From an uncultured Gemmatimonadaceae bacterium (GTDB taxonomy: Bacteria > Gemmatimonadota > Gemmatimonadetes > Gemmatimonadales > GWC2-71-9), in NCBI GenBank assembly GCA_964638035.1, contig CAZWXD010000015.1:12289-76288 (forward strand): a DNA stretch of 64,000 nucleotides. Reading direction: 5' to 3'. The notes beneath the pieces were generated by a model. That model saw nothing but the letters and a program-made list of their open reading frames with translations. It made no database searches and was not told the origin of the DNA. A program made the translations under genes and the position numbers. Of the stretch, positions 1-64,000 are shown piece after piece; within the stretch, counting starts at the first letter, position 1, and each line of letters opens with the position of its first letter.

Positions 1-201
1 GCCCAGGATCACCTCGTTCTCGCCTTCCGGGTCGGCGTCGAGGTTCGCGCCCCGCGGCATCGTCGCCTTGAAGCCGGCGGCGATGAGGGGCGTCACGATC
101 ATGAAGATGATCAGCAGCACGAGCATGATGTCGATCATCGGCACCACGTTGGGTTCCGACCGGACCGACGACTGCCCCGCTGCGCCAACTGCCATGCCCA
201 T
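1..201 (-). CDS. exbD: ExbD/TolR-family biopolymer transport protein, N-terminal part (gene runs out of the window)
   Basis: I translated the minus strand from the ATG at 199-201: MGMAVGAAGQSSVRSEPNVVPMIDIMLVLLIIFMIVTPLIAAGFKATMPRGANLDADPEGENEVILG. The V-x-P-MIDxMLVLLIIFM single-TM signature is typical of ExbD/TolR. The gene lies directly downstream of exbB. Confidence 0.8.
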   Translation of the reverse strand, partial: MGMAVGAAGQSSVRSEPNVVPMIDIMLVLLIIFMIVTPLIAAGFKATMPRGANLDADPEGENEVILG

Positions 202-241
202 GTCGATTCACCTTTCCTGGTTTGGGGTTGCCAGCGGCACG

Positions 242-991
242 TCAGCCGCTGATCTGCCCCGCACCCGTGACGGCCTTCTGGGCCTGGAACTCCTTGGTGA
301 AGATCGACCGGCCGAACTCGCTCCCGACGCTCTTGATGAGGTAGTCGATGAGCTCCTTCGAGCCGTACGTCATCTCGACGGTGAGGTTCTCGATCTTGGT
401 CGTGAAGTAGTTGTAGCCCCACACCGCCGGGATGGCCACGAGGAGGCCGAAGGCGGTGGTGATGAGGGCCTCGGCGATACCGGCCGAGATGCCCGCCAGG
501 CCGCCCGACGCACCCTGCTGCGCCATGCCGACGAAGGCATTCACGATGCCCATCGTGGTGCCCAGGAGGCCGACGAACGGGGCCGTGGCGCCGACCGTCG
601 CGAGCACCGGGAGGCCGCGCTTGAACTCGGAGAGGGTGATGAGCATCTGGCGCTCGACCGCGCGCTCGGCCGAGTTGATGTCAGCGGCCGTGATGGTGCT
701 CCGGTCGCGCAGCAGCGGCTTCACCTCACCCAGCGCGCCGCCCACGACCTTCGAGAGGTGGCCCGCCTTGTTCTTCTCCGCCAGCGCCACGGCCTGGTCC
801 AGGTTCTCCTCCTGGATCGCGCGGGAGAGTTGCGGCGCGAACTTCCGCGTCGCCCCCTCGCTCTTCTTGATCTGGACGAGCTTCTGGATCATCACCGTGA
901 GCGAGAAGATGGACATGAAGGCCAGCACGACCACGATCGCCTTGGCGAACCAGCCCATCGTACCCCAGAGATGCAGCAGATCGAGACCCAT
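242..991 (-). CDS. exbB: MotA/TolQ/ExbB proton-channel protein
   Basis: 249-aa ORF with three TM segments. The C-terminal motif LATVGATAPFVGLLGTTMGIVNAF...GLAGISAGIAEALITTAFGLLVAIPA is typical of ExbB/TolQ. It sits between tonB and exbD. Confidence 0.9.
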   Translation of the reverse strand: MGLDLLHLWGTMGWFAKAIVVVLAFMSIFSLTVMIQKLVQIKKSEGATRKFAPQLSRAIQEENLDQAVALAEKNKAGHLSKVVGGALGEVKPLLRDRSTITAADINSAERAVERQMLITLSEFKRGLPVLATVGATAPFVGLLGTTMGIVNAFVGMAQQGASGGLAGISAGIAEALITTAFGLLVAIPAVWGYNYFTTKIENLTVEMTYGSKELIDYLIKSVGSEFGRSIFTKEFQAQKAVTGAGQISG

Positions 992-1048
992 CGTTCGTAT
1001 TCCTCAGGTTGTCGTTGGTTGCACGATTGAATATCGGTGCGCCGTGGC

Positions 1049-1759
1049 TCAGGTGCCCGGCGCCTTGAAGGAAATCCGCTGTTGCACCAACTGGCGCACC
1101 GGCTCGCCCTTGTACCTGGCCGGCCGGAAGACGCTCTTCAGGATCGCCTCCTTGGCCGGCTCGACGAACGCGTCGTGCGTCTTGGCCAGGACCTTGATGG
1201 ACCCCGGCTCCGCGTGCCCCGACACGTCCACCACGAACTGCAGGTCCACCGAGCCGCCAATGCCGGCACTCTGCATGACGGGGGGGAAGCGCGGATCGGG
1301 CCCCGAGATGCGCTGCGCCGGGTCGTCGAGCTGGGACGACAGGTAGACGGTGGACTCCACCGTCACCGGCCCGGTGCCCCCCACGACACCCGCCGCAATG
1401 CCGCCCTCGACACCCTTCCCCGAGAAATCCTTCGGGTCGAAGGGCTTCTGGTTGAGGTCCACCGGCGGAATATCCTTCGGGATGATGTCCGGAGGCACGA
1501 TCGTCTGGAACCCCTTTGGCGGGGGGTTGGCCGAGACAATCACGTCCTGCGGCGGGGGTGGCGGGGGCGGCGGCGTCGGCTCGGGTGGCTTCAGGAACAC
1601 CATGGTGGTGTCGATCGGCCGATCCTTGATCTCCTCGGCCACTCCCGCGGTGGCCTTCACCGCCGCGAAGATGATGAGCCCATGGATGATCAGGGACATC
1701 AACGACTGCCCGAATGACTTTTGCCGCTTGCCGCCTGATTCGATCAGGTTCTCGAACAC
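1049..1759 (-). CDS. tonB: TonB-family energy transducer
   Basis: 236 aa with an N-terminal TM anchor (LMSLIIHGLIIFAAV), a proline-rich spacer (PPEPTPPPPPPPPQ) and a C-terminal TonB_C-like domain (PRFPPVMQSAGIGGSVDLQFVVDVSGH...RPARYKGEPV). Confidence 0.85.
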   Translation of the reverse strand: MFENLIESGGKRQKSFGQSLMSLIIHGLIIFAAVKATAGVAEEIKDRPIDTTMVFLKPPEPTPPPPPPPPQDVIVSANPPPKGFQTIVPPDIIPKDIPPVDLNQKPFDPKDFSGKGVEGGIAAGVVGGTGPVTVESTVYLSSQLDDPAQRISGPDPRFPPVMQSAGIGGSVDLQFVVDVSGHAEPGSIKVLAKTHDAFVEPAKEAILKSVFRPARYKGEPVRQLVQQRISFKAPGT

Positions 1760-1888
1760 GGACGGTCTCCTCCAGCAGGGTGAGCACTACGGGAAGGAAG
1801 GTGCGTGCGGCAAATGGAGGGGTGTTACGCTCCAGATTACAAGTTCATATCAGCGGGATGACATGCTCCGCGCCACTCGGCTCTTTTC

Positions 1889-1908
1889 GCTGTCGCTGTC
1901 GCGACAGC
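1889..1908 (-). terminator. GC-rich hairpin downstream of the kinase/regulator operon
   Basis: GCTGTCGC-tgtc-GCGACAGC forms a perfect 8-bp stem with a 4-nt loop, 5 nt after the stop of the 1913..3394 gene. There is no U-tract on the minus-strand transcript, so this is only a candidate terminator. Confidence 0.35.
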
Positions 1909-1912
1909 CCGG

Positions 1913-3394
1913 CTAGGACGCTGCTTCGTTTCCCGATGAACGCCCTGAAACACCAGTCTCGCCGGCTGGCGGGAGGATCACGGTAAAGGTCGTCCCCCGA
2001 CCCGGCCGGCTCGTGACCCCGATCGACCCCCCGTGGGCCTCGGCAATCCACTTGGTAATGGCGAGGCCCAGCCCGGCCCCAGCCCGGTCGCCCGTCCGCG
2101 ACCGCGCGATGTCGGCCCGCCAGAAACGCTCGAAGACGTGGGGCAGGTCGCCGACGGCGATGCCAATACCGGTGTCACGCACCACGATGGCGCTGCCCGC
2201 CGCGTCAGCCCGAAGCTCGATCTGCACACGACCCCCGGCGGGTGTGTACTTGATCGCATTGGTCACAAGGTTGAGCAGCAGTTCGCGAATGCGGCGCCGG
2301 TCCACGCTGGCGAGCATCGGGGTGTCGGGGATCTGCATCGTGACCGAGACCGAGCCCGGCTCCCCAAGGATGCCCGCGGTCTCCGACGCCTCGGCCACCA
2401 GCTCCCGCAGGTCCAGGTCCTCCACCGCCAGGGGAGCGCGCCCCTCGTCCGCCCGCGCCAGGGTAAGGAGGCTATCCACCAGCTCCGTCATGCGGTTGAC
2501 CTCTTCCAGCGTCTCATCCAGCGCCTCGAGGCTCTCGGTGGGTGCCTTGGGGTGGGTGAGCGCGCGCTCCACGCCAGCGCGGAGCACCATGAGCGGGGTC
2601 TTGAGCTCATGGCTCGCATCGGCCGTGAAGCGCCGCAGGCTCGAGAAGCTCTGTTCCAGCCTGGCGAGCATGCCATTCAGCGTGTGCGCCAGGCGGGCCA
2701 CCTCGTCGCCAGCCAGCGGCACGGCCAGGCGACGGTGCAGGCTCCGCCCGTCGGTGATGGCCTCCAGCTCATCGATGATCCCTTCCACCGGGCGCAGTGC
2801 CCGTGCGGCAAGCCAGTAGCCGGCAAGGGCAGAGGCCAGCAGCACGAGGGGCGCCACGAGCAGCATTGAGCGGAGGAACACCGCGGCGTCGGGGACATTG
2901 CGATCGGTCGGGGTGGCCACCAGCAGGCCGGCAATGGTCGGGCCGGCAGTGCGCAGCGGGGCCACCAGCACCCGCACCGGTCGGCCGCCGGCGAGCCGCA
3001 GCGTCAGGGCCGCCGGCGCCGCCGGCGCCGGGGTGAGCCTGGCGCGCAGCAGCTCGAGGTCGCCAAAAGCGAGGGCAATGGCCGAGTCGGACGCGAAGAG
3101 GAGCTGGCCGGAGGAATCGGCGAGGAGCAGGTAATCCTGCAGTCCCTGGAACCCCGATGCGATGCCGGGGTGGAGGGAAGGCGGCACGCCCGACCCGACC
3201 AGTGTCCCCAGTACGCGGTGTGACTCGGTGAGGTAGTTGGTGGCGAGGTCGCGCTCGCCCGCCAGGCGCTGGTCGAGGGCGTCGAGGCTCGGCTTCCGGA
3301 GTTCCAGGTACACCAACGTCCCGAACCCGGCGAGGGTCAGGATCAGCGCCGCCGCGTAGCCCAGCGCCAGGCGGCGGCGGATGCTCCCCGCCAC
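1913..3394 (-). CDS. Sensor histidine kinase (two TM segments, HAMP, HisKA, HATPase_c)
   Basis: 493 aa. The H-box is FTADASHELKTPL. The ATPase motifs are NLVTNAIKYTP and DTGIGI...GLGLAITKWIAEAHGG. The N-terminus has two hydrophobic segments flanking a periplasmic loop. Confidence 0.9.
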   Translation of the reverse strand: MAGSIRRRLALGYAAALILTLAGFGTLVYLELRKPSLDALDQRLAGERDLATNYLTESHRVLGTLVGSGVPPSLHPGIASGFQGLQDYLLLADSSGQLLFASDSAIALAFGDLELLRARLTPAPAAPAALTLRLAGGRPVRVLVAPLRTAGPTIAGLLVATPTDRNVPDAAVFLRSMLLVAPLVLLASALAGYWLAARALRPVEGIIDELEAITDGRSLHRRLAVPLAGDEVARLAHTLNGMLARLEQSFSSLRRFTADASHELKTPLMVLRAGVERALTHPKAPTESLEALDETLEEVNRMTELVDSLLTLARADEGRAPLAVEDLDLRELVAEASETAGILGEPGSVSVTMQIPDTPMLASVDRRRIRELLLNLVTNAIKYTPAGGRVQIELRADAAGSAIVVRDTGIGIAVGDLPHVFERFWRADIARSRTGDRAGAGLGLAITKWIAEAHGGSIGVTSRPGRGTTFTVILPPAGETGVSGRSSGNEAAS

Positions 3395-3395
3395 G

Positions 3396-4060
3396 TCAGC
3401 CCTTCACCGTGTACCCGACGCCGCGCACGGTGTGGATCAGCTTCCGGTCGTGTCCCGAGTCGATCTTCTTCCGGAGCCGGTTGATCACCACGTCCACGAT
3501 GTTGGTGCCGGGGTCGAAGTGATAGTCCCAGGCGTACTCCGTGATGAGCGTGCGCGACATGACCCGGCCGCGATGCCGCATCAGGTACTCGAGCACGGTG
3601 TACTCCTTCGGCGTCACCTCGATCGCCCGCCCTCCCCGGCGCACCTCGTGGGTCGCCGTGTCGAGCTCGAGGTCGGCCACCTGGAGGGTGGGGCTGCGCA
3701 GCTGCTGCGGCCGGCGGCCCAGCGCCTCGACGCGCGCCAGCAGTTCCTCGAAGGCGAAGGGCTTGGTGACGTAGTCGTCCGCACCCGCGCGCAGCGCATT
3801 GACCTTGAAGTCCACCGCGTCCTGGGCGGTGAGGACCAGGATGGGCACGGTGAGCCCGCGGTCGCGGAGGGTGCGGAGCACCTCGAGGCCGGTCATCTCG
3901 GGGAGCCGGAGGTCGAGGATGATGAGGTCGTAGAGCCCGCCGGAACCCAGCCGGAGCCCCTCGAGCCCGTCCTCGACCAGGTCCACGTGGAAGCGCTGTT
4001 CCTCCAGCCCGCGCTTCACGTACTGGCCCACGGTGCGGTCATCCTCCACCACCAGGATCT

Positions 4061-4064
<4 letters not shown>
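3396..4064 (-). CDS. OmpR/PhoB-family response regulator
   Basis: 222 aa. The receiver domain is MKILVVEDD...DLIILDLRLPEMTG...DDYVTKPF. The winged-helix output domain is LTPKEYTVLEYL...NIVDVVINRLRKKID...IHTVRGVGY. Confidence 0.95.
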
Positions 4065-5566
<1,502 letters not shown>

Positions 5567-5570
5567 TGCG

Positions 5571-5972
5571 CTACGACCCTGCCGTGGGTCCGCGGCCCCG
5601 GTGGGCCACGCCCACGTTGACAATGCGCCAGGCGTCGCCCTCGCGCCGGAAGACAAAGTGCTCCAGCACGTCCGACTGGCTGCCCCTGCCGGGCAGCCGC
5701 GCCGTGACCCATGCTGCCGCCAGGTCTCCTTCCTGCCGGAGGTCGAGGCGCACCACCCGGAGCATGCCCGGATCGGGATCGCCCGATGGATCGGTGATCT
5801 GGGACCGATGGTAGGCGTAGATGAGGTTCTGGATCTCGACCTGGTCGCGCCGGCTCCCGGTGGGCGTGCGGTCTTCAATGGTGCACGCACCCACCACCAG
5901 CAGCCCGGCGAGCCACGCTCGCCGGGCCAGGGATGGTCCACCGGCCCATGCCGCCGGCATCAATGAGCGCAT
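5571..5972 (-). CDS. Small lipoprotein, NTF2/SnoaL-like (hypothetical)
   Basis: 133 aa with a lipobox-like signal (LAGLLVVGAC). The rest resembles DUF4440/SnoaL folds (IQNLIYAYHRS...FVFRREGDAWRIV). The stop lies 4 nt before the kinase start, so it is the first gene of that operon. Confidence 0.55.
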   Translation of the reverse strand: MRSLMPAAWAGGPSLARRAWLAGLLVVGACTIEDRTPTGSRRDQVEIQNLIYAYHRSQITDPSGDPDPGMLRVVRLDLRQEGDLAAAWVTARLPGRGSQSDVLEHFVFRREGDAWRIVNVGVAHRGRGPTAGS

Positions 5973-5997
5973 AGGCCCGTTGGCGAAGGGTGACCGG

Positions 5998-6603
5998 CTA
6001 CTTGCCGTATCGCTTCCCGACTTCGGTCCAGTTGACCACGTTCCACCACGCGGCGACGTAGTCCGGTCGGCGGTTCTGGTACTTGAGGTAATAGGCGTGC
6101 TCCCACACGTCGCAGCCGAGGATGGCCGTGCGGCCCTCCATGATCGGCGAATCCTGGTTGGGGGTGCTCTCGATGGTGAGCGCGCCCTTTGCGTCGGTCA
6201 CGAGCCAGCCCCACCCGCTCCCGAAGCGGCTCCCGCAGGCCTTCTGGAACTGTTCCTTGAATGGCGCCAGCCCGCCGAAGGCCTTGCCGATGGCATCGGC
6301 GAGCTTGCCCTCCGGCTCGCGCGCGCCGCCCGGCGCCATGACCTCCCAGAAAAGGGTGTGGTTCCAGTGCCCGCCGCCATTGTTGCGGACGGCGGTCCGG
6401 ATGGCCTCGGGCACCGCAGCCAGGTTGCCGATCAGGGCATCGAGCCCCCTGGCCTGCAGGGCCGGGTGGGCCTCCAGGGCGGCGTTGAGGTTGTTGACGT
6501 ACGCGGCATGGTGCTTGTCGTGGTGGATCCGCATGGTCTGCTCGTCAATATGCGGTTCCAGCGCGGTGTAGTCGTAGGGAAGTGGCGGAAGCGTGAAGGA
6601 CAT
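5998..6603 (-). CDS. sodA: Superoxide dismutase, Mn type
   Basis: The start was moved to the ATG at 6603 ([32 protein letters not shown]). The motifs [18 protein letters not shown] and [18 protein letters not shown] are present. The GGGH and NQD pattern favours Mn over Fe specificity. Confidence 0.93.
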
Positions 6604-6736
6604 GGTCAGTTTCCTCGAAAAGTGGTCGAGCGCCACAATATGAGGCACCCGCCGAGGGTGGTCAACGTGTTGACATTGAACCATCTTCGCTCGTTGCATA
6701 CACTTCGGGCCCGAATCCGACCCGACTGGAGGAGCG

Positions 6737-6955
6737 ATGGCCCGCTACCAGGCGCGACTCAAGCCCGAGCACCGGCTTCGATATCCCGACCTCAACCTCG
6801 GTGCGTGGTATGACGTGGTCCCGCTCTTCCCGGGCCTCCGCCAGCGCCGCCTCAACTTCGTGGGCGATCGCGTGGCTCGGCTTCGCGTGTCGGGTGACTT
6901 CAAGGAAGTGCTGTCTGAACACCTGGAGTTCCGGGAGGGTGCCGATGCGTCCTGA
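6737..6955 (+). CDS. Hypothetical small protein (72 aa)
   Basis: Codon third positions are predominantly G/C in this frame. The end overlaps the next gene start by 11 nt, which suggests coupling. I recognised no motif. Confidence 0.4.
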
Positions 6956-7400
6956 GCGACTTGCCACGTTCCTCGGGTTGGCCGCCATCGTGGCCGTGGC
7001 CGCTGGCGCCGCGGCGCCCCATGCAGCCCCCCCGGTGACGGTCACGGTCTACAAGTCGCCGAGCTGCGGCTGCTGCAGCAAGTGGGTGGACCACATGCGC
7101 AGGAACGGGTTCACCGTCACGGTGCACGATGTCGAGGATGTGGCCCCGATGAAGCGCGAGGTGGGGGTGCCCGGATCGCTCGAGTCCTGTCACACGGCCA
7201 TCGTCGATGGCTACGTGATCGAGGGCCACGTGCCGGCCGCCGACGTGCGCCGCCTCCTCGCCGAACGGCCCAAGGTGGTCGGCCTGTCGGTGCCGGGGAT
7301 GGTGACCGGCTCGCCCGGCATGGAGGGTGGCACGGCCGAGGCCTACGACGTGGTGGCGTTCGACGCCAGGGCTGGCACGTCCGTCTTCGCGAAGCACTGA
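6945..7400 (+). CDS. DUF411 (CopG-like) periplasmic metal-binding protein
   Basis: The start was moved to the ATG at 6945 ([25 protein letters not shown], a signal peptide). The protein has the characteristic SPSCGCCSKW motif and HVPAADVRRLL...GLSVPGMVTGSPGME. Confidence 0.8.
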   Translation: MRPERLATFLGLAAIVAVAAGAAAPHAAPPVTVTVYKSPSCGCCSKWVDHMRRNGFTVTVHDVEDVAPMKREVGVPGSLESCHTAIVDGYVIEGHVPAADVRRLLAERPKVVGLSVPGMVTGSPGMEGGTAEAYDVVAFDARAGTSVFAKH

Positions 7401-8545
7401 GGAAACCGGAGCAGGAGCACGGTGGCCGCGATGACCATCGCCACGCTGTAGGTCACCTCGACCTGCAGGGTGGCCACAAGGCCGGCGGCGGCCGCGCCCG
7501 CGGCCACCAGCGCCAGGAGCGCCCCGGCCCGCCGCGGCAGCGGATCGGCGGGCACGGGCAGCACAAGCACCGCCGCCAGGATCGACAGGACAACCCCACC
7601 CCACGCGGCACCGTGGCCCATCCCCACGACCACGATGAACAACCCCAGGGCGGCAGCAAACGAGGCGGGCCTTCCCCGTGCTGCCGCCACGGCACATGCC
7701 AGCACGAGCCACCCCGCCATGAGTGCCCGCCAATGCACCACGCCATCAGGCACGGCTGGCTGCACCACGTGCAGCACGAATGCGGTGGCCACCGGGGCCA
7801 GGAGCGCGGCTGGTTCATCCCGACCAAACGGGAGGACCCCCGCGGTCACGAGTGCGGCCAGGAGGAGCAGGCCCGCGACGATCATGGAGGCATACGGGCT
7901 GAAGGGAACGAGCGGCAGCGCCCGGATACCCAGTCCCACGGGGCCCGCCACCACGAGGGCCAGGACCACCGCTGGCAGCAGGAACGTCGCGGCCAGCACG
8001 GCGCGCATGCGCCACCGGCACCAGGCCAGCAGCAGGACCATGGCGATCGCGATCACCACGAGGTGCCTGAAGAACATCGCCGTGACGCCCAGCAGCACGA
8101 CGCCGGTCCACACCCTGGGCGGAAGGGGTGCAGTCGCGGCACGGACTGCAGGCACCACCAGCCGGCTCGCTCCGAACAGCACCAGGGCCGCCCCCACGCC
8201 GATCACCAGGGCACCGACCGGGAGGCCGCCGGCACGCGCCGACAGGAACGCCACGGCACCAGTGACCAGGAGGACCGGCAACGCACGCAGGCGTACGCCC
8301 GCGCGCATGGCGAGGACGGCCGCGGTCACCATGAGCAGGAGCCCGGTGGCCAGGATGGCCCCGTTGACCAGGAGGAAGCGGGCATCGGCGGTGGGGTGCG
8401 ACGCGAGGACCTGCTCCCGTGCGGCGAGCGCCAGCACCACCGGCGCCACGCCGAGGAGCCCCACGCGGCGCGCCGGTGGATGGGCCAGCAGGAGCGTCAC
8501 CGCCACCAGGAGTATCGCAACCGCGGGAGCGTTGAGGACGGGCAT
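7343..8545 (-). CDS. Polytopic integral membrane protein, function unknown
   Basis: 400 aa, almost entirely A/L/V/G-rich hydrophobic segments (about 10-12 TM). Both antisense ORFs (7082..8572 and 7470..8597) are R/H/G/T-rich nonsense, so this frame is the credible one. Confidence 0.6.
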   Translation of the reverse strand: MPVLNAPAVAILLVAVTLLLAHPPARRVGLLGVAPVVLALAAREQVLASHPTADARFLLVNGAILATGLLLMVTAAVLAMRAGVRLRALPVLLVTGAVAFLSARAGGLPVGALVIGVGAALVLFGASRLVVPAVRAATAPLPPRVWTGVVLLGVTAMFFRHLVVIAIAMVLLLAWCRWRMRAVLAATFLLPAVVLALVVAGPVGLGIRALPLVPFSPYASMIVAGLLLLAALVTAGVLPFGRDEPAALLAPVATAFVLHVVQPAVPDGVVHWRALMAGWLVLACAVAAARGRPASFAAALGLFIVVVGMGHGAAWGGVVLSILAAVLVLPVPADPLPRRAGALLALVAAGAAAAGLVATLQVEVTYSVAMVIAATVLLLRFPQCFAKTDVPALASNATTS

Positions 8546-8577
8546 CGGTCCAAGTCTAGCACGCCCGTATAGGTTGC

Positions 8578-10014
8578 GTGGACTCCCGCACCGGTGAGAC
8601 GCGCCCTGCCCAGCACAAGCGCCTGATGGACCGCAACCCCTGGAAGACGCTCGCGTGCGTGGTGACCGCCGTGTTCATGGTCATCCTCGACACGACGGCC
8701 GTGAACGTGGCGTTTCCCACGCTGCAGCGGGAGTATGGCGCGTCGCTGCAGGCCTCCCAGTGGATCGTGAGCCTGTATGTGCTGGTGCTGGGCATCACCA
8801 CGCCGCTGGCGGGCTGGCTCGCCGACCGCTTCGGGCTCCGCCGCATGTTCCTGCTGGGCATCGTGCTCTTCACCACCGGCTCGGCGCTCTGTGGCCTGGC
8901 GCCGTCGCTGCCGTTCCTCATCGCGGCGCGCGCCATCCAGGCCATCGGCGGCGGGATCACCCAGCCAGCCGGAAGCGCCCTGCTCTTCCGGGCGTTCCCA
9001 CCGGGTGAGATCGGGCGCGCCTTCGGGGTCTTCGGCATGGCGCTCCTGGTGGGCCCCGCCCTCGGCCCCGTGCTGGGCGGCCTGCTGGTAGACATGGGCC
9101 ACTGGCGCTGGATCTTCTTCATCAATGTCCCGTTTGGCTGCGCCGCCTTCCTCGCGGGCCGGCGCTGGCTCGCCGAGTGGCACCGGCCGGAAACGCCGTC
9201 GCTCGACCGCCTGGGCCTGCTGCTCTCCACCATCGGGTTCGGTGCCATCCTCCTCGCGGCAGCCTCGGTGCGGGGCCACGGGCTCACCTCGCCGATGGTG
9301 ACCGGCACGTTCGCCGTCGGCATCGGCGCCCTCGTGACCCTCTGGATCGTGGAGCATCGCTCCACGGCACCGCTCTTCGACGTGGACCTGCTGCAGAACC
9401 CCGTCTTCCTCACCGCCAACCTGGTGGGCTACGTGGGCGTGGTGGGCCTCTTTGCCGCGCAGTTCCTGCTCCCGCTCTTCCTCGAGGCGATCCGGAACCT
9501 CTCGCCGGGACAGGTGGGCCTCGTCCTCCTGGCCCAGCCCGTTGCCGGCGCCATCGCGTCGCCCATCACCGGTCGGCTCTACGATCGCATCGGCCCGCGG
9601 ATCCTGGCGACCATCGGGTTCTTCCTCCTGGCCATCAGCACCTGGCAGCTGGTGCACCTCACAGCCACCAGCAGCCTCGCACACATCCGGTTCATCCTGG
9701 TGCTGCGGGGGCTGGCGTTCGGCATGACCATCCAGACCACGTTCACCACCGCACTCGGCACGGTCGGGCGTGACCGGGTGGCACGGGCCTCGGCGTTCGT
9801 GAGCGCCACGCGGTTCAGCATCCAGGCCGTGTCGATCGCGGTGCTGAGCGCGGTGGTGGGTGGGGGCCTTGCGGGCAGGTACACCCTGCCCGGGTTCGCC
9901 ACCGCCTATGCGGTGACCTTCGTGTTCAGCGTGGCGGCCTGCCTGCTCGCCATGCGCCTGCCGGGGTGGCCGGGCCGGTGGGCGGGTCGGGAAGGCATGC
10001 AGCCAACCTCCTGA
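8578..10014 (+). CDS. MFS transporter, DHA2 (EmrB/QacA-like, 14-TMS) family
   Basis: The motifs are VFMVILDTTAVNVAFPTL and GWLADRFGLRRMFLLG (motif A-like), with about 14 hydrophobic segments. The track ORF starts at the GTG at 8578. The ATG at 8626 (MDRNPWK) is an equally plausible start. Confidence 0.88.
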   Translation: MDSRTGETRPAQHKRLMDRNPWKTLACVVTAVFMVILDTTAVNVAFPTLQREYGASLQASQWIVSLYVLVLGITTPLAGWLADRFGLRRMFLLGIVLFTTGSALCGLAPSLPFLIAARAIQAIGGGITQPAGSALLFRAFPPGEIGRAFGVFGMALLVGPALGPVLGGLLVDMGHWRWIFFINVPFGCAAFLAGRRWLAEWHRPETPSLDRLGLLLSTIGFGAILLAAASVRGHGLTSPMVTGTFAVGIGALVTLWIVEHRSTAPLFDVDLLQNPVFLTANLVGYVGVVGLFAAQFLLPLFLEAIRNLSPGQVGLVLLAQPVAGAIASPITGRLYDRIGPRILATIGFFLLAISTWQLVHLTATSSLAHIRFILVLRGLAFGMTIQTTFTTALGTVGRDRVARASAFVSATRFSIQAVSIAVLSAVVGGGLAGRYTLPGFATAYAVTFVFSVAACLLAMRLPGWPGRWAGREGMQPTS

Positions 10015-10038
10015 CGCCATGACGCCTTGGCGTCGTGG
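10012..10038. repeat. Degenerate mini-copy of the 8-bp TGACGCC-unit palindrome
   Basis: TGACGCCA TGACGCCT TGGCGTCGTGG begins on the TGA stop of the MFS gene. It has two tandem octamers followed by the inverted unit. The unit is the same as in the arrays at 41996..42122 and 48957..49097. Confidence 0.4.
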
Positions 10039-10045
10039 AGCACCC

Positions 10046-12571
10046 TCAGAACGCCCACCCTCCCTGCACATACAGCCGCGCCCGGTCTTCCGACACGGCA
10101 TACGCCGCGGTCACGGTGCTCCGGCGCGAGAGGAAGGCGAGCCAGATGCCACCGCCGGCCGCGCCGTGCCAGCGATCGGACGACTCGCCGTCCAGGAAGA
10201 CCCGGCCCACGTCGCCCAGCCCGAACAAACCCAGCTCGCCGGGCACGACCACGAAGAACCGGGTGAGCGCGAAGCGCAGTTCGGCGCTCCCGAACAGTGC
10301 CGCATCACCGGCGAAGCGCCGCTCCCGCCCCAGCCGCACCGTGCTCGTCCCGCCGATGTACGCCGCGTCCTGGTAGATGTAGTCGCCGAAGGTCTGCTGC
10401 CCGCCGGCGCGAAGGGCCAGCACCGGGCTCCCGGCGATCGCCGGGCTCAGGTAGGTGCTCACGGCGCCATGGACCTCGCCATAGGTGGATTGCACGTCCC
10501 AGAGGCCGGGCCGCACGGTCCCACCGAGCTCCACCAGCACGCCGCGCCGCGGATAGCCCGGCAGGTCGCGCGTATCGAGGACGTAGCTCGCCATCAGGCC
10601 CGCACGGCCGAACTTCCCCGAGCCGTAGGGCCGCACCGAGTCAATGAACCGGTCAGCAGTGAACTTGGTGCTCGACCAGGTGACGATCGGCCCCACCGAC
10701 ACGAGCCCTCGTCCCGCTGGCAGGTTCAGCGTCACCGCAGCCTGCAGGTCGTTCTCGCGGACCCGGTAGAACTCGTCCGGCTGGTCTGCGGTGGTCTCAT
10801 TGCCCAGGCCGTGGAAGCGAAGCACCTCGATGCCTGACGCGATGGCATGCACGCCCACCCACGGACCGCGCACCTCCGCGCGGAAGTCGCCCTTGTACTC
10901 CAGCTTGAAGGTCTGGGCATCGGTGGCATACGCGGCGCGCACGAGGTGGCGCGAGGCCCAGGGCTGCTGGCGGAAGCCGTAGTCGGTGATGAGGACACCG
11001 CCCCCCGCGAGCAGGCCGACATCCGGGCCATACGAACCCCATACCACCGGCAGGCTCTGGCTCCCCCAGTCGCGGGGCGGGAGCCTCGGGGGTTCCGGCG
11101 TCCATTCCGGCGGGACCGGCTTGTGCCGCACCTTCGCGGCTGGCACCGGGGTGAGGCCATCGGTGTCGTAGAGGCGGGCGCGGGCGCCCTGCTCCAGCGC
11201 CACGGCGTCGCTGCCCTTGCCGCCAATCACGCGGAGCGTGAAAGGCGTGCGGCCCTTCACGTCCACCGAGTCTGCCCCGCCATTGAGGTAGATCCGCACC
11301 TCGCCCGTCTCGCCCCCACGGAACACCCGGGAGAACCAGGGTGCGGCGCCGGGCTCGCGCCGGGCAATCGTGACGCGGCTCGCGCGCTCACCGGCCGGCT
11401 CGACCACCACCAGGTCGTCCTCGTCGGTGGCCTGCACGTCGGCTTCCCGTGCCAGGAGCCGGTAGTAGTCGCGAGCCGCGTCGGGGAGCCGGTCACGGCG
11501 TGACTTGAGGGCATTGGCGAGGCGCGCCGAGTCGAGCGGGAGGAAGGCGGCCGGCATGCGGGCCACCGCATGCTCGATCACGCTGTCGGTGAAGGCGCGC
11601 TGCAGTCCTGTCGCGGCCCGTTCCCACACGGGCCACTCCAGGGCCACCAGGAAGCGCCGGTCCAGCTCGCGCCCGTTCCAGGTGAGCCCCACCATGGCCG
11701 GATACTTCGGGCCGAAGTTCACCAACTGCGGTGCCTGGGCGCGTGCCACCAGGAGGAGCAGCCCGTCGAACCGCACGAACGCCTGGTCGCGGTCGCGCGG
11801 GATTGGCACCCAGGTCCGGGGCGCGGCGGAGTCCCAGGTGGCCCATCGCCACTGGTCGCGGTGGCGGTCCCAGTCGCCGATGAACACGTCCACCAGGCGC
11901 GCGTGCAGCAGCCGCTCCGCGTCCACCCGGTCCTTCGTGCCCTTCTCGATTCGCGTGAAGAGGTTGTCGCTGCTGATGACGCGCACCGACCCGGGCACCA
12001 CCAGGTCATCGGGGCCCTCGTCCGGCCGCTCCTCGAAGAGGCCCAGCATCCCGGCGTAGTCGGCAAAGGTGTCGAGCGGCGCGTCCGGCGGGACCTGCAC
12101 CAGCCGCGGCGTGGCGCGGGGCAGCCCGGCAGCCTTCACCAGCGGTGCTGCCACCACCGCCCCGGCGGGATGGGCAGAGCTGATCTGGTCCTGCACGATG
12201 CGCTGGGCAATGGTGCCATGCAGCTCGGGCGGCAGCAGGGACTTCGGGTCCTTGTCCACCGACCGCACAACGTACTCGTGGCCGTCCTTCCCCTTGAACC
12301 GCAGGCAGCGCGTCTGCTGCCCGCCGCACCGCTGGGTGGGGGTCAGGCCCCCCGCCACGTGGGCGAGGTCGAGCACCTCGACCTCGATGGGTGTCGCCCA
12401 GAGGTCACGATAGTGGTCGCCGAAGAAGATGCGGTGCAGCCACCCGGTGTCGTAGTGGGCACCAGGCGTAACGCGTACCGTGGCCGTGCCCGCGTCCTGT
12501 GCCAGGACGGGCGCCACCACGAGGACCATGCATGTGAGGCCTGCCGCAACACCCGCTAGTGCTCCAGCCAT
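10046..12571 (-). CDS. Omp85/BamA-superfamily outer-membrane protein with a non-POTRA N-terminal domain
   Basis: 841 aa with a signal peptide (VLVVAPVLAQD). The C-terminal 300 aa or so look like a Bac_surface_Ag beta-barrel, with alternating hydrophobic strands and a terminal ...ARLYVQGGWAF. The N-terminal 400 aa or so are unrelated to POTRA repeats and carry FIGDWDRHRDQWRW. Confidence 0.8.
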   Translation of the reverse strand: MAGALAGVAAGLTCMVLVVAPVLAQDAGTATVRVTPGAHYDTGWLHRIFFGDHYRDLWATPIEVEVLDLAHVAGGLTPTQRCGGQQTRCLRFKGKDGHEYVVRSVDKDPKSLLPPELHGTIAQRIVQDQISSAHPAGAVVAAPLVKAAGLPRATPRLVQVPPDAPLDTFADYAGMLGLFEERPDEGPDDLVVPGSVRVISSDNLFTRIEKGTKDRVDAERLLHARLVDVFIGDWDRHRDQWRWATWDSAAPRTWVPIPRDRDQAFVRFDGLLLLVARAQAPQLVNFGPKYPAMVGLTWNGRELDRRFLVALEWPVWERAATGLQRAFTDSVIEHAVARMPAAFLPLDSARLANALKSRRDRLPDAARDYYRLLAREADVQATDEDDLVVVEPAGERASRVTIARREPGAAPWFSRVFRGGETGEVRIYLNGGADSVDVKGRTPFTLRVIGGKGSDAVALEQGARARLYDTDGLTPVPAAKVRHKPVPPEWTPEPPRLPPRDWGSQSLPVVWGSYGPDVGLLAGGGVLITDYGFRQQPWASRHLVRAAYATDAQTFKLEYKGDFRAEVRGPWVGVHAIASGIEVLRFHGLGNETTADQPDEFYRVRENDLQAAVTLNLPAGRGLVSVGPIVTWSSTKFTADRFIDSVRPYGSGKFGRAGLMASYVLDTRDLPGYPRRGVLVELGGTVRPGLWDVQSTYGEVHGAVSTYLSPAIAGSPVLALRAGGQQTFGDYIYQDAAYIGGTSTVRLGRERRFAGDAALFGSAELRFALTRFFVVVPGELGLFGLGDVGRVFLDGESSDRWHGAAGGGIWLAFLSRRSTVTAAYAVSEDRARLYVQGGWAF

Positions 12572-13701
12572 TCGGAATGCACCTCGGTGCCCGAGCCACC
12601 TGCATCCACCGTCACCACGGCCAGCCGAATCCGCCCATCGGTCGCAACATCGAGCCGCATGAAGCCCGAGGCGGAGATGGCCACCTTCGTCCCCGGCTGC
12701 GAGGTCACGGGATCCACGTGCCCGTAGTACCCGCCGCCGCTTATGAGTTGCGTCCTGGCGGGTCCGGAGTCAATGACCTGCAGGCTGTGGTCGTGCCCCG
12801 AGGCATAGATCCGGGGGGGATGCGCGGCGAAGGCGGCCCCGAGGGAGTCGCGGAAGGTCCGGTACTTCCCCCCGGCGAAATCCTGGTCGGTGATGCCCGA
12901 CGTCCGGGCGATGGGGTAAGCCGAGCCGATGACCGGGAGGGGGAGCCAGAGCCACGATACCAGGTGGCGGAGCGGAAAGATGTGGTCCTTCCAGTCGAAG
13001 AAGCCCCCATGCTCACCGCCGCTCACCAGGGGGTGATGGCCCGCCACGACGACGACGCGGCTGCCAGCGGAGCCGAGCGCCTCGCCAATGGCGTGGTATG
13101 CGAGGCCGCCGGGCGGGGTGCAGGCCGTGTCCGGTCGCTCGCTGGACTGGAGCCACCACTGCGTGTCGAGCAGCACCAGCCGGAGGTGCGCACTGGCATC
13201 CACCACTTCGGGGCCGGGGCACCCCTGGTTGGGCACCTGCACCACACGTCCTGCCCCGGCGGAGTCGACGAGGAAGTCGGCGCGGCGCACCGCATCCAGC
13301 CCGCCCTGCCGTCCGCGGCGCCAGTCGTGGTTGCCGGGAAGGAGATAGCCCCGGGCGCCTGCGTTGCGCACCAGCTCCACCTGTGCCATGAGCCGACGCT
13401 TCGCCTCGGGATACGAGGGGTCGCCCGGGTCGGGGATGCCCAGGGGATAGGCGTTGTCCCCAAGGAAGAGCACGACGCTGCGCTCGGGGCGCTTCCGCAA
13501 CTCACGATCCAGGGCCATGAGCACCGGCTCGCCGCCGGCGCGAGGTTCGCCTGCATCACCCACGAGGAAGAGCGAAGTCTCGAGGCTGGCTGCAACAGCC
13601 GGGGGCGCCGGGGGAGTCCCCGGGAGCACGTGTCCTGCACACCCCGAGGCGACCAGCAGGAGCATGCCGCCCGCGGCGGCGCGCACGGCACTACGAGGCA
13701 C
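12556..13701 (-). CDS. Calcineurin-like metallophosphoesterase lipoprotein
   Basis: 381 aa with the lipobox LLLVASGC. The phosphoesterase motifs are LVGDAGEP, FLGDNAYP, GNHDW, VVAGHHP and SGHDHSLQ. The start is a GTG at 13701. It overlaps both neighbours, by 11 and 16 nt. Confidence 0.85.
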   Translation of the reverse strand: MPRSAVRAAAGGMLLLVASGCAGHVLPGTPPAPPAVAASLETSLFLVGDAGEPRAGGEPVLMALDRELRKRPERSVVLFLGDNAYPLGIPDPGDPSYPEAKRRLMAQVELVRNAGARGYLLPGNHDWRRGRQGGLDAVRRADFLVDSAGAGRVVQVPNQGCPGPEVVDASAHLRLVLLDTQWWLQSSERPDTACTPPGGLAYHAIGEALGSAGSRVVVVAGHHPLVSGGEHGGFFDWKDHIFPLRHLVSWLWLPLPVIGSAYPIARTSGITDQDFAGGKYRTFRDSLGAAFAAHPPRIYASGHDHSLQVIDSGPARTQLISGGGYYGHVDPVTSQPGTKVAISASGFMRLDVATDGRIRLAVVTVDAGGSGTEVHSEWLEH

Positions 13702-14533
13702 AGGTGTAGCGACTCAGGGTCGCCGCACCGCGCGCTCCCTCGTCTGCCAGGAAAAGCGTGCGCGATCGCGCCAGGGCGATGCCCTCGGGCTGCGGGTGCC
13801 CGGTCAGCTTCGCGAGCTCGATCACCTGGCCGACCGGGTCAATCTCCAGCAGCATGGTGGGGCCGGACGACACCACGAGCAGGTGCCTCGAGGCGGGCTC
13901 CCATTCGATGGCACTGGGCCGGAACCGACTGGCCCCCGCCTGCTTCAGCGCGGCGGCCGACACCTGGATGGTGGCCGGCTCGGCGGGCCTGCCCGTCCTG
14001 GTATTCCAGCGGTGGATCACCACCCCCCCGCCGCCTCCGGTCTTGCATGGCAGGAGGAGGATGCCGTCGGGCAGGGCGACGAGTCCCTCGAACTCGCAGG
14101 CCCGGGCCAGGCCGGTGGTGATGCGCGTGAACGCGAGCGGTGTGGTGCTGGTGCGGGCGTCAAAACGATAGAGCACTGCCCGGCTCGTCATCAGCCACGC
14201 CGTGCTGTCCACAATGGCGAGCCCCTCGAAGTCGTCCTTGACGGAGCCTTCGAGTGCCGACCATGGTGTCACGACACCGGTGGCAGGGTCAATGCGCGAG
14301 AGGCGGCCCTGCTCGTCGTTGTGCGCCAGCAGCGCGTCGCCGTACCATGCGAGCCCCGACACCTCGCGAAGCGACTGGGATAGCGTGACGACGCGGTCGG
14401 CACGGGCGGGATAGCGGCACGTGCGGATCACCGAGGGATCCAGGCCCGGTGCCAGCGGTGCGGGGGCGCCGAGCGCCAGGATCGCGGCGACGGCGAGGCC
14501 CCTGCTGCGGGTTGGGGTGCGGCCGGGCGTCAG
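13691..14533 (-). CDS. SdiA-regulated/YjiK-like beta-propeller protein (exported)
   Basis: Repeated SGLAW / FEGLA / EGIAL blades are present, and [15 protein letters not shown] is a signal-like segment. The track ORF (to 14794) would overlap msrB by 265 nt. No ATG/GTG/TTG lies between the msrB stop and the signal peptide, so the true start is uncertain. I placed it at the CTG at 14533. Confidence 0.6.
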
Positions 14534-14991
14534 CGGTGTTCCCTTCCCTGCCCCTGGAACAGCGGCAGGAAGGCGCCGTAGCCCTGCGCCTCGAGCTGGT
14601 CCAGCGGCACGAACCGGAGGGCCGCGGAGTTCATGCAGTAACGAAGCCCCTCGGGGCCGGGGCCGTCGTCGAACACATGGCCCAGGTGCGAGTCCGCCCC
14701 GGCGGAACGGACCTCCGTGCGCGGCATCGCGAGCTTGTGGTCGGTATGCGTGGTCACGCTCTCCGGTGCGACCGGTCGCGTGAAGCTGGGCCACCCGGTT
14801 CCCGAGTCGAACTTGTCGAGCGAGGTGAACAGCGGCTCCCCCGACACCACGTCCACATAGAGGCCCGGCGCGTGGTTGTCCCAGTACTCGTTCCGGAACG
14901 GTGCCTCGGTGCCCTCGTGCTGCGTCACCTTGTACTGCAGCGGCGTGAGCTGCTGCTTGAGTGCCTCGTCGTCAGGCTTGCGGAATGTCAT
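14530..14991 (-). CDS. msrB: Peptide-methionine (R)-S-oxide reductase
   Basis: 153 aa with the motifs [33 protein letters not shown] and the catalytic RYCMNSAAL. The start overlaps the upstream gene stop as ATGA. Confidence 0.95.
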
Positions 14992-16574
14992 GCGATACCC
15001 TCCTCACTGAATATGCACCGGGCCGCAGCCCGGCCGGGAATCCCGCTCACGGCCCCGCCCCGGATGATCGATGAGCCACACCGGTACACGCCGGCCCAGC
15101 GGGTCTCCACCCCCCAGGTGCCCTCGAACGCGGGGTCGTCGGTGAAGAACCAGCTTGGTGCCGTGTGGAAGATGTTCCCGGCGTCCAGGTCCACCTCCTC
15201 CTCGAGGTCTACCGGCGACTTCACCTCCAGGCACGGCTCCCCGTGGCTGTCCCGGGCCAGGCAGTCCAGGAACGGCTCGGCGGTCACCCGGTCCAGCGCC
15301 TCCAGGTAGCGCGACCGGAACCGGGCCGTCGCGCCGGCGTTGTCGGCGGCAAAGGTGCGATAGGGCGCATCGAGCCCGAAGAGCGTCAGGGTGTGAAAAC
15401 CGCGTGCGTTGAGGCCGGCGCCCAGGATGCTCGGGTCGGTGAGTGAGTGGCAATACGTCTCGAATGGCGGGCGCGTGGGAACCTGGCCGGCACGCGCCTC
15501 CCGTGCACTGGCACGCATGGCGGCATAGCCTTCGTCCACGTGGAACGACCCGGTGAAGGCGGTGGCAGGGTCAATGCCCGCCTTGAGGCGCGGCAGCCGT
15601 TGCAGCAGCATGTTCGCCTTCACCACCGACCCCTCGTTCTCCTCCAGAGCTGTCCAGGGCTCACCCAGCAGTCGTGCCGTCGTGCGGGCGCCGGTGGCGA
15701 GGAGCACGCGGCGGGCATCCACGGTTGCTTCCCGGTCGCCCTGCCGGTAGGTCACGGCATGGCGCGCGCCGCCCAGGTGCACGGCCGTGGCGGGTGCGCT
15801 GGCCAGCACCGTTGCGCCGGCCCCGCGGAGCAGCGCCAGCAGGGCGTCCACCAGGGCCACCATGCCGCCGGCGGGCACCCGCCACTCGCCGGTGCCATTG
15901 CCCACGATGTGGTAGAAATAGCAGCGGTTCTGCAGGAGGCTCGGGTCGTCGGGGTCGGTGAGGACGCCGATCTTTCCGTCGGTGAACAGCAGGCCGCGGA
16001 GGATGTCGTCGTCCACGTGCCGCTCGAGCATGCGGCCCAGCGGCTGCTCCACGATGCCCTCCCACGCTTCCAGGAGCAGCGGGGTGGTGCACTGTGCCTT
16101 CCACCAGGCGCGGGTCCGCAGGGGTTCGAGCATGCGGGGCCAGGCCAGTCTGGCGAAGGCCTGCGCAATGGACTGGAAGCGGTTGTACTCCCGCCAGCCG
16201 CGATCGCTGCCGGTGAGGTCCTGGAGGGAGGAGCGTGAGACGTCCTGGTCCACGTTGCTGAGGACGAGGCCGCGCTGCCCTCCGTTGCGCTCATAGGCCG
16301 TGAACGACGCCACGTGCCGGCGCCGGGTCTCGAACCGGAGGCCCAGCTCCTCCAGGATCACCGGTGAGAGCAGGCTGATCAGGTAGGCGTAGCGGGAGAG
16401 CTGGGCGTCGAACCCGGGAAAGACGCGCTGCGAGGTGGTGGCGCCTCCCAGCCAGTCGTTCCGCTCCAGCACCAGCACCGACTGTCCGGCGCGGGCAAGG
16501 TAGGCGGCGGCGATGAGGCCGTTGTGGCCGCCACCGATGACGACGGCATCCCAGGTGTGGCGCTTCGTGGCCAT
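14988..16574 (-). CDS. FAD-dependent oxidoreductase, phytoene-desaturase (CrtI)-like family
   Basis: 528 aa. The N-terminal dinucleotide fold is [38 protein letters not shown]. The C-terminus is [19 protein letters not shown], typical of the amine-oxidase/CrtI family. Confidence 0.85.
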
Positions 16575-16679
16575 GCACGCTCCGGCGGTGTGACCTGCCC
16601 GACCAATCTAGCTTCCCTTTACGAACCGGCCGGGGAGGAGCGGTGCCGTTGGTGCGCCCGCCAGGGCCGCCGAGTCCCG

Positions 16680-18122
16680 TCATCGGGATGCGTTGAGCTT
16701 TGCTTCCGCGACCAGCCCCCGATGCCCGGCCGGGGGCAGGTCATAGAGCCGGAGAAACCGGGCATACAAGGCACCCGCCTGCTCCCTGCGGCCCAGTTGT
16801 TTCTCTATGCGAGCCCCCTCCAGGTCCGCCATCGCCGTGAATGCCATGGTGTAGTCCCCAGCCGGGTGCAGCAGGAACCGTGCATCCGCCCAGCGGAGCA
16901 GGCGCAACGCCCTCTCGGCATCCCCACTCGTGGCGAGCCAGCGCGCCCCTGCGATCCGGTCCAGCGGGATCGCCAGCGGATGCTCCACGAAGGCGGGCGA
17001 GCCGGTGGCGGCCTGCTCCCATTCGAGTGTTGCCAGTTCCGCGCCCGCACCCGCGGAGTCTCCCTGCAAGGCACGACCGAGGGCCGCAAGCGAGCGGTCG
17101 AGTGCAGTCGCGGCCGGGTCGCCCGACCGACCGAGTTCGGCGCGAGCCCGCTCGAGCGTGCCCGCGTCCCGTCGTGCCGACGCGACCACGCCATCGATCC
17201 ACGCAAGCTCCGCGCGTTCACTCGGCGTGTGTGACGTTCCGGCGACACGTGCCCGGCGCGACACCGCGTCCTCCACGTCAACGGCTCCCAGCCATGCTCC
17301 CAGCGCTGCCAGCCCGTAGGTCCTGAGCGCGGCCAGCGAGTCGAGTCCAGTCCGGGTCCAGGTGTCGAGTCCCGCCAGCGCGGAATCCCAGGCGCCCCGT
17401 CCGATGAACGAGAGCGGCACGATCACTTCGTGGAGCTGCCGGTGATCCGGCGCAACTCCGTGCGCCAGCGCCGCCCGGCTCACCGCGATCTGCTCCGGAT
17501 ACATGCAGAAGCGGAATGGATCGTTGAAGCTCCCGGTGGTCGCCGCTGGTGCCGGGTCGCGCGCAAGGCTGTCCGTCAGGAACGCGACCATCCTGTGGTC
17601 ACGACGATGAACCGCCAGGAGGTAGTGGAACTGCAACGGCCGGTCACCATAGCCGTCCGCGGTCAGGACTGGCCAGGCATCGAGCCGGGCGAGCGCCTGC
17701 ACGGCTTCCACCGCCTCGGTGGTGTCGCTCTCGACCAGAGCGGCCAGCGCGACGTGCTCCCACACGGGGATCAGGTCGGCGTTGAGTACCGTGGCCTTCC
17801 GGAACGCCTCCCTCGCTTCCGCGATGGGGTGGCCCAGCATCGGCCCGTCATGCATGAGGACATCGCCATAGAGCATCCACCCATACCAGGAGTCGGGATA
17901 GCGGCGCACGAGCTCACCGAAGTCACCGATTGCCACCGCAATGCTGTCCGTGCGACGGAGCATACCCGCTGCGGCGAGCCGGTCGCGCTCTATCCGGAGG
18001 GGCTGACGAGGGTCGTGCAGGTGGGGCTCGGGTTGCTGGTATTGCTGGTGAACGGCTGGGTGTACTGGCGGCTGGTGCGGCGCGGTGGAGTGCCCGAGCA
18101 CTTCACCGGGCGTCGCCACCAC
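16680..18122 (-). CDS. Hypothetical helical-repeat (TPR-like) protein
   Basis: 480 aa with a good GC3 bias, no signal peptide or TM, and A/L/R-rich helical repeats. The Q/P/H-rich N-terminus begins only 21 nt downstream of the 3' end of tRNA-Ala. Confidence 0.6.
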   Translation of the reverse strand: MVATPGEVLGHSTAPHQPPVHPAVHQQYQQPEPHLHDPRQPLRIERDRLAAAGMLRRTDSIAVAIGDFGELVRRYPDSWYGWMLYGDVLMHDGPMLGHPIAEAREAFRKATVLNADLIPVWEHVALAALVESDTTEAVEAVQALARLDAWPVLTADGYGDRPLQFHYLLAVHRRDHRMVAFLTDSLARDPAPAATTGSFNDPFRFCMYPEQIAVSRAALAHGVAPDHRQLHEVIVPLSFIGRGAWDSALAGLDTWTRTGLDSLAALRTYGLAALGAWLGAVDVEDAVSRRARVAGTSHTPSERAELAWIDGVVASARRDAGTLERARAELGRSGDPAATALDRSLAALGRALQGDSAGAGAELATLEWEQAATGSPAFVEHPLAIPLDRIAGARWLATSGDAERALRLLRWADARFLLHPAGDYTMAFTAMADLEGARIEKQLGRREQAGALYARFLRLYDLPPAGHRGLVAEAKLNASR

Positions 18123-18143
18123 TGACCGTGGGGGACTGCAGAA

Positions 18144-18216
18144 TGGAGCGGACCGGGATCGAACCGGCGACCCCCTGCTTGCAAAGCAGGTGCTCTCCCA
18201 GCTGAGCTACCGCCCC
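18144..18216 (-). tRNA. tRNA-Ala (anticodon UGC)
   Basis: The minus strand reads GGGGCGGTAGCTCAGCTGGGAGAGCACCTGCTTTGCAAGCAGGGGGTCGCCGGTTCGATCCCGGTCCGCTCCA. I folded the cloverleaf by hand. It has a 7-bp acceptor stem with the Ala-identity G3:U70 pair, the D-arm GCTC/GAGC, the anticodon loop TTTGCAA, and the T-arm GGTTCGATCC. CCA is not encoded. Confidence 0.92.
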
Positions 18217-18301
18217 CGAAGGCGATACAGTATAACGACGTCCAGTTGTGCGCGGAAATCCCGCAGTGACTCGTGGCGGTACGCCAACCCGAAGGAGCCC
18301 G

Positions 18302-18640
18302 ATGCACCACCTCGCCCTGGTCGGTGATTCGATCCTCGACAACCGACTCCACACCACCCGCGCGATCGCCAGCGTCGTGCGGGGGCAGCCTGCAGGGCCC
18401 CGGGAGTTCGCTGCTTGCGGTATGACGAGTTCCTGGGCGTGGCGGGACCGGGGCTGGCACGCCCCGTGAGCCAGTACCTGCCTCCGCCTCCGCCAAGGCC
18501 ATCTACGCCGGTGGGCCCCGCCCCGGGTCGGGATCATCGTCGCCCGGGCGGTGTAGCATGGCTCACCGCACGCCTGGGGTGGCGACTTGCTGACTGGTTG
18601 CGGGATCCATCGGATCAGCCTGAGGTGGCCTGATCGGCCG
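18302..18640 (+). pseudogene. Possible decayed SGNH/GDSL hydrolase gene
   Basis: The sequence starts MHHLALVGDSILDN (block I GDS motif). Recognisable continuation (LQGPGSSLLAV) needs a +1 frameshift, followed by stops. No intact ORF longer than 73 aa exists in the 500-bp gap between the tRNA and the next gene. Confidence 0.3.
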
Positions 18641-18721
18641 CCAGCCGCGGGGTGTGGCTGCCAACGCGGCCAGCCGAATGAGACCCGGCCGAATGCCCTG
18701 TGGGCTCCTACATGGAAATGC

Positions 18722-21700
18722 TTACTTCACCTCCCCTGTCCCTGTCTGCACAACCATCACCGCCGCACCGACCCAGTTGGTCTTTTCCAGGACGCCCGAT
18801 GACTCGACTCCCTGAAAGACCTCGTGTTCCGAAGTCGAGCCGACCCATCGCCTTGAGAGGGAGCCGTCTCGCCTGGCGGCGGCAATATCGGCCCCGGTAA
18901 CATCAGCCAGGTCCATCCCATCGTTCCACCTGGGCTTCCCGAGCTTCCAGTTGGTTTGCGACGCCACAAACTCTCCGGCAGTCTCACGCCCGAGCACAAA
19001 CAGCAGGTAGCCCATCCCGTCCGTCTCGGCCGCCTTCACGCTGAAGGACTGGCCCACCACCCCTCCGGCCCGTGGTGCGGCCGCGCTGGAGAGGACCATC
19101 CACCCCCGTGAATGATCCCGCTCCCAGGTACGTACGACGGTAAGCAGCGCAGCGCAGGTGCAGAGTTCATCGTAGGTGAAGGCAACGTCCAGGTTCAGCA
19201 CCTGGCCCGGGGCAACCCGCACGGTGTCGACATCGGGGTCGACCGCGACACCGTTCACCTTGAGTGCGAGCCAGCGGAGCCGGTGCATCTCCCGCTCGGG
19301 CCGCTCCGGCACGGTGAGTCGACCCATCGGCTCGCCGTCGACCAGGATCTCGGCGCTGGCGCCCTTGCCGCTGTCGGTGACGAGGGACACCGCGTTGAAG
19401 GCTGCGGAACCGTTGTCGAGGCGCGCGGACGAATCACCCCGTACAACAGTGCCATCGAGGCCCCGTAGCAGGACGAGCGCGCCGGAGTTTCCCGCCACCC
19501 TTCGACCGAGCCGGTCGCGCAGCTCGACCACCGGCGCCGGCGTCGCGGGTGAAGGGGCGAGCGGCTGCGTGGTCACGGCGATCACCACTGGTACGGACAC
19601 CCATCGGTATCCGACGAGGCCAAGGACCACGAGGAGCGACGCGGCGACCATGGCGACGGCACGCAACGGCACAGGACGCCGCACAAGCCAGGGGAGGCCC
19701 TGCACGATCGCCTGGCGCTCTTCATTGGGCACTTCGGGCGTGCACAGTTCATCCACCAGGATGGCGGCCGGCCGCCTGTCACCCTGGGTCCGCATGTTCC
19801 CGAGCCACGCGGCAACCCAGTGTCGCAGTTCCTGCACCTCTCCCCCATGCCACAGGTGACGGACTACGTCCCGCCTGGCACGGGCGTCACTTGCCAGCGG
19901 CGCGGCCCCCGTCGCCACCCGCCGGTGCATGGCCTCACGTTCAGCTGGCGGTGCCACTGCCTGCGCCAACTCCGCAACGGTATGGTGGTACGGGCGCCAT
20001 TCCCCCTGGCCTTCCGCAATGAGGCCGCCACGCTCCAGGCGGCGGCACGACTCCTCCAGTGTCGCACGATCAAGCGTAGTCAGTGCCCCGAGCTCATGAG
20101 CAGACGCAGGCCGCGCCCAGAGGGCCAGCGCGAGCAGGACCGCACGATCAGGCACCGGGCACCGCCGGAGTCGCTCCGCCGGGTCACGCATCTGGTCCCA
20201 CAGGCGAAAGAGTGCCTGCAGGTCATGTGCGCGCCAGGTCCCATCCGACAAGTGCAGCATGCCGAGGCTTGTCGCCTCGCGCAGTGCATCCAGTGCCCGC
20301 AGGGGGCTCCCCGCGCTCGCTAAATGAAGCCTGCCGCCGACCAGGTCCGTCACGTCATCGCTCTCGAACGATCCGACACCCGTGAGGAGCGCCGTCACGG
20401 CACCTGCATCGAGCGGCTCGAGCACAAGGCACGTCGTCGCATCGGCCTCCGCGCCCAGGGAGGCCCCGCCCGGCCGCGCCGTCGCCACGACAAGCACGGG
20501 ACCATTCACGCGTCGCAGCGCCCCGACGATCACACGCGCGGAGGTGGGATCCGCCCAGTGAACATCGTCGAGCAGGAGCGCAACCGGCCGCTCGTCTGCC
20601 ACCGCCTCGACGAGGTCACCCAGCGCCAGCAGCCGCCGCCGCTCACCCTCGTCGTCATTGGAGAGGTCGGGGTCAACTGCATAGATCGACGCCAGGCGCG
20701 GATCGAGAGCCACCAGGGACGCGGCGCTCTGCCTCGATATCGCACGGCCGCCGGGCCTTCCGGCAAGCTCACTCGCGAGGTCCGTAGCGAATGCGTAGGG
20801 CGTGTCACGTTCCTCCGGTCGCGCACCGACCAGGACGACTCCCGCTCCCGCAAGGCGCTGGCGCAGCTCCCTGAGTAGCCTGGTCTTTCCCAGCCCGGGT
20901 TCGCCCCGGATCTCGACCACCTGTGGATGCCTTTGGGTCGCGGCCTGCCAGGCCGCGAGCAGCGCCGCAAACTCTGCCTCACGGCCAACAAGCTCGGTGA
21001 GCTCCCACGCCGAACGCCCCGTGGGGCTGTCGACCGTGACTGGCATCCGACGCACCTCGGCAAGGAGGCGCGCCGTCGACTCCTCCATCGGGTGCTTCTC
21101 CAGCGCGAGCCGCGCCTCCAGCGCGTCGGCCTCGAGGAGAGCGGCAGGAAGCCGGCCGGCGATACGCATGATGTCGATAAGCAGCCGCCAACCGGCCTGC
21201 AGGTCCGGCGTTGCGTCTCGCAGGCGCCTGGCGATGGTGATGGCACGGTCCAGGTTGCCCTCGTCAACTGCCTCGGCGGCTGCCCTCTCGCTCAGCCGCA
21301 CGTAGGCGGCCTGCAACCGGGACCCGGTGGCGTTCGCCCAGTGCTCGAACTCGAGCGCTCCGGGCGTCGCGAATGGCTGGAAGAAGGGGCCGGCGTAGAT
21401 CCGCTCGGCGTCTGCAGCGCGCTGCTCCGTGACAGCCTCGAGGAAGTCCGCCACGTCGGATGCGACCGGCTCGGCCAGACGAAGGCGGTCACCTGACTGG
21501 ATCACGGCGCCCTGGCCCAGCCGGCGCCGGAGCTGCCACAGGGCCTGGCGCAGGGACTGCCGACCGCGTTCCACGGGGACATTCGCCCAGAGGAGGTCCA
21601 CCAAGTGGTCCCTGCTGGCCTCAGTACTGCCCAGTGCCAGGTACGTGAGCAACGCCAAGGGCTTCCCGGCCTCCATGGACACTGTTCGGTCGGCGTCCGA

Positions 21701-21841
21701 GGCGTGAAGCGCTGGACTCCCCAGGACACGGAGGTAGGGAGAGGGCACGGCCCAATATGGAACCCCATGCGACCAAAGGGAACGGCGGGGGGCTTGACGC
21801 CGAATTGACGCCCTGGCTGACGGGCTGCAGACGGCCGCCAC
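18722..21841 (-). CDS. Membrane-anchored SARP/BTAD + AAA(STAND-like) transcriptional regulator with an extracytoplasmic C-terminal domain
   Basis: 1039 aa. The N-terminus is an OmpR-type wHTH plus BTAD (LRVLGSPAL...GKPLALLTYLAL...LVDLLW...SLRQALWQLRRRLG...LEARLALEKHP). The P-loop is RGEPGLGKTRLL and the Walker B is VALLLDDVHWAD. One TM helix (AVAMVAASLLVVLGLVGYRWV) lies near aa 740, followed by about 280 aa with no motif I recognise. The start is the GTG at 21841 or the GTG at 21748. Confidence 0.8.
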   Translation of the reverse strand: MAAVCSPSARASIRRQAPRRSLWSHGVPYWAVPSPYLRVLGSPALHASDADRTVSMEAGKPLALLTYLALGSTEASRDHLVDLLWANVPVERGRQSLRQALWQLRRRLGQGAVIQSGDRLRLAEPVASDVADFLEAVTEQRAADAERIYAGPFFQPFATPGALEFEHWANATGSRLQAAYVRLSERAAAEAVDEGNLDRAITIARRLRDATPDLQAGWRLLIDIMRIAGRLPAALLEADALEARLALEKHPMEESTARLLAEVRRMPVTVDSPTGRSAWELTELVGREAEFAALLAAWQAATQRHPQVVEIRGEPGLGKTRLLRELRQRLAGAGVVLVGARPEERDTPYAFATDLASELAGRPGGRAISRQSAASLVALDPRLASIYAVDPDLSNDDEGERRRLLALGDLVEAVADERPVALLLDDVHWADPTSARVIVGALRRVNGPVLVVATARPGGASLGAEADATTCLVLEPLDAGAVTALLTGVGSFESDDVTDLVGGRLHLASAGSPLRALDALREATSLGMLHLSDGTWRAHDLQALFRLWDQMRDPAERLRRCPVPDRAVLLALALWARPASAHELGALTTLDRATLEESCRRLERGGLIAEGQGEWRPYHHTVAELAQAVAPPAEREAMHRRVATGAAPLASDARARRDVVRHLWHGGEVQELRHWVAAWLGNMRTQGDRRPAAILVDELCTPEVPNEERQAIVQGLPWLVRRPVPLRAVAMVAASLLVVLGLVGYRWVSVPVVIAVTTQPLAPSPATPAPVVELRDRLGRRVAGNSGALVLLRGLDGTVVRGDSSARLDNGSAAFNAVSLVTDSGKGASAEILVDGEPMGRLTVPERPEREMHRLRWLALKVNGVAVDPDVDTVRVAPGQVLNLDVAFTYDELCTCAALLTVVRTWERDHSRGWMVLSSAAAPRAGGVVGQSFSVKAAETDGMGYLLFVLGRETAGEFVASQTNWKLGKPRWNDGMDLADVTGADIAAARRDGSLSRRWVGSTSEHEVFQGVESSGVLEKTNWVGAAVMVVQTGTGEVK

Positions 21842-21874
21842 CTACAATGCCGCATCCTCAAACAGGGAGTCGAT

Positions 21875-23326
21875 GTGCGGAACTATGGCCGGACCCTCAT
21901 TGCCCTTGCCGCCTCGCTGGTGGCAGCGTGCGCTTCACCTGAACCGCAGGGACCTGCCGATGAGCCGGGAGGCGGCGAGGCGACAGTGTCGTTCCTTTCC
22001 GTGGCTCCAGGCATCGCCACGCTGGCCGTGACGATCACCGGGCCCGGGATTGACGTTCCACTCGTATTCAACCTGACGATCGATAGCGTGACCAATGTGG
22101 CTTCCGGTACGATCTCGGTGCCGGCGGGCAGCAACCGCCGGATCGTGGCCAATGCATTCGACTCGGCCGGGGTCAACACCCATCGTGGGGAGACGACGGT
22201 CAGCCTGGTGCAAGGAAACAACCCGGCAGTCACCCTGACGCTCATCCCCCTGCTCGGGGACCTTCCCATCGAGATCCTGGTTGGGAGCGCCGTGCTCGTG
22301 CTCACGCCGGAGACAACCACGGCAAACGTCGGCGACACGGTCACGTTCACATTCGCGGCCACCAGCGGACAGGGGGTCATCACGACCGGTCAGACCTGGG
22401 GCATCGGCAACACGGCGGTCGCGCGCTACGTGGGCGGTGGCCGGGTCCTGGCACAGGTGCCCGGCGTCACCACCGTGACGGTCAACACGCCATTTGGCTC
22501 GGTGCAGAGCACGCTCACGGTATTCGGCACCCTGACCGGCACTGTCCTCTACGAGTTCGACCCGGGCAACAGCCCCCAGATGTACCGGATGCTGCCGAAT
22601 GGTTCGGGGGCCGAGCGCGTACCCACCGGGCTTGCAAACGATATCCATGCCACCTGGGGACCTGGCAACGTCATGCTTGCCTTCTCCAGCTGGCCGGGTG
22701 CCTTCGACATGTTCGTGATGAATGCAGATGGTTCGGGCCGGATCAACGTTGCGAGCGCTGGGCCAAACTATACCCCTCACATCTCCCCTGATGGCGCACG
22801 CATAGTCTGGGATCGCCAGCTCGGCAGTGGAGATGCGGATCACGAGATCTTCACCATGAATGCGGACGGCTCTGGCGTGACCAGGGTGACGAACAACGGG
22901 AGCCGCGATTCGTGGCCGCGTTGGTCCCCTGACGGCACCAGGATCTTCTTCGATTCGAAGCGCGATGGCGACGATGAGATCTACGCAATGGACGCAGACG
23001 GCTCGAACCCCGTGCGCCTCACTGACACTCCCGGCAGCAACTTCAGGCCGATCCCCTCACCAGATGGCACGAAGATCCTCTTCACGTCCACTCGCGACGG
23101 GAACGCCGAGGTCTACGTGAGCAACTCCGATGGCAGCAACCCGCGGCGCATTACGAATGACGCCGCCGAAGATGTCGCCGCTGGCTGGTCACCCGACGGG
23201 ACGTACATCCTCTTCAACTCCCTCAGGGCCGGCAACCCCGACATCTATGTGGCCCTGCTCGCTGGTGGGACGCCTCGTCCCCTCACCTCGAGCCCTGCTT
23301 CGGAGGCCGCCAACGACTGGCGCTGA
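21875..23326 (+). CDS. Lipoprotein with Ig-like (Big_2-type) domains and a TolB-like PD40 beta-propeller
   Basis: 483 aa with the lipobox LAASLVAAC. A Big_2-like segment is present (VLTPETTTANVGDTVTFTF...VTVNTPFGSV). PD40 repeats recur (ISPDGARIVWD, WSPDGTRIFFDS, PSPDGTKILFTS, WSPDGTYILFNS). Confidence 0.85.
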   Translation: MRNYGRTLIALAASLVAACASPEPQGPADEPGGGEATVSFLSVAPGIATLAVTITGPGIDVPLVFNLTIDSVTNVASGTISVPAGSNRRIVANAFDSAGVNTHRGETTVSLVQGNNPAVTLTLIPLLGDLPIEILVGSAVLVLTPETTTANVGDTVTFTFAATSGQGVITTGQTWGIGNTAVARYVGGGRVLAQVPGVTTVTVNTPFGSVQSTLTVFGTLTGTVLYEFDPGNSPQMYRMLPNGSGAERVPTGLANDIHATWGPGNVMLAFSSWPGAFDMFVMNADGSGRINVASAGPNYTPHISPDGARIVWDRQLGSGDADHEIFTMNADGSGVTRVTNNGSRDSWPRWSPDGTRIFFDSKRDGDDEIYAMDADGSNPVRLTDTPGSNFRPIPSPDGTKILFTSTRDGNAEVYVSNSDGSNPRRITNDAAEDVAAGWSPDGTYILFNSLRAGNPDIYVALLAGGTPRPLTSSPASEAANDWR

Positions 23327-23735
23327 GCTGGCGCATGCGGGAGATGTGCATGGACACGTCCGGCCCACTCGGGCCGGGCGCGTCCCTGCCAATTACTGCA
23401 TCGAGCGGGAGGAGTGAGCGGTCGAGGCGGGACACGTAGTGACTCGCGCCTGAAGCGCTCCGGCGCGATGCCCATCCAGCCTCGCTTCACCTGAAGGATC
23501 TTCAAGCCTGCCACCGCCAGCAGGCTCCTGCCCGCCTGGGATGCGCACCCGTGGTGCGCCGGGATCCGCCTGGCGGCCGGGACGGGGACACCACCCAGCG
23601 AGACACCCTGCAGGTTGGACGAGACGGGTGACTGTCACCAGGTGGCTGCCCAGCGACCGCCACCTGGCATAGACGCCCTTTGCACCGCGCCAACGTACAC
23701 GATAGCCTTGAGCCCATCCACTCCACGGGGCGCAC

Positions 23736-24458
23736 ATGGCGGGTCATGAAGCGGCAAACGGGAGCATCATGTTGAGCGACGAGCACGCCGTCAACGAGGT
23801 CGTGAACCAGGCCGTGCTCGGGCTCTGGGACGTCGTCAACAGCCTCACCCGCCTCCGCCCCGCCCGGCGCGAGCGGTACCGGGTCACCATCTTCGGCTCC
23901 GCCCGCACCCGGCCCGGTACCCTGGGCTACGAGGAGACGAAGTGGGTCGCCAGGGAACTCGCCACGCTGGGCTGCGACATCGTGACCGGCGGCGGGCCGG
24001 GATTGATGCAGGCCGCCAATGAAGGCGCCGCGGAGGCAGGAGAGCGGGGACGCTCCATCGGCATCCGGGTGACGCTTCCCTTCGAGCAGAATGCCAACGA
24101 GTTCGTGAGCCAGGCCTTCGAGCATCGCACCTTCTTCACCCGGCTGCACCAGTTCGTGCTGGTATCCGATGCGTTCATCGTGGCACCGGGCGGCATCGGC
24201 ACCGTGCTCGAACTCATGATGATCTGGCAGCTCCTGCAGGTCCGGCACGTGGACCGCGTGCCCCTCGTCCTGGTGGGCACGATGTGGCCGCCGCTGGTGG
24301 AATGGGCCCGGAAGGAAATGCTGGCCACCGACCCGCCGCTCGCGAACGCCCTGGACATGGACATCCCGCGCTGCGCCTGCGACCCCGCCGGTGCCATCGC
24401 GATCATCCGCGAGCACCATGCGCAATGGCTGCTCGAGCACCCCGAGGCCGCGCGCTGA
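23736..24458 (+). CDS. LOG-family / TIGR00730 Rossmann-fold nucleotide-binding protein
   Basis: 240 aa with the motifs VTIFGSAR, VTGGGPGLMQAANEGA and APGGIGTVLELMMIWQLLQV (the PGGxGTxxE motif). Confidence 0.9.
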   Translation: MAGHEAANGSIMLSDEHAVNEVVNQAVLGLWDVVNSLTRLRPARRERYRVTIFGSARTRPGTLGYEETKWVARELATLGCDIVTGGGPGLMQAANEGAAEAGERGRSIGIRVTLPFEQNANEFVSQAFEHRTFFTRLHQFVLVSDAFIVAPGGIGTVLELMMIWQLLQVRHVDRVPLVLVGTMWPPLVEWARKEMLATDPPLANALDMDIPRCACDPAGAIAIIREHHAQWLLEHPEAAR

Positions 24459-24478
24459 CTGCACGGTTCCTGCCGCCC

Positions 24479-24505
24479 CCCCCGGGGCCGGACCTGGCCC
24501 GGGGG
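24479..24505. terminator. GC hairpin between convergent genes
   Basis: CCCCCGGGGCC-ggacct-GGCCCGGGGG forms a stem of about 10 bp with one bulge. It lies between the LOG gene stop (24458) and the beta-helix gene stop (24524). Confidence 0.4.
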
Positions 24506-24523
24506 TGGGGTGCAGGATCCCTC

Positions 24524-25954
24524 CTACAGCACCTTCGCAGGACATCCCACCGCATCGTACGCCTGCACGATGCCGTTGGGGACCTGGTTGCCGTCCACCA
24601 CCAGCGTGTTGCCGAGGTCGGCCGGGTTCCCGTACCACGCCTCGCTCCAGTCGAGGTTCCGGAGCAGGCGCAGGGTGAAGGTGGAGTTGAGCAGGTACGG
24701 CTGCCTCGACAGGCCCAGCGTCGTGGTGTGCCGGGAAAACGACACCAGCAGCTTGGCCTGGCAACTCTCGATAAGCTGGTTCCCGCCCAGCGTGACCGAC
24801 ACATCGCTCCGCAGGTTGGTGTTGGGCGCCGGGAAGGCGGCGTGCACGATCATGCCGAAGCGGTTGTTGGCCAGCAGGTTTCCCTGGATCACCGCATGCA
24901 CCGTGTTGTGCACGTTCGGGGCGCCGACCCCGAGCGCATCGACCCGGATGCCCGTGCCCACCGGGAGCCGCAGGTGGTCACGAACCTCGTTGTTCCGCAC
25001 GTCGGCCCACGTCGCCGCGGTGGGAAGCGGCACCAGCGGTTCAACCCCCTCGGGCACCGGCAGGTTCACCATGCCGGCCACCAGGATCCCCGGGATACCG
25101 CCCTCCTTGAGGTGGTTCCCGAAGGCGCTGAAGTGCCCGGGACCGGCCAGGCACATGTCGCAGGTGCCCGCCCCACCGCCCAGTGCGTTCTGGATTACGA
25201 ACGCACTTCCCGACCGGACATCGATCGACTCCGTGAACCCAGCGCCGAATCGGTTCCGCCGCACCACGAGTCCCGTGGCGCGGACGGAAAGGATGCCCTG
25301 TCCCCCGGCGCTGACGGCAGGATCGTGGCCCGACTGGAAGTCGAAGCCCTCCACCACGAAGCCGTTCCCCGCCGAGCCACCGGGGTGCGCATTCACGGCG
25401 ATGATGGGGATCGTCACGCCGTTCAGGATGGGCATCAAGCTGACAGGCGCCAGCGTGGACGTCCCGGTACCGACCACATCACCGGTGGCGCGCCCCCAGG
25501 CACCGAGCTGCACCTTGAGTGCACCGCGGAGGGTGATGTCCGGGACGTCCACCACGAGCGGGAAGTGCTCCACCAGGCCGGCCGCCGGCTCCGTGGCACT
25601 CCCCTGGTATACGCCAGGCGCCACGTTGATGGTGATGCGGCAGGCCGCGTCGGTCAGCTCTCCACGCGCGATCCGCCCTGCCCGGGCCGCCTCGAGGGCA
25701 GCACCGATGGTCGTGAACGTCCGGCCATCACCCGGGGTTGCATCCGCGGACACGGTGAGGACGGTGGGATAGCGATCGGCAGCCTTGCGGCAGGTGCTGC
25801 GCCCGCCCCAGCGATGCAGGTCCACCGTGGCATCGGCTTCATCGGCCGGGCCGGCAGTGGCGGCGTTCGGGTCGCTGGAGCAGGACGGGAGGACAGCGGC
25901 GGCCACCAACAGGGTGGCCAGCCTGAGTGCGATGGCGCTGGATGGACTGGGCAT
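24524..25954 (-). CDS. Lipoprotein with right-handed parallel beta-helix repeats
   Basis: The start was moved to the ATG at 25954 (MPSPSSAIALRLATLLVAAAVLPSC lipobox). Repetitive G/N/V-rich segments of about 22 residues (VVRRNRF, VIQNAL, VRNNEV, IQGNLLANNRFG) are typical of pectate-lyase-like beta-helices. Confidence 0.7.
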   Translation of the reverse strand: MPSPSSAIALRLATLLVAAAVLPSCSSDPNAATAGPADEADATVDLHRWGGRSTCRKAADRYPTVLTVSADATPGDGRTFTTIGAALEAARAGRIARGELTDAACRITINVAPGVYQGSATEPAAGLVEHFPLVVDVPDITLRGALKVQLGAWGRATGDVVGTGTSTLAPVSLMPILNGVTIPIIAVNAHPGGSAGNGFVVEGFDFQSGHDPAVSAGGQGILSVRATGLVVRRNRFGAGFTESIDVRSGSAFVIQNALGGGAGTCDMCLAGPGHFSAFGNHLKEGGIPGILVAGMVNLPVPEGVEPLVPLPTAATWADVRNNEVRDHLRLPVGTGIRVDALGVGAPNVHNTVHAVIQGNLLANNRFGMIVHAAFPAPNTNLRSDVSVTLGGNQLIESCQAKLLVSFSRHTTTLGLSRQPYLLNSTFTLRLLRNLDWSEAWYGNPADLGNTLVVDGNQVPNGIVQAYDAVGCPAKVL

Positions 25955-26145
25955 CTGGACCTCTCCGGGTGTGAGTGAACGAACTCGGCGCTCCACTCTG
26001 GCCCGCGGCCGTCCCGGCTCCGTCCCCGCATCATCACCGGCTCACCTCCCGCCAGCACCCCCCTGCGTTCCCGCGAGCCCGTACCGGCGTTAGAATCCCC
26101 GCGTTCCCAGGCCCGGCCACCGCCACCCCATCCCCCAAGCGGCCC

Positions 26146-28479
26146 ATGCGCTTTCATACTGCAACGTTCGTCGCCACCCTCGCCCTCCCCGGCCTGCTGC
26201 ATGCCCAGGGCGGCGCCAAGCCCTACCAGTTCACCATCGAGGACTACGCCCGCGCTGAGCGGATGCTGGCACCGACGATCATGCCGATGGTGAGCGGAAC
26301 CGCCTCGCAGGTGACCTGGCTGGACGATGGCCGGTTCTGGTATCGCGCCACCACGCCCACGGGCCTCACTTACATGGTGGTTGACCCGGTGAAGAAGACG
26401 CGGGTACCGGCCTTTGACCATGCGGCACTCGCTGCCGCGCTCGGCAAGGCCACCGGCAAGCCGATGAAGGCGGAGCGCCTGGCGCTGCCGCAGTTCTCGA
26501 TTGGCGCCCGGGACTCGATCTCGGTGGTGGTGGATGGCAAGCGCTGGACCTGCGACCGGGCGGGTACGGCCTGCGCCGAGCGGGGAAAGGTGCCCGCGCC
26601 ACCGGCAAACTCGAGTACGTCGCCCGACGGGAAGTCCGCCGCGTTCATCCGGGATCACAACCTGTGGGCTACTGACCTCGCCACCGGCACGGAGACGCAG
26701 CTCACGACCGACGGCATCGCGGACTTCGGCTATGCCACCAACAACGCGGGGTGGGTGCACAACGACCGGCCGGTGCTCACCTGGTCACCCGACAGCCGCC
26801 GGGTCGCGACCTTCCAGCATGATGGGCGCGGCGTGGGTGACATGGTGCTCGCCTCCACCACCCCGGGCGCGCCGCGGCTGGAGCAGTGGAAGTACCCGCT
26901 CCCCGGGGACAGCGTGATCTTCCGGATCGAGCGCGTGATCATTGACCGGACCGGCCCCACGCCGCGGGTGGTGCGGCTTCGCATGCCGCCCGATGCGCAC
27001 CGCTCCACCGTGAGCGACCATGTCGCCTGCGGTGGCAACACCGTGTGCGACCTGCAGTGGTATCCCGATGGGTCGCACGTGGCGTTCATCTCCAGCTCGC
27101 GCGACCACAAGCACGCGTGGCTCCGCATCGCCGACGCGACCACCGGCGAGGTGCGCGAGCTGCTCCACGAGACCAGCGCCACGCAGATTGGCGATGCCTC
27201 CTTCCCGGATGACATCTGGCGGGTCCTGCCCGCCTCGAACGAGCTGATCTGGTGGTCCCAGCGGGACAACTGGACCCACCTGTACCTCTACGACCTCACG
27301 ACCGGCGTGCTCAGGAACCGGATCACCACCGGGGAGGGCAACGTGACCGGGTTGGTGCGGGTGGATGAGAAGGCCCGCGAGATCTGGTTCACCATGAACG
27401 GCCACGAGGCGGGCCGCGATCCGTACCTCCAGCACCTCTACCGCATCGGGTTTGATGGCAAGGGCCTCAGGTTGCTGACCCCCGAGGTCGCCAACCACTC
27501 GGTGACGGTCTCGCCCAACGGCAGGTTCTTCGTGGACACCTGGTCCACGACCGACACGCCACCCACCAGCGCCCTGCGCGACCGGGATGGCAGGATCATC
27601 ATGCCGCTGGAGAAGGCCGACGTGTCGCGCCTCCTGGCCTCCGGCTGGCGCATGCCCATTCCGGTGACGGTGAAGGCCCGTGACGGCAAGACCGACCTCT
27701 ACGGCCTGATGTACGTGCCCTCGACCCTCGACTCGACCCGCAAGTACCCCATCGTGAACCACATCTACCCGGGCCCGCAGTCGGGGAGCGTGGGGCCACG
27801 CTCGTTCTTCCCGGCGCGGGGCGACAACCAGGCCCTGGCTGAGCTGGGCTTCGTGGTGGTGGAACTGGACGGGATGGGCACGCCGGGACGCTCGAAGGCG
27901 TTCCACGACTACTACTACGGGCGGATGGGCGACAACACGATTCCCGACCAGGTGGCCGGGATGAAGGAGCTGGCGACCCGCTACCGCTTCATTGACATCG
28001 ACAAGGCCGGCATCTGGGGACACTCGGGCGGCGGCTTCGCCACCGCCTCGGCGATGTTCGACTATCCCGACTTCTTCAAGGTGGGCATCGCCGAGAGCGG
28101 GAACCACGACAACCGGGTCTACGAGGACGACTGGGGCGAGCGGTACCAGGGGCTGATGGTGACGGCAGCCGACAGTGCCGGCTATGAAGCCGCGGCCAAC
28201 CAGTCGCGCGCAGCCAACCTCAAGGGCAAGCTTTTCCTCATCCACGGGATGATGGATGACAACGTGCCGCCCTACAACACCCAGCTGGTGGTGAACGCCC
28301 TGATGCGGGCCGGGAAGGACTTCGACCAGGTCATGCTGCCCGATGCTCGGCACGGCTTCGGGAAGGATTCACCCTACATCATGCGCCGGCGGTGGGACTA
28401 CTTCGTGGCGAACCTGCAGGGGAACATCCCCCCGAAGGAGTACCAGATCGGGAAGCCCCGGACCCCGGCGACGCCATGA
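26146..28479 (+). CDS. Dipeptidyl-peptidase IV-like serine peptidase (S9B)
   Basis: The start was moved to the ATG at 26146 (MRFHTATFVATLALPGLLHAQ signal). The protein has an N-terminal DPPIV-type propeller. The catalytic motifs are GIWGHSGGGFAT (Ser), HGMMDDNV (Asp) and LPDARHGF (His). Confidence 0.9.
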   Translation: MRFHTATFVATLALPGLLHAQGGAKPYQFTIEDYARAERMLAPTIMPMVSGTASQVTWLDDGRFWYRATTPTGLTYMVVDPVKKTRVPAFDHAALAAALGKATGKPMKAERLALPQFSIGARDSISVVVDGKRWTCDRAGTACAERGKVPAPPANSSTSPDGKSAAFIRDHNLWATDLATGTETQLTTDGIADFGYATNNAGWVHNDRPVLTWSPDSRRVATFQHDGRGVGDMVLASTTPGAPRLEQWKYPLPGDSVIFRIERVIIDRTGPTPRVVRLRMPPDAHRSTVSDHVACGGNTVCDLQWYPDGSHVAFISSSRDHKHAWLRIADATTGEVRELLHETSATQIGDASFPDDIWRVLPASNELIWWSQRDNWTHLYLYDLTTGVLRNRITTGEGNVTGLVRVDEKAREIWFTMNGHEAGRDPYLQHLYRIGFDGKGLRLLTPEVANHSVTVSPNGRFFVDTWSTTDTPPTSALRDRDGRIIMPLEKADVSRLLASGWRMPIPVTVKARDGKTDLYGLMYVPSTLDSTRKYPIVNHIYPGPQSGSVGPRSFFPARGDNQALAELGFVVVELDGMGTPGRSKAFHDYYYGRMGDNTIPDQVAGMKELATRYRFIDIDKAGIWGHSGGGFATASAMFDYPDFFKVGIAESGNHDNRVYEDDWGERYQGLMVTAADSAGYEAAANQSRAANLKGKLFLIHGMMDDNVPPYNTQLVVNALMRAGKDFDQVMLPDARHGFGKDSPYIMRRRWDYFVANLQGNIPPKEYQIGKPRTPATP

Positions 28480-28488
28480 CGCTGCCGC

Positions 28489-28510
28489 CGCGGGGTCGCG
28501 GTACCCCGCG
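28489..28510. terminator. Hairpin downstream of the DPP-IV-like gene
   Basis: CGCGGGGT-cgcggt-ACCCCGCG forms a perfect 8-bp stem, 10 nt after the stop at 28479 and just before a convergent small ORF. Confidence 0.4.
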
Positions 28511-28512
28511 CC

Positions 28513-28719
28513 TCAGCGCGGTGGGGGCGTTCCCGTGCTCCCGGTCCCGGCCTCGGTGGTGCTGGGAGCGGGCGCTGGAACCTGCCGGCCGCTGGTGCGT
28601 ATGATGGCCCAGACGAGGGGAATGAGCACGAGCGGCACCAGGAGCCAGGGAAGGATCTTCACGGCGCTCCGTGGCTCACGCTTGGGCTCCGGGGTGCCCC
28701 CGGCAGCAGGACCGCCCAT
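28513..28719 (-). CDS. Hypothetical small membrane protein (68 aa)
   Basis: Only the last 68 codons of track ORF 28513..29478 look coding. They run from the ATG at 28719: MGGPAAGGTPEPKREPRSAVKILPWLLVPLVLIPLVWAIIRTSGRQ.... There is one clear TM helix and high GC3. Confidence 0.35.
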   Translation of the reverse strand: MGGPAAGGTPEPKREPRSAVKILPWLLVPLVLIPLVWAIIRTSGRQVPAPAPSTTEAGTGSTGTPPPR

Positions 28720-28782
28720 GGCAGGACTCCAGGAAGGATTGTCCGGAAGATGCGCGTGCGTCCCGTCGGGGGCCAGCGGGCC

Positions 28783-29181
28783 ATGACCCTGCCCCTCTCC
28801 ATCCTGCGCGTCGCCGTGGCGACGCTGCTCTTCATCCACGGCGCGAGCCGGGTAGTCACGGGTGGGGTGGCGCCGTTCGGCGAGTGGCTCGATGGCCAGG
28901 GCCTCCCCGCCGGGCTGGTGCTGGCCTGGACCATCACCCTGCTGGAACTCCTCACCACGCCCCTCCTGGCCGCCGGTCGCCTCGTGGTGCCAGTTGCGGC
29001 CTGGTTCGTGGTCCAGCTTGGCATCGGCATCGCCATGATCCATGGGCGGGAGGGCTGGTTCGTGGTGGGTGGCGGGCGGAACGGTGCGGAGTACAGCGTC
29101 CTGCTCATCACCTGCCTCGTGGTACTGGGCCTGGCCGAGCGCCAGCGCGATGCCGGGCACGCGGAGCCGCCCACGCGCTAG
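28783..29181 (+). CDS. DoxX-family membrane protein
   Basis: The start is at the ATG at 28783 (MTLPLSILRVAVATLLFIHGASRV...). It has four hydrophobic segments, and the FIHGxxK/R-like N-terminal motif is typical of DoxX. Confidence 0.7.
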   Translation: MTLPLSILRVAVATLLFIHGASRVVTGGVAPFGEWLDGQGLPAGLVLAWTITLLELLTTPLLAAGRLVVPVAAWFVVQLGIGIAMIHGREGWFVVGGGRNGAEYSVLLITCLVVLGLAERQRDAGHAEPPTR

Positions 29182-29218
29182 ATTTCCGCCGGACTTCACC
29201 CCCCACACGGAGCCAGGC

Positions 29219-29794
29219 ATGGCGGAGCCCGCCACCGAACGGAACAGCGTCAACGAACTCGTGGCCGAGCGCCTCTTCCGGGCGCGGACGGTCATCATCA
29301 GCGGCGAGATCAGCCAGCGGCTGGCGTCGAGCGTCACGGCCCAGCTCCTGGCGCTGGCCGCGGAGTCGAGCGACCCGATCACCGTGTTCATCAACTCGCC
29401 GGGCGGCCACGTGGAATCGGGCGACATGATCCACGACATGCTCCGCTTCCTCACCCCACGCATCCGCATGGTCGGCACCGGATGGGTGGCGTCGGCCGGG
29501 GCGCTGATCTACGTGGCCGTGCCCCGTGAGGATCGCTTCTGCCTCCCCAACACCCGCTTCCTCCTGCACCAGCCGGCCGGCGGCGCCGGCGGCACGGCGA
29601 GCGACATCCAGATCGAGGCGCGGGAGATCCTGCGGATGCGGGACCGGCTGAACCGGATCTTCGCCCGGCAGACGGGCCAGCCCCTCGAGCGCATCGAGGA
29701 GGACACCCACCGCGATTTCTGGCTCTCCGGCGAGGAGGCCCAGCGCTACGGCATCGTGGGTCGGATCATCGAGAAGTTCGGGGACATCGCATGA
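29219..29794 (+). CDS. clpP: ATP-dependent Clp protease proteolytic subunit
   Basis: The start was moved to the ATG at 29219. The protein contains RTVIISGEI...INSPGGHVESG. The catalytic Ser lies in GWVASAGAL, the His in LLHQPAGG, and the Asp in DTHRDFWLSGEEA. No clpX or clpA lies adjacent. Confidence 0.9.
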   Translation: MAEPATERNSVNELVAERLFRARTVIISGEISQRLASSVTAQLLALAAESSDPITVFINSPGGHVESGDMIHDMLRFLTPRIRMVGTGWVASAGALIYVAVPREDRFCLPNTRFLLHQPAGGAGGTASDIQIEAREILRMRDRLNRIFARQTGQPLERIEEDTHRDFWLSGEEAQRYGIVGRIIEKFGDIA

Positions 29795-29804
29795 TGCGGC
29801 CGGG

Positions 29805-30239
29805 GTGCTGAGCCCCATGCAGGAGGGACCGGCCCACGCACAGGAAATCACCCGGATCGTCACGGCGGCCATTGCGCCAGTGTTCCTCCTGTCGGGCATC
29901 GGCACCTTCATCCTGATCCTCTCCAACCGCCTGCAGCGCATCACCGACCGGATCCGCTACCTGCAGGCGCATCCCGGTCCCGACGCCGAGGTGCAGCAGC
30001 TGCTCCTCAGCCGACGGGGCCGCATCATCCACCGGGGGCTGTCCTTCCTCACGCTGAGCGGCCAGCTGGTCTGCATCATCGTGACGATCATCTTCGTGGA
30101 CTTCTTCGTGGACTGGGGCGTGGAGAAGTTCGTGGCCGCCCTGTTCATCGGCACCATGGCATGCCTCGCCGCCGCCCTCGCCTGCCTCCTGCGCGAGGTG
30201 TGGCTGGTGGGCGGCGGCTTTCCCACCGACGAGCCCTGA
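29805..30239 (+). CDS. DUF2721 membrane protein
   Basis: 144 aa. [32 protein letters not shown] matches the DUF2721 N-terminal signature as I remember it, and two further TM segments follow. The start is the GTG at 29805 or the ATG at 29817. Confidence 0.7.
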
Positions 30240-30240
30240 G

Positions 30241-30786
30241 ATGCTTACCGAGGTGGCCACGCTCGGTGGCGGGTGCTTCTGGTGCCTCGAGGCGGTCTTC
30301 GAGCGGCTGGAGGGCGTGGAGCGCGTGGTGTCGGGCTATGCCGGCGGCACCAGGCCACACCCGAGCTACGAGCAGGTGTGCAGCGGCGCCACCGGCCACG
30401 CCGAGGTGGTGCAGGTCGCCTTCGATCCCGCGCGGCTCTCCTACCGCGACCTGCTGCGCATCTTCTTCGCCATGCATGACCCCACCACCCTGAACCGGCA
30501 GGGCGCTGACCTCGGGACCCAGTACCGCTCGGTGGTGTACTACCACTCCGATGCCCAGCACGATACCGCACGCGAGGTCATCCGCGAACTCGAGGCCGAT
30601 GGCACCTGGCAGGGCATCGTCACCGAGGTGGCGCCGGCCCCCGCGTTCTACCCCGCCGAGTCGTACCACCAGCAGTACTACCGGCGGAACCCGGCCGCAG
30701 GCTACTGCCAGGCGGTGATCGCCCCCAAGGTCGCAAAGCTCCGGCAGCACTATGCCGGCCGGTTGCGGCCCGCCACCACGAGCTGA
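30241..30786 (+). CDS. msrA: Peptide-methionine (S)-S-oxide reductase
   Basis: 181 aa with the motifs [44 protein letters not shown] and YHQQYY. Confidence 0.95.
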
Positions 30787-30788
30787 CC

Positions 30789-31073
30789 ATGCCCGAGGCG
30801 ACGAACTCGTACCACCCCGCACGCTCCCTGATGCTCATCTTCGGGATGCCGCTGGTCCTGGCCGCGATCTACTACGCCTGGCTGGCCGTGCAGGTGGGGC
30901 GCACGCGCTATGCGTGGAAGGACATGGACTGGAATGGCGACGGGCGCGTCACGATCGGGGAGTACTTCGAGACCGCTGACGTGCTGGAACGGCCGGTGCA
31001 GCAGGACGGGCGCGAATGCACGGAGCTGTATTCTGCCCGCCACGGGAAGCGCTACCGCATCGAGTGCCGCTGA
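30789..31073 (+). CDS. Small membrane-anchored protein with an EF-hand-like loop
   Basis: 94 aa with one TM (LMLIFGMPLVLAAIYYAWLAV), followed by DMDWNGDGRVTIGEY (a DxDxDGxxxxxE calcium-loop pattern). It starts 2 nt after the msrA stop. Confidence 0.55.
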   Translation: MPEATNSYHPARSLMLIFGMPLVLAAIYYAWLAVQVGRTRYAWKDMDWNGDGRVTIGEYFETADVLERPVQQDGRECTELYSARHGKRYRIECR

Positions 31074-31091
31074 GCCGGGCGGCGCGCCGGG

Positions 31092-31775
31092 TCAGAAGGG
31101 CCGGGCGTGGCTGCCGCTGGGGCGCGCCCTGGGCCCGCGTGCGGTGCCGTCCCGCAGTCGCACGAGGGCCTGCTGGCGGCTCCTGACGTTGAGCCGGCGA
31201 AGCACCTGCTCGGCGTGATGGCGAATGGTGTGCGTGGTCAGGTCGAGGGTCCGCGCGATCTCGGCGGTGGTCTGGCCCTGCGCCAGCAGGAGGGCCACTT
31301 CGGCCTGGCGCGGACTCAGGCCAAACCGGTGCATCAGGTTCTCGGACGTAAGGCGTCGGGCCGCCCGGCGCTCCACCATGATGGTCACCCAGGTCGGCTC
31401 GACGTGCCCATCGAAGAAGATGGGGCGGATCCGCACCCGCAGGCTCCCCGAGATCGTGCCCTCGGCGCGCCACGGCTCCCCAAGCACGATGTCACCCATC
31501 CCGTTGGCCCGAACGAGCCCGAGCCTCGAGCAGGCGTCGCCCACGAGGGCGGCCGCGGCCTCACCGGGATACGCATCACGAAAGACGGAGTTGCGGGAGA
31601 TGATCTCGAGTCGGAGGTCGACAATGACGACCGGGAGGACGATGGCCTCCATGCCCTGCGCCAGCGCATCGAGCTGCGCTGCGCGGACTCCCGACAGCGG
31701 TTCCCCGTGCGGAGAGTGCATCAGGGCAACATAGTAAGCGCCCCGGCCGACCCGATAGTAGGCCATTTGACCCAT
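31092..31775 (-). CDS. LuxR-family transcriptional regulator with a PAS-like N-terminal sensor
   Basis: The start was trimmed to the ATG at 31775 (or 31766), because the longer ORF would overlap the rhodanese gene. The C-terminal HTH is FGLSPRQAEVALLLAQGQTTAEIARTLDLTTHTIRHHAEQVLRRLNV. Confidence 0.8.
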   Translation of the reverse strand: MGQMAYYRVGRGAYYVALMHSPHGEPLSGVRAAQLDALAQGMEAIVLPVVIVDLRLEIISRNSVFRDAYPGEAAAALVGDACSRLGLVRANGMGDIVLGEPWRAEGTISGSLRVRIRPIFFDGHVEPTWVTIMVERRAARRLTSENLMHRFGLSPRQAEVALLLAQGQTTAEIARTLDLTTHTIRHHAEQVLRRLNVRSRQQALVRLRDGTARGPRARPSGSHARPF

Positions 31776-31860
31776 AGGCCGCGCGGCCCATGGGTGCCAC
31801 GTCCCCCGGCGGCTCGGCCCGTTTCCTCCGACCCGGCTCCCCGCTCCTCCTCGCCCCTCG

Positions 31861-32766
31861 CTACCGCTCCACCGGCAGGTCTGCCTGCCCGGCCCATTCG
31901 GTCCAGGAGCCGGGATAGATGCGGACACGCGGGTAGCCCAGGAGCGAGTGGAGGACGAAGTACAGGTGGCTCGCCTCCGTCGCACTGTTGCAGTAGAGCA
32001 CGATGTTGCGATCCGGGGTGATGCCCTGCCGGGCATATGCCGCCCGGAGGGAGTCGGGCGGGCGGAAGACCCGGCCGAATCCCTCGGTCACGAGGTCATC
32101 CTGCCAGTAGTGATTGATCGCCCACGGAATATGGCCCAGGCGCATCTGGGTGCCTTCCTCCCCGCGGAACTGCGCCGGCGGCCTGGCATCCACCAGCAGG
32201 ATGCCCTTCTCGCGCGCACGCCTCACCTCGTCCAGCGTGGCGATGGCAGGGCGGAAGGTGGCCTCACGCCACCGGGCCGTCGTGGATGGCGCCTTCGTGT
32301 AGGTGCGCACGACGGGATGCCCCTCGAACTGCCACTTGTAGAAGCCGCCGTCGAGCAGGTAGACCCGCGGGTGGCCCATCGCACTGAGGATGAACGCCAC
32401 GAAGGTCGCATCGATGTTGAGTGTCTCGCCCGCCCCGTACACCACCACCGGCACCCGGTGATCGAGGCCCAGCCGGCCCAGCAACACCCGGTACCAGGGC
32501 GCGTCCATGAGTTGCACCGGCACCCCGTCGCGCGAGGCACGCAGTGTCTCGACGTTCAGGTACTGGGAACCGGGAAGGTGGCCCTTGAGCCAGGTCCAGA
32601 CATCGATCCGGACGTCGAGGAGCTGGACCGGCCGGCCGGCCTGCTGCCACGCAGCCAGAGAGTCGGTGGAGAGGAGGGTGGCAGGGCGCTGTGCCCATGC
32701 CCGCCCAGGCGAGACGAGAGGCGCCGTGGCGAGGAGCACGGCTGCGGCCCACGCTGCCCGCCTCAT
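31861..32766 (-). CDS. Periplasmic tandem-rhodanese sulfurtransferase
   Basis: 301 aa with a signal peptide (AAVLLATAPLVSPGRAWAQ). It has two rhodanese domains, and the candidate active-site loop in the second is VLYCNSATEASH. Confidence 0.85.
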   Translation of the reverse strand: MRRAAWAAAVLLATAPLVSPGRAWAQRPATLLSTDSLAAWQQAGRPVQLLDVRIDVWTWLKGHLPGSQYLNVETLRASRDGVPVQLMDAPWYRVLLGRLGLDHRVPVVVYGAGETLNIDATFVAFILSAMGHPRVYLLDGGFYKWQFEGHPVVRTYTKAPSTTARWREATFRPAIATLDEVRRAREKGILLVDARPPAQFRGEEGTQMRLGHIPWAINHYWQDDLVTEGFGRVFRPPDSLRAAYARQGITPDRNIVLYCNSATEASHLYFVLHSLLGYPRVRIYPGSWTEWAGQADLPVER

Positions 32767-33785
32767 GGCCCTTCCCCCAGGCCCATCACCTCGCGCTCCA
32801 TCTCCACGTACACGCGGTTGGCATTGCGCCGGCGCCGGGTGTTGAGCGACACCGGCCGGTCCTCGTCCACCGGGGGCAGGACGCCCAGCGCACGCGTCAT
32901 CGGCACGCCTTCCTCCACCGCCAGTTTCATGGATTCCCGGAGCGCGAGGAAGTACTGGCGCGTGGCATCCACGAGGGCCGCCGGGTGGCGAACAACGGGG
33001 CCATGCCCCGGTACGACCAGTCGCGGTGCCAGGCTGTCGATCGCGTCGAGCGTGCGCAGCATGGCGCGCGAACTGCCATCCACCACCATGGGTACCGCAT
33101 CGCCCACCAGCACATCGCCCGTAAAAAGGATGCGCTCGGCGGGAAGCCAGAGCATGAGGTCGCCGGCCGAATGGGCGGCACCGGGATGCCAGAGCACCAG
33201 CACGCGCCCACCCAGCGCCAGCGTGTCGGTCCCGGTGACGGGCCAGTCGGGCTCATCGGCATACTCGAAGCCCAGCATCTCCTGCAGGCCCACCACCGCA
33301 TCCCAGTCGGCGACCATCTGGTCGGGCCCGCCCTCCAGCGCCAGCACGCGCCGCTCGGGATGGGCGATCACCCTGGCCCCCGCACGCCGCAGTGCGATGG
33401 CGCCGAAGTGCATGTCGGGGTGGTGGGCGTAGAGGACCAGCCAGCGGATCGGAGCGGCGGAGATCGTCCGGATCGTGCGCACGACCGCCTCGCCCTGCAT
33501 GGGGCTCGCCACGCCACCCACCACCGCGATACCACTGTCGGTGACGACAAAGCCGGCATTGGGCCGGCCTTCGACCCCTCGTCCGGTGTCACCCAGGATG
33601 GCGTAGACATCCCGGGCCAGGGTATCGAGGGGGTAAATGGTCCGGGAGGTGGTGCGGGAGAACTGGCCCCGTTGGGCAGCGGCGGGCAACACCCCGCCCA
33701 CGAGTGCCACCACAAGGACGATTGGCCCCACGAACCGCACGCCCGAACGTCCGCACGCCCGGGCGTTCGGCTGCCAGGCGCTCAT
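32763..33785 (-). CDS. Exported metallo-beta-lactamase-fold hydrolase
   Basis: The start was moved to the ATG at 33785, which overlaps the soxZ stop as ATGA. The signal is VGPIVLVVALVGGVLPAAAQ. The MBL motifs are HPGAAHSAGD, FTGD and PGHG. The first motif reads YAHHPDMH instead of the canonical HxHxDH. Confidence 0.8.
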   Translation of the reverse strand: MSAWQPNARACGRSGVRFVGPIVLVVALVGGVLPAAAQRGQFSRTTSRTIYPLDTLARDVYAILGDTGRGVEGRPNAGFVVTDSGIAVVGGVASPMQGEAVVRTIRTISAAPIRWLVLYAHHPDMHFGAIALRRAGARVIAHPERRVLALEGGPDQMVADWDAVVGLQEMLGFEYADEPDWPVTGTDTLALGGRVLVLWHPGAAHSAGDLMLWLPAERILFTGDVLVGDAVPMVVDGSSRAMLRTLDAIDSLAPRLVVPGHGPVVRHPAALVDATRQYFLALRESMKLAVEEGVPMTRALGVLPPVDEDRPVSLNTRRRRNANRVYVEMEREVMGLGEGP

Positions 33786-34120
33786 GTCGCGGCGAACGAG
33801 ACCTGGACCGCCTGCTCGAACACTGCGCCCTTGCTGTCCACCCACCTCATGGACAGCGGCCCTTCCCTGTCCGCGATGAGCGTGAAGCTGATGACCGGGT
33901 CCCGGCTGATGCCGGAGGTCCAGCGGAAGCGGCCGATCTCCTCGCCCGCGTAGGTGACCGTGACGTCGCGAATGAACCACGCCGGGATCGGGTCACCGGA
34001 CGCGGTGCGGAAGAAGCCCGTGTCCATCGGGTGCTGGACGATGGCGTGCACCAGGATCTCCTGCCCCTTCGTGATGCGGGACGGGATCCGGATGCGCGCC
34101 TCCCCCACGGTGCCGTGCAT
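33782..34120 (-). CDS. soxZ: SoxZ sulfur-carrier partner
   Basis: 112 aa, MHGTVGEARIRIPSRITKGQEILVHAIVQHPMDTGF.... The motifs are typical of SoxZ (I.HPME/DTG and the Ig-like fold). Track ORF 33782..34618 is an artefactual read-through in another frame of soxY. Confidence 0.85.
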   Translation of the reverse strand: MHGTVGEARIRIPSRITKGQEILVHAIVQHPMDTGFFRTASGDPIPAWFIRDVTVTYAGEEIGRFRWTSGISRDPVISFTLIADREGPLSMRWVDSKGAVFEQAVQVSFAAT

Positions 34121-34611
34121 CAGCCGCACCCGTTGAGGGTCACGGCGACCTTCGCATAATCGGCCCAGAGTTCTCCGCCCGACGTCCTGGCGATGGCGCG
34201 AACCCAGGTGGTCCGCTTCATCTTGATGCGGAACTGGAGCGAGAGCCGGCCCATGGCGGGGCTCAGCTCGAACGCGGCCAGGTGCGGATCGGGGTTGTGG
34301 TCGACCACCAGGTGCACCGACTGCACGTAGTTGCCGGGTTTCATGGGGAGGTCGGCCGACTCGATCATCACGGGGACGATCCTGCCATCCTCGGCGATCA
34401 GTGGCATGTCGAGCTGGAGGTGACCACGCTGGATGGGGTTCCCCCCCGAAATTTCCCGGAGGATGCGGGCGACCTCCTCGTTGGGCACCTCGGGGTCGGG
34501 GTCGAGCACGCGTGCCGCGAGGGACCCGGGCCTGAGCACCTGACCCGCCGCGATCCCCAGGCCCAGGGCCGAGCCCTGCCGGAGAAACGCCCGCCTGGAG
34601 TTGTCCTGCAT
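34120..34611 (-). CDS. soxY: SoxY sulfur-carrier protein
   Basis: 163 aa with the Tat signal SRRAFLRQGSALGLGIAAG. The C-terminus is ...KVAVTLNGCG, the swinging-arm Cys motif of SoxY. The stop overlaps the soxZ start by 1 nt. Confidence 0.85.
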   Translation of the reverse strand: MQDNSRRAFLRQGSALGLGIAAGQVLRPGSLAARVLDPDPEVPNEEVARILREISGGNPIQRGHLQLDMPLIAEDGRIVPVMIESADLPMKPGNYVQSVHLVVDHNPDPHLAAFELSPAMGRLSLQFRIKMKRTTWVRAIARTSGGELWADYAKVAVTLNGCG

Positions 34612-34750
34612 GTGTCAACAGAACAGCCGGGCCGCGAGCCTGTCAAGAACGCCGGGGATATTGCTTGTCGGCCCCCTCCCAAGTCATTACTTTGCAAGGC
34701 CATACGCCGGCAGCACCAGGGCTGGCGCTACCCTTCGAGCGTGAGGCGGC

Positions 34751-35956
34751 GTGGACGCACCGACGGTCAACCAGATCGCCCTCTTCGAGAAGGTGCGCCA
34801 GTTCACCAAGGCGCGCGAGATCCAGGCGGCGGGCCTCTATCCCTACTTCAAGCCGATCTCCGAGTCGGAAGACACCGTCGTCGTCATCGAGGGCAAGCAG
34901 CGCATCATGCTGGGCTCCAACAACTACCTGGGGCTCACCCACCATCCCAAGGTCCTCGAGGCGGCCGGCAAGGCGCTGCAGCGCTACGGCGCCGGGTGCA
35001 CCGGCAGCCGCTTCCTGAACGGCACCCTCGACCTGCACGAGCGGCTCGAGACCGAGCTGGCCCGCTTCATGGGCAAGGAAGCCTGCCTCGTCTTCTCCAC
35101 CGGCTACCAGGCCAACCTCGGCCTCATCTCGGGGCTCATCGGCCGGGGTGACATCGTCTTCCTCGACAAGCTCGACCACGCCTCCATCGTGGACGGCGCC
35201 AAGATGTCCTACGGGGAGACCGAGCGGTTCAACCACGGTGACCTCGCCGGCCTCGAGCGGAAGCTGGACAAGGTGAAGCACGGCCACGGCACCCTGATCG
35301 TGGTGGACGGCATCTACTCGATGGAAGGCGACATCGCCGACGTGCCGAACCTGGTCCGGATCGCGCACCGCCACGGCGCCGCCCTCGCGGTCGATGACGC
35401 CCACGCGCTGGGGGTCCTGGGCCCGCGCGGGGAGGGCACGGCAGCCCACTTCGGCATGACCGACGAGGTGGACATCATCGCCGGCACCTTCTCCAAGTCC
35501 CTCGCGTCCATCGGCGGCTTCGTCGCGGCGTCCGACAGCGTCATCCACTACCTGCGGCACCACTCGCGCCCGCTCATCTTCACGGCGTCGCTGCCGCCAT
35601 CCAACACCGCCGGCGTGCTGGCGGCCCTCCAGGTGCTGCAGGAAGAGCCGGAACGGCGGGACCAGCTCTGGGCCAACACCCACCGGCTGCAGAAGGGCTT
35701 CCGCGAGATGGGCTTCGACATCGGGCCCACGGAGACGCCCATCATCCCGGTCCTCATCGGGCCGCTCGAGCGCACCTTCGTGATGTGGCGGAAGCTGTTC
35801 GATGCCGGCGTGTTCACCAACCCGGTGGCGCCGCCTGCCGTGCCGCCGTCCCAGTGCCGGCTCCGCACCAGCGTGATGGCGACGCACACCTTCGACCAGG
35901 TCGACTTCGCCCTCGAGACCTTCCGGACGATCGGACGGGAGCTGGGGGTCATCTGA
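34751..35956 (+). CDS. spt: Alpha-oxoamine synthase, serine-palmitoyltransferase-like
   Basis: 401 aa with a GTG start. The motifs [46 protein letters not shown] (PLP lysine), FTASLPPS and [15 protein letters not shown] are present. Together they resemble Sphingomonas/Caulobacter Spt more than BioF or Kbl. This comparison is from memory, not a search. Confidence 0.8.
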
Positions 35957-35961
35957 CGCCC

Positions 35962-37089
35962 GTGTCGATCCGCCCGGTGCGTTCACGCCGGGATCTCGCT
36001 GCATTCATCGACCTGCCCTACCGCCTCTTCGACCGGGACCCCGTGTGGGTCCCGCCCTTGCGCCTCGACGTGGCCATGACGCTGGACCGGACGAAGAACC
36101 CGTTCTTCGAGCACGCCGACGCCGAGTACTTCCTGGCCGAGCGCGCGGGGCAGGTGGTGGGGCGCATCGCGGCGATCGAGAACCGGCTCCACAACGAGTT
36201 CCACGCGGATCGCGTCGGGTTCTTCGGCTGGTTCGAGAGCATCAATGACCAGGCGGTGGCCGATGCCCTGCTCGAGGCGGCGGGCGCGTGGCTTCGCGCC
36301 CGGAACCTCACCGTCATGCGCGGCCCGGCCTCCTTCTCCACCAATGACCAGTGCGGGCTGCTGGTGGACGGCTTCGAGACCCGGCCCACCCTCCTCATGC
36401 CGCACAACCCGCCCTGGTACGCCGACCTGCTGGAGCGGGCCGGCATGGTGAAGGCGAAGGACCTGCTGGTGTACCAGGGCGGAGTCGAGACGCACCACGT
36501 CCCGGTTCCCGAGCGCCTGGCACGCGGAACCGAGCTCATCCGGCAGCGGCAGGGCGTCACGCTCCGCATGCTCAACATGAAGGACTTCCCCGCCGAGGTG
36601 GAGCGGATCAAGGCGATCTACAACGCCGCGTGGGAGCGGAACTGGGGATTTGTCCCCATGACCGACCACGAGATCGACCACCTTGCCAAGGCCTTCAAGC
36701 CCGTGGTGATCCCCGACCTGGTCCCCTTCGCCGAGAAGGACGGGAAGGTCATTGCGTTCGGCCTGGTGCTCCCCGACCTCAACGTGGCGCTGCTGGGAAA
36801 CCGGCGCGGCCGGCTGCTGCCCTTCCTGGCGAAGGCCCTCTGGATCATCCGCACGAAGCGCCTGCGTCGCTGTCGCATCCTGCTGCTGGGCATCCTGCCC
36901 GAGTGGCGGGGCAAGGGCGTGGACGCGATGCTCTACCACTGGATCTGGACCCATGCCGGCCAGAACCAGAAGATCTACTGGGGCGAGGCTGGCTGGATCC
37001 TCGAGGACAACGCCGCCATGAACGCGAGTCTCGAGAAGATGCAGTTCAGCGTGTACAAGACCTACCGCCTGTACGATCGAGCGCCATGA
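35962..37089 (+). CDS. GNAT-superfamily N-acyltransferase (candidate bacterial ceramide synthase)
   Basis: About 375 aa from the GTG at 35962, 5 nt after the spt stop. The earlier part of track ORF 35785.. overlaps spt. A GNAT-like core is present (VIAFGLVLPD...GILPEWRGKGVDAMLY), and the conserved block MRGPASFSTNDQCGLLVDGF is present. The stop overlaps the next start as ATGA. Confidence 0.7.
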   Translation: MSIRPVRSRRDLAAFIDLPYRLFDRDPVWVPPLRLDVAMTLDRTKNPFFEHADAEYFLAERAGQVVGRIAAIENRLHNEFHADRVGFFGWFESINDQAVADALLEAAGAWLRARNLTVMRGPASFSTNDQCGLLVDGFETRPTLLMPHNPPWYADLLERAGMVKAKDLLVYQGGVETHHVPVPERLARGTELIRQRQGVTLRMLNMKDFPAEVERIKAIYNAAWERNWGFVPMTDHEIDHLAKAFKPVVIPDLVPFAEKDGKVIAFGLVLPDLNVALLGNRRGRLLPFLAKALWIIRTKRLRRCRILLLGILPEWRGKGVDAMLYHWIWTHAGQNQKIYWGEAGWILEDNAAMNASLEKMQFSVYKTYRLYDRAP

Positions 37090-38060
37090 GGGCGCTGGTC
37101 ACCGGGGCCACGGGCTTCGTCGGCGGCCACCTGGTGGACCGGCTGCTGGCGGCGGGCGACGAGGTGACGGCACTGGTCCGCTCGCCGGCCCGCGCTGCCG
37201 GCATGGCGGACCGGGGCGTGCGCCTGGTGCAGGGCGACCTGCACGACCACGCGGCCCTGCGCGACGCGGCACGGGCCCAGCAGGTGGTGTACCACGTGGC
37301 CGCCCTGGTGGGCGCCACCGACGAGGCCGAGTTCCTCCGCGCCAACCGCGAGGGCACGGCCAACGTCGTGGCCGCCATGGAAGCGGTGGCCCCGTACGCC
37401 CGGCTGGTGCTGGTGAGTTCCCTGGCGGCTGCCGGACCGGCCGTCGCGGGTCGGCCGCGCAAGGAGGGCGAACCCGCTGCACCCGTGACCATGTACGGCC
37501 GCAGCAAGCTGGCCTCCGAGGAGGTGGTGCGCACCAGCGGCCTCCCCTGGGTCATTGCACGCCCCCCCGCCGTGTACGGACCCCGCGACACCGACAACTT
37601 CGCCACCCTGTACCGCCTTGCCCGCCTTGGCATCGGGCCGGTCTTTGGCGACGGCAGCCAGGAGGTGTCGCTCGTCTACGCGCCCGACCTGGCCGAGGCG
37701 CTCCGGCTGGCCGGCGTCACGCCCGGCATCGAGGGGCGCGCGTACTTCACCAATCATCCCGAGGTGGTGACCACGCGCGGCATCGTCACTGGCATCGGGC
37801 AGTCCATGGGGCGCAGCGTGACGGTGCTGCCGGTGCCCCGGCCGCTTGCCACGGTGGCGCTGGGTGCCGTGGGCGGGGTCGCCGGCCTGCTCAAGCGCAA
37901 GACCATCCTGCGGGCCGACAAGGCGAATGAGTTCTTCCAGCCCGCCTGGACCGCCGACCCTGCTGCGATGATGGGCGATACCGGGTGGGTGCCCACCCAT
38001 GACATGGCGCTCGGCCTGGCGAAGACCTGGGACTGGTACCGGGAGCACGGCGGGGCGTGA
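37086..38060 (+). CDS. NAD(P)-dependent epimerase/dehydratase-family extended SDR (candidate ceramide/ketosphinganine reductase)
   Basis: 324 aa, MRALVTGATGFVGGHLVDRLL. The catalytic YGRSKLASEE (YxxxK) is present. It is the in-frame part of track ORF 36351..38060. Confidence 0.85.
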   Translation: MRALVTGATGFVGGHLVDRLLAAGDEVTALVRSPARAAGMADRGVRLVQGDLHDHAALRDAARAQQVVYHVAALVGATDEAEFLRANREGTANVVAAMEAVAPYARLVLVSSLAAAGPAVAGRPRKEGEPAAPVTMYGRSKLASEEVVRTSGLPWVIARPPAVYGPRDTDNFATLYRLARLGIGPVFGDGSQEVSLVYAPDLAEALRLAGVTPGIEGRAYFTNHPEVVTTRGIVTGIGQSMGRSVTVLPVPRPLATVALGAVGGVAGLLKRKTILRADKANEFFQPAWTADPAAMMGDTGWVPTHDMALGLAKTWDWYREHGGA

Positions 38061-38977
38061 GTACCGGGCACGGCGAGCTGGACGAGGTGCAGGCCGGGCG
38101 AGGACAATGGGGCGTGGGGCGCTACCGTCTTGTCGAGGTGGCGCTTGTTGCATACGCAGCGCTGGTGGCGGTGACGGCGCTCAGCCGCCTCCACCTCTCG
38201 CGGGGCAACGTCGGCATTGCGCTCGCGCATGGGCTCGTCATTGTGCTGGTGTGGCTCCTGGCGCGGCCCGGCGGGAACGCCACCCGGGAAACCCTGCGCG
38301 ACATCGCGCCACTGGTGCTGCTGCTTGGCCTCTATGCGGCGCTGGACGTCCTGAGCGGAGGCGGCGCCATCGCAGCCCACGACGCCACCGTGCTGCACTG
38401 GGAGCGCTGGCTCTTCGGCGGGGAACCGGCACGCGAGTGGTGGCAGCGCCACCCGAGCACCTTCTGGTCCACTGCCCTGCACGGCGTGTACTTCTTCTAC
38501 TACCTGCTCATTGCGGCGCCGGCGATTGCCTTCCTCGTGCGGCGCGACCGCCAGGCCTTGCAACGGTACGTGCAGAACGTGATGGTCACCTACCTGCTCT
38601 GCTACCTGGTCTTCATCTTCTGGCCCGTGGGTGGCCCGTACTACCAGTATCCAGCGCCTGCGGGAGCGTTCGTGGACAACCTCCCGGCGCGGCTGGTGCA
38701 CGCCTCACTCGCCAGCGGCAGCTCCTTCGGCGCGGCCTTCCCCTCGAGCCACGTGGCCGCCACCATCGCGGCCTGGATCTCGGCGTGGCAGGGATGGCGT
38801 CCGCTGGCCTGGGTGCTGCTGGTCCCGGTGGTGCTGATGCCCATTGCCACCGTGTACACGCAGATGCACTACGGCGTCGATGCCCTGGCCGGGGTTGTGG
38901 TGGGGGTGCTGGTGCCGGCGGTGCTTGAAGCGAAAGGGGCGCCGCACGGCGCCCCCATCCCTTCAACAACTACCTGA
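38057..38977 (+). CDS. PAP2-superfamily membrane protein of the AUR1 / sphingomyelin-synthase type
   Basis: 306 aa with about 6 TM. The motifs are FPSSHVAAT (S-x-H) and YTQMHYGVDALAG (H-Y-x-x-D). The GTG start overlaps the SDR stop as GTGA. Confidence 0.8.
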   Translation: MSTGHGELDEVQAGRGQWGVGRYRLVEVALVAYAALVAVTALSRLHLSRGNVGIALAHGLVIVLVWLLARPGGNATRETLRDIAPLVLLLGLYAALDVLSGGGAIAAHDATVLHWERWLFGGEPAREWWQRHPSTFWSTALHGVYFFYYLLIAAPAIAFLVRRDRQALQRYVQNVMVTYLLCYLVFIFWPVGGPYYQYPAPAGAFVDNLPARLVHASLASGSSFGAAFPSSHVAATIAAWISAWQGWRPLAWVLLVPVVLMPIATVYTQMHYGVDALAGVVVGVLVPAVLEAKGAPHGAPIPSTTT

Positions 38978-38995
38978 CCGTCAGGAGGTACTGCG

Positions 38996-39484
38996 TCAGT
39001 TGACCGTCATCTCGCCGTGCATGCCGAGCGCCGAGTGCGGGGTGCAGGTCAAGCCGTACGTCCCTGCCGGGAACCCGGTGGTGTTCAGGGTGAACACGGC
39101 GTCCTGCTCCACGAGAAGGGCGCCGGTGAGCGGGCCCATCCGGTTCGCGCCGAGCGCGGCGTCGATGGTTGCCTCGGTGCCAGCCGGGATCTTGCCAGCC
39201 ACGAACGCGACGTTGTGCGGGCCGCCGCTCTTGTTGTGGAACCTGACGACATCACCGGCCTTCACCGTGAAGGCCTCCGGCACGTACTTGTAGGCGGTGC
39301 CCTCGAGCACCATGTTCACGTCGATCGTGGCACCGGTAGCAGCCGGCGTCGTCGCCGCGGCCGCGGGAGCCTCAGCAGCAGGCGCCGCAGGAGCGGGGGT
39401 AGCCGCTGGCGCCTCGGCCTTCTTCTCGCCGCCGCAGGCAGTGAGTACCAGCACCAGACCCGCGGCCATCGTCGCTACGCGCAT
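38996..39484 (-). CDS. Plastocyanin/pseudoazurin-like blue-copper lipoprotein
   Basis: 162 aa with the lipobox LVLVLTAC and an Ala/Pro linker. The type-1 Cu ligands are GGPHNVAF (His) and LTCTPHSALGMHG (Cys-x2-His-x4-Met). Confidence 0.85.
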   Translation of the reverse strand: MRVATMAAGLVLVLTACGGEKKAEAPAATPAPAAPAAEAPAAAATTPAATGATIDVNMVLEGTAYKYVPEAFTVKAGDVVRFHNKSGGPHNVAFVAGKIPAGTEATIDAALGANRMGPLTGALLVEQDAVFTLNTTGFPAGTYGLTCTPHSALGMHGEMTVN

Positions 39485-39555
39485 CGCAGTCCATCCTCCA
39501 GGAGTAGGGGTGCCGGGACATTCCCGGCTGTCACAGCGCTCACAAGATATCGCTC

Positions 39556-39569
39556 GTGAAGCGCTTCAC
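39556..39569. promoter_or_regulatory. Perfect 14-bp palindrome in a divergent promoter region
   Basis: GTGAAGCGCTTCAC lies between the cupredoxin start (39484) and the Cys-rich protein start (39632). A related TCACAGCGCTCAC sits 12 bp upstream of it on the + strand. Confidence 0.35.
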
Positions 39570-39631
39570 AAGTCCGCACAGGCCGCCTAACCTTGGGCCA
39601 CATTCCGCCTTGAAACCGTGACGCATATCAC

Positions 39632-40423
39632 ATGACCACCCCTCCTCCCTGCCGCCGCCTTGGCCCCCAGTGCCAGGCGCTCAAGGTGATCCTCCGGATC
39701 GGCGCACTCGAGGACGGCCAGGCCTCCCTCGACCACGAGGGCACCTGGCTGCTTGGCCACACCGGCCAGATCACCTTCGGGGACATCTGGAGCGGTGCCG
39801 GGGACTTGTACGTGGATGCCGTCCTCCATGTCCCCTGCCGGCACCTCACGGTGGCCGGAAACCGGGCACAGTGCGGAGCCCACGGCTTTGCTGGGCCCAC
39901 CCCGCCGAGCCCTCGCCGCCGGACCCAGCCCCGGCAGATGGGTGGGGATCGGTTTCTCGTGATGCAGCGGATGGAGCTGAAGGAACAGGTGCTTCGCCCC
40001 AAGCCGGCACCCCAGGCCCAGGGGCGCGCCTTGCCCATCCTGGCCACCGCCAATCCCTGCCTGGGGGCACCCTGCACGACGGCAGACCACCGCAGGGGCA
40101 TGGCCTGCTGCCGGGACCTGCAGCTCGAGATCATGTGCACCCGCCGGCAGGTCCTGCTCGAGGCCCTCGTCCGGCACCGGAAGTCGCCCTATCTCTGCAA
40201 GGTGGACCGGGAGGGAGATTTCTCGCTCGGGGTCGAGATGATCTCGGCGTGCGGGTACCTGGCGGACGATGGTGCAGGATGCACCCTCCACGGGCGCCAC
40301 CGGCGCGACGGGCGCACCGCCAAGCCCGACCTGTGCTTTGACTGGCCCCCCAAGGGCGAGGGACTGCACCCGGGCTGCGTGTTCCACAAATCCCGGCGAC
40401 CCGGGAGGCCCCTGAAGGGATAG
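39632..40423 (+). CDS. Cys-rich protein with a C-terminal YkgJ/UPF0153 (CxxCxxCC)-like domain
   Basis: 263 aa, with much higher GC3 in this frame than in antisense ORF 39587..40387. The motifs NPCLGAPC...GMACCRDL and GCTLHG...RTAKPDLCFDWP resemble the putative Fe-S/zinc-binding YkgJ family. Confidence 0.55.
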   Translation: MTTPPPCRRLGPQCQALKVILRIGALEDGQASLDHEGTWLLGHTGQITFGDIWSGAGDLYVDAVLHVPCRHLTVAGNRAQCGAHGFAGPTPPSPRRRTQPRQMGGDRFLVMQRMELKEQVLRPKPAPQAQGRALPILATANPCLGAPCTTADHRRGMACCRDLQLEIMCTRRQVLLEALVRHRKSPYLCKVDREGDFSLGVEMISACGYLADDGAGCTLHGRHRRDGRTAKPDLCFDWPPKGEGLHPGCVFHKSRRPGRPLKG

Positions 40424-40543
40424 CTGCCGGCCTCCCCTTCCTGCCCCGGTCCGGCCTGTGCAAGTTCATGGCAGTACGGCGTCTACCCCATGGATTCACC
40501 CCCGGAACACGAGACGCCAACCCCGGGACGCCGGGAGAGGCCC

Positions 40544-41059
40544 ATGGCTGACGAGCTCGAAGAGCTGTACCAGAGCACGTACACGGCGGTCGTTCGGTAC
40601 CTGTACCGCAAGGTCTGGGACGCCGACCGCGCGGAGGACCTGGCGCAGGAGGTGTTCGTGCGCCTGCTGCAGCACCGCCCGGAGAAGCCGCGATCCTGGA
40701 TCTTTGCTGTTGCCGCCAACCTGGCACGGGATGAGGCCAGGGCAGCGATCCGGCGCCGGCGGCACCTGACGTTGCTGAGCGCCGAGCCGTCCGCCCTGCC
40801 CTCGGCGCCGCTTGCCGCGGAAGACATGCTGGAGCACGATGAGCGGGCAGCAGAGGTGCAGGAAGCGCTGGACGCACTGACCCCGCGAGACCGCGAGGTG
40901 CTCCTGCTCTGGGACGCAGGGCTCAGCTATCCGGAGATTGCCGAACGGACGGGGCTCGCGGTCGGAGCGATTGGCACGACGCTGGCGCGGGCACGCCGGC
41001 GGCTGGTGGCCGCACACCATGCCCAGCACAGCACCGAGGCCGATGTCGCACATTCCTGA
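40544..41059 (+). CDS. ECF (group IV) sigma-70 factor
   Basis: The start is at the ATG at 40544 (MADELEELY). Region 2 is DRAEDLAQEVFVRLL. Region 4 is LTPRDREVLLLWDAGLSYPEIAERTGLAVGAIGTTLARARRRL. Confidence 0.9.
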   Translation: MADELEELYQSTYTAVVRYLYRKVWDADRAEDLAQEVFVRLLQHRPEKPRSWIFAVAANLARDEARAAIRRRRHLTLLSAEPSALPSAPLAAEDMLEHDERAAEVQEALDALTPRDREVLLLWDAGLSYPEIAERTGLAVGAIGTTLARARRRLVAAHHAQHSTEADVAHS

Positions 41060-41996
41060 GGACGAACTCCACGCCTACCTCGACCAGGCCCTGGGCCGGT
41101 CGCAGTGCGTGGTCATCGAGAGCCACCTGGCGAGTTGCGCCGACTGCCGCCGCGAACGCGATGCGATCGCCGCGCTGCGCGACCGGACGACGCTGCTGCT
41201 GGGCCAGGCAGCGCCGGCACGGCGCATCGCTCCCTCCTTCGAGGCGCTGCAGCGGCGCGCGGTGCATGCGCCGGTGTCGCGCCGGGCGCGGCTCCTCCGG
41301 CGGGGCATCATGGCCGCGAGCCTGGTTGGAGCCATCGGGATCGGCTACGCGCTCCGTTCCCTCGAGCCCGCGCCCGAGGCGGCCACGGCCCAGCAGCCGG
41401 TCCTGCCGGTGCCGATGCCCGTGGCCGCGCCGGACCGGGCGGGTGGGCAACCCGACGTGCACCAGGTGGCGGAGCATCGGTCGAGCCCGGCCCGGGCAAG
41501 GGTACCCGCCGGGATCGCCGTGGACCGGAACCCCGCGGTTCCGCCGGCCCCCGTCGTTGCTGCCATCACGCCGCCTGCCTCGATCGAACTGTCCACGGAC
41601 ACCCTGCCGCAGGAAGAAACCGCCAGCCTCGTGGGCCTCTGGCGCACGGTGCCGTGGGATGCCGCGGAACAGGCGGCCGGGCGCGAACCGTCGCGGCTGA
41701 TCGGGGTGCCGGTCGAGCAGGTCCAGGTCCAGCCGAGCAGCCGGGAAGGTGGCAAGCCGGTCACGGTGGTGGCACAGCGGCTCTCATCGGGTGAGGTCAT
41801 CCAGACCATCGAGGGCCCGGCAGCCGATGTCACCCAGCTCCTCTCCCGGAGCGGTGACGGTGGGCTCGACTCCGCCGGCCGCTCGGCGCAGGCGGTCCGT
41901 TCCGGCGACCGGCTGATCGTGGTGACAGGCCAGCTCCCCTCGGACTCGCTGCGCGCGATGGCGCGGCGGGTGAATGCGGGGATGCGGGTGAGGTAG
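41043..41996 (+). CDS. Anti-sigma factor, zf-HC2 (ZAS) type, single-pass membrane protein
   Basis: The start is at the ATG at 41043, overlapping the sigma gene by 17 nt. The HxxxCxxC motif is in ESHLASCADCRRE, and the TM is GIMAASLVGAIGIGYAL. A Pro/Ala-rich periplasmic part follows. Confidence 0.8.
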   Translation: MSHIPEDELHAYLDQALGRSQCVVIESHLASCADCRRERDAIAALRDRTTLLLGQAAPARRIAPSFEALQRRAVHAPVSRRARLLRRGIMAASLVGAIGIGYALRSLEPAPEAATAQQPVLPVPMPVAAPDRAGGQPDVHQVAEHRSSPARARVPAGIAVDRNPAVPPAPVVAAITPPASIELSTDTLPQEETASLVGLWRTVPWDAAEQAAGREPSRLIGVPVEQVQVQPSSREGGKPVTVVAQRLSSGEVIQTIEGPAADVTQLLSRSGDGGLDSAGRSAQAVRSGDRLIVVTGQLPSDSLRAMARRVNAGMRVR

Positions 41997-42122
41997 GGCG
42001 TCAGGGCGTCAGGACGTCAGGACGTCAGGGAGAAAAAGGGCCACCGCGGTTTGCGATGGCCCTTTCGCTTTCCCTGACGCCCTGACGCCCTGACGCCCTG
42101 ACGTCCTGACGTCCTGACGCCC
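41996..42122. repeat. Nested palindrome built from tandem 8-bp units (RCGTCAGG)4 ... (CCTGACGY)6
   Basis: The + strand reads GCGTCAGG GCGTCAGG ACGTCAGG ACGTCAGG, then a central hairpin, then CCTGACGC x3, CCTGACGT x2 and CCTGACGC x1. It fills the whole convergent gap from the anti-sigma TAG to the actF stop. Confidence 0.9.
42035..42065. terminator. Bidirectional intrinsic-terminator-like hairpin
   Basis: AAAGGGCCA-ccgcggtttgcga-TGGCCCTTT forms a 9-bp stem. It is flanked by an A-run on the left and a T-run on the right, so either strand gets a U-tail. It lies between convergent genes. Confidence 0.7.
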
Positions 42123-43468
42123 TACTTCTCCAGGTCGGCCTCGTGCACGAAGTCCTTCTCGGTGTCTTCGTGATCGTAGTGCTCCACCTCGTGGTGGTGG
42201 ACCTCACGGCTCAGCGTGTTCTCCGCCAGCCGCGGTGAGATCATGGGCCAGGTGCGGCCGAAGAGCGCATGGGTGAGGAGAAAGAGGCCCAGGAACAGCG
42301 CGGTGGGCCCGACCTCGGGCACCCCGAAGCGCGGCCCGCTCTCTGCCGTGATCGACGGCACGATCATCAGGTAGCGCTCCAGCCAGAGCGCCGTGAGGCT
42401 CACCAGGGCCACGGCGGGCAGGATGACCCGGTTCTTCTTGGGTGCCACGCCCAGCAGCACGATGAACGGAATGAAGAAGAGGCCGGTGAGGACCGCCTGC
42501 GCGACCGGGATCCAGGGGCCCCAGAGCCGCGCGTAGACGAAGCCGGTCTCCTCGGGGAGGTTGGCATACCAGATGATCTGGAACTGGGCCCACATGAGGT
42601 AGGCCCAGAAGACCGAGAACCCGAAGCAGAGCTTGCCCAGGTCATGGCGCTGCTTGCCCGAGATGAGGTCGCTGACACCGAGCAGCTTGCCGTCGAAGAT
42701 CATGAGCACGGCCAGCAGCATGTAGCCGCCCAGGAACGATCCCATGAAGAACCAGCCGCCCAGCAGGTTGGAGTACCAGTGGGGCTGGAGCGCCATCATC
42801 CCGTCGAACGCGACCAGGGTGAGGACAATGGCGTAGAGCACGGCATACACCGGCGACAGGCGCCGGAGCTTGCCGTAGATCCGCTCCTGTGCGCCCTCGG
42901 AGTTGTCGTAGCCGCGCGCCCGGCGCTCGAAGAGCGCCCGCCGGCCGCCGGTGGCCGCCCCCTGCGCCGCAGCCACGTCGGGGATGAGGTCGGTGCGGAC
43001 CAGGCGCCAGCCGATCCAGTAGAGGAGCGACAGCCCCACGAAGAGCCGGCCGAACATGAAGCCCCGGCTGAGCCACACCGCCTTGCCATGCTGGAGCGAG
43101 TGCAGCTGCTCATGCATGTGACCGTAGATGTGGTCGTAGCCCACCGTGAAGATGAGCACCAGGCCCACGAGCGAGACCGGCGCGAACCAGATCGCCGCCT
43201 CCGCGAAGCGGATGACCACGCCCGACCACCGGGCGTTCACGATCTTGTCCACCGCCGCCACCGCCACGCTGCCGGCGCAGAGGCCGGTGAAGAAGACCCA
43301 GTTGACGTGGAAGAGGTGCCATGCGCGCGGCGCATTCTCGCCGCGGATGGTCATGGCAAACAGGATGAGGCCAAGGACCGCGAGGCCCATGCCCACCCCG
43401 AGCCGGGTCTCGTAGCGGCCCGAGAGGCCGGCTTCGACCAGGCGCTGCCGGATGTTCCGCCCTGGCAT
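42122..43468 (-). CDS. actF: Alternative complex III subunit ActF (NrfD-like membrane subunit)
   Basis: 448-aa polytopic protein that looks paralogous to ActC and is the last gene of the act operon. Its ATG shares one nucleotide (43468) with the actE stop codon (TGATG). Confidence 0.8.
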   Translation of the reverse strand: MPGRNIRQRLVEAGLSGRYETRLGVGMGLAVLGLILFAMTIRGENAPRAWHLFHVNWVFFTGLCAGSVAVAAVDKIVNARWSGVVIRFAEAAIWFAPVSLVGLVLIFTVGYDHIYGHMHEQLHSLQHGKAVWLSRGFMFGRLFVGLSLLYWIGWRLVRTDLIPDVAAAQGAATGGRRALFERRARGYDNSEGAQERIYGKLRRLSPVYAVLYAIVLTLVAFDGMMALQPHWYSNLLGGWFFMGSFLGGYMLLAVLMIFDGKLLGVSDLISGKQRHDLGKLCFGFSVFWAYLMWAQFQIIWYANLPEETGFVYARLWGPWIPVAQAVLTGLFFIPFIVLLGVAPKKNRVILPAVALVSLTALWLERYLMIVPSITAESGPRFGVPEVGPTALFLGLFLLTHALFGRTWPMISPRLAENTLSREVHHHEVEHYDHEDTEKDFVHEADLEK

Positions 43469-44106
43469 CAGTGGGTCCCTCCCGTCGTCGCGGGGGCGGG
43501 CGACCGGGCCTGCAGCTCGCGCACATGGTTCACGATCAGCCAGCGGTCCACCTGGCTGGGGAGCTTGTCACCGTACTTGGGCATCAGGCCCCGCCCGTAG
43601 CGGATGATGCTGTAGAGGTACCCGTCGGTGTGCGAGCGGGTCATGGTCGTCAGCAGCGACGGCACGCCAACGAAGCGCGAGGCCACGAGCCCGGTGCCCG
43701 CCCCGTCCTGGCCATGGCACGCACTGCAGAAGGTGTGGTAGAGCGAGTCGCCCCGCGCCGCACTCGGCGCCAGCATCGGCATGTCGGGACCGGGCACCGG
43801 CATCCCCGTGCCCGCCTTCGTGGGGTTCACCAGGCGGTCGGCCGCCGCCTGGTCGAAGGCGTAGGCCAGGTTCGCCCCGTCACCGATGTCCCAACTGGCC
43901 TCGCCCCCACCCACCGGCACCGTGCCCTTCACGGCGGTGCGGGGCACGTCCGCGCGAGAATAGGGATTCACCGCCGGGCTGTAGATCATCTGGTCGAACC
44001 ACGCGATGTGGTACCAGAGCTGGTCGGGCGACGGCACGGTGTTGTACCAGAAGTCGCATCCCGCCAGGGCCATCGGCAGCAGGGCCGCGAGGAGCCTACG
44101 CCGCAT
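43468..44106 (-). CDS. actE: Alternative complex III subunit ActE (mono-haem cytochrome c lipoprotein)
   Basis: The start is at the ATG at 44106 (MRRRLLAALLPMALAGC lipobox). A single CSACH haem motif is present, and GLMPKYG supplies the Met ligand. Confidence 0.85.
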   Translation of the reverse strand: MRRRLLAALLPMALAGCDFWYNTVPSPDQLWYHIAWFDQMIYSPAVNPYSRADVPRTAVKGTVPVGGGEASWDIGDGANLAYAFDQAAADRLVNPTKAGTGMPVPGPDMPMLAPSAARGDSLYHTFCSACHGQDGAGTGLVASRFVGVPSLLTTMTRSHTDGYLYSIIRYGRGLMPKYGDKLPSQVDRWLIVNHVRELQARSPAPATTGGTH

Positions 44107-44611
44107 GCTGCACCTCCACGGCCACCGCGCCGGCATCCCGCAGGAACTTCTCCGTCGCGGCGGCCTGGTCCCGCGCCGCCGGGACGAAGATCCCGATCCG
44201 GTCGTCGCTGAAGCGCTCGTCGTACCTGACGCCCTTCTTCCGGAGCGTGGTGGCGAGCAGGGCCACGCCGCCCAGGGTGACGAGCGAGGCCACCAGCACG
44301 GTGAGCTCGAACATGATCACGACGAAGGCCGGCATGGCCACGATGGACTTGCCGCCCACCAGGACGGGCCAGTCGCGGTTCATCCAGACCTGCATCGAGA
44401 TGGCGGCCGCGAGGCCGGTGATGCCGCCGATGAGGGTGAACATCCGCACGGGGCTGGTGCCATGCCCGGCGGCGTCCTCGATCTCGTGGTTGGGGTGCGA
44501 AACGAAGACGGTGAAGTCCTTCCGTCCCTTCGCGCGGAGGTCGCGGATGGCGTCGCAGGCCGCGTCGATCTGCTCGAACGAGGCGAGGACGCCGGGCGTG
44601 ATCGCAGCCAT
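44096..44611 (-). CDS. actD: Alternative complex III subunit ActD (DUF3341)
   Basis: 171 aa, the in-frame 3' part of track ORF 44096..45574, starting MAAITPGVLASFEQIDAACDAIRDLR. Two C-terminal TM helices are present. Its ATG shares one nucleotide (44611) with the actC stop codon (TGATG). Confidence 0.8.
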   Translation of the reverse strand: MAAITPGVLASFEQIDAACDAIRDLRAKGRKDFTVFVSHPNHEIEDAAGHGTSPVRMFTLIGGITGLAAAISMQVWMNRDWPVLVGGKSIVAMPAFVVIMFELTVLVASLVTLGGVALLATTLRKKGVRYDERFSDDRIGIFVPAARDQAAATEKFLRDAGAVAVEVQHAA

Positions 44612-45960
44612 CAGTGGTGTCCCGTGTGGGCCGCGCGGCGGCGGGGCATGGGGATGAACTCCTTGATCTCCTGGATCGCCACGATGGGCAGGTTCTTGGC
44701 GAACAGGAGGAACCACATCAGGAACCAGCCGAACGACCCGACCAGGATCCCCCAGTCGGCCCAGGTCGGCGTCATGTTGTCCCAGGCATACGGGACGTAG
44801 TCGTTGGCCAGCGAGTTGATGATGACATACCGCTCGAACCACATCCCGATGTTGATGAAGATCGAGATGACGAAGAGCGCCGTCAGGTTGGTGCGCACCT
44901 TCCGGAACCAGAGGAGCTGTGACACGAAGGCATTGCAGATGATCATCGCCCACCCGCCCCACCACATCGGGCCGAACGCGCGCCGGAAGAAGGTCGTCTG
45001 CTCGAAGGTGTTCCCGCTGTACCACGCGACGAAGTACTCCATGCCGTAGGCGTAGAACAGGATGCTGCCGGTCAGGAGCGTCAGCTTCGACAGGTTGTCG
45101 AAATGGTAGTCGGTGATCATGTGCTCCAGGTGCAGGTGCTTCCGGAGCGGGATGAGCAGGGTGAACACCATGCCGACGCCGGAGTAGATGGCGCCGGCCA
45201 CGAAGTACGGGGCGAAGATGGTGCCGTGCCAGCCGGGGATCAGCGACACCGCGAAGTCCCAGGACACGACCGAGTGCACCGAGAGCACGAGGGGGGTGGC
45301 CAGTGCCGCGAGGTAGAGGTACGCGCGCGAGTAGTGGCGCCACTGGTTGTCGGTGCCCCGCCAGTTCACCGAGAGCGTGGTGTAGAGCTTCTTGCGCCAG
45401 CCGGTGGCCTTGTCGCGCACCGCCGCCACGTCGGGGATGAGCCCGAAGATGAGGAAGCAGGTGGAGACGGTGAGGTAGGTGGAGATCGCGAAGACGTCCC
45501 ACACCAGGGGCGACTTGAAGTTGGGCCAGAGGTAGCGCTGGTTGGGGTACGGCAGCAGCCAGTAGAACACCCACTGGCGCCCGATGTGGATGATCGGGAA
45601 GAGGCCCGCCGTCATGACCGCGAACACGGTCATGGCCTCGGTGGTGCGGTACACCGCCGTGCGCCAGGGCGAGCGGAAGAGGAAGAGGATCGCCGAGATC
45701 AGCGTGCCGGCGTGGCCGATGCCGACCCAGAACACGAAGTTGGTGATGTACACCGCCCAGAAGATCGGCGGCTGGTAGCCCGCGAGCCCCAGGCCGTCCC
45801 GCAGGAGCAGCGTGAAGGTGACGGCACCCACCAGGAACATCGCGACGGCGAACGCCAGCATCGCGAGGTAGCCCTTCGAGGGCGGCGAGAGCGTGCCGAT
45901 GATGTCACGGGTGACGTCGGCATGGGTCTGGGTCGGGGCCGGCTGCGCAATCGCGGTCAT
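44611..45960 (-). CDS. actC: Alternative complex III subunit ActC (NrfD/PsrC-like quinol-interacting membrane subunit)
   Basis: 449 aa with about 10 TM. NrfD-family character is visible (WVGIGHAGTLISAILFL, WHGTIFAPYFVAGAIYSG). It starts directly after the actB stop. Confidence 0.88.
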   Translation of the reverse strand: MTAIAQPAPTQTHADVTRDIIGTLSPPSKGYLAMLAFAVAMFLVGAVTFTLLLRDGLGLAGYQPPIFWAVYITNFVFWVGIGHAGTLISAILFLFRSPWRTAVYRTTEAMTVFAVMTAGLFPIIHIGRQWVFYWLLPYPNQRYLWPNFKSPLVWDVFAISTYLTVSTCFLIFGLIPDVAAVRDKATGWRKKLYTTLSVNWRGTDNQWRHYSRAYLYLAALATPLVLSVHSVVSWDFAVSLIPGWHGTIFAPYFVAGAIYSGVGMVFTLLIPLRKHLHLEHMITDYHFDNLSKLTLLTGSILFYAYGMEYFVAWYSGNTFEQTTFFRRAFGPMWWGGWAMIICNAFVSQLLWFRKVRTNLTALFVISIFINIGMWFERYVIINSLANDYVPYAWDNMTPTWADWGILVGSFGWFLMWFLLFAKNLPIVAIQEIKEFIPMPRRRAAHTGHH

Positions 45961-48939
45961 CTAGTGCTCCTCCGCCGCCGGCGCATGGGCCGCGGGCTCC
46001 CGCTGCAGGACCTTGGCCAGGTAGGTGATGGCCGGCCGCACGTTGATGTCCTCGAGGATGTGGTACCCCCGATGGTCGCCACTCCGCTCCACCACGGCGC
46101 TCCCCGGGTCGTGGAGGTCGCCGAAGGTGATGGCGCCGGACCCGCAGGCCTGCTGGCAGGCGGTCCGCACGTCACCATCCCGGAGCTCGCGATCCTCCAG
46201 CCGGGCCCGGTGCTCGGTGTTCCGGATGCGCTGCACGCAGAAGGTGCACTTCTCCATGACCCCGCGCGCCCGCACCACGACCTCGGGGTTGAGCTGCAGG
46301 TTGAGCGGCTCGACGAACACCTTCTTCGAGTAGTGCAGCCAGTTGAAGTAGCGCACCTTGTAGGGGCAGTTGTTGGCGCAGTACCGGGTGCCCACGCAGC
46401 GGTTGTACACCTGGCCGTTGAGCCCGTCCGGGGTGTGGTACGCCGCATACACGGGGCACACCGTCTCGCAGGGCGCGTTGTCGCAGTGCTGGCACAGCAT
46501 GGGGACGAACCGCGCCTCGACCGGCTCCCCGTCCGTGCCCCCCTCCCAGTACCGCTCCACCCGCATCCAGGTCATCTCGCGCCCGCGGAGGATCTCGTGC
46601 TCACCCACCCACGGGATGTTGTTCTCGGCGTAGCACGCCGTGATGCAGGCCGAGCACCCGGTGCAGCGCGACAGGTCCACCGCCATGCCCCACATGGCAT
46701 GCTCGCCCTTGTAGTCGCCCAGCCGCCGCCCCTGCCCGTCCTCGCGGCCCACGGTCTCCTCGCGCCAGCCCTGGATCGCCTCCAGCTCGCGCGGCGTGTT
46801 GATCTCATGCGGCGGATGCCCGGCGGCCCGGGCCGACTGCAGGAGCGTCATGCCCTGGAGGGCGTGCGCTACCGGCATCGCCTGGGCAATGCCGCGCCCG
46901 AGCTGCCGGGTGTGGCCCTCGGACTTGGCCACCTTCTGGTACTCGCGGGTGCGCTCGACCTGCACCTTCACCGAGGCGTACTGCAGGAAGGTGCCGGTGG
47001 TGGGGCCGAGGAGGTCGAGGTAGTTCACCCCGCGACCCTTCGCATAGTCGCCGAGCTCGGTGTGGCCCAGGCCCAGTGGCATCGCCACCACCCCGGGCTT
47101 GAGGCCGGGATAGATGTAGGCGGGCGCGGACACGCTGCCGTGCGCCGACGTCAGCTTGACCACCTCGCCCTCGCGCACGTTGAGCTGGGCGGCGGTGTCA
47201 GGGTGCATCTCCACCCACGATTGCCAGCTGATCTTCGTGACCGGGTCGGGCACCTCGGCCAGCCAGGGCCGGTTGGCGCCGCTCCCATCACTGTAGTGCG
47301 AGCTGGCGTAGGGCAGGAGCGTGAACTCACCGGGCCCCTCGAAGGCCGGGACCGCCGGGTTGACCGACGCGTTGGCGACGGACACGACGTAGGACGGCGC
47401 CTCCGCGTACTCACCACCCCGCTGCAGGGCATCACGCCAGGCGGCCTCGCCGCCACCGCGCGCCTGCCACACCGTGCGAACGTGCTCCTCCCAGCTGGCG
47501 GCGTTGAACTTCGCCAGCGGGCCGCCAACCTTCTGCGCCACCTTGAGGAGGACATCCCCGGTGGCCATGGTGTTGAACACCGGCGTCATCACCGGCTGCA
47601 TCAGGCCCCAGACGCCCGCGCGGGGATTCAGGTCATCCCAGCGCTCCAGCGCATGGTGGCCCGGCAGGAGCAGGTCGCACTGCGCCGCCGTCTCGTCGAA
47701 GTAGAGGGTCGTCGAGACCTTGAAGGGCACCTTGGCCAGGGCCTCGACGAAGCGGTTCTGCTGCGGCAGGGTGTAGGCCGGGTTCGACTCATGCACCAGG
47801 AGGACCTGGATGTCGCCCCGTCCCATGGCCCCGGCCAGCTGGATGACCGCCCCAAGGCCGTCGCCGTGGTCAAGGTCGGCGCCGAACCGGACCGTCCGGC
47901 CGATGTTGCCGGCCGCCTGGTTGAGCAGGTTCACCGCGGCGCAGAGCTCCACGGCGTTGGCATACTGGGCGCCGATGCCGCCGGCCACTGCCAGGCCAGG
48001 CGACGCCGCCGCGAACTCCTTCGCGATGCGGACCAGCACCTCGGCGGGGACGCCGGACGCCGCCGCCGCCGACTCGATGGTGGCTGCAGCGTTGCCGGTC
48101 GGGGCGATGGCGTTGGCCAGGGCGAGCGCCACCAGCGCCTCGGAGCCGGGGTTCACCGCATGCCAGTCGTCGGCGTTCAGGCCGGTGAGCGAGGCGCGAG
48201 GACCGAAGTAGACGAACCGGGCCGGCTGGCGCCCCGGGCTGAACCCGTGCGCCTCGGCAAAGCCCCGCTCGTACTCGGCCGACGAACCCCAGGTCTCGAG
48301 AAAGTCCGCGCCAAACGAGATGATGTACTTCGCCTGGCTGAAGTCGCAGGCAGGAACCTCGTCGCGCCCGAAGACCCGCTGGTTGGCCTCGCGCACCGGC
48401 TCCAGGTCGAACGGACGGTACCGCACCACCCGGCCACCCTGCGCCGCCATGACGTCACCCAGGAAGGTGTCGAACGTCCCCCGGCCGGCCCCCGAGAGAG
48501 CGGCCACCCTTCCACCCGCCGCCCCGAGCTTCGTGGCGAGCAGCGCGACGGCGTCATCCCACGAGATGTCCTTCCAGGCGCCTGCCTCCTTCACCATCGG
48601 CCCCTTCACCCGGCCCGGGTTGTACAGGCCCTGCAGGGCTGCCTGGCCCCGGGAGCAGAGGGCGCCGCGGTTCACCGGGTGTTCCGGGTTCCCGTCGAGC
48701 TTGATGGCCCGTCCCTCGCGCGTCTTCACGTGCACGCCGCAACCCGCGCTGCACTCGGTGCAGGTGCTGGCGTAGTACGTGGGAATGCCCGGCACCTGGT
48801 CCTCGGACTGCACCAGGTAGGGGATCAGCTTCTCCACTCGCTCCGTGCTGCAACCGGACAGCGCCGCGGCACCGGCACTGGTCGTGCCGAGCACCGTGAG
48901 GAACCGGCGGCGGGAGACGGGCGAGGTTTCGTCGGACAT
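45961..48939 (-). CDS. actB: Alternative complex III subunit ActB (fused molybdopterin-oxidoreductase-like and 4Fe-4S ferredoxin-like domains)
   Basis: 992 aa with the Tat signal SRRRFLTVLGTTSAGAAALSGC. The cluster motifs are CTGCSACITAC, CQHCDNAPCETVCP, CVGTRYCANNCP and CTFCVQR. Confidence 0.9.
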   Translation of the reverse strand: MSDETSPVSRRRFLTVLGTTSAGAAALSGCSTERVEKLIPYLVQSEDQVPGIPTYYASTCTECSAGCGVHVKTREGRAIKLDGNPEHPVNRGALCSRGQAALQGLYNPGRVKGPMVKEAGAWKDISWDDAVALLATKLGAAGGRVAALSGAGRGTFDTFLGDVMAAQGGRVVRYRPFDLEPVREANQRVFGRDEVPACDFSQAKYIISFGADFLETWGSSAEYERGFAEAHGFSPGRQPARFVYFGPRASLTGLNADDWHAVNPGSEALVALALANAIAPTGNAAATIESAAAASGVPAEVLVRIAKEFAAASPGLAVAGGIGAQYANAVELCAAVNLLNQAAGNIGRTVRFGADLDHGDGLGAVIQLAGAMGRGDIQVLLVHESNPAYTLPQQNRFVEALAKVPFKVSTTLYFDETAAQCDLLLPGHHALERWDDLNPRAGVWGLMQPVMTPVFNTMATGDVLLKVAQKVGGPLAKFNAASWEEHVRTVWQARGGGEAAWRDALQRGGEYAEAPSYVVSVANASVNPAVPAFEGPGEFTLLPYASSHYSDGSGANRPWLAEVPDPVTKISWQSWVEMHPDTAAQLNVREGEVVKLTSAHGSVSAPAYIYPGLKPGVVAMPLGLGHTELGDYAKGRGVNYLDLLGPTTGTFLQYASVKVQVERTREYQKVAKSEGHTRQLGRGIAQAMPVAHALQGMTLLQSARAAGHPPHEINTPRELEAIQGWREETVGREDGQGRRLGDYKGEHAMWGMAVDLSRCTGCSACITACYAENNIPWVGEHEILRGREMTWMRVERYWEGGTDGEPVEARFVPMLCQHCDNAPCETVCPVYAAYHTPDGLNGQVYNRCVGTRYCANNCPYKVRYFNWLHYSKKVFVEPLNLQLNPEVVVRARGVMEKCTFCVQRIRNTEHRARLEDRELRDGDVRTACQQACGSGAITFGDLHDPGSAVVERSGDHRGYHILEDINVRPAITYLAKVLQREPAAHAPAAEEH

Positions 48940-48956
48940 GTGGGACTCCGAGTTCA

Positions 48957-49097
48957 GGACGTCAAGGCGTCAAGGCGTCAAGGCGTCAAGGCGTCAAGGC
49001 GTCAAGGCGTCAAGGCGTCACGATACTGGGTTCTCGTACGGACGCAAACCGCGCCCCCTCTTCGCCCTGACGTCCTGACGTCCTGACGTCCTGACGC
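48957..49097. repeat. Second copy of the 8-bp-unit palindromic element, in the actA-actB intercistronic spacer
   Basis: The + strand reads GGACGTCA then (AGGCGTCA)x7 (48957..49020). A 45-bp spacer containing CGCAAACCGCG (49043..49053) follows. Then come (CCTGACGT)x3 and CCTGACGC (49066..49097), ending at the actA stop codon. Confidence 0.9.
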
Positions 49098-49688
49098 CTA
49101 GTGATGGCAGATCGTGCAATCGCGCTTGACGCCACGGGCGAGGTGGCAGTTGATGCACCACCCCATGTTGTTGACGTTGTTGACCTTGAACACCTGGGGC
49201 ATGCGGGCCACGTCGCCGTGACAGGCGGCGCAGGCGGTCGGGCCCATCGCCTTCACGTGGTTCTGGTGCGGGAAGTGAACGTGGCGGGCAACGAAGTGCA
49301 CCCGGACCCACTCGATCGGCGCCTTCTTGCCCCACGCGTCCCGCACCTTGCGGATCTCGTTCTGGTTGGCACTGTCCGAGCCGCTCACCACCAGGTGGCA
49401 CCCCATGCAGGTCTGCATCGAGGGGACGCCGGGCTCGGTGGAGACGGAGGCGGAGTAATGGCAGTATTGGCAGGAGATCTGGTACTGACCGGCGTGGATG
49501 TCGTGCCGGAAGAAGACCGGTTGGCGTGGGCCGGGCAACGTCGCCGTATCGCCGGCAGCGAGGACCACGCTGGTGGGCGGCTTGGGAGGGCCGGCCTGCT
49601 GGGCACTCGAGGGACGGTCAAGGACAACGGCGAGCGTCACGACCGCGGCACCCGCTCCGATGGCCAACCACGCCGACTTCCGCATCAT
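49098..49688 (-). CDS. actA: Alternative complex III subunit ActA (penta-haem cytochrome c)
   Basis: The start is at the ATG at 49688 (MMRKSAWLAIGAGAAVVTLAVVL anchor). Five CxxCH motifs are present: CQYCH, CMGCH, CAACH, CINCH and CTICH. Confidence 0.9.
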   Translation of the reverse strand: MMRKSAWLAIGAGAAVVTLAVVLDRPSSAQQAGPPKPPTSVVLAAGDTATLPGPRQPVFFRHDIHAGQYQISCQYCHYSASVSTEPGVPSMQTCMGCHLVVSGSDSANQNEIRKVRDAWGKKAPIEWVRVHFVARHVHFPHQNHVKAMGPTACAACHGDVARMPQVFKVNNVNNMGWCINCHLARGVKRDCTICHH

Positions 49689-49894
49689 TCGATTCCACCG
49701 AACGTAGGGAGAACCGGCCACGCCCCAAGGGGCATGGCGGGGACACATCAGCTTGTGATTTTCTTCACTTGGCCCGGCCCGGAAAATCTCGGCCAGCGGG
49801 GCGTAAAGTACAGTCCGGTCACGCGATTACACAACTCCGGCCGCCCGGTCCTGCAGGCAGGGGCCCGGCAGCAAGGGCTTGATTTCCCGTAGAA

Positions 49895-50677
49895 CTACGT
49901 ATCCCCGCCCGGGCCCCCGGATCCCTCCCGGAGCATGCCCTGGCGACGGAGGTAATGCCGGACCTCGATGCCCATCGCCCGCAGGAGCTTTGCCTCCCGC
50001 TGGTCGAGCCCCGCGCGGAAGACAACTTCCCGGAAGGAGCGAAGGACGTTGTCGCGCTGCCGGGTCTTGAAGAACTCGATGGCGTCGAGTGTGCGCTCCC
50101 AGTCGGCGAAGAGCAGCTCCTGTTCCTCCATGGTCACCGCCGGGGCCTGCCGCCGCGGGCGCTTGAAGGGTTGCCGGTTGCCACCCTGGGCCACCCAGAG
50201 TTCGTACGCCATCACGGCAATCGCCTGCGCCAGGTTGAGCGAGGTGTAGCTCGGGTCGGTGGCGATGGTGATCAGCGTCTGGCAGGCGTCCAGTTCATCA
50301 TTGGTGAGCCCGTGGGCCTCCCGTCCCGCCACCAGGGCCACCCGCCCCTCGCTTGCGTGCGACAGCAGGTCATCGGCCGCGTCCCGGGGCCGCAGGATCC
50401 GCCGCTTCGCTGCCCGTTCCCGGCCGGTCAGCACGCCCGCGTAGACGCAGTCGGCCAGCGCAGCGGCCAGGGTGTCGAAGGTGCGGATGCGGCTGATGAA
50501 CTCCCCGGTATTGTGCGCCACGCCCTCGATGCGGTAGGCATCGAGTTCCACTTCCGGTTGCACCACGCGCATCTCGGGGATGCCGAAGTTGCGGCAGATC
50601 CGCACCGCCGAACCCACATTGACGATGTCCTGCGGGGCGACGAGGACGAGGGTGACACGGGTCAATGGGGACGTCAT
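49895..50677 (-). CDS. SpoU/TrmH-family RNA 2'-O-methyltransferase (TrmJ-like group)
   Basis: 260 aa with the motifs VLVAPQDIVNVGSAVRICRNFG, ALVAGREAHGLTNDEL and SLNLAQAIAVMAYE (SPOUT knot motifs). Confidence 0.8.
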   Translation of the reverse strand: MTSPLTRVTLVLVAPQDIVNVGSAVRICRNFGIPEMRVVQPEVELDAYRIEGVAHNTGEFISRIRTFDTLAAALADCVYAGVLTGRERAAKRRILRPRDAADDLLSHASEGRVALVAGREAHGLTNDELDACQTLITIATDPSYTSLNLAQAIAVMAYELWVAQGGNRQPFKRPRRQAPAVTMEEQELLFADWERTLDAIEFFKTRQRDNVLRSFREVVFRAGLDQREAKLLRAMGIEVRHYLRRQGMLREGSGGPGGDT

Positions 50678-50701
50678 GGCGCCTTGACGTCATGACGCCT
50701 G
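50670..50701. repeat. Degenerate octamer-unit echo spanning a gene junction
   Basis: GACGTCAT GGCGCCTT GACGTCAT GACGCCTG has an 8-nt register, with units related to GACGTCAA/GGCGTCAA of the 48957 array. It covers the dehydrogenase stop and the methyltransferase start (ATGA at 50674..50677). Confidence 0.3.
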
Positions 50702-51600
50702 ATCTCCACCCCCGCCTCCTGCTCCAGCAGGCGGATCGCCTCCAGGTAGTCCGCGCTTTCGCCCAGGACCTCGCGGGCCCCACCGAACAGGTGCCAGGCC
50801 TCACGGGTGAGGTCGGCAGGCACGCCCTGCTGGTCCATGAGTCCCACCGCGATGCCCACGTCCTTGTGCAGCAACGCCAGCCGGAAGGTGTTGGGAAAGA
50901 GGCCGGTGAGCACCCGGTCGGGGATGAGGGACTCGCTGACGAACGACCGCCCGCTCGACGTATTGAGGACCTCGAGGGCCGCCGTCGCCGGGATGCCCGC
51001 CTTCACCAGCGCCGCCAGTCCCTCACCCACGGCCAGGATGTTCACCGCCAGCAGGGCATTGTTGACCGCCTTCATGGCGTGCCCGGTGCCGACCGGCCCC
51101 ATGTGCACGATGCGCGAACCGAAGGCCGCGAGCACGGGACGCACACGTGCCAGCAACGCAGCATCGCCGCCCACCATGACCGTCAGCGTGCCCGCCTCCG
51201 CGCCGCTGGTCCCGCCACTCACCGGGGCGTCGAGGAAGCCGGCGCCGCCCGCCTCCACCTTGCCGGCAATGCGCACACTGGTACCGGGATCGCCCGAGGT
51301 GCAATCCACCAGCACGGCGCCGGGCGCAAGCCCCGCCAGGACCCCGTCAGGGCCGCCGAGGAGCTTCTCGACCTCGGCCGACGTGGGGAGGCAGGTGATC
51401 ACGACACCGGCGCCAGCAACCGCCTGGGCCGGCGACGCCGCCGCACTGGCGCCTGCGGCCGGGGCAAGGGCCTCGGCCACACTGCGGGTCCTGTTCCACA
51501 CCGTCAGCGGGAACTCACGAGCGATTCGGGCGGCCATGGGCCGCCCGATCGCTCCGAGGCCGAGGAAGGCGACCTGCTCAGTCGTCGCCGGCATCATCAC
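50674..51600 (-). CDS. NAD(P)-dependent beta-hydroxyacid dehydrogenase (3-hydroxyisobutyrate dehydrogenase family)
   Basis: 308 aa with the motifs VAFLGLGAIGRPMAARIA (GxGxxG), DAPVSGG and AMKAVNNAL. Confidence 0.85.
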   Translation of the reverse strand: MMMPATTEQVAFLGLGAIGRPMAARIAREFPLTVWNRTRSVAEALAPAAGASAAASPAQAVAGAGVVITCLPTSAEVEKLLGGPDGVLAGLAPGAVLVDCTSGDPGTSVRIAGKVEAGGAGFLDAPVSGGTSGAEAGTLTVMVGGDAALLARVRPVLAAFGSRIVHMGPVGTGHAMKAVNNALLAVNILAVGEGLAALVKAGIPATAALEVLNTSSGRSFVSESLIPDRVLTGLFPNTFRLALLHKDVGIAVGLMDQQGVPADLTREAWHLFGGAREVLGESADYLEAIRLLEQEAGVEIRRHDVKAP

Positions 51601-52090
51601 CTTTCCCGCGGCCGCCGAGCTCGCGGTCGAGCAGGAGGAGGGCTGGCCCGTCGTTCCCCACGATCTTGAGCTGCTCCACGATCAGCTCGGCGGTCTTCTC
51701 CTCCTCCACCTGCTCATTCACGAACCAGTCGAGGAAGACCCGGGCCGGGTAGTCCTTGAGGTCGAGCGAGAGGGCGTAGAGGTCGTGGATGCTCTTCGTC
51801 ACCGCGCGCTCATGCCCCAGCGCCTGCTCGAACACCGAGAGCGGTGACTCGAACGCGACAGGTGGCTGCTGGATCCCCGGCATCTTCACCGTGCCACCCC
51901 GGTCCAGGATGTGGTCGAAGATCTTCATCCCGTGCACGTGCTCCTCCCCCGCCTGGGCCCGCATCCACGCCGCGAGCCCCGGCAGGTTGTGCGACTCGAA
52001 GTGGGCGGACATCGAGAGGTAGACGAACGAGGAGTACAGCTCGTTCCGGATCTGTTCGTTGAGCGCGTCCTGCATGCGTTGGCTGATCAT
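51578..52090 (-). CDS. Ferritin (non-haem, Ftn type)
   Basis: 170 aa. The ferroxidase-centre residues lie in LNEQIRNELYSSFVYLSMS, EEHVHGMKIFDHI and ALGHERAVT. An acidic C-terminal tail follows. Confidence 0.9.
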   Translation of the reverse strand: MISQRMQDALNEQIRNELYSSFVYLSMSAHFESHNLPGLAAWMRAQAGEEHVHGMKIFDHILDRGGTVKMPGIQQPPVAFESPLSVFEQALGHERAVTKSIHDLYALSLDLKDYPARVFLDWFVNEQVEEEKTAELIVEQLKIVGNDGPALLLLDRELGGRGKGDDAGDD

Positions 52091-52158
52091 GGGGCCCCGG
52101 CAGGTGGTGTGTGGTGTCGGGCGGCGCGGCCGCCTTCCCGAATATAGGTTCCCGAACC

Positions 52159-52935
52159 ATGTCCCACACCGTCCGCCGCCTGCTCCCCGCGCTGCTTGGG
52201 GCCACGCTCGTGCTGTTCATCATCGGACCGCTGGTGCGGCTCCTCCTGGCGGCGACGCCCGCCGGCCTGGCGGAGGCGCTGCGCGATGCCGAGGTGCAGG
52301 GCGCGATCGCCCTGACGGTGGGCTGTGCCACGGTCGCCACGCTGCTCGCCGCCCTGCTGGGCGGGCCGCTGGGTTACCTGCTGGCTCGCCATCGCTTCCC
52401 GGGTCGCCGCCTGCTGCAGGGGCTGGTGGACCTCCCCGTCGTGATTCCCCATCCGGTGGTGGGCATCGCCCTCATCCTCTTCCTGGGCCGGCACTCCGCC
52501 GTGGGCGGCGCGCTGGCACGGGTGGGGCTCGAGTTCGTGAGCCACGTGCCCGGCATCGTTGCCGCCATGCTGTTCGTCTCGGCCCCCATCCTGGTGAGCG
52601 GCGCCCGCGAGGCCTTCGCCGCCGTGGATCCCAAGCTCGAGCAGGTGGCGCGTTCGCTGGGCGACACGCACTGGCAGGCCTTCCGCCGGGTCACCCTTCC
52701 GCTCTCGGGCCGTGGCATCCTCGCGGCGGCCATCCTGTCGTGGGCCCGCGCGGTGAGCGAGTTCGGGTCCATCGTCATCCTCACGTACAACCCCAAGGTC
52801 GCCAGCGTCCTCATCTTCGATCGCTTCACCGCGTTCGGGCTCCCGGCCGCGATCCCGGTGGCCGTGCTGCTCCTCCTCGTGGCGCTTGTCGTCTTCGTGG
52901 CCGTGCGGCTGGTCGAGCCGGATGGTGCGCCGTGA
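52159..52935 (+). CDS. ABC transporter permease, ModB/WtpB/CysTW family (oxyanion type)
   Basis: The start is at the ATG at 52159 (MSHTVRRLLPALLGATLVLF). The EAA-loop region is VARSLGDTHWQAFRRVTLPLSGRGILAAAILSWARAVSEFGSIVIL. Confidence 0.85.
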   Translation: MSHTVRRLLPALLGATLVLFIIGPLVRLLLAATPAGLAEALRDAEVQGAIALTVGCATVATLLAALLGGPLGYLLARHRFPGRRLLQGLVDLPVVIPHPVVGIALILFLGRHSAVGGALARVGLEFVSHVPGIVAAMLFVSAPILVSGAREAFAAVDPKLEQVARSLGDTHWQAFRRVTLPLSGRGILAAAILSWARAVSEFGSIVILTYNPKVASVLIFDRFTAFGLPAAIPVAVLLLLVALVVFVAVRLVEPDGAP

Positions 52936-53990
52936 TCCGGGTCGAGGGGCTGGGCGTGCAGGTGGGGAGCTTCGCCCTGCGCGACGTCACCCTCGAGGTT
53001 CCCGCTGGGGGGTATGCCCTCGTGATCGGCCCCACCGGGTGTGGCAAGACCACCCTGCTGGACGCCGTGGCCGGCCACGCCCGCGTGCAGGCAGGCCACG
53101 TGTGGGTGAACGGCCGGGACGTGACGCGCCTGGCCCCTGAACGCCGCGCGCTCGGGATTGTCTACCAGCACTACCACCTGTTTCCCCACCTGTCGGTGCG
53201 GGCCAACATCGCCTACGGCCTGCGCGGGCGCCCGGGAGGCGGCACGGCGCACCGGGTGGATGACCTGGCAGCCCTGCTGGGCGTGACCGCCCTCCTCGAC
53301 CGCCCGGTGCGGGGCTTGAGCGGTGGCGAGCAGCAACGGGTGGCACTCGCGCGGGCCCTGGCGCCGCGCCCGCAGGTGCTGCTGCTGGACGAGCCGTTCG
53401 CGGCGGTGGATCCCGCCACGCGCACGCTGCTCCGCCGGGAGCTGCGCGCGCTGCACGCGGCCGAGGGCATCACCACCCTCCAGGTCACGCACGACTTCGA
53501 TGACGCCCTTCGCCTGGGCGACCTGGTGGCCGTCATGGCCGATGGGCAGGTGCTGCAGCAGGGCCGGCCCGAGGAAGTCTTCCGCCAGCCCAACTCGGCG
53601 TTCGTGGCACGGTTCATCGGGACGGGCAACGTGATTGCGGGGACCGTGGAGCGGGCCTCGAGCCGTGACGGCCATGGGTCATTCGAGGCGCGGTTCCGGG
53701 CCGGAAGGCTGGACCTCGTGGTGATCACCGACCGCACCGGGGCGGTGCATGCCGTGATCCGTCCCGAAGACCTGCTGGTGAGCAATGCCCCCCTGCCCCC
53801 GTCGGTGCGGAACTGCCTGCAGGCACGGGTGGCAAGGGTGGAGCAGGCTGGCGCGATTTCGCACGTGGTGCTCGACGCCGGCGCGGAGCTGGTGGCAGCA
53901 GTGACCGGCGCCACGGTGTGTGAGCTCGGGCTCCGGCCCGGCGCGCAGGTCTGGGTAGGTTTGAAGGCAACCGCGGTCCATGTCGTGTGA
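52932..53990 (+). CDS. ABC transporter ATP-binding protein with a C-terminal TOBE/Mop-like domain
   Basis: The GTG at 52932 overlaps the permease stop as GTGA. The motifs are GPTGCGKTT, LSGGEQQRVALARAL and LLLDEPF. The C-terminal beta-rich region NCLQARVARVEQAGAISHVVLD...VWVGLKATAVHV is like ModC/CysA TOBE. Confidence 0.88.
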   Translation: MIRVEGLGVQVGSFALRDVTLEVPAGGYALVIGPTGCGKTTLLDAVAGHARVQAGHVWVNGRDVTRLAPERRALGIVYQHYHLFPHLSVRANIAYGLRGRPGGGTAHRVDDLAALLGVTALLDRPVRGLSGGEQQRVALARALAPRPQVLLLDEPFAAVDPATRTLLRRELRALHAAEGITTLQVTHDFDDALRLGDLVAVMADGQVLQQGRPEEVFRQPNSAFVARFIGTGNVIAGTVERASSRDGHGSFEARFRAGRLDLVVITDRTGAVHAVIRPEDLLVSNAPLPPSVRNCLQARVARVEQAGAISHVVLDAGAELVAAVTGATVCELGLRPGAQVWVGLKATAVHVV

Positions 53991-54013
53991 GGGTTCTGCA
54001 AGAAGGAGGTGCC

Positions 54014-55096
54014 ATGCACACCGCTCGCGTCGCCCTGCTCCTCGTCCTGCTGGCCGCGTGCTCCCGGAGCGACCGCCGCCCGGCGCTCGCCGTTGATTCG
54101 GGTCCACCGCCCTTGCCGCAATGGGCCGGCTACGTGTCCCGCTCCGTGGCCGCCGCGCTGGGCGACTCGGCGTCGAGCATCGAGGGGCTGGCAGCGCATG
54201 ACGGGAAGCTCTACACGGTCGACTGGAAGGACGGGAGCATCTACCGCCTCACCCCGAACGACGCGAGCCCGAGCCCGCTCCTCGCGGTGGAGCGCGTCGG
54301 GGAACTGGGCACACGGCCCGGTACGGCCATCCTCGGCGTGGTCGCCGATCGACTCGGCAACCTCTACGCCGCGGCGCCGGCGAGTGGCACCATCTACCAG
54401 GTGCGGGGCAGTGCCCTCGGCACCCCCAGCTTCGACACCAGGCGCGATGTGCGGGTCTTCGCGACCGGCGCCGCGGGAGCCAACGGCCTGGCGTTCGACC
54501 GGACCGGCCAGCTCTGGATCACGGGCGGCGACCACAATGCCCTCTACCGGGTGGGGCCGAAGGGCGGCAAGGTGGTCGGGTTTGCCAGCGGCTATGCCAC
54601 GATCTCGCCGGACACCACCATGCCGGTCCGGCAGTACGTCACCAACGGCATTGCCTTCGACTCGAAGGGCAACGTGTACACCGCCAATACCGGCACCGGC
54701 GAGATCCAGCGCATCGAGGTGCGGCCGGACTATACGCCAGGGGCCATCACCACCTTCATCAGGGACACGCTGCTCCTGGGCGCCGACGGCCTCATCATGG
54801 ACGATGGCGACAACCTCTTTGTCGCGGCCAACTACAACAACTCGCTCTTCCGGGTCTCGCCGGACGGCAGGCTCGAGCTGGTCACCTCCGACAAGGCCGG
54901 GTTGGGCCGGGACGAGGCGGGCGTCCGGGTGGCACCGGGCGGCGAGCGCAAGGGCCCGAGCGACGTGCTCCGCTTTCCCGCCGAACTCAAGAAGGTCGGC
55001 AACACCATCTACATCGCCAACCTGAACTTCAAGGTGGGCGCCAACGCGGGACAGGCCTTCACGGGAGCCTCGGTTGCCGGGGTCCGCGTGAAGTAG
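54014..55096 (+). CDS. SMP-30/gluconolactonase/LRE-like (NHL-type) beta-propeller lipoprotein
   Basis: The start is at the ATG at 54014 (MHTARVALLLVLLAAC lipobox). Repeated blades are present: GLAAHDGKLYTVDW, GNLYAA, NGLAFDRTGQLWIT, NGIAFDSKGNVYTAN, DGLIMDDGDNLFVA. Confidence 0.8.
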   Translation: MHTARVALLLVLLAACSRSDRRPALAVDSGPPPLPQWAGYVSRSVAAALGDSASSIEGLAAHDGKLYTVDWKDGSIYRLTPNDASPSPLLAVERVGELGTRPGTAILGVVADRLGNLYAAAPASGTIYQVRGSALGTPSFDTRRDVRVFATGAAGANGLAFDRTGQLWITGGDHNALYRVGPKGGKVVGFASGYATISPDTTMPVRQYVTNGIAFDSKGNVYTANTGTGEIQRIEVRPDYTPGAITTFIRDTLLLGADGLIMDDGDNLFVAANYNNSLFRVSPDGRLELVTSDKAGLGRDEAGVRVAPGGERKGPSDVLRFPAELKKVGNTIYIANLNFKVGANAGQAFTGASVAGVRVK

Positions 55097-55103
55097 TGGT
55101 GCC

Positions 55104-56300
55104 ATGCCCCCGCGCCTGATGCACGTGGACCTCGACGCGTTCTTCGTGGAGGTCTGCCGCACCAGGATGCCGGAACTGCGAGCGGTCGACCTCCTCGTCG
55201 TGGGCGGGCGGCGGAATGCCCGCGGCGTGGTACAGTCCGCCTCGTACGGCGCGCGGAAGTTCGGGGTCCGGGCTGGCATGCCGATCGCCTGGGCGGTGGA
55301 ACTCTGCCCGGCAGCCACCTTCGTGCAGGGCGAGTTCGTGTGGTATCGCGAGGCCTCGCGCCGGGTCCGCGACCTCCTGGCAAGCCAGGCGCCCGCCGTG
55401 GTCATGGCGGGGCTCGACGAGGGCTACCTCGACTTCACCGGGACCGAGCGGCTGTATCCCGTCTCCCTCCTCCCTGTCGCCGAGCAGATTCGTGATGCCG
55501 TTGCCCGCGAGGCTGGCCTGGCCGTGAGCATCGGGATCGCCCCCAACAGAATGGTGGCGAAGATGGCGTCGGATGCCGCCAAGCCGCGCGGCATCATGGA
55601 GGTGCGGGCCGGGTGGGAGGAGGGATTCGTGGCCGGGCTTCCGCTGCGGGCCCTTCCCGGCGTGGGGCCCGCCACCGCGCGCCGCCTGGCCGACCTCGGC
55701 CTGGTGGATGCGTGGCAGGTACAGCAGAAGTCGGAGGCCGAACTCACCCGGTTGCTGGGCGACGACGCCGCGGGCCTCAAGCGGCGGGCGCATGGCCACG
55801 GCGGCACCGTCCTGCGGACGGGGCGCCTCCCGCGGTCGGTGAGCCGCGAGACCACCTTTGCCCATGACATCAGGAGCCTTCATGAACTCGAGGCGGTGCT
55901 GTTGCTCTTTGCCTCGCGCGTGGCGGCCCAGCTGCGCGATGAGCACCTGGTTGCCCGCACCGTGGTGCTGAAGCTCCGCCAGGACGACTTCACCACCGTG
56001 ACGCGGCGCGTGACACTGGCCGAGGCGACCGACCTGGAGCAGGACCTCTTCCGGGCGGCGCGACCGTTGCTGGCCCGCGCCTTCCAGGAGGTGCGGCGGC
56101 GGGACCGCGGTGCGCGCCTGATCGGGATTGCGGCCACCAACCTCGGCCAGGCCAGGGAGGCCGACCTGTTCGAGTCACCGGAGCGTGCCCAGATGCGAAA
56201 GCTGGCGGCGGCGGTGGATGAGGTGCGGGAGAAGTACGGCGCCAACGCCGTGGCGCCAGGACGCGTCGTGCCGCTGACCCGGCGCAAGCGCCGCAGCTGA
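55104..56300 (+). CDS. dinB: DNA polymerase IV (Y-family)
   Basis: 398 aa with the motifs HVDLDAFFVEV, ASYGARKFGVRAGMP, GLDEGYLD and SIGIAPNRMVAKMASD. Confidence 0.93.
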   Translation: MPPRLMHVDLDAFFVEVCRTRMPELRAVDLLVVGGRRNARGVVQSASYGARKFGVRAGMPIAWAVELCPAATFVQGEFVWYREASRRVRDLLASQAPAVVMAGLDEGYLDFTGTERLYPVSLLPVAEQIRDAVAREAGLAVSIGIAPNRMVAKMASDAAKPRGIMEVRAGWEEGFVAGLPLRALPGVGPATARRLADLGLVDAWQVQQKSEAELTRLLGDDAAGLKRRAHGHGGTVLRTGRLPRSVSRETTFAHDIRSLHELEAVLLLFASRVAAQLRDEHLVARTVVLKLRQDDFTTVTRRVTLAEATDLEQDLFRAARPLLARAFQEVRRRDRGARLIGIAATNLGQAREADLFESPERAQMRKLAAAVDEVREKYGANAVAPGRVVPLTRRKRRS

Positions 56301-56303
56301 ACC

Positions 56304-57857
56304 CTACCGGAGCCGCGCGCGGAGCACAGTCGTGTCGCGCAGGTCGCCGGCGTCGAAACGCAGGCGCACCTCGCCGGACGCCCGGTCAACCCTGGCGCCG
56401 AGCCCGGTGAACGTCGCCACGCGGCCATCCGGTGCGATCGCGCGAACGCTGCTGTTGGCATAGAGCGGGTAGAACCCGACGGGTACGCGCCTTCCGCCTG
56501 CGGGTACGGTGCAGCGGCAGGCGCGCTCGGCGCCGCTCCCCACGTTGATGCGGATCGACAGGGGCTGCCCCGTCGCGTTGGTGATGCGAGGCTGGAAGAG
56601 CGGGCGACTCCCCGCGTCCGCGCGCGCCTCGACCCGGAGCACCTGCTGGCGGGCATCCATCACCTCGGTGTGCTGCAGGGCCGCGCCAAGGGGCTGGTCA
56701 TTCCCCCCGCGCGCCACCACCGCATACCAGGACACCTGGAGGGCCGTGGTGCGCGGCACCTCCAGCCGGAGCGAGTCACCGGGCGCCACTCGCTGCTCGC
56801 CCTCGTGGCCCGCAATGACCGCCACCGGGATGGCCAATCGGTTCACCACGACGAGGGTTGACCTCACGGTGCTGGCCAGGCCCAGTGCGGCCGCAACCAG
56901 GAGCGCCGTGATCACGATGCCCATCGCCACGTGAGCCGGCGGCACCGCACGACGCCCCTGGGCAGGTGGTTCCTCGACGCCGGCCAGGGCCTGTCGCATC
57001 GCCATGGCATCGGGGAAGCGTGTGCTGCGGTCCTTGGCCAGGGCACGCACAACGGCCCGGGACACGGCGTCGGGAATCCCGCCACGGCGCGAGGCCGGCG
57101 TGGGGACCGGGGCGTGCACGTGCTTCCCCACGACTTCCTGGCTGTCCTCCCCTTCGTAGGGAGGCGAGCCCGCGAGCATCTGGAAGAGCACCGCGCCCAC
57201 CGCGTAGAGGTCGGCCCGGTGATCCACGTTCCCGTGGCCCAGCGCCTGCTCCGGGCTCATGTAGGCCGGCGTCCCCACGACAAACCCCGCCTGCGTGGTG
57301 GCCGGGACCGCATTGAGCCGCTTGGCAATCCCGAAGTCCACCAGCAGGGTCCGCCCCGACCTGGCGTCGATCATGACGTTGTCCGGCTTGATGTCGCGGT
57401 GAACGATCCCGGCGGCGTGCGCATGCGCCAGTGCGGCCAGCAGGTCGTCCGCGACAGCCACGGCCCGCTCCACCGGCAGCGGCCCTTCCCGCGCGAGCAG
57501 GTCGGTGAGCGTGGAGCCCTCCACCAGCGGCATCGCGTAATAGAGGAGGCCATGCCCTTCGCCGACGAAGTGGATCGGCAGGATGTTGGGATGGTCGAGT
57601 CGCGCCACCGCGCGAGCTTCCTCGCGAAAGCGGGTGCTGGAGCCTGGCGCGAGTGTCAGGCCCGGGTGCAGGACCTTCACCGCGAGCTGCCGATCGAGGT
57701 GCCGGTCGTGCACCCGGTACACCTCGGCGAACCCCCCGCGCCCGAGCAGGTCGAGCACCTCATACTGTGCGCCAAGGGCCTGTCCGAGGCGCACGGCGAG
57801 CGACTCCTCCACAGGAAGGGTCATGGTCTCGGTGGGTGCCGGGGCAGCGTCCGACAT
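56304..57857 (-). CDS. Membrane Ser/Thr protein kinase with an uncharacterised extracytoplasmic domain
   Basis: 517 aa. The Hanks kinase motifs are LGRGGFAEVY, AVKVL, HRDIKPDNVMI, DFGIAK and GTPAYMSPEQ. The TM is MGIVITALLVAAALGLA. A C-terminal domain of about 185 aa is shared with the next kinase. Confidence 0.9.
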   Translation of the reverse strand: MSDAAPAPTETMTLPVEESLAVRLGQALGAQYEVLDLLGRGGFAEVYRVHDRHLDRQLAVKVLHPGLTLAPGSSTRFREEARAVARLDHPNILPIHFVGEGHGLLYYAMPLVEGSTLTDLLAREGPLPVERAVAVADDLLAALAHAHAAGIVHRDIKPDNVMIDARSGRTLLVDFGIAKRLNAVPATTQAGFVVGTPAYMSPEQALGHGNVDHRADLYAVGAVLFQMLAGSPPYEGEDSQEVVGKHVHAPVPTPASRRGGIPDAVSRAVVRALAKDRSTRFPDAMAMRQALAGVEEPPAQGRRAVPPAHVAMGIVITALLVAAALGLASTVRSTLVVVNRLAIPVAVIAGHEGEQRVAPGDSLRLEVPRTTALQVSWYAVVARGGNDQPLGAALQHTEVMDARQQVLRVEARADAGSRPLFQPRITNATGQPLSIRINVGSGAERACRCTVPAGGRRVPVGFYPLYANSSVRAIAPDGRVATFTGLGARVDRASGEVRLRFDAGDLRDTTVLRARLR

Positions 57858-57884
57858 GGGGCCTGGCAGCGTGCGCTGCCGGTG

Positions 57885-59798
57885 TCAGTTGGGGAGGAAG
57901 CTCGGGGTGCTGGCGCGCCGGGCCGGCTTCGGGGCCGGCGGCGGTGCCGCTTCGGCAACCGGCACCGGCTCGGGCGCGGGGGCAGGCGGCAGCTCGATCA
58001 CCGCCACCGGCTGGAGGATCGGCTCCTCCACCACCTTGGGGGGCGGCGCCTTCGCTGCGTAGGCTTGCGAGCGCGTCTGCGGACGGGGCGTCACCGCGAC
58101 CGCCACGGGGAAGTCCCGCTTGTCCACCTGGATCGCCGCGTCGCCACGGGCATCCACGCGGGCACGGAAGCCGTTGTAGCGCGCCTGGCGTCCTGCCTTG
58201 TCGCGGACCCGGACCTCCGCGTCATCGCTGAGCTGGTAGTACCCCAGCCACACCGGGGCGTCACCGGCGGCCACCTCGCAGTCGCAGAGCCAGTCGCCGC
58301 TGGCCGAGGCGACCCCCACCGTGAGCACCATTCCCGAGGTATTGGTGATGTGCGGGGCGAACCATGAGCCCCCCGCAGCGGCCAGGTCGATCGACCGGTG
58401 AAGCGATCCCTGCGGATCATCGATCCTGATGTTCCCGCGCAGGACTTCTCCCATCGGCTTGCCTGCGGCTGACACCGGCCTCACCATGGCCCAGTCGGCG
58501 GCCAGCGCCTCACCAGCGGGCACCTCGAGGCGCATGCTGTCACCCGGCTGTACCAGCTGCGCCGGGCGACGGCCCTGGGTAACCCACACCGGGCTCATCA
58601 ATTGGTTGTCGATCACCAGGCTGGCCGAACCGGCCCCGCGGCCGAAGGCAAGCCAGAGCGCGGCCCCCGCAGCGAGTGCTGCGGGGATGGCAGTCCAGCG
58701 CGGCAGCCGGCGCACCGGTGCGGCAACGCGCGTGGGCTGCGTGGGCGATGGCCCCGCCGGCGTGATGGGCGCCGCCAGTACCACCGGTGACCGAAGGCCG
58801 GTCTCGATGCGCGCGACGATGCGCGCGGCCGTCACCTTGTCGGCTGGCGCCGTCGCCAGGCCGGCGCGCAGCGCCTCCACCACGTGCCCCGCCGAGGGGA
58901 ACCGGTCGGCAGGATCCTTGGCCATGCAGCGGACGATCACGTCGGACATCCACTTGGGGATGCGCGCATTCAGGTGGCTCGGCACGGGCACGGGATGGCT
59001 CAGGTGCTTGCCCACGATCTCCTGCGACGTCTTGCCGTCGAACGGCGGCGCCCCGGTGAGGAGCTGGAACACCATCGCGCCAAAGGCGTAGAGGTCGGCG
59101 CGGGCGTCCACCGTGTCACGGCCCAGGGCCTGCTCCGGGCTCATGTAGAGCGGCGTCCCCACCACGAAACCGGCCTGGGTGTGGGTCGCCACGCCATCGA
59201 GGCACTTGGCGATGCCGAAGTCCACGAGCAGCGGCCGTCCGCTCGCCGTTTCGAGCAGCACGTTGTCGGGCTTGATGTCGCGGTGCACGATGCCGAGGCT
59301 GTGGGCGTGCTCGAGTGCCTCGAGCACCGGGATGACCAGCTGCGCCACGAGGAGGGCATCGAGCGGTCCCTGCGCCACCAGCAGGTCGGCGAGGGTGCTC
59401 CCTTCCACGAAGGACATCACGTAGAACACGAGGCCATCCGCCTCACCCACGAAATGGATCGGCACGGTGCCCGGATGGTTCAGGCGGGCGATCGCACGGG
59501 CCTCCTGCTTGAAGCGCGCGCGCATGCCGTGGGTCCATGCCACGTCAGGACGGAGCACCTTCACCGCGAGGCGGCGGTCAAGTTCGATGTCGCAGATCTC
59601 GAAGACGTCGGAGAAACCGCCCTGCGCCAGGCGCCGGACCACCACGTACTGGGCACCCAGCGCCTCGCTCAACCGACTGATGAGGTCAGCGTCCCCGGCG
59701 TCCGTGATGGTGACGTCGCAGACGCACTGGCCCGCCGCACCCCCGCAGCGGGAGCACGTGACGCCGGTCACCGGAGAAGCCGGAAAGGAAGCGGTCAT
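57885..59798 (-). CDS. Membrane Ser/Thr protein kinase, tandem paralogue, with a Cys-rich N-terminus and a Pro/Ala-rich tail
   Basis: 637 aa. The N-terminus has CSRCGGAAGQCVC. The kinase motifs are LAQGGFSDVF, AVKVL, HRDIKPDNVLL, DFGIAK and GTPLYMSPEQ. The TM is IPAALAAGAALWLAF. The ectodomain is homologous to the 56304 kinase, and a PAPAPEPVPVAEAAPPPAPKP tail follows. Confidence 0.9.
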   Translation of the reverse strand: MTASFPASPVTGVTCSRCGGAAGQCVCDVTITDAGDADLISRLSEALGAQYVVVRRLAQGGFSDVFEICDIELDRRLAVKVLRPDVAWTHGMRARFKQEARAIARLNHPGTVPIHFVGEADGLVFYVMSFVEGSTLADLLVAQGPLDALLVAQLVIPVLEALEHAHSLGIVHRDIKPDNVLLETASGRPLLVDFGIAKCLDGVATHTQAGFVVGTPLYMSPEQALGRDTVDARADLYAFGAMVFQLLTGAPPFDGKTSQEIVGKHLSHPVPVPSHLNARIPKWMSDVIVRCMAKDPADRFPSAGHVVEALRAGLATAPADKVTAARIVARIETGLRSPVVLAAPITPAGPSPTQPTRVAAPVRRLPRWTAIPAALAAGAALWLAFGRGAGSASLVIDNQLMSPVWVTQGRRPAQLVQPGDSMRLEVPAGEALAADWAMVRPVSAAGKPMGEVLRGNIRIDDPQGSLHRSIDLAAAGGSWFAPHITNTSGMVLTVGVASASGDWLCDCEVAAGDAPVWLGYYQLSDDAEVRVRDKAGRQARYNGFRARVDARGDAAIQVDKRDFPVAVAVTPRPQTRSQAYAAKAPPPKVVEEPILQPVAVIELPPAPAPEPVPVAEAAPPPAPKPARRASTPSFLPN

Positions 59799-60059
59799 TC
59801 CCTTGCATCGTGCATGGCCGCGCCGGGCGCGCCCCCATGGGCCCCCTGGCGGGCGCGGGAAACTGCCGCCTACCCAGGGTATCCAAGCGCTGATTCCACG
59901 CTAAGTTGGAGCATCGTCCCGGTCCGGCGGCCAGGGGCCGGCCGCACGCAGGACACACCCCGAGGGGGCACAAACGGTGCCACCTGCGGTTTCCACGGGA
60001 AACGCGCGCCGCTGCGGCGCGGTGGCAGGCGCCGGGATACACACACGCCGGGACAGCGC

Positions 60060-60302
60060 ATGAATGACATGATGCCGGTGGCGTACGCGGTGGGAGCACT
60101 CGTGCTCGGCGGCTACGCGCTCATCCTGTACCGGACCAACCGGGTGAGGGGGCGCATGTTCGCCTGCCTGTCGCTTGCCCTGGCCCTGGGGTACGCGGAG
60201 CAGGCGCTCGGCGTCCCGGCGCTGCGCTGGGTGAGCTGGGGCTTCCTGGCCCTGGCCCTGGTGTTCATGGCCCTTGGACGCCGGCAGGCAACTGGCGACT
60301 GA
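60060..60302 (+). CDS. Hypothetical small membrane protein (80 aa)
   Basis: Only the last 81 codons of track ORF 58884..60302 look real: MNDMMPVAYAVGALVLGGYALILY...FLALALVFMALG. It has three hydrophobic segments. The rest of that ORF is antisense to the kinase. Confidence 0.4.
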   Translation: MNDMMPVAYAVGALVLGGYALILYRTNRVRGRMFACLSLALALGYAEQALGVPALRWVSWGFLALALVFMALGRRQATGD

Positions 60303-60402
60303 ACGGCGGGAGTTGTGCCCACGACGACGCAGGGGGTGCGGCCGCTCGCCGCACCCCCTGCCGTGTCACGGTGCGCCGCCACTCCGCAGCGCCGAGTACA
60401 GG

Positions 60403-60858
60403 TCAGTTGCTGGTCGAGTCCGCCCCGCGATTCCGCTCGAACGTCCCCGTGCGGTCGAGCGTCAGGTTGGTGCCCGCCGTGGGATCCACGTTCTGCACCC
60501 GGATCTCGAAGACGCCGTCGTTGCGGGCGTCGTAGTCCGTCACCGTTCCCATGCCGAGCGCGCTCCCCCGCTGCCCCTGCACGATGGGAATCGGGAGTGG
60601 TGCCTGGGCGCCGGGCGTCAGGGCCCGCACCGTGAACGTGACCCCCGAGGCGCTGGCACTCGCGCGGTAACGGTAGCCATTGCAGAGCAGGACCCGCCCG
60701 AAGTCAGCCTGGCTGTTGAAGAACTGCGAGAATACCCGCCCATCCTTCTGGGCCTGGCAGGCCGCGGCGACATCGGCTGGGGCCACCGACACCTGCTGCC
60801 CGCCACCGCCACCAGCACACCCCGCCAGGACCAGGCTTGCCATCACGAGACGACGCAT
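60403..60858 (-). CDS. Hypothetical lipoprotein (151 aa)
   Basis: The start was moved to the ATG at 60858 (MRRLVMASLVLAGC lipobox, followed by a Gly linker). I recognised no family. Confidence 0.55.
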   Translation of the reverse strand: MRRLVMASLVLAGCAGGGGGQQVSVAPADVAAACQAQKDGRVFSQFFNSQADFGRVLLCNGYRYRASASASGVTFTVRALTPGAQAPLPIPIVQGQRGSALGMGTVTDYDARNDGVFEIRVQNVDPTAGTNLTLDRTGTFERNRGADSTSN

Positions 60859-61090
60859 ACGGTTGTTGCTCCCATGGTTGATGGACGAACGGTGTGCATG
60901 CCGGGCGCCCGGGAGACGACAGGGCACGCTGCGCTGGCACACGTTGTACGCCGGAGAAGCTACCGCGGCCCCGCCCGGTCCACCAGCACACGAGAGGGAC
61001 GACGAGCACCCGCGTCCCGGCGTGCCGGCCACATTGTCGTTAGAATCGTCCAGCCAGCTCGCCCCGCACTCCCTTCGTGAGGGTCGTCGC

Positions 61091-63202
61091 ATGCTCCGTA
61101 ACACACTCCTGTCGCTGTGCCTCCTGGCCGTCGTGTCGCCTGCCGCGTACGCCCAGGCCGGTGGCGCGTCTGACACCGATCCCTACACCTGGCTGGAAGA
61201 CAAGGACGGCGCACGGGCGATGGCATGGGTGGCCGCGGAGAACGCGAAGACCCTTCCCCGGCTGGAGGGCGACCCGCGATACCGGGCCTACCAGGAACAG
61301 GCCTACGCCATTGCGGCCGCCCAGGACCGTATTCCCTACCCGGCGCTCGCCAACGGCAGGGTGCTGAACTTCTGGCGCGATGGCGAGCATCCGCATGGCG
61401 TCTGGCGCTGGACCACCGAGGCCGGCTTCCGGAAGGCCCAGCCTCAGTGGACCACGCTCCTCGACCTGGACGCCCTGGGCAAGGCCGAGGGCAGGAACTG
61501 GGTGTGGAAGGGCGCCAACTGCCTGCAACCCGAGGAACGCCTCTGCCTTGTGGCACTCTCCGATGGGGGCGAAGACGCCGTGACCCTCCGGGAGTTCGAC
61601 GTGCGCACCGGGCGCTTCGTGGCCGGTGGCTTCGCGCTCCCCCTGTCCAAGCAGAATGTCTCGTGGCTGGACGAGAACACCCTCCTCGTGGCAAGGGACT
61701 GGGGTGCAGGCAGCCTGACGGCATCGGGGTACGCCTTCGTGGTCAAGTCCCTGGCACGGGGGCAGCCGCTCTCCCAGGCGCGCGAGGTCTTTCGCGGCGC
61801 CGAGACCGACCAACTGGGTTCCTGGGCCTCTGTGCTGCGCGATGGGCAGGGCAACACCCTGCCGATCGTGGGCCGCGGCGTCACCTTCTTTGCCCGCGAG
61901 ATGTTCGCGTTGACGCCCGGAGGCCCGGTGAGGCTTCCGCTCCCGGCGCGAAGCCGCCTTGCCGGGATGGTGGACGGCCAGGTGCTGGTGACGACCAGTG
62001 AGGACTGGGCGGTGGATGGACGGAGGGTGCCGGCGGGCGCGCTGCTGGCCGTCGATCGCCGGCAGTTCACCGGCGGACCCATGACCCCGGTCGTGATCTT
62101 CCAGCCTGGTGCGCGGCAATCGGTCGAAGGGGTCACGGCCACGAAGGACCGTGTCGTCGTGACGATCCTCGACAACGTGCGGAGTCGCGTGGTCACCTAC
62201 GCGCACGGCGCAGGCGGGTGGCGCGCCCGCCCCGTCACGCTCCCCGACAATGCCACCATCAACGTGGTCGCCGCGACCCGGGCGGGGAACGAGGTGTACC
62301 TCAACGTGACCGGCTTCCTCGACCCGCCCGCCCTCTGGTCGCTCGATGCGGTCACCGGGCAGGTGGCGCGGGTGAAGGCACTGCCCCACCGGTTCGACAG
62401 CTCGCGTGACACGGTGCAGCAGTTCGAGGCCACCTCGAGCGACGGGACCAGGGTGCCGTACTTCATCGTGCACCGGAAGGGGATCCCGCTCGACGGCTCC
62501 ACCCCGACCATCATGACGGCATACGGCGGGTTCGAGTTCTCAATGAACCCGTCGTACCTCGCCACGGTTGGCAAGCTCTGGCTCGAGCAGGGCGGGAGCT
62601 ATGTGCTGGCCAACATCCGCGGCGGCGGCGAGTTCGGGCCGGCGTGGCACGAGGCGGGACGCAAGACGAAGCGGCAGGTCATCTACGACGACTTCGCGGC
62701 CGTGGGGCGCGACATCATTGCCCGTGGGCTCTCGAGTCCGGCACGCCTGGGCATCTATGGCGGATCGAACGGCGGGCTGCTCATGGGCGTGGAGATGACC
62801 CAGCACCCCGACCTCTGGGGGGCCGTGGTGATCCAGGTGCCGCTGCTCGACATGGAGCGGTACGAACAGATCCAGGCGGGTGCATCGTGGGTGGACGAGT
62901 ACGGGTCGATGTCGGTGCCGGAGGAGGCTGCGTTCCTCCGGAGCATTTCGCCCTACGCCAACCTGAAGCGGGGCGTGAAGTATCCCGAGCCCTACATCTG
63001 GACCACCACCAAGGATGACCGCGTCGGGCCGCAGCATGCCCGGAAATTCGCGGCGCGGATGGGAGCATACGGCCTTCCCTACCTGTTCTACGAGGACACC
63101 GCCGGGGGGCATTCCGGCGATGCCGACATCGCGCAGGGTGCCCGGCTCCAGGCCCTGCAGATGACGTACTTCAGCCAGAAGCTGCAGGATCGCATCGACT
63201 GA
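61091..63202 (+). CDS. Prolyl-oligopeptidase-family serine peptidase (S9A-like), exported
   Basis: The start is at the ATG at 61091 (MLRNTLLSLCLLAVVSPAAYAQ). The N-terminus DPYTWLED...AMAWVAAENAKT is typical of POP. The catalytic motifs are GIYGGSNGGLLMG, TTTKDDRVGPQHARKF and DTAGGHSG. Confidence 0.9.
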   Translation: MLRNTLLSLCLLAVVSPAAYAQAGGASDTDPYTWLEDKDGARAMAWVAAENAKTLPRLEGDPRYRAYQEQAYAIAAAQDRIPYPALANGRVLNFWRDGEHPHGVWRWTTEAGFRKAQPQWTTLLDLDALGKAEGRNWVWKGANCLQPEERLCLVALSDGGEDAVTLREFDVRTGRFVAGGFALPLSKQNVSWLDENTLLVARDWGAGSLTASGYAFVVKSLARGQPLSQAREVFRGAETDQLGSWASVLRDGQGNTLPIVGRGVTFFAREMFALTPGGPVRLPLPARSRLAGMVDGQVLVTTSEDWAVDGRRVPAGALLAVDRRQFTGGPMTPVVIFQPGARQSVEGVTATKDRVVVTILDNVRSRVVTYAHGAGGWRARPVTLPDNATINVVAATRAGNEVYLNVTGFLDPPALWSLDAVTGQVARVKALPHRFDSSRDTVQQFEATSSDGTRVPYFIVHRKGIPLDGSTPTIMTAYGGFEFSMNPSYLATVGKLWLEQGGSYVLANIRGGGEFGPAWHEAGRKTKRQVIYDDFAAVGRDIIARGLSSPARLGIYGGSNGGLLMGVEMTQHPDLWGAVVIQVPLLDMERYEQIQAGASWVDEYGSMSVPEEAAFLRSISPYANLKRGVKYPEPYIWTTTKDDRVGPQHARKFAARMGAYGLPYLFYEDTAGGHSGDADIAQGARLQALQMTYFSQKLQDRID

Positions 63203-63215
63203 CACGCGCGTGGGA

Positions 63216-63980
63216 TCAGCGGTGGTAGGCGAGCATCCAGGTGTAGATGTCGTGGCCCGCGCTCCCGTCGTAGGTCCGGCTCCAGGAGTCGTGGCCCACG
63301 CCGGGATAGAGCGTGAGCGTCGGCGCCACCGATGGCGCTGGCACGCAGGCGTTCAGCGCGTTCACCGAGTTCACCGACCCGGACATGTTCACCGTGCCGT
63401 CGGCATCACCGTGGAAGGCCCACACCGGGACGTCGCGCATGGCGCACACCGCCGTCCCGGTCGCACCACCGCCGGCGATGGGTACCACGGCGGCCACGCG
63501 CCCCGGGAAGTTCCGGGCATAGTTCCAGGTGCCGTACCCGCCCAGGCTGAGCCCCGTCACGTAGATCCGCGTCGTGTCGATGCGGTAGGTCGCGACAGCA
63601 CGGGTCACCAGCTCATCCACCAGCCCGGCTGACCAGCTTCCCTGGGACGACGGCAACTGCGGTGAGACGAGCACGAAGGGAAAGTCGCGGCCCGCCTTCA
63701 CCAGCTTGGGCGGCCCATGGACCGTCACCCGCGCCAGCTCGGTGGTGCCGTTGCCCTTCTCGCCCGATCCATGGAGGAACACGAGCAGCGGCAGTGTTGC
63801 ATCCGGGTCGAGATAGTGCGCCTCGGGGAGGTAGGCGTAGTAGCCCACCGTGGTCCCCAGTGCGGCGCTCTCGTACGACTGGCCCGGCTGCCGCTGGGCC
63901 AGGGTGACCGCAAGGTGCTCGACGCGTCCGGCGTCGTCAGGCACCGGCCCGGCGTCGGTCGCCCTCGCGGCGAGGTACAC
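63216..63980 (-). CDS. Alpha/beta-hydrolase esterase (phospholipase/carboxylesterase or PHB-depolymerase-like)
   Basis: The motifs are LLVFLHGSGEKG, VTGLSLGGYGTW (GxSxG), AFHGDADGTV and GVGHDSW. The listed start is a GTG at 63980. No in-frame stop lies between it and the window edge, so the true start may lie beyond 64000. Confidence 0.75.
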   Translation of the reverse strand: MYLAARATDAGPVPDDAGRVEHLAVTLAQRQPGQSYESAALGTTVGYYAYLPEAHYLDPDATLPLLVFLHGSGEKGNGTTELARVTVHGPPKLVKAGRDFPFVLVSPQLPSSQGSWSAGLVDELVTRAVATYRIDTTRIYVTGLSLGGYGTWNYARNFPGRVAAVVPIAGGGATGTAVCAMRDVPVWAFHGDADGTVNMSGSVNSVNALNACVPAPSVAPTLTLYPGVGHDSWSRTYDGSAGHDIYTWMLAYHR

Positions 63981-64000
63981 GTGATAGGCCTCGCCCGCTG

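Follow-up and report, generated by a model that had tools for sequence, protein, structure and literature searches.

A copy of a dispersed paired short-tandem-repeat family encloses a predicted bidirectional terminator between converging anti-sigma and ActF-like genes

In the window, by which is meant the whole 64,000-nucleotide stretch of DNA analysed, an ECF sigma and zf-HC2 anti-sigma pair on the + strand meets, head-on, a − strand gene set that encodes an NrfD-like protein of 448 amino acids, a cytochrome c and ActD (PF11821). The order of the latter fits actA to actF, and this act operon, converging on the ECF-sigma/anti-sigma operon, is that of alternative complex III. The anti-sigma gene (40938-41996) closes with TAG at 41994-41996, and the ActF-like gene (42122-43468) with a TAG that reads CTA on the + strand at 42122-42124. 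What fills the convergent spacer is a 127-bp element (element 1) that begins at the anti-sigma TAG, stops a single base ahead of the ActF TAG, and has two inverted arrays of octamers flanking a core. Its left, G-type arm (41996-42029, + strand) is (GGGCGTCA)2(GGACGTCA)2GG, two unit types twice each, opened by the final G of the stop codon just as the initial annotation had read it; an equivalent phrasing, read from 41998, is (GCGTCAGG)2(ACGTCAGG)2. The 43-nt core (42030-42072, no strand assigned) contains a hairpin of the bidirectional intrinsic-terminator type, and after it comes the right, C-type arm (42073-42120, + strand), (CCTGACGC)3(CCTGACGT)2(CCTGACGC)1. This composition of 3+2+1 units is as first described, but an extra C at 42121 separates the array from the ActF stop, so that it falls one base short of that codon and does not end on it.

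Could such arrays be coding? The 8-nt unit, the location outside the high-GC3 open reading frames and the presence of TGA in all three frames of the C-type arm bear out the earlier statement that they are not, and units of 8 nt that abut directly with no spacers are, as was also said, not CRISPR. TRF detects both arrays, with scores of 58 and 90. Matches to two adjacent units, with 2 mismatches allowed, number 21 against 0.44 expected, a count reached in 0 of 100 shuffles, and TGACGNNNTGACG has 20 matches against 0.2 expected. Complementarity from arm to arm rises to 100% over 28 nt. The long nested stem that the initial annotation had proposed for either transcript is what RNA folding returns, at −111.9 kcal/mol (z −11.7) for the + strand and −117.3 kcal/mol (z −14.4) for the − strand; in the fold the GTAG at the anti-sigma stop pairs with CTAC at 42122-42125 as the base of the large hairpin. 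An Rfam search of the window gave tRNA only and no other match.

The hairpin at the centre, first described as AAAGGGCCA (42035-42043), 13 nt and TGGCCCTTT (42057-42065), is indeed there, though its stem has 13 positions and not 9: it runs from 42035-42047 to 42053-42065 around a 5-nt loop (42048-42052), amounting to 13–14 bp, with 13/13 positions at 92% complementarity. On both strands an A run precedes the stem and T-rich runs come after it. Folded alone, the core gives −26.2 kcal/mol (z −5.5) on the act strand, with UUUUU / UUUUUCUCCC directly after the stem, as would suit the terminator first proposed, and −22.4 kcal/mol (z −3.6) on the other strand, where the tail is UUUCGCUUUC. A GC-rich stem, a short loop, a 3′ U run and a place past a stop codon are the sequence features of a Rho-independent terminator. 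A simple consensus terminator scan listed no terminator at this core, probably as the stem is extended into the A/T runs and too few T are then left in the tail, so that the assignment rests on reading of the sequence together with the folds. The core is a predicted bidirectional Rho-independent terminator common to the act and sigma/anti-sigma operons. Ordinary terminators of that type likewise have a GC-rich stem, an A run and T runs between two convergent stop codons; unlike element 1, they lack a periodic lower stem of 30–50 bp built from a genome-wide repeat.

Element 1 is not alone in the window. Between actA and actB, 7 kb away, lies a second full element (element 2, 48956-49097). Its long arm (48956-49021, + strand) is AGGACGTCA followed by (AGGCGTCA)7 and stands 6 nt upstream, in − strand terms, of the actB ribosome-binding site GGAG (48946-48949), the start codon being at 48937-48939. 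Its short arm (49066-49097, + strand), (CCTGACGT)3(CCTGACGC), abuts the TAG of actA (CTA at 49098-49100). The whole folds with z of −6.2 and −4.9, and its core (49022-49065, no strand assigned) forms no significant hairpin by itself (z −0.15) and lacks a T run. A hairpin in the first core and none in the second would make sense if termination were acceptable between operons but not within one. The two cores share an 11-mer, CGCGGTTTGCG, at 42045-42055 in the first and as its reverse complement at 49043-49053 in the second; the chance of an 11-mer common to both is about 1e-3. The long arm contains TTGACG, and phase variation of promoter spacing upstream of actB was considered and rejected, as no −10 element lies at a workable spacing and the promoter search gave no match. 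Elsewhere in the window, a mini hairpin at 10010-10040 (+ strand), CCTGACGC CATGACGCC-TT-GGCGTCGTGG, fills a convergent spacer of 31 nt, and the TGA in its first unit also closes an MFS transporter gene; it could be the remnant, or the seed, of an element.

Beyond the window the arrays are those of a dispersed family. The genome of this uncultured activated-sludge bacterium, probably a member of the Gemmatimonadota, has from tens to over 100 of them, an estimate from summed contig depths in which related organisms may be included. In each of four sludge metagenomes about 100 contigs match the arrays and end in them; among those listed, the array-ending contigs have the depth of unique flanks (about 20, 40, 10 and 10 by sample), and the arrays themselves reach about 17–170 times flank depth in 8 metagenomes. 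Logan contigs, too, break off within the arrays. By consensus a G-type arm (GRCGTCAR)n and its reverse complement, the C-type arm (YTGACGYC)m, stand on the two sides of a centre that varies, and on either strand the G-arm comes first in every element and joint seen. At least 5–6 further loci join arms of this inverted kind over loops of 5–16 nt, the joints being ACATCCTTGAAT, GGTAGCT, AGAAC, ACCGGGTC, GGAGTA and GAATCTAGCCTTGATA; gene context was examined for the two full elements only. With a second element close by and many array-ending contigs, the family is clearly not unique to the window. The paired form of the window unit was found in this organism alone among 128 loci. Viral contigs yielded two single arrays only, and no phage link was found among them. 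Outside arrays CCTGACGY occurs 11 times against 9.2 expected, and as single octamers are not in excess there, both an uptake motif of the DUS/USS kind and a polar motif of the Chi or KOPS kind were rejected.

How constant is the arrangement over time? Relatives, probably also Gemmatimonadota, whose ActF is 71–80% identical keep the layout in the act spacer, and the units, of 7–8 nt, are lineage-specific and changed on both arms. Five orthologous spacers carry arrays (L117, L118, L120, L121 and L123), each with its own GC hairpin and T runs and a fold that extends from stop to stop (z −5 to −11). The arms of L120 are ACGTGAGG / CTTCACGT, and compared with the window unit a C-to-G change on one arm is matched by G-to-C on the opposite arm in 7/7 units; L121 has units of period 7, L118 the unit GGCGGCAA and L123 the unit GGCGGGGA. 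Similarity between arms is 0.62–0.88 within a locus and 0.36–0.78 between lineages, hence only moderately higher within. One relative (L119) has no arrays at the act spacer. The same TAG is found in the relative without arrays, and TAG makes up 31% of the stops in the window, so the idea that elements supply the TAG stops was rejected.

At a much shorter distance, element 1 has exactly this sequence in a JGI assembly made independently, whereas element 2 in a JGI contig (L124) otherwise identical to the window has exactly one unit (8 nt) fewer in the long arm. A Logan contig differs from the window by 2 mismatches in 1411 nt, both of them T-to-C switches of unit type. Gain and loss of units, together with unit-type switching, is slipped-strand mispairing or conversion, and the slippage that the initial annotation had read from unequal unit numbers thus has direct counterparts in near-identical strains. 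The worry raised with it, that the element is an artefact of assembly, is set aside by that independent assembly, by the occurrence of the arms in more than 10 runs and by the layout kept in orthologues.

To our knowledge, dispersed arrays of 7–8-nt units (STRR, Xanthomonas GGGAATC and the Geobacter pairs) have been known for decades and have no accepted function; the short tandemly repeated repetitive (STRR) heptamers were reportedly first described in Calothrix and Anabaena. The initial annotation did not recognise the family, but the Xanthomonas pairs, the cyanobacterial STRR and the paired octanucleotide sites of Geobacter are close described analogues. Closest of all are the Xanthomonas repeats, a different sequence family of the same kind built on the heptamer GGGAATC, where a genome has about 100–200 arrays of 2 to more than 10 units, mostly intergenic and near stop codons, with some 70–75 inverted ‘convergent’ pairs (Rehm et al. 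2015, PMC4692102). Both families have a short G-rich unit, many dispersed arrays, opposite-strand pairs with the G-arm first that are capable of forming stem-loops, a variable unit number (the one-unit indel here) and positions conserved in related species (the five orthologous spacers here); in Xanthomonas whether an array is single or paired is also conserved between related species. They differ in that the unit here is an octamer, GRCGTCAR as against GGGNATC (though 7 nt in some relatives), in phylum, and in that G-quadruplex potential is here inconsistent; unlike the Xanthomonas repeats, moreover, the arms here enclose a predicted terminator hairpin and reach both stops, and the unit turns over with matched changes in the two arms.

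The class 1–3 ‘global regulator binding sites’ of Geobacter metallireducens are tandem octa- or heptanucleotides that mostly occur as pairs (Aklujkar et al. 2009, PMC2700814), with three to five units of 7–8 nt (GTTGCTYN, TCTCCGTS, MTYCTGA) and tens of pairs per genome; they are species-specific and intergenic, with pairs also inside an operon, between proB and proA, have been suggested to bind IHF/HU or a regulator, and in some cases are targets of IS insertion (PMC2700814). Tandem 7–8-nt units and opposite-strand pairs at variable distance, intergenic or within an operon, are common to both, while the Geobacter units are others and neither a terminator core nor contact with stop codons is part of their description. 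STRR heptamers, so named in cyanobacteria (PMC2670836, PMC4046671), are likewise dispersed intergenic arrays of strain-variable copy number, some of them within operons (e.g., pecE-pecF), but their units are AT-richer, and in Nostoc inverted pairs are few (PMC4692102). REP/BIME sequences, tagged GTAG or CGTC, are extragenic palindromes present in hundreds between convergent or co-directional genes, whose head-to-head dimers fold into larger structures and for which termination and mRNA stabilisation are proposed roles (Di Nocera et al. 2013, PMC3733652). Each REP consists of one imperfect palindrome of 20–40 bp, and REPs are linked to RAYT transposases; the element here is an array of 8-mers.

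On balance, and with somewhat better than even confidence, we take element 1 to be one copy of a dispersed paired short-tandem-repeat family that evolves by slippage, and whose arms here make the stem of a bidirectional intrinsic terminator longer. The role we infer is at the RNA level, the insulation of converging genes and protection of 3′ ends. The arms would extend the terminator stem outward to both stop codons. Most transcripts would end at the central hairpin and its T run, leaving the far arm untranscribed; those that read through would gain both arms and with them a near-perfect stem of about 30–50 bp, which could be a barrier to 3′-to-5′ exonucleases, would be a likely substrate of RNase III and may limit antisense transcription into the converging gene. 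Element 2, within an operon and with no terminator core, may mark a place between actA and actB where the transcript is processed or its stability set. Since terminated transcripts would lack the distal arm, the arms may have no RNA role. What keeps the arms complementary may be selection for pairing, repair inside the palindrome or a combination of the two; the arms can also co-vary without selection, through palindrome-templated repair or replacement by the lineage's current repeat variant.

Might the arrays then be a by-product, neutral or selfish, with no function beyond that of a pre-existing terminator? Units of 7–8 nt would expand by slippage wherever non-coding DNA allows, mainly 3′ of genes, and be homogenised by conversion, both ectopic and within the palindrome. 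We regard this as possible, though doubtful. The unit gain, loss and switching seen between near-identical strains are what it requires, the arrays occupy exactly the space free of coding constraint (stop to stop, or to the ribosome-binding site), the period differs between lineages, being either 8 or 7, and among the matches listed many unrelated high-GC phyla have single arrays of the window unit at the 3′ ends of genes; for heptamers, a slippage that unit size favours has been proposed (PMC4692102). Yet slippage alone does not lead one to expect the strict G-arm-first polarity and near-perfect complementarity, nor does it sit easily with a paired layout that persists at 71–80% ActF identity with both arms altered together, and, the single octamer not being over-represented outside arrays, there is no obvious supply of seeds.

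The opposite extreme, a selected system throughout the Gemmatimonadota, we consider improbable. In it a lineage-specific 7–8-nt ‘word’ would be maintained unchanged at about 100 loci, in the two arms alike, by a dedicated factor that is sequence-specific, for which the candidate would be a protein that binds or propagates the repeats, or else an RNA-guided process; stop-to-stop super-hairpins would be fail-safe insulators that destroy or block read-through between converging genes and, inside operons, would set processing points.

Also unlikely is mobile DNA of the non-autonomous REP/REPIN or MITE type, the octamer arms being ends for a transposase encoded elsewhere, e.g., a RAYT or other Y1 enzyme of the IS200-IS605 type. 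The high copy number, the extragenic location between convergent or co-directional genes and the inverted-pair architecture would suit it, and CGTC, the other REP tag, is in every unit. The exact 11-mer in opposite orientation in the two window cores looks as if a composite had been copied, and element 2 is missing from two relatives. The GTAG...CTAC at the outer ends of element 1 supply or overlap TAG stops, as a GTAG end of a REP can for a flanking ORF (PMC3733652), but this GTAG belongs to C-terminal codons conserved in orthologues, and element 2 ends in CTAG on one side with no tag on the other. The repeat is an array of 8-mers and not a palindrome of 20–40 bp, and loops and cores vary between copies, whereas a mobile unit would bring its interior along. 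Neither a transposase nor a Y1 domain turned up in the 64 kb of the window or in about 11 kb of added flank, and no IS was seen. The arms are inverted repeats as in a MITE, but element 2 has no direct duplication consistent with a target site; the ‘TA’ at element 1 is palindromic and hence uninformative.

Putative DNA sites for a nucleoid-associated or topological protein where supercoiling builds (gyrase or IHF, by analogy with the BIMEs of E. coli, or a Geobacter-type regulator) are very unlikely: a position between converging operons, paired opposite-strand sites at variable distance as in Geobacter classes 1–3 (PMC2700814) and a strong cruciform potential (DNA fold of −63.2 kcal/mol, z −10.9) would fit, but an 8-bp direct-repeat spacing is out of helical phase, units differ between close lineages so that a binding protein would need to co-evolve, and element 2 is within an operon and not between converging genes. 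That the G-type arm past each stop would fold as a G-quadruplex, in DNA or in the 3′ UTR, is hardly to be credited: Xanthomonas and Nostoc heptamers do so in vitro, with a G-arm-first polarity and near-stop position matched here (PMC4692102), the inner arm on the act strand, GGGCGTCAGGGCGTCAGGGCGTCAGGG, is a canonical (G3N5)3G3 motif, and the L123 and L117 arms are strongly rich in G tracts, but half of the units are GGACGTCA with GG only, four G3 tracts occur in the act-strand arm of element 1 and not in its other arm, nor in element 2, L118 or L120, and a perfectly complementary C-arm close by favours the hairpin.

With arms lengthening a predicted terminator stem as the preferred reading, what does the element add? 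Short-read assemblies of this organism are broken by the arrays at every copy, and the variable unit counts are possible strain markers. Dispersed 7–8-nt arrays are here extended to another phylum and to an octamer unit. The clean anatomy, with paired arms as the outer stem of a predicted bidirectional terminator, gives a concrete hypothesis of read-through insulation or 3′-end protection, and the orthologous series, in which the unit turns over on both arms while the layout is kept, is material with which selection for pairing may be separated from concerted neutral evolution.

In the spacer where the anti-sigma and act operons converge, inverted octamer arrays surround a hairpin, as had been claimed for 41996-42122 and as reading of the sequence confirms. 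The zf-HC2 anti-sigma ORF (Pfam PF13490; 40938-41996, + strand) ends with TAG at 41994-41996, the left array, (GGGCGTCA)2(GGACGTCA)2GG, occupies 41996-42029 of the + strand, and after a 43-nt core (42030-42072) comes the right array, (CCTGACGC)3(CCTGACGT)2(CCTGACGC)1, at 42073-42120 of that strand. The sole correction needed is that the right array, earlier thought to end exactly at the actF stop, ends one base earlier, a single C separating it from the CTA at 42122-42124. (The 448-aa NrfD-like protein that closes the ActD/cytochrome c gene row is ActF of alternative complex III.) Both arrays are detected by Tandem Repeats Finder, and in the window there are 21 two-unit matches (0.44 expected) and 20 occurrences of TGACG at 8-nt spacing (0.2 expected). 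Folding from stop codon to stop codon bears out the long stem proposed for either transcript, with -111.9 kcal/mol (z -11.7) for + strand RNA and -117.3 kcal/mol (z -14.4) for - strand RNA; as single-stranded DNA the spacer gives -63.2 kcal/mol (z -10.9).

Is the element peculiar to this spacer, or an artefact of assembly? It is neither. An independent JGI metagenome contig carries it base-for-base the same, and within the act operon, at a distance of 7 kb, there is a second full element, AGGACGTCA(AGGCGTCA)7, a 44-nt core and (CCTGACGT)3(CCTGACGC), with the actA stop (49098-49100) on one side and the ribosome-binding site (48946-48949) and start codon (48937-48939) of actB on the other; its fold has z -6.2 sense and z -4.9 antisense. 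Each core has one copy of the exact 11-mer CGCGGTTTGCG, the two being in opposite orientation and the only ones in the window; local alignments as good as that of the two cores arose in 4 of 5000 shuffles and in 33 of 20000 45-mers drawn at random from the window. Logan short-read contigs with an identical ActF gene all end 17-29 nt into the array, which is the behaviour of a repeat. When contigs of eight metagenomes (sludge, wastewater, soil) were mapped onto the two loci, each of the four deepest samples had about 100 contigs that matched the arrays, and in the eight the summed depth of array bins was ~17-170-fold the depth of the unique flanks. Since the array-bearing contigs listed follow flank depth across samples (at about 20, 40, 10 and 10), they belong to the same genome. 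Some join a G-type arm, (GRCGTCAR)n, directly to its C-type reverse complement via other loops, ACATCCTTGAAT, GGTAGCT, AGAAC, ACCGGGTC, GGAGTA and GAATCTAGCCTTGATA, the loops AGAAC and GGGAAGTTCT being one locus, and these joints imply at least five or six more paired elements, each simply a long hairpin. With two full elements in the window and ~11 kb of added flank, there is one per ~37 kb; arrays per genome probably number from tens to more than 100.

Smaller unit-like sequences are also present. At 50665-50700 a 16-nt tandem duplication (GACGTCATGRCGCCTT x1.9) within coding DNA covers the ATGA stop/start overlap of the - strand genes 49895-50677 and 50674-51600. An MFS transporter gene, its stop being the TGA within CCTGACGC, converges with an 841-aa ORF on the 31-nt spacer 10010-10040, which holds a mini hairpin, GACGCC-TT-GGCGTC (-19.7 kcal/mol, z -3.3), with the C-type arm first, a polarity opposite to that of the full elements.

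The initial annotation's remark that slippage would leave unequal unit numbers gains support from comparison of unit counts. The second element is identical in JGI contig L124 but for exactly one missing TGACGCCT unit, and Logan contig L004, whose flanking gene is identical to the window's over 1383 nt, differs at 2 of 1411 positions, both T-to-C unit-type switches inside the array; such losses and switches are predicted by slipped-strand mispairing or conversion. That the arrays form a dispersed, slippage-prone paired family we hold with great confidence. On a larger scale, JGI contigs of the same sample break inside genes at ~9456 and ~28906, with clustered SNPs near the break, and the 19 kb between, which has slightly lower GC, a tRNA (18144-18216) and a 1039-aa AAA_16 protein, may be strain-variable. 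Just past the window's left end, 700 nt from mgtE to a small ORF (11653-12355 of contig L125) have no called gene. The locus was found in activated-sludge, bioreactor, wastewater and some soil metagenome runs, and as the named ActF homologues (63-71% identity) are from Gemmatimonadales/Gemmatimonadota MAGs the uncultured host probably belongs to that phylum.

In the core at 42030-42072, AAAGGGCCA(CCGC) pairs with (GCGA)TGGCCCTTT over 13 nt, 92% complementary, around a 5-nt loop. On the act strand it has a 13-14-bp stem of -26.2 kcal/mol (z -5.5) followed by UUUUUCUCCC, and UUUCGCUUUC follows the fold of the other strand (-22.4 kcal/mol, z -3.6); by stem and T runs it is a textbook bidirectional intrinsic terminator, and there is good reason to expect that it works as one. 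A simple terminator scan of the window did not list it, probably because the stem was extended into the A/T runs, leaving too few T in the tail. The intra-operon core lacks both significant structure (z -0.15) and a T run.

The convergence of the act operon on the ECF-sigma/anti-sigma operon is conserved in relatives, and the spacers were compared. L120 (ActF 80% identical) reads TAG-(ACGTGAGG)(GCGTGAGG)(ACGTGAAG)-hairpin-(CTTCACGT)2(CTTCACGC)(CTTCACGA)-CTA, with GTGA in mid-unit where the window has GTCA, and TCAC for TGAC in the partner arm, in 7 of 7 units. L121 and L122 (72%) have CYTRACG units of period 7 in the right arm and, on the other side, a 14-nt doublet, L118 (71%) has degenerate GGCGGCAA / GGAAGTCA units, L123 (73%) has GGCGGGGA units, and L117 (77%) starts GTGGGACT GTGGGGTG GTGGGGT before its contig breaks. 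L119 (74%) has no array; instead a long palindromic repeat, GTCATCCTGAGCGCAGCGAAGGATC ... GATTCCTCGCTGCGCTCGGAATGAC (9588-9786), adjoins its own terminator hairpin. Each armed spacer has its own, different GC-rich central hairpin, then T runs, and folds stop to stop with z -5.4 to -10.9. What is constant in the clade is thus the architecture, in which a terminator hairpin lies between complementary periodic arms that extend to the stop codons, while, to judge from these spacers, unit sequence and even period (8 or 7) turn over. In L118 inverted heptamer arrays, (GTGAACR)4 - loop - (GTTCACC)3, fill another convergent spacer, between a cupredoxin and a PAP2 gene (14445-14510; -51.8 kcal/mol, z -9.8), for which the orthologous window spacer, 38978-38995, is only 18 nt. 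The actA-actB element has a shorter, degenerate counterpart with GACGGTCG units in L117 and is missing in L118 (32-nt spacer) and L119 (11 nt).

Farther afield, a scan for three successive units (CYTGACGY x3) across 185,579 species genomes gave at least 112 loci, Streptomyces, Kitasatospora, Acidimicrobiia, Paraburkholderia and Sorangium being among the matches listed. These are single (CYTGACGY)n arrays of 3-13 units at gene 3' ends, and at no fewer than 42 of the 112 loci listed a high-GC3 ORF of at least 100 aa terminates at the TGA of unit 1 or 2, and adjacent units are often TGA-containing variants as well; the octamer is thus widespread as a stop-codon-containing slippage unit. None of the 112 from other phyla is paired, and among the loci compared only L001 and L124, both of this organism, have arrays on both strands. 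The paired, multi-copy form sets this organism apart.

The closest described case is the GGGAATC heptamer of Xanthomonas, with ~185 arrays per genome, mostly intergenic and near stop codons, 70-75 cases of two convergent arrays on opposite strands, and a variable unit number, with position and type conserved from species to species (PMC4692102). In Geobacter metallireducens, tandem octa-/heptanucleotide sites form 24, 21 and 8 opposite-strand pairs at varying distance, and these were taken for sites bound by as yet unidentified global regulators (PMC2700814). The TAACTGA repeats of Beggiatoaceae (PMC4679880) and the STRR heptamers of cyanobacteria are of a similar kind. REP/BIME elements are similar in genomic niche and dimer geometry and can supply TAG stops (PMC3733652); a REP, however, is a single 20-40-bp palindrome. 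The three stops abutting the arrays (41993-41996, 42122-42125, 49098-49101) are all TAG, among window genes with TGA 33 times, TAG 15 and TAA once, and in the element of the convergent spacer GTAG and CTAC pair at the foot of the hairpin. As orthologues share the terminal codons, TAG is probably ancestral and not repeat-supplied. A motif of the uptake-signal type was excluded, the single octamer occurring 11 times outside arrays against 9.2 expected.

What might the arms do? Most transcripts would end at the core and so never include the distal arm, and those reading through would gain both arms and so a near-perfect 30-50 bp duplex, which could block 3' exonucleases, be a natural substrate of RNase III and curb antisense transcription into the converging gene. 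REP elements in E. coli operons act as processing or stability points, and the duplex inside the act operon may, REP-like, be another. Such an RNA-level role for the arms is tentative, though the reading that combines it with the dispersed paired family and the terminator core is one we somewhat favour. Arm complementarity may equally persist without selection, through within-palindrome repair or replacement by the lineage's current variant; arm-arm similarity is 0.62-0.88 within a locus against 0.36-0.78 between lineages, an excess that is not dramatic. That the arrays are purely a neutral or selfish by-product is a serious alternative, if an improbable one. Less probable still is a mobile element of REP/MITE type whose transposase has gone unseen: GTAG and CTAC stand at the ends, CGTC lies within every unit, the 11-mer is common to both cores and the intra-operon element is patchy in relatives, but target-site duplication is absent, the copies differ in their interior, and in the window and extra flanks, 75 kb in all, no gene encodes a transposase or Y1 (RAYT) domain. 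Sites that bind gyrase, IHF or a regulator at the DNA level, in the manner proposed for Geobacter, are very unlikely, and G-quadruplex repeats scarcely credible with four G3 tracts in only one of four arms.

The window's family fails the sequence definitions of the Xanthomonas, Geobacter, STRR, Beggiatoaceae and REP/BIME repeats, and is not a new kind of element; it clearly belongs with the paired arrays of Xanthomonas and Geobacter in one functionally unexplained kind. As a clean example of that kind, and one informative about its evolution, it offers a defined terminator at which the long-standing question of what these arrays do can be tested.

What the first reader, a model, noticed from the sequence alone, without database searches (positions are those of the whole stretch)
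48940..49097. Second, oppositely oriented copy of the octamer-array element splits actA from actB inside the ACIII operon
The 158-nt actA-actB spacer contains GGACGTCA(AGGCGTCA)7, a 45-bp spacer, and (CCTGACGT)3CCTGACGC. The last unit abuts the actA stop codon. Read on the minus (mRNA) strand, the layout is (RCGTCAGG)4 - CGCGGTTTGCG - inverted array. That is the same architecture and the same 11-mer core (49043..49053 versus 42045..42055) as the element at 41996..42122. The two are therefore homologous copies of one dispersed element in opposite orientations. The distal array has a shifted unit (TGACGCCT). The arms would therefore pair as about 7 bp per unit with single-nucleotide bulges. All other act junctions are overlapping or abutting. 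A large stem-loop placed only after actA could set differential mRNA stability or translation of the penta-haem subunit versus ActB-F, as REP elements do in other operons.
Basis: partly seen in the sequence, partly recalled or inferred. Interest (0 to 1): 0.65.

Follow-up and report, generated by a model that had tools for sequence, protein, structure and literature searches.

The report
REP-like octamer-array hairpin between actA and actB
The 158-base spacer between the first two genes of this respiratory operon holds one copy of a many-copy, fast-changing hairpin repeat that starts at the stop codon; it resembles the "REP" repeats of other bacteria, and its effect on expression has not been measured.

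Summary
The actA–actB spacer (48940–49097) is TAG + GCGTCAGG(ACGTCAGG)3, a 45-nt centre, then (TGACGCCT)7TGACGTCC, on the mRNA strand. It shares unit, layout and an 11-mer with the element at 41997–42121.

The organism is an uncultured Gemmatimonadota from activated sludge. In four metagenomes the arrays carry roughly 20–200 times the flanking single-copy contig depth. At least six further array–loop–array joints sit at about single-copy depth. The family is therefore dispersed, probably with dozens of copies.

The convergent-gene copy (E1) has a bidirectional intrinsic terminator at its centre. The intra-operon copy (E2) keeps only the top of that hairpin and has no U-tract, so read-through to actB is expected.

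Relatives with 65–74% ActB identity have 11–80-nt spacers without the element. The nearest relatives have a hairpin at the same site (73 nt and 122 nt). In the 73-nt version, from a 95.6%-identical relative, the unit has changed in both arms together.

Each RCGUCAGG arm folds on itself and leaves (G)UAG unpaired, like a GTAG-tagged REP in a head-to-head dimer. The regulatory role in mRNA stability or attenuation is plausible by analogy only. I file it as a new variant of a known kind, of moderate interest.

The parts
49098..49100 (-). actA stop codon TAG, preceded by C (CTAG). Its last two bases lie in the base of the predicted stem.
49066..49097 (-). Proximal arm of E2: GCGTCAGG(ACGTCAGG)3. 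It is self-complementary on its own (-17 kcal/mol, z = -7) and leaves UAG unpaired.
49021..49065 (-). E2 centre, 45 nt: GCGAAGAGGGGGCGCGGTTTGCGTCCGTACGAGAACCCAGTATCG. The left half matches the E1 centre. The right half is unrelated. There is no U-tract.
49040..49056 (-). Residual small hairpin GGGCGC-GGUUU-GCGUCC, read by eye. It contains the shared 11-mer (49043-49053), which is the top of E1's terminator stem-loop.
   Evidence: read from sequence
48957..49020 (-). Distal arm of E2: (TGACGCCT)7 TGACGTCC. It is not self-complementary. It carries UGA in all three frames. One unit fewer is present in the JGI contig L110.
48940..48956 (-). Leader of actB left outside the big hairpin: TGAACTCGGAGTCCCAC. 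The conserved Shine-Dalgarno GGAG is at 48946-48949, 6 nt before the ATG.
49098..49685 (-). actA, multihaem cytochrome c3/c7-type subunit (195 aa as called in public assemblies).
45961..48939 (-). actB, molybdopterin-like plus 4Fe-4S subunit, 992 aa.
41997..42029 (+). E1 left arm: (GGCGTCAG)2(GACGTCAG)2G. It starts right after the TAG of the zf-HC2 anti-sigma gene (context GTAG).
42030..42072 (.). E1 centre: bidirectional intrinsic terminator. GGGCCACCGCGGTTTGCGATGGCCC (42038-42062) has a 10-bp stem and 5-nt loop, with an A-run upstream and a T-run downstream.
42073..42121 (-). E1 right arm: six RCGTCAGG units read on the minus strand. It starts right after the TAG of actF (42122-42124, context GTAG).
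10005..10035 (-). Miniature relative in another intercistronic spacer: a GACGCC-AA-GGCGTC hairpin plus GGCGTCAT/GGCGTCAG units that run into the downstream GGAGG.

Best explanation
E2 is an intra-operon member of a genome-wide family of REP-like hairpin repeats in an uncultured Gemmatimonadota bacterium.

A family member has two inverted arrays of the octamer RCGTCAGG with the outer ends set against stop codons (TAG, mostly GTAG). The middle is variable. Each arm also folds on itself, so a member looks like a head-to-head dimer of GTAG-tagged REPs.

Between convergent genes (E1) the middle is a bidirectional intrinsic terminator, and the arms lengthen its stem. E2 keeps only the top 6 bp and the loop of that terminator hairpin. 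It has no lower stem and no U-tract, so RNA polymerase is expected to read through into actB-F.

E2 sits where more distant relatives have only 11-80 nt. It has been expanded and remodelled quickly, by unit slippage together with arm-to-arm correction (template switching or conversion).

Inferred working in the act mRNA:
- The roughly 140-nt imperfect hairpin (about -85 kcal/mol) closes from the stop codon to 17 nt before the actB ATG.
- It loops the insertion out, so the actA stop and the conserved actB Shine-Dalgarno stay close.
- It gives the actA segment a stable 3' structure that could block 3'-5' decay and somewhat attenuate downstream transcription, as E. coli REPs do.

Shown: identity, family membership, absence of terminator features, evolutionary turnover. 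Inferred: every effect on RNA or protein levels.
For: - Sequence and statistics.
- Act gene identities.
- Folding: E2 -85.1 kcal/mol (z = -6.3), E1 -99 to -117 kcal/mol (z = -12 to -14).
- E1's centre is a 10-bp GC stem with flanking A- and T-runs. E2's centre shares GCGAAGAGGGGG..CGCGGTTTGCG with it, but its 3' half is unrelated and no T-run follows.
- Dispersal: in X1, X2, X3 and X9 (E1) and X1, X2, X8 and X9 (E2), summed contig depth over the arrays is 19-88x (E2) and 39-210x (E1) the flanking depth. For each arm the ratios are of the same order in all four runs. 62-86 contigs are laid per run and contigs break at the arrays.
- Joints show six other array-loop-array members (ACATCCTTGAAT, GGTAGCT, AGAAC, GGAGTA, ACCGGGTC, GGGAAGTTCT), most at about the organism's single-copy depth.
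- Orthologous spacers: 34, 80, 38, 11 and 30 nt in relatives with 65-74% ActB identity, with the CGGAG Shine-Dalgarno conserved.
- A 122-nt near-perfect hairpin in the relative with 83% ActA identity, and a 73-nt hairpin in a 95.6%-identical relative, with CGTTCGG/CTGAACG units in place of CGTCAGG/TTGACGC but the same pattern of 7 bp plus one mismatch per unit.
- Arms fold alone with UAG unpaired. All three genes that touch arrays use TAG, although TGA is the usual stop (22 of 32 long ORFs).
- Literature: GTAG REP termini often supply TAG stops, and head-to-head dimers carry 1-100-bp spacers (PMC3733652). REP325 both stabilises the upstream mRNA and partly terminates within an operon (bioRxiv 10.64898/2026.03.23.713779). 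Template switching homogenises and expands inverted-repeat arms (PMC13100816).
Against: - There are no expression data. The RNA runs gave only fragments, mostly from relatives.
- ACIII subunits are generally taken to assemble 1:1 (my own knowledge), so there is no obvious need for more ActA than ActB-F.
- Relatives at 65-74% ActB identity manage without the element.
- E2 folds equally well on both strands (-85 against -83 kcal/mol), so nothing points specifically to selection at the RNA level.
- Co-variation of the arms can come from template switching without any selection.
- E2's tag is CTAG, not GTAG. Its distal arm is a different, non-self-complementary unit.
- No RAYT gene could be looked for.
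- The copy-number estimate from summed contig depth is inflated by multiple registers.
- The 7-against-6-unit difference could be an assembly effect.
Confidence: 0.55

Rival explanations
1. Selfish or purely mutational by-product with no regulatory effect. Octamer arrays next to TAG expand by replication slippage, and the two arms are kept alike by template switching or conversion. The copy in the act operon persists only because it lacks a terminator and is harmless.
For: - The element is absent in relatives with the same operon.
- It was completely remodelled between 95.6%-identical relatives.
- The unit number differs between two assemblies of the same organism.
- Family members have unrelated centres.
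- The fold is equally good on both strands.
- Template switching is known to homogenise and extend inverted repeats (PMC13100816, PMC5941160).
Against: - A hairpin at exactly this site is kept in three lineages (the window, L132, L130) despite sequence turnover.
- The intra-operon copy is specifically free of terminator features, which implies at least purifying selection on its effect on the operon.
- REPs in comparable positions do alter expression in E. coli (bioRxiv 10.64898/2026.03.23.713779).
Confidence: 0.3
2. Translational brake on ActA. The stem begins inside the stop codon, so the terminating ribosome meets a long helix at its entry channel and stalls. The mRNA is then cut or the protein tagged, lowering ActA output. 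This is the effect reported for E. coli REPs within 15 nt of a stop codon.
For: - The stem starts at base 2 of UAG in the window, base 1 in L132 and base 3 in L130.
- Arrays abut the stop codons in E1 as well.
[quoted passage not shown] 2015).
Against: - There are no data for this organism.
- The stem is interrupted every 7 bp.
- Lowering the first subunit of a complex generally taken to be 1:1 (my own knowledge) has no evident benefit.
Confidence: 0.1
3. DNA-level element: a binding-site array for a protein, a cruciform or quadruplex former, or a recombination or replication-pause site. Unit number would act as a variable dial.
For: - The repeat is a regular 8-bp unit containing TGACG/GACGTC.
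- The E1 minus strand has four G3 runs spaced by 5 nt, a formal quadruplex motif.
- G-rich heptamer arrays near stop codons in Xanthomonas and Nostoc have been discussed as quadruplex formers (PMC4692102).
- Unit-number differences are seen between assemblies.
Against: - An 8-bp period is out of helical phase.
- E2's units have only GG runs.
- Family units differ between close relatives, which argues against a conserved protein site.
- Location at 3' ends, with the stem anchored on the stop codon, fits an RNA or transposition logic better.
Confidence: 0.04
4. The two elements are unrelated local slippage products, or E2 is an assembly artefact.
For: - Single (CGTCAGGR)n arrays are common in many unrelated high-GC genomes.
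- Assemblies break at the arrays.
Against: - The same element is present in an independent JGI assembly.
- Short contigs from several runs bridge array to centre and array to gene junctions exactly.
- None of the 109 loci from other taxa has the paired inverted layout.
- E1 and E2 share the unit, the 45-nt spacing and the 11-mer.
Confidence: 0.01

Closest known systems
GTAG-tagged REPs arranged as head-to-head dimers / BIMEs (E. coli, Pseudomonas, Stenotrophomonas; Di Nocera et al. 2013, PMC3733652)
   Same: - Many copies, extragenic, mostly downstream of ORFs between unidirectional and convergent genes.
- An unpaired (G)TAG at the outer end that supplies or abuts the TAG stop.
- Two units in inverted orientation with a variable 1-100-bp spacer, able to fold separately or as one large stem-loop.
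- G.U pairs in the stems.
- Heterodimers with imperfect arms.
- Sequence specific to the species.
   Different: - Each arm is a tandem array of an 8-nt unit, whose GACGTC core makes the array self-complementary. It is not a single 6-13-bp stem-loop.
- Whole elements are 73-160 nt.
- Unit number varies.
- E2's tag is CTAG and its distal arm is a different unit.
- The phylum Gemmatimonadota is not mentioned in that survey.
- RAYT association is unknown.
REP325 in the E. coli yjdMN operon and the classical malE-malF REP (functional analogy)
   Same: A repeated palindrome placed between two cistrons of one operon, directly after the upstream stop codon. In E. coli it stabilises the upstream mRNA segment and partly terminates transcription (bioRxiv 10.64898/2026.03.23.713779).
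   Different: Nothing has been measured here. The hairpin is several times longer. The flanking genes encode subunits of one complex rather than a binding protein and its transporter.
Intergenic heptamer arrays: STRR of cyanobacteria, GGGAATC of Xanthomonas (PMC4692102), TAACTGA of Beggiatoaceae (PMC4679880)
   Same: [quoted passage not shown]
   Different: As described in those papers, those arrays are mainly direct repeats rather than inverted pairs. A quadruplex, not a hairpin, is the structure proposed for GGGAATC. Here the defining feature is two inverted arrays forming one hairpin.
MITEs inserted in operons (for example the Neisseria Correia element)
   Same: Non-coding repeats with inverted ends, co-transcribed with neighbouring genes, forming hairpins that can be RNase targets or terminators.
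   Different: No target-site duplication, no conserved internal sequence, and no similarity to an IS end was found. The ends are tandem arrays.
Bidirectional intrinsic terminators
   Same: The E1 centre, and the centres at the same convergent site in relatives, are GC stems flanked by A- and T-runs.
   Different: E2 lacks the lower stem and the U-tract. The flanking arrays are not part of a canonical terminator.

Membership tests
REP (GTAG super-family, head-to-head dimer / BIME) | Unpaired terminal GTAG tag at the outer end of each unit | tested here: inconclusive
   E1 has GTAG at both outer ends (gGTAGggcg and aGTAGggcg), and the tag stays unpaired when an arm folds alone. E2 has CTAG at the actA end and no tag at the actB end.
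REP (GTAG super-family, head-to-head dimer / BIME) | Each unit is a short imperfect palindrome (stem 5-13 bp, loop 2-20 nt) | tested here: inconclusive
   RCGUCAGG arms fold alone into interrupted stems of 5-6-bp blocks with a CAGG loop (-16 to -28 kcal/mol, z = -6 to -9). However, the arm is a tandem array of variable length, and E2's distal arm does not fold alone (z = -2.2).
REP (GTAG super-family, head-to-head dimer / BIME) | High copy number, extragenic, mainly 3' of genes | tested here: met
   Array depth is 19-210x the single-copy depth in several metagenomes. 62-86 contigs are laid per run, and at least six other members sit at about single-copy depth. All copies seen lie after stop codons. 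The exact count is not known.
REP (GTAG super-family, head-to-head dimer / BIME) | Associated RAYT (IS200/IS605-type tyrosine transposase) flanked by the repeats | not testable with these tools
   Only 64 kb of this genome is on hand. The public collection scans did not return this organism.
Intrinsic (Rho-independent) terminator | GC-rich stem-loop immediately followed by a U-tract on the transcribed strand | tested here: not met
   For E2, no T-run follows either the residual inner hairpin or the whole hairpin, and the scan finds none. The E1 centre does meet this feature by eye and by folding, although the simple scanner missed it.
MITE | Terminal inverted repeats with a target-site duplication and a conserved body derived from an IS | tested here: not met
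   No duplication flanks E1 or E2. Centres differ between members. The ends are tandem arrays.
Tandem heptamer/octamer intergenic SSR (STRR-like) | Direct head-to-tail arrays of a 7-9-nt unit at many intergenic loci near stop codons | tested here: met
   TRF finds period 8 with 92-100% matches, next to stop codons. The inverted pairing and hairpin go beyond this definition.
Any Rfam RNA family | Match at the gathering score | tested here: not met
   Only sub-threshold matches to generic long-hairpin (miRNA precursor) models.
CRISPR array | Repeats of 24-48 nt separated by unique spacers of similar length | tested here: not met
   The units are 8 nt and contiguous, with no spacers.

The most novel reading that the evidence does not exclude
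These may be REP-type elements caught while they grow. A self-complementary octamer (core GACGTC) anchored on a TAG stop would expand by slippage, acquire an inverted partner by template switching, and spread or be homogenised across dozens of 3' ends. Each lineage would then carry its own unit: CGTCAGG here, CGTTCGG in a 95.6%-identical relative, and GGCGGCAR or CCTGCCG in more distant ones. That would be a replication-driven, possibly transposase-independent, route to the birth of REP/BIME families and of extended terminators. Copies inside operons would be selected to lose the terminator.
Probability: 0.2. Interest if true: 0.6.

Novelty: new variant of a known kind. Interest (0 to 1): 0.4.

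Why it matters
- It adds a phylum (Gemmatimonadota, known largely from metagenomes) to the bacteria that carry REP-like stop-codon-anchored palindromes. In this form the palindrome arm is a tandem octamer array.
- One orthologous site runs from an 11-nt spacer to a 158-nt hairpin, with both arms changing together between relatives that are 95.6% identical at the nucleotide level. That gives unusually fine material for asking how such repeats arise and how their arms are kept complementary.
- For the respiratory operon itself, the element is a candidate post-transcriptional dial, but not a demonstrated one.
- A practical point: the arrays break short-read assemblies and make unit counts unreliable.

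Tried and rejected
- Census in public genomes. All were single arrays in Streptomyces, Kitasatospora, Sorangium, Acidimicrobiales and others, and none was paired. This shows the bare octamer array is common in high-GC genomes and is not diagnostic.
- Metagenome scans. The gapped pattern found nothing. An ungapped family-specific pattern found 9 unrelated single arrays. The collection does not hold this organism, since not even contig L110 was returned.
- RNA evidence. The five RNA runs are Logan contigs with 5-8% of the words, mostly 90-95% alike and so from relatives, and they break at the arrays. No conclusion is possible.
- Rfam gave no family.
- The promoter and terminator scan found nothing in E2. 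It also missed E1's obvious terminator, so its negative result is weak.
- I looked for strand asymmetry of folding as a sign of RNA-level selection. There is none.
- P0008, the relative with 84% ActB identity, sits on a contig that starts inside actB, so it gives no spacer.
I therefore could not test whether that genome's whole family uses the CGTTCGG unit.
- Rejected readings: CRISPR (no spacers), riboswitch or sRNA (no family, no conservation of sequence), internal promoter (no match), and a coding function (the only ORF across E2 is a spurious antisense ORF).

Full report
**The observation**

The finding is accurate to the base. On the minus (mRNA) strand the actA stop codon TAG (49100-49098) is followed at once by four parts:
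- GCGTCAGG(ACGTCAGG)3 at 49097-49066;
- a 45-nt centre at 49065-49021;
- (TGACGCCT)7TGACGTCC at 49020-48957;
- 17 nt that hold the GGAG Shine-Dalgarno, before the actB ATG at 48939.

TRF reports perfect period-8 arrays. Multi-unit patterns occur 11 and 23 times in the window against 0.00 and 0.64 expected from shuffles.

Pfam and NCBIfam identify the six minus-strand genes as ActA (multihaem c3/c7), ActB (molybdopterin-like plus 4Fe-4S), ActC (NrfD), ActD, ActE (cytochrome c) and ActF. Every other act junction abuts or overlaps.

The second element (E1, 41997-42121) lies between the convergent stop codons of a zf-HC2 anti-sigma gene and actF.

**Anatomy of the two copies**

E1 is an almost perfect palindrome: -99 to -117 kcal/mol, z = -12 to -14. 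Its centre, GGGCCACCGCGGTTTGCGATGGCCC (42038-42062), is a 10-bp GC stem with a 5-nt loop. An A-run precedes it and a T-run follows it, so it is a bidirectional intrinsic terminator for both converging genes.

E2 folds to -85 kcal/mol, z = -6.3. Each unit pairs as 7 bp (one of them G.U) plus one A.C mismatch.

E2's centre begins like E1's. Compare GCGAAGAGGGGG-CGCGGTTTGCG with GAGAAAAAGGGCCAC-CGCGGTTTGCG. The shared 11-mer is the top of E1's hairpin. A match this good occurs in about 0.1-0.2% of shuffled or random 45-mers.

The 3' half of E2's centre is unrelated to E1. Only a 6-bp remnant of the stem is left. No T-run follows either that remnant or the whole hairpin.

So the intra-operon copy lacks what makes E1 a terminator. 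The big stem closes from inside the stop codon to 17 nt before the actB ATG and leaves the GGAG free. Both strands fold equally well, at -85 and -83 kcal/mol.

**Whose genome it is, and whether the element is dispersed**

The locus is in a JGI activated-sludge contig at about 100% identity, with one distal unit fewer. The sequence is held by many sludge, wastewater and soil metagenomes. ActB relatives at 62-74% identity that carry a name are labelled Gemmatimonadales or Gemmatimonadota.

Public collection scans could not give a census:
- The metagenome collection does not hold this organism.

The evidence comes instead from contigs of public DNA runs laid on the window:
- Summed contig depth over the arrays is 39-210x (E1) and 19-88x (E2) the flanking depth. 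For each arm the ratios are of the same order across the four runs, although the organism's own depth in them ranges from about 6 to 40.
- 62-86 contigs are laid per run, and contigs break at the arrays.
- Joints show at least six other array-loop-array members with 5-12-nt centres. Most have a depth close to the organism's single-copy depth in that run.
- Several loose ends show TAG directly next to an array.

The depth ratios overstate the copy number, because arrays can be laid in several registers. A family of dozens is still the simplest reading. The arms are the conserved part of the family and the centres are variable.

**Comparative series at the same site**

Synteny is conserved in all relatives fetched. 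The table gives the actA-actB spacer in each.

| Relative | Similarity to the window | Spacer length | What the spacer holds |
|---|---|---|---|
| L118 | ActB 67% | 11 nt | no element |
| L119 | ActB 65% | 30 nt | no element |
| L111 | ActB 74% | 34 nt | no significant structure |
| L114-L117 | ActB 73% | 38 nt | TAG GGCGTGAG GGCGTG plus a small hairpin |
| L112 | ActB 73% | 80 nt | (GACGGTCN)4 after the stop, no inverted arm |
| L130/L131 | ActA 83% | 122 nt | near-perfect hairpin, -90 kcal/mol, z = -10.5 |
| L132 | 95.6% nucleotide identity, ActA protein identical | 73 nt | hairpin, -38 kcal/mol, z = -6.1 |
| JGI contig L110/L113 | about 100% | 150 nt | E2 with 6 distal units |
| window | - | 158 nt | E2 with 7 distal units |

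The CGGAG-N6-7-ATG motif is conserved throughout.

In L130 the units are GACGTCAG. The variant innermost unit GACTTCAG is matched by TTGAAGTC in the other arm.

In L132 the units are CGTTCGG and CTGAACG, where the window has CGTCAGG and TTGACGC. Both arms have changed together, and the pattern of 7 bp plus one mismatch per unit is the same.

So a post-stop hairpin is kept in the nearest clade while its sequence turns over completely.

The convergent actF/anti-sigma spacer shows the same layout in relatives, array then terminator then inverted array, with both ends set on TAG. The units there are GGCGGCAR or the heptamer CCTGCCG. Two contigs that encode the same ActB protein (L114, L117) differ by two units.

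**What it is like**

Each RCGUCAGG arm is self-complementary, because GACGUC is a palindrome. Folded alone, the arms give -16 to -28 kcal/mol (z = -6 to -9) and leave (G)UAG unpaired.

This matches the description of GTAG-tagged REPs by Di Nocera et al. (PMC3733652):
- an unpaired GTAG at one end;
- termini that often supply the TAG stop to the flanking ORF;
- predominant head-to-head dimers with 1-100-bp spacers that may fold as one large stem-loop;
- G.U pairs in the stems;
- heterodimers with imperfect arms;
- location between unidirectional and convergent ORFs.

E1 has GTAG at both ends. E2 has CTAG. In the window TGA is the usual stop (22 of 32 long ORFs), yet all three genes that touch arrays end in TAG.

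There are three differences from classical REPs. The arm is a tandem array of variable unit number. E2's distal arm is a different unit that does not fold on itself. RAYT association cannot be examined.

Intergenic heptamer arrays near stop codons (PMC4692102, PMC4679880) are a second, looser parallel. Rfam has no matching family.

**How it most likely works**

Shown:
- E2 is a family member.
- It lies wholly within the act transcription unit.
- It has no terminator features.
- It leaves the conserved ribosome-binding site outside the stem.
- It is evolutionarily recent and unstable.

Inferred:
- In the mRNA the hairpin loops out the insertion, so the stop codon and the actB ribosome-binding site stay about 20 nt apart, as in relatives.
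- It forms a stable 3' structure for the actA segment.
- By analogy with REP325 in yjdMN, it could protect the upstream RNA and partly attenuate downstream transcription (bioRxiv 10.64898/2026.03.23.713779).
- Because the stem starts inside the stop codon, it could instead stall terminating ribosomes (PMC12306157, citing Liang et al. 2015).
- The joint change of the two arms needs no selection. Template switching between inverted-repeat arms homogenises and extends them (PMC13100816, PMC5941160).

A neutral, tolerated repeat therefore remains a serious rival. The public RNA runs are too fragmentary to decide.

**Verdict**

- The homology and dispersed-family interpretation is supported, with the correction that the arms, not the 11-mer centre, define the family.
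- The regulatory interpretation is plausible but untested.
- This is a new variant of a known kind: REP/BIME-like, stop-codon-anchored palindromes built from tandem octamers, in a phylum where I found none reported in the literature I searched.
- Interest is moderate, mainly for the fine-grained evolutionary series at one orthologous site.

Noticed in passing
window 10005-10035 (minus strand): A miniature relative of the element sits in another intercistronic spacer, between a gene ending at 10046 and one starting at ATG 9998. It has a GACGCC-AA-GGCGTC hairpin followed by GGCGTCAT GGCGTCAG units. The last unit runs into the downstream GGAGG ribosome-binding site.
   Followed up: partly
window 50665-50700: Octamer-like units (GACGTCAT GGCGCCTT GACGTCAT GACGCC) lie inside the 4-nt coding overlap between the NAD-binding dehydrogenase stop and the trmJ start. 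In relative L114 the same junction is a 46-nt spacer holding (CCTTGCCG) units.
   Followed up: partly
L001-L109 and L120-L128 (other taxa): Single (CGTCAGGG)n or (CGTCAGGA)n arrays of 3-24 units occur in more than 100 unrelated high-GC genomes, including Streptomyces, Kitasatospora, Sorangium, Frankia and Acidimicrobiales. In several loci inspected by eye they sit at the 3' end of a gene. The complementary strand (CCCTGACG) carries TGA in all three frames and appears to supply the stop codon in some cases. No control octamer was scanned, so whether this unit is special is not known.
   Followed up: partly
window 42072-42100 (minus strand); arrays in other taxa: (GGGCGTCA) repeated four or more times is a formal G3N5 quadruplex motif. 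E1's actF-sense strand has four such runs. E2 has only GG runs.
   Followed up: no
L132 2089-2161; L130 6592-6713: Orthologous actA-actB hairpins in the nearest relatives use different units, or have compensatory unit variants in both arms. L132 has CGTTCGG/CTGAACG. L130 has GACTTCAG paired with TTGAAGTC.
   Followed up: yes
L111 16890-17008 and 20022-20153; L114 16908-17005; L117 9446-9559: Relatives carry the same layout (array, terminator, inverted array) at convergent gene ends, but with GGCGGCAR octamers or CCTGCCG heptamers. L114 and L117 encode the same ActB protein and differ by two units and by the length of a G-run.
   Followed up: partly
L111 13015-16889: actC and actF are split into fragments in this long contig, probably because of indel errors in a long-read assembly. 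Irregular units in its arrays should be read with caution.
   Followed up: no
window 48788-48837: Within the actB N-terminal coding region, short DNA contigs pile up to 4-10 times the flanking depth in run X1, and a loose end there reads GGTGGCCACC. This is probably a conserved or repeated short motif shared with other genes. It is not related to the element.
   Followed up: no
window 18144-18216 (minus strand): One tRNA gene, the only Rfam match in the window at the gathering score.
   Followed up: no
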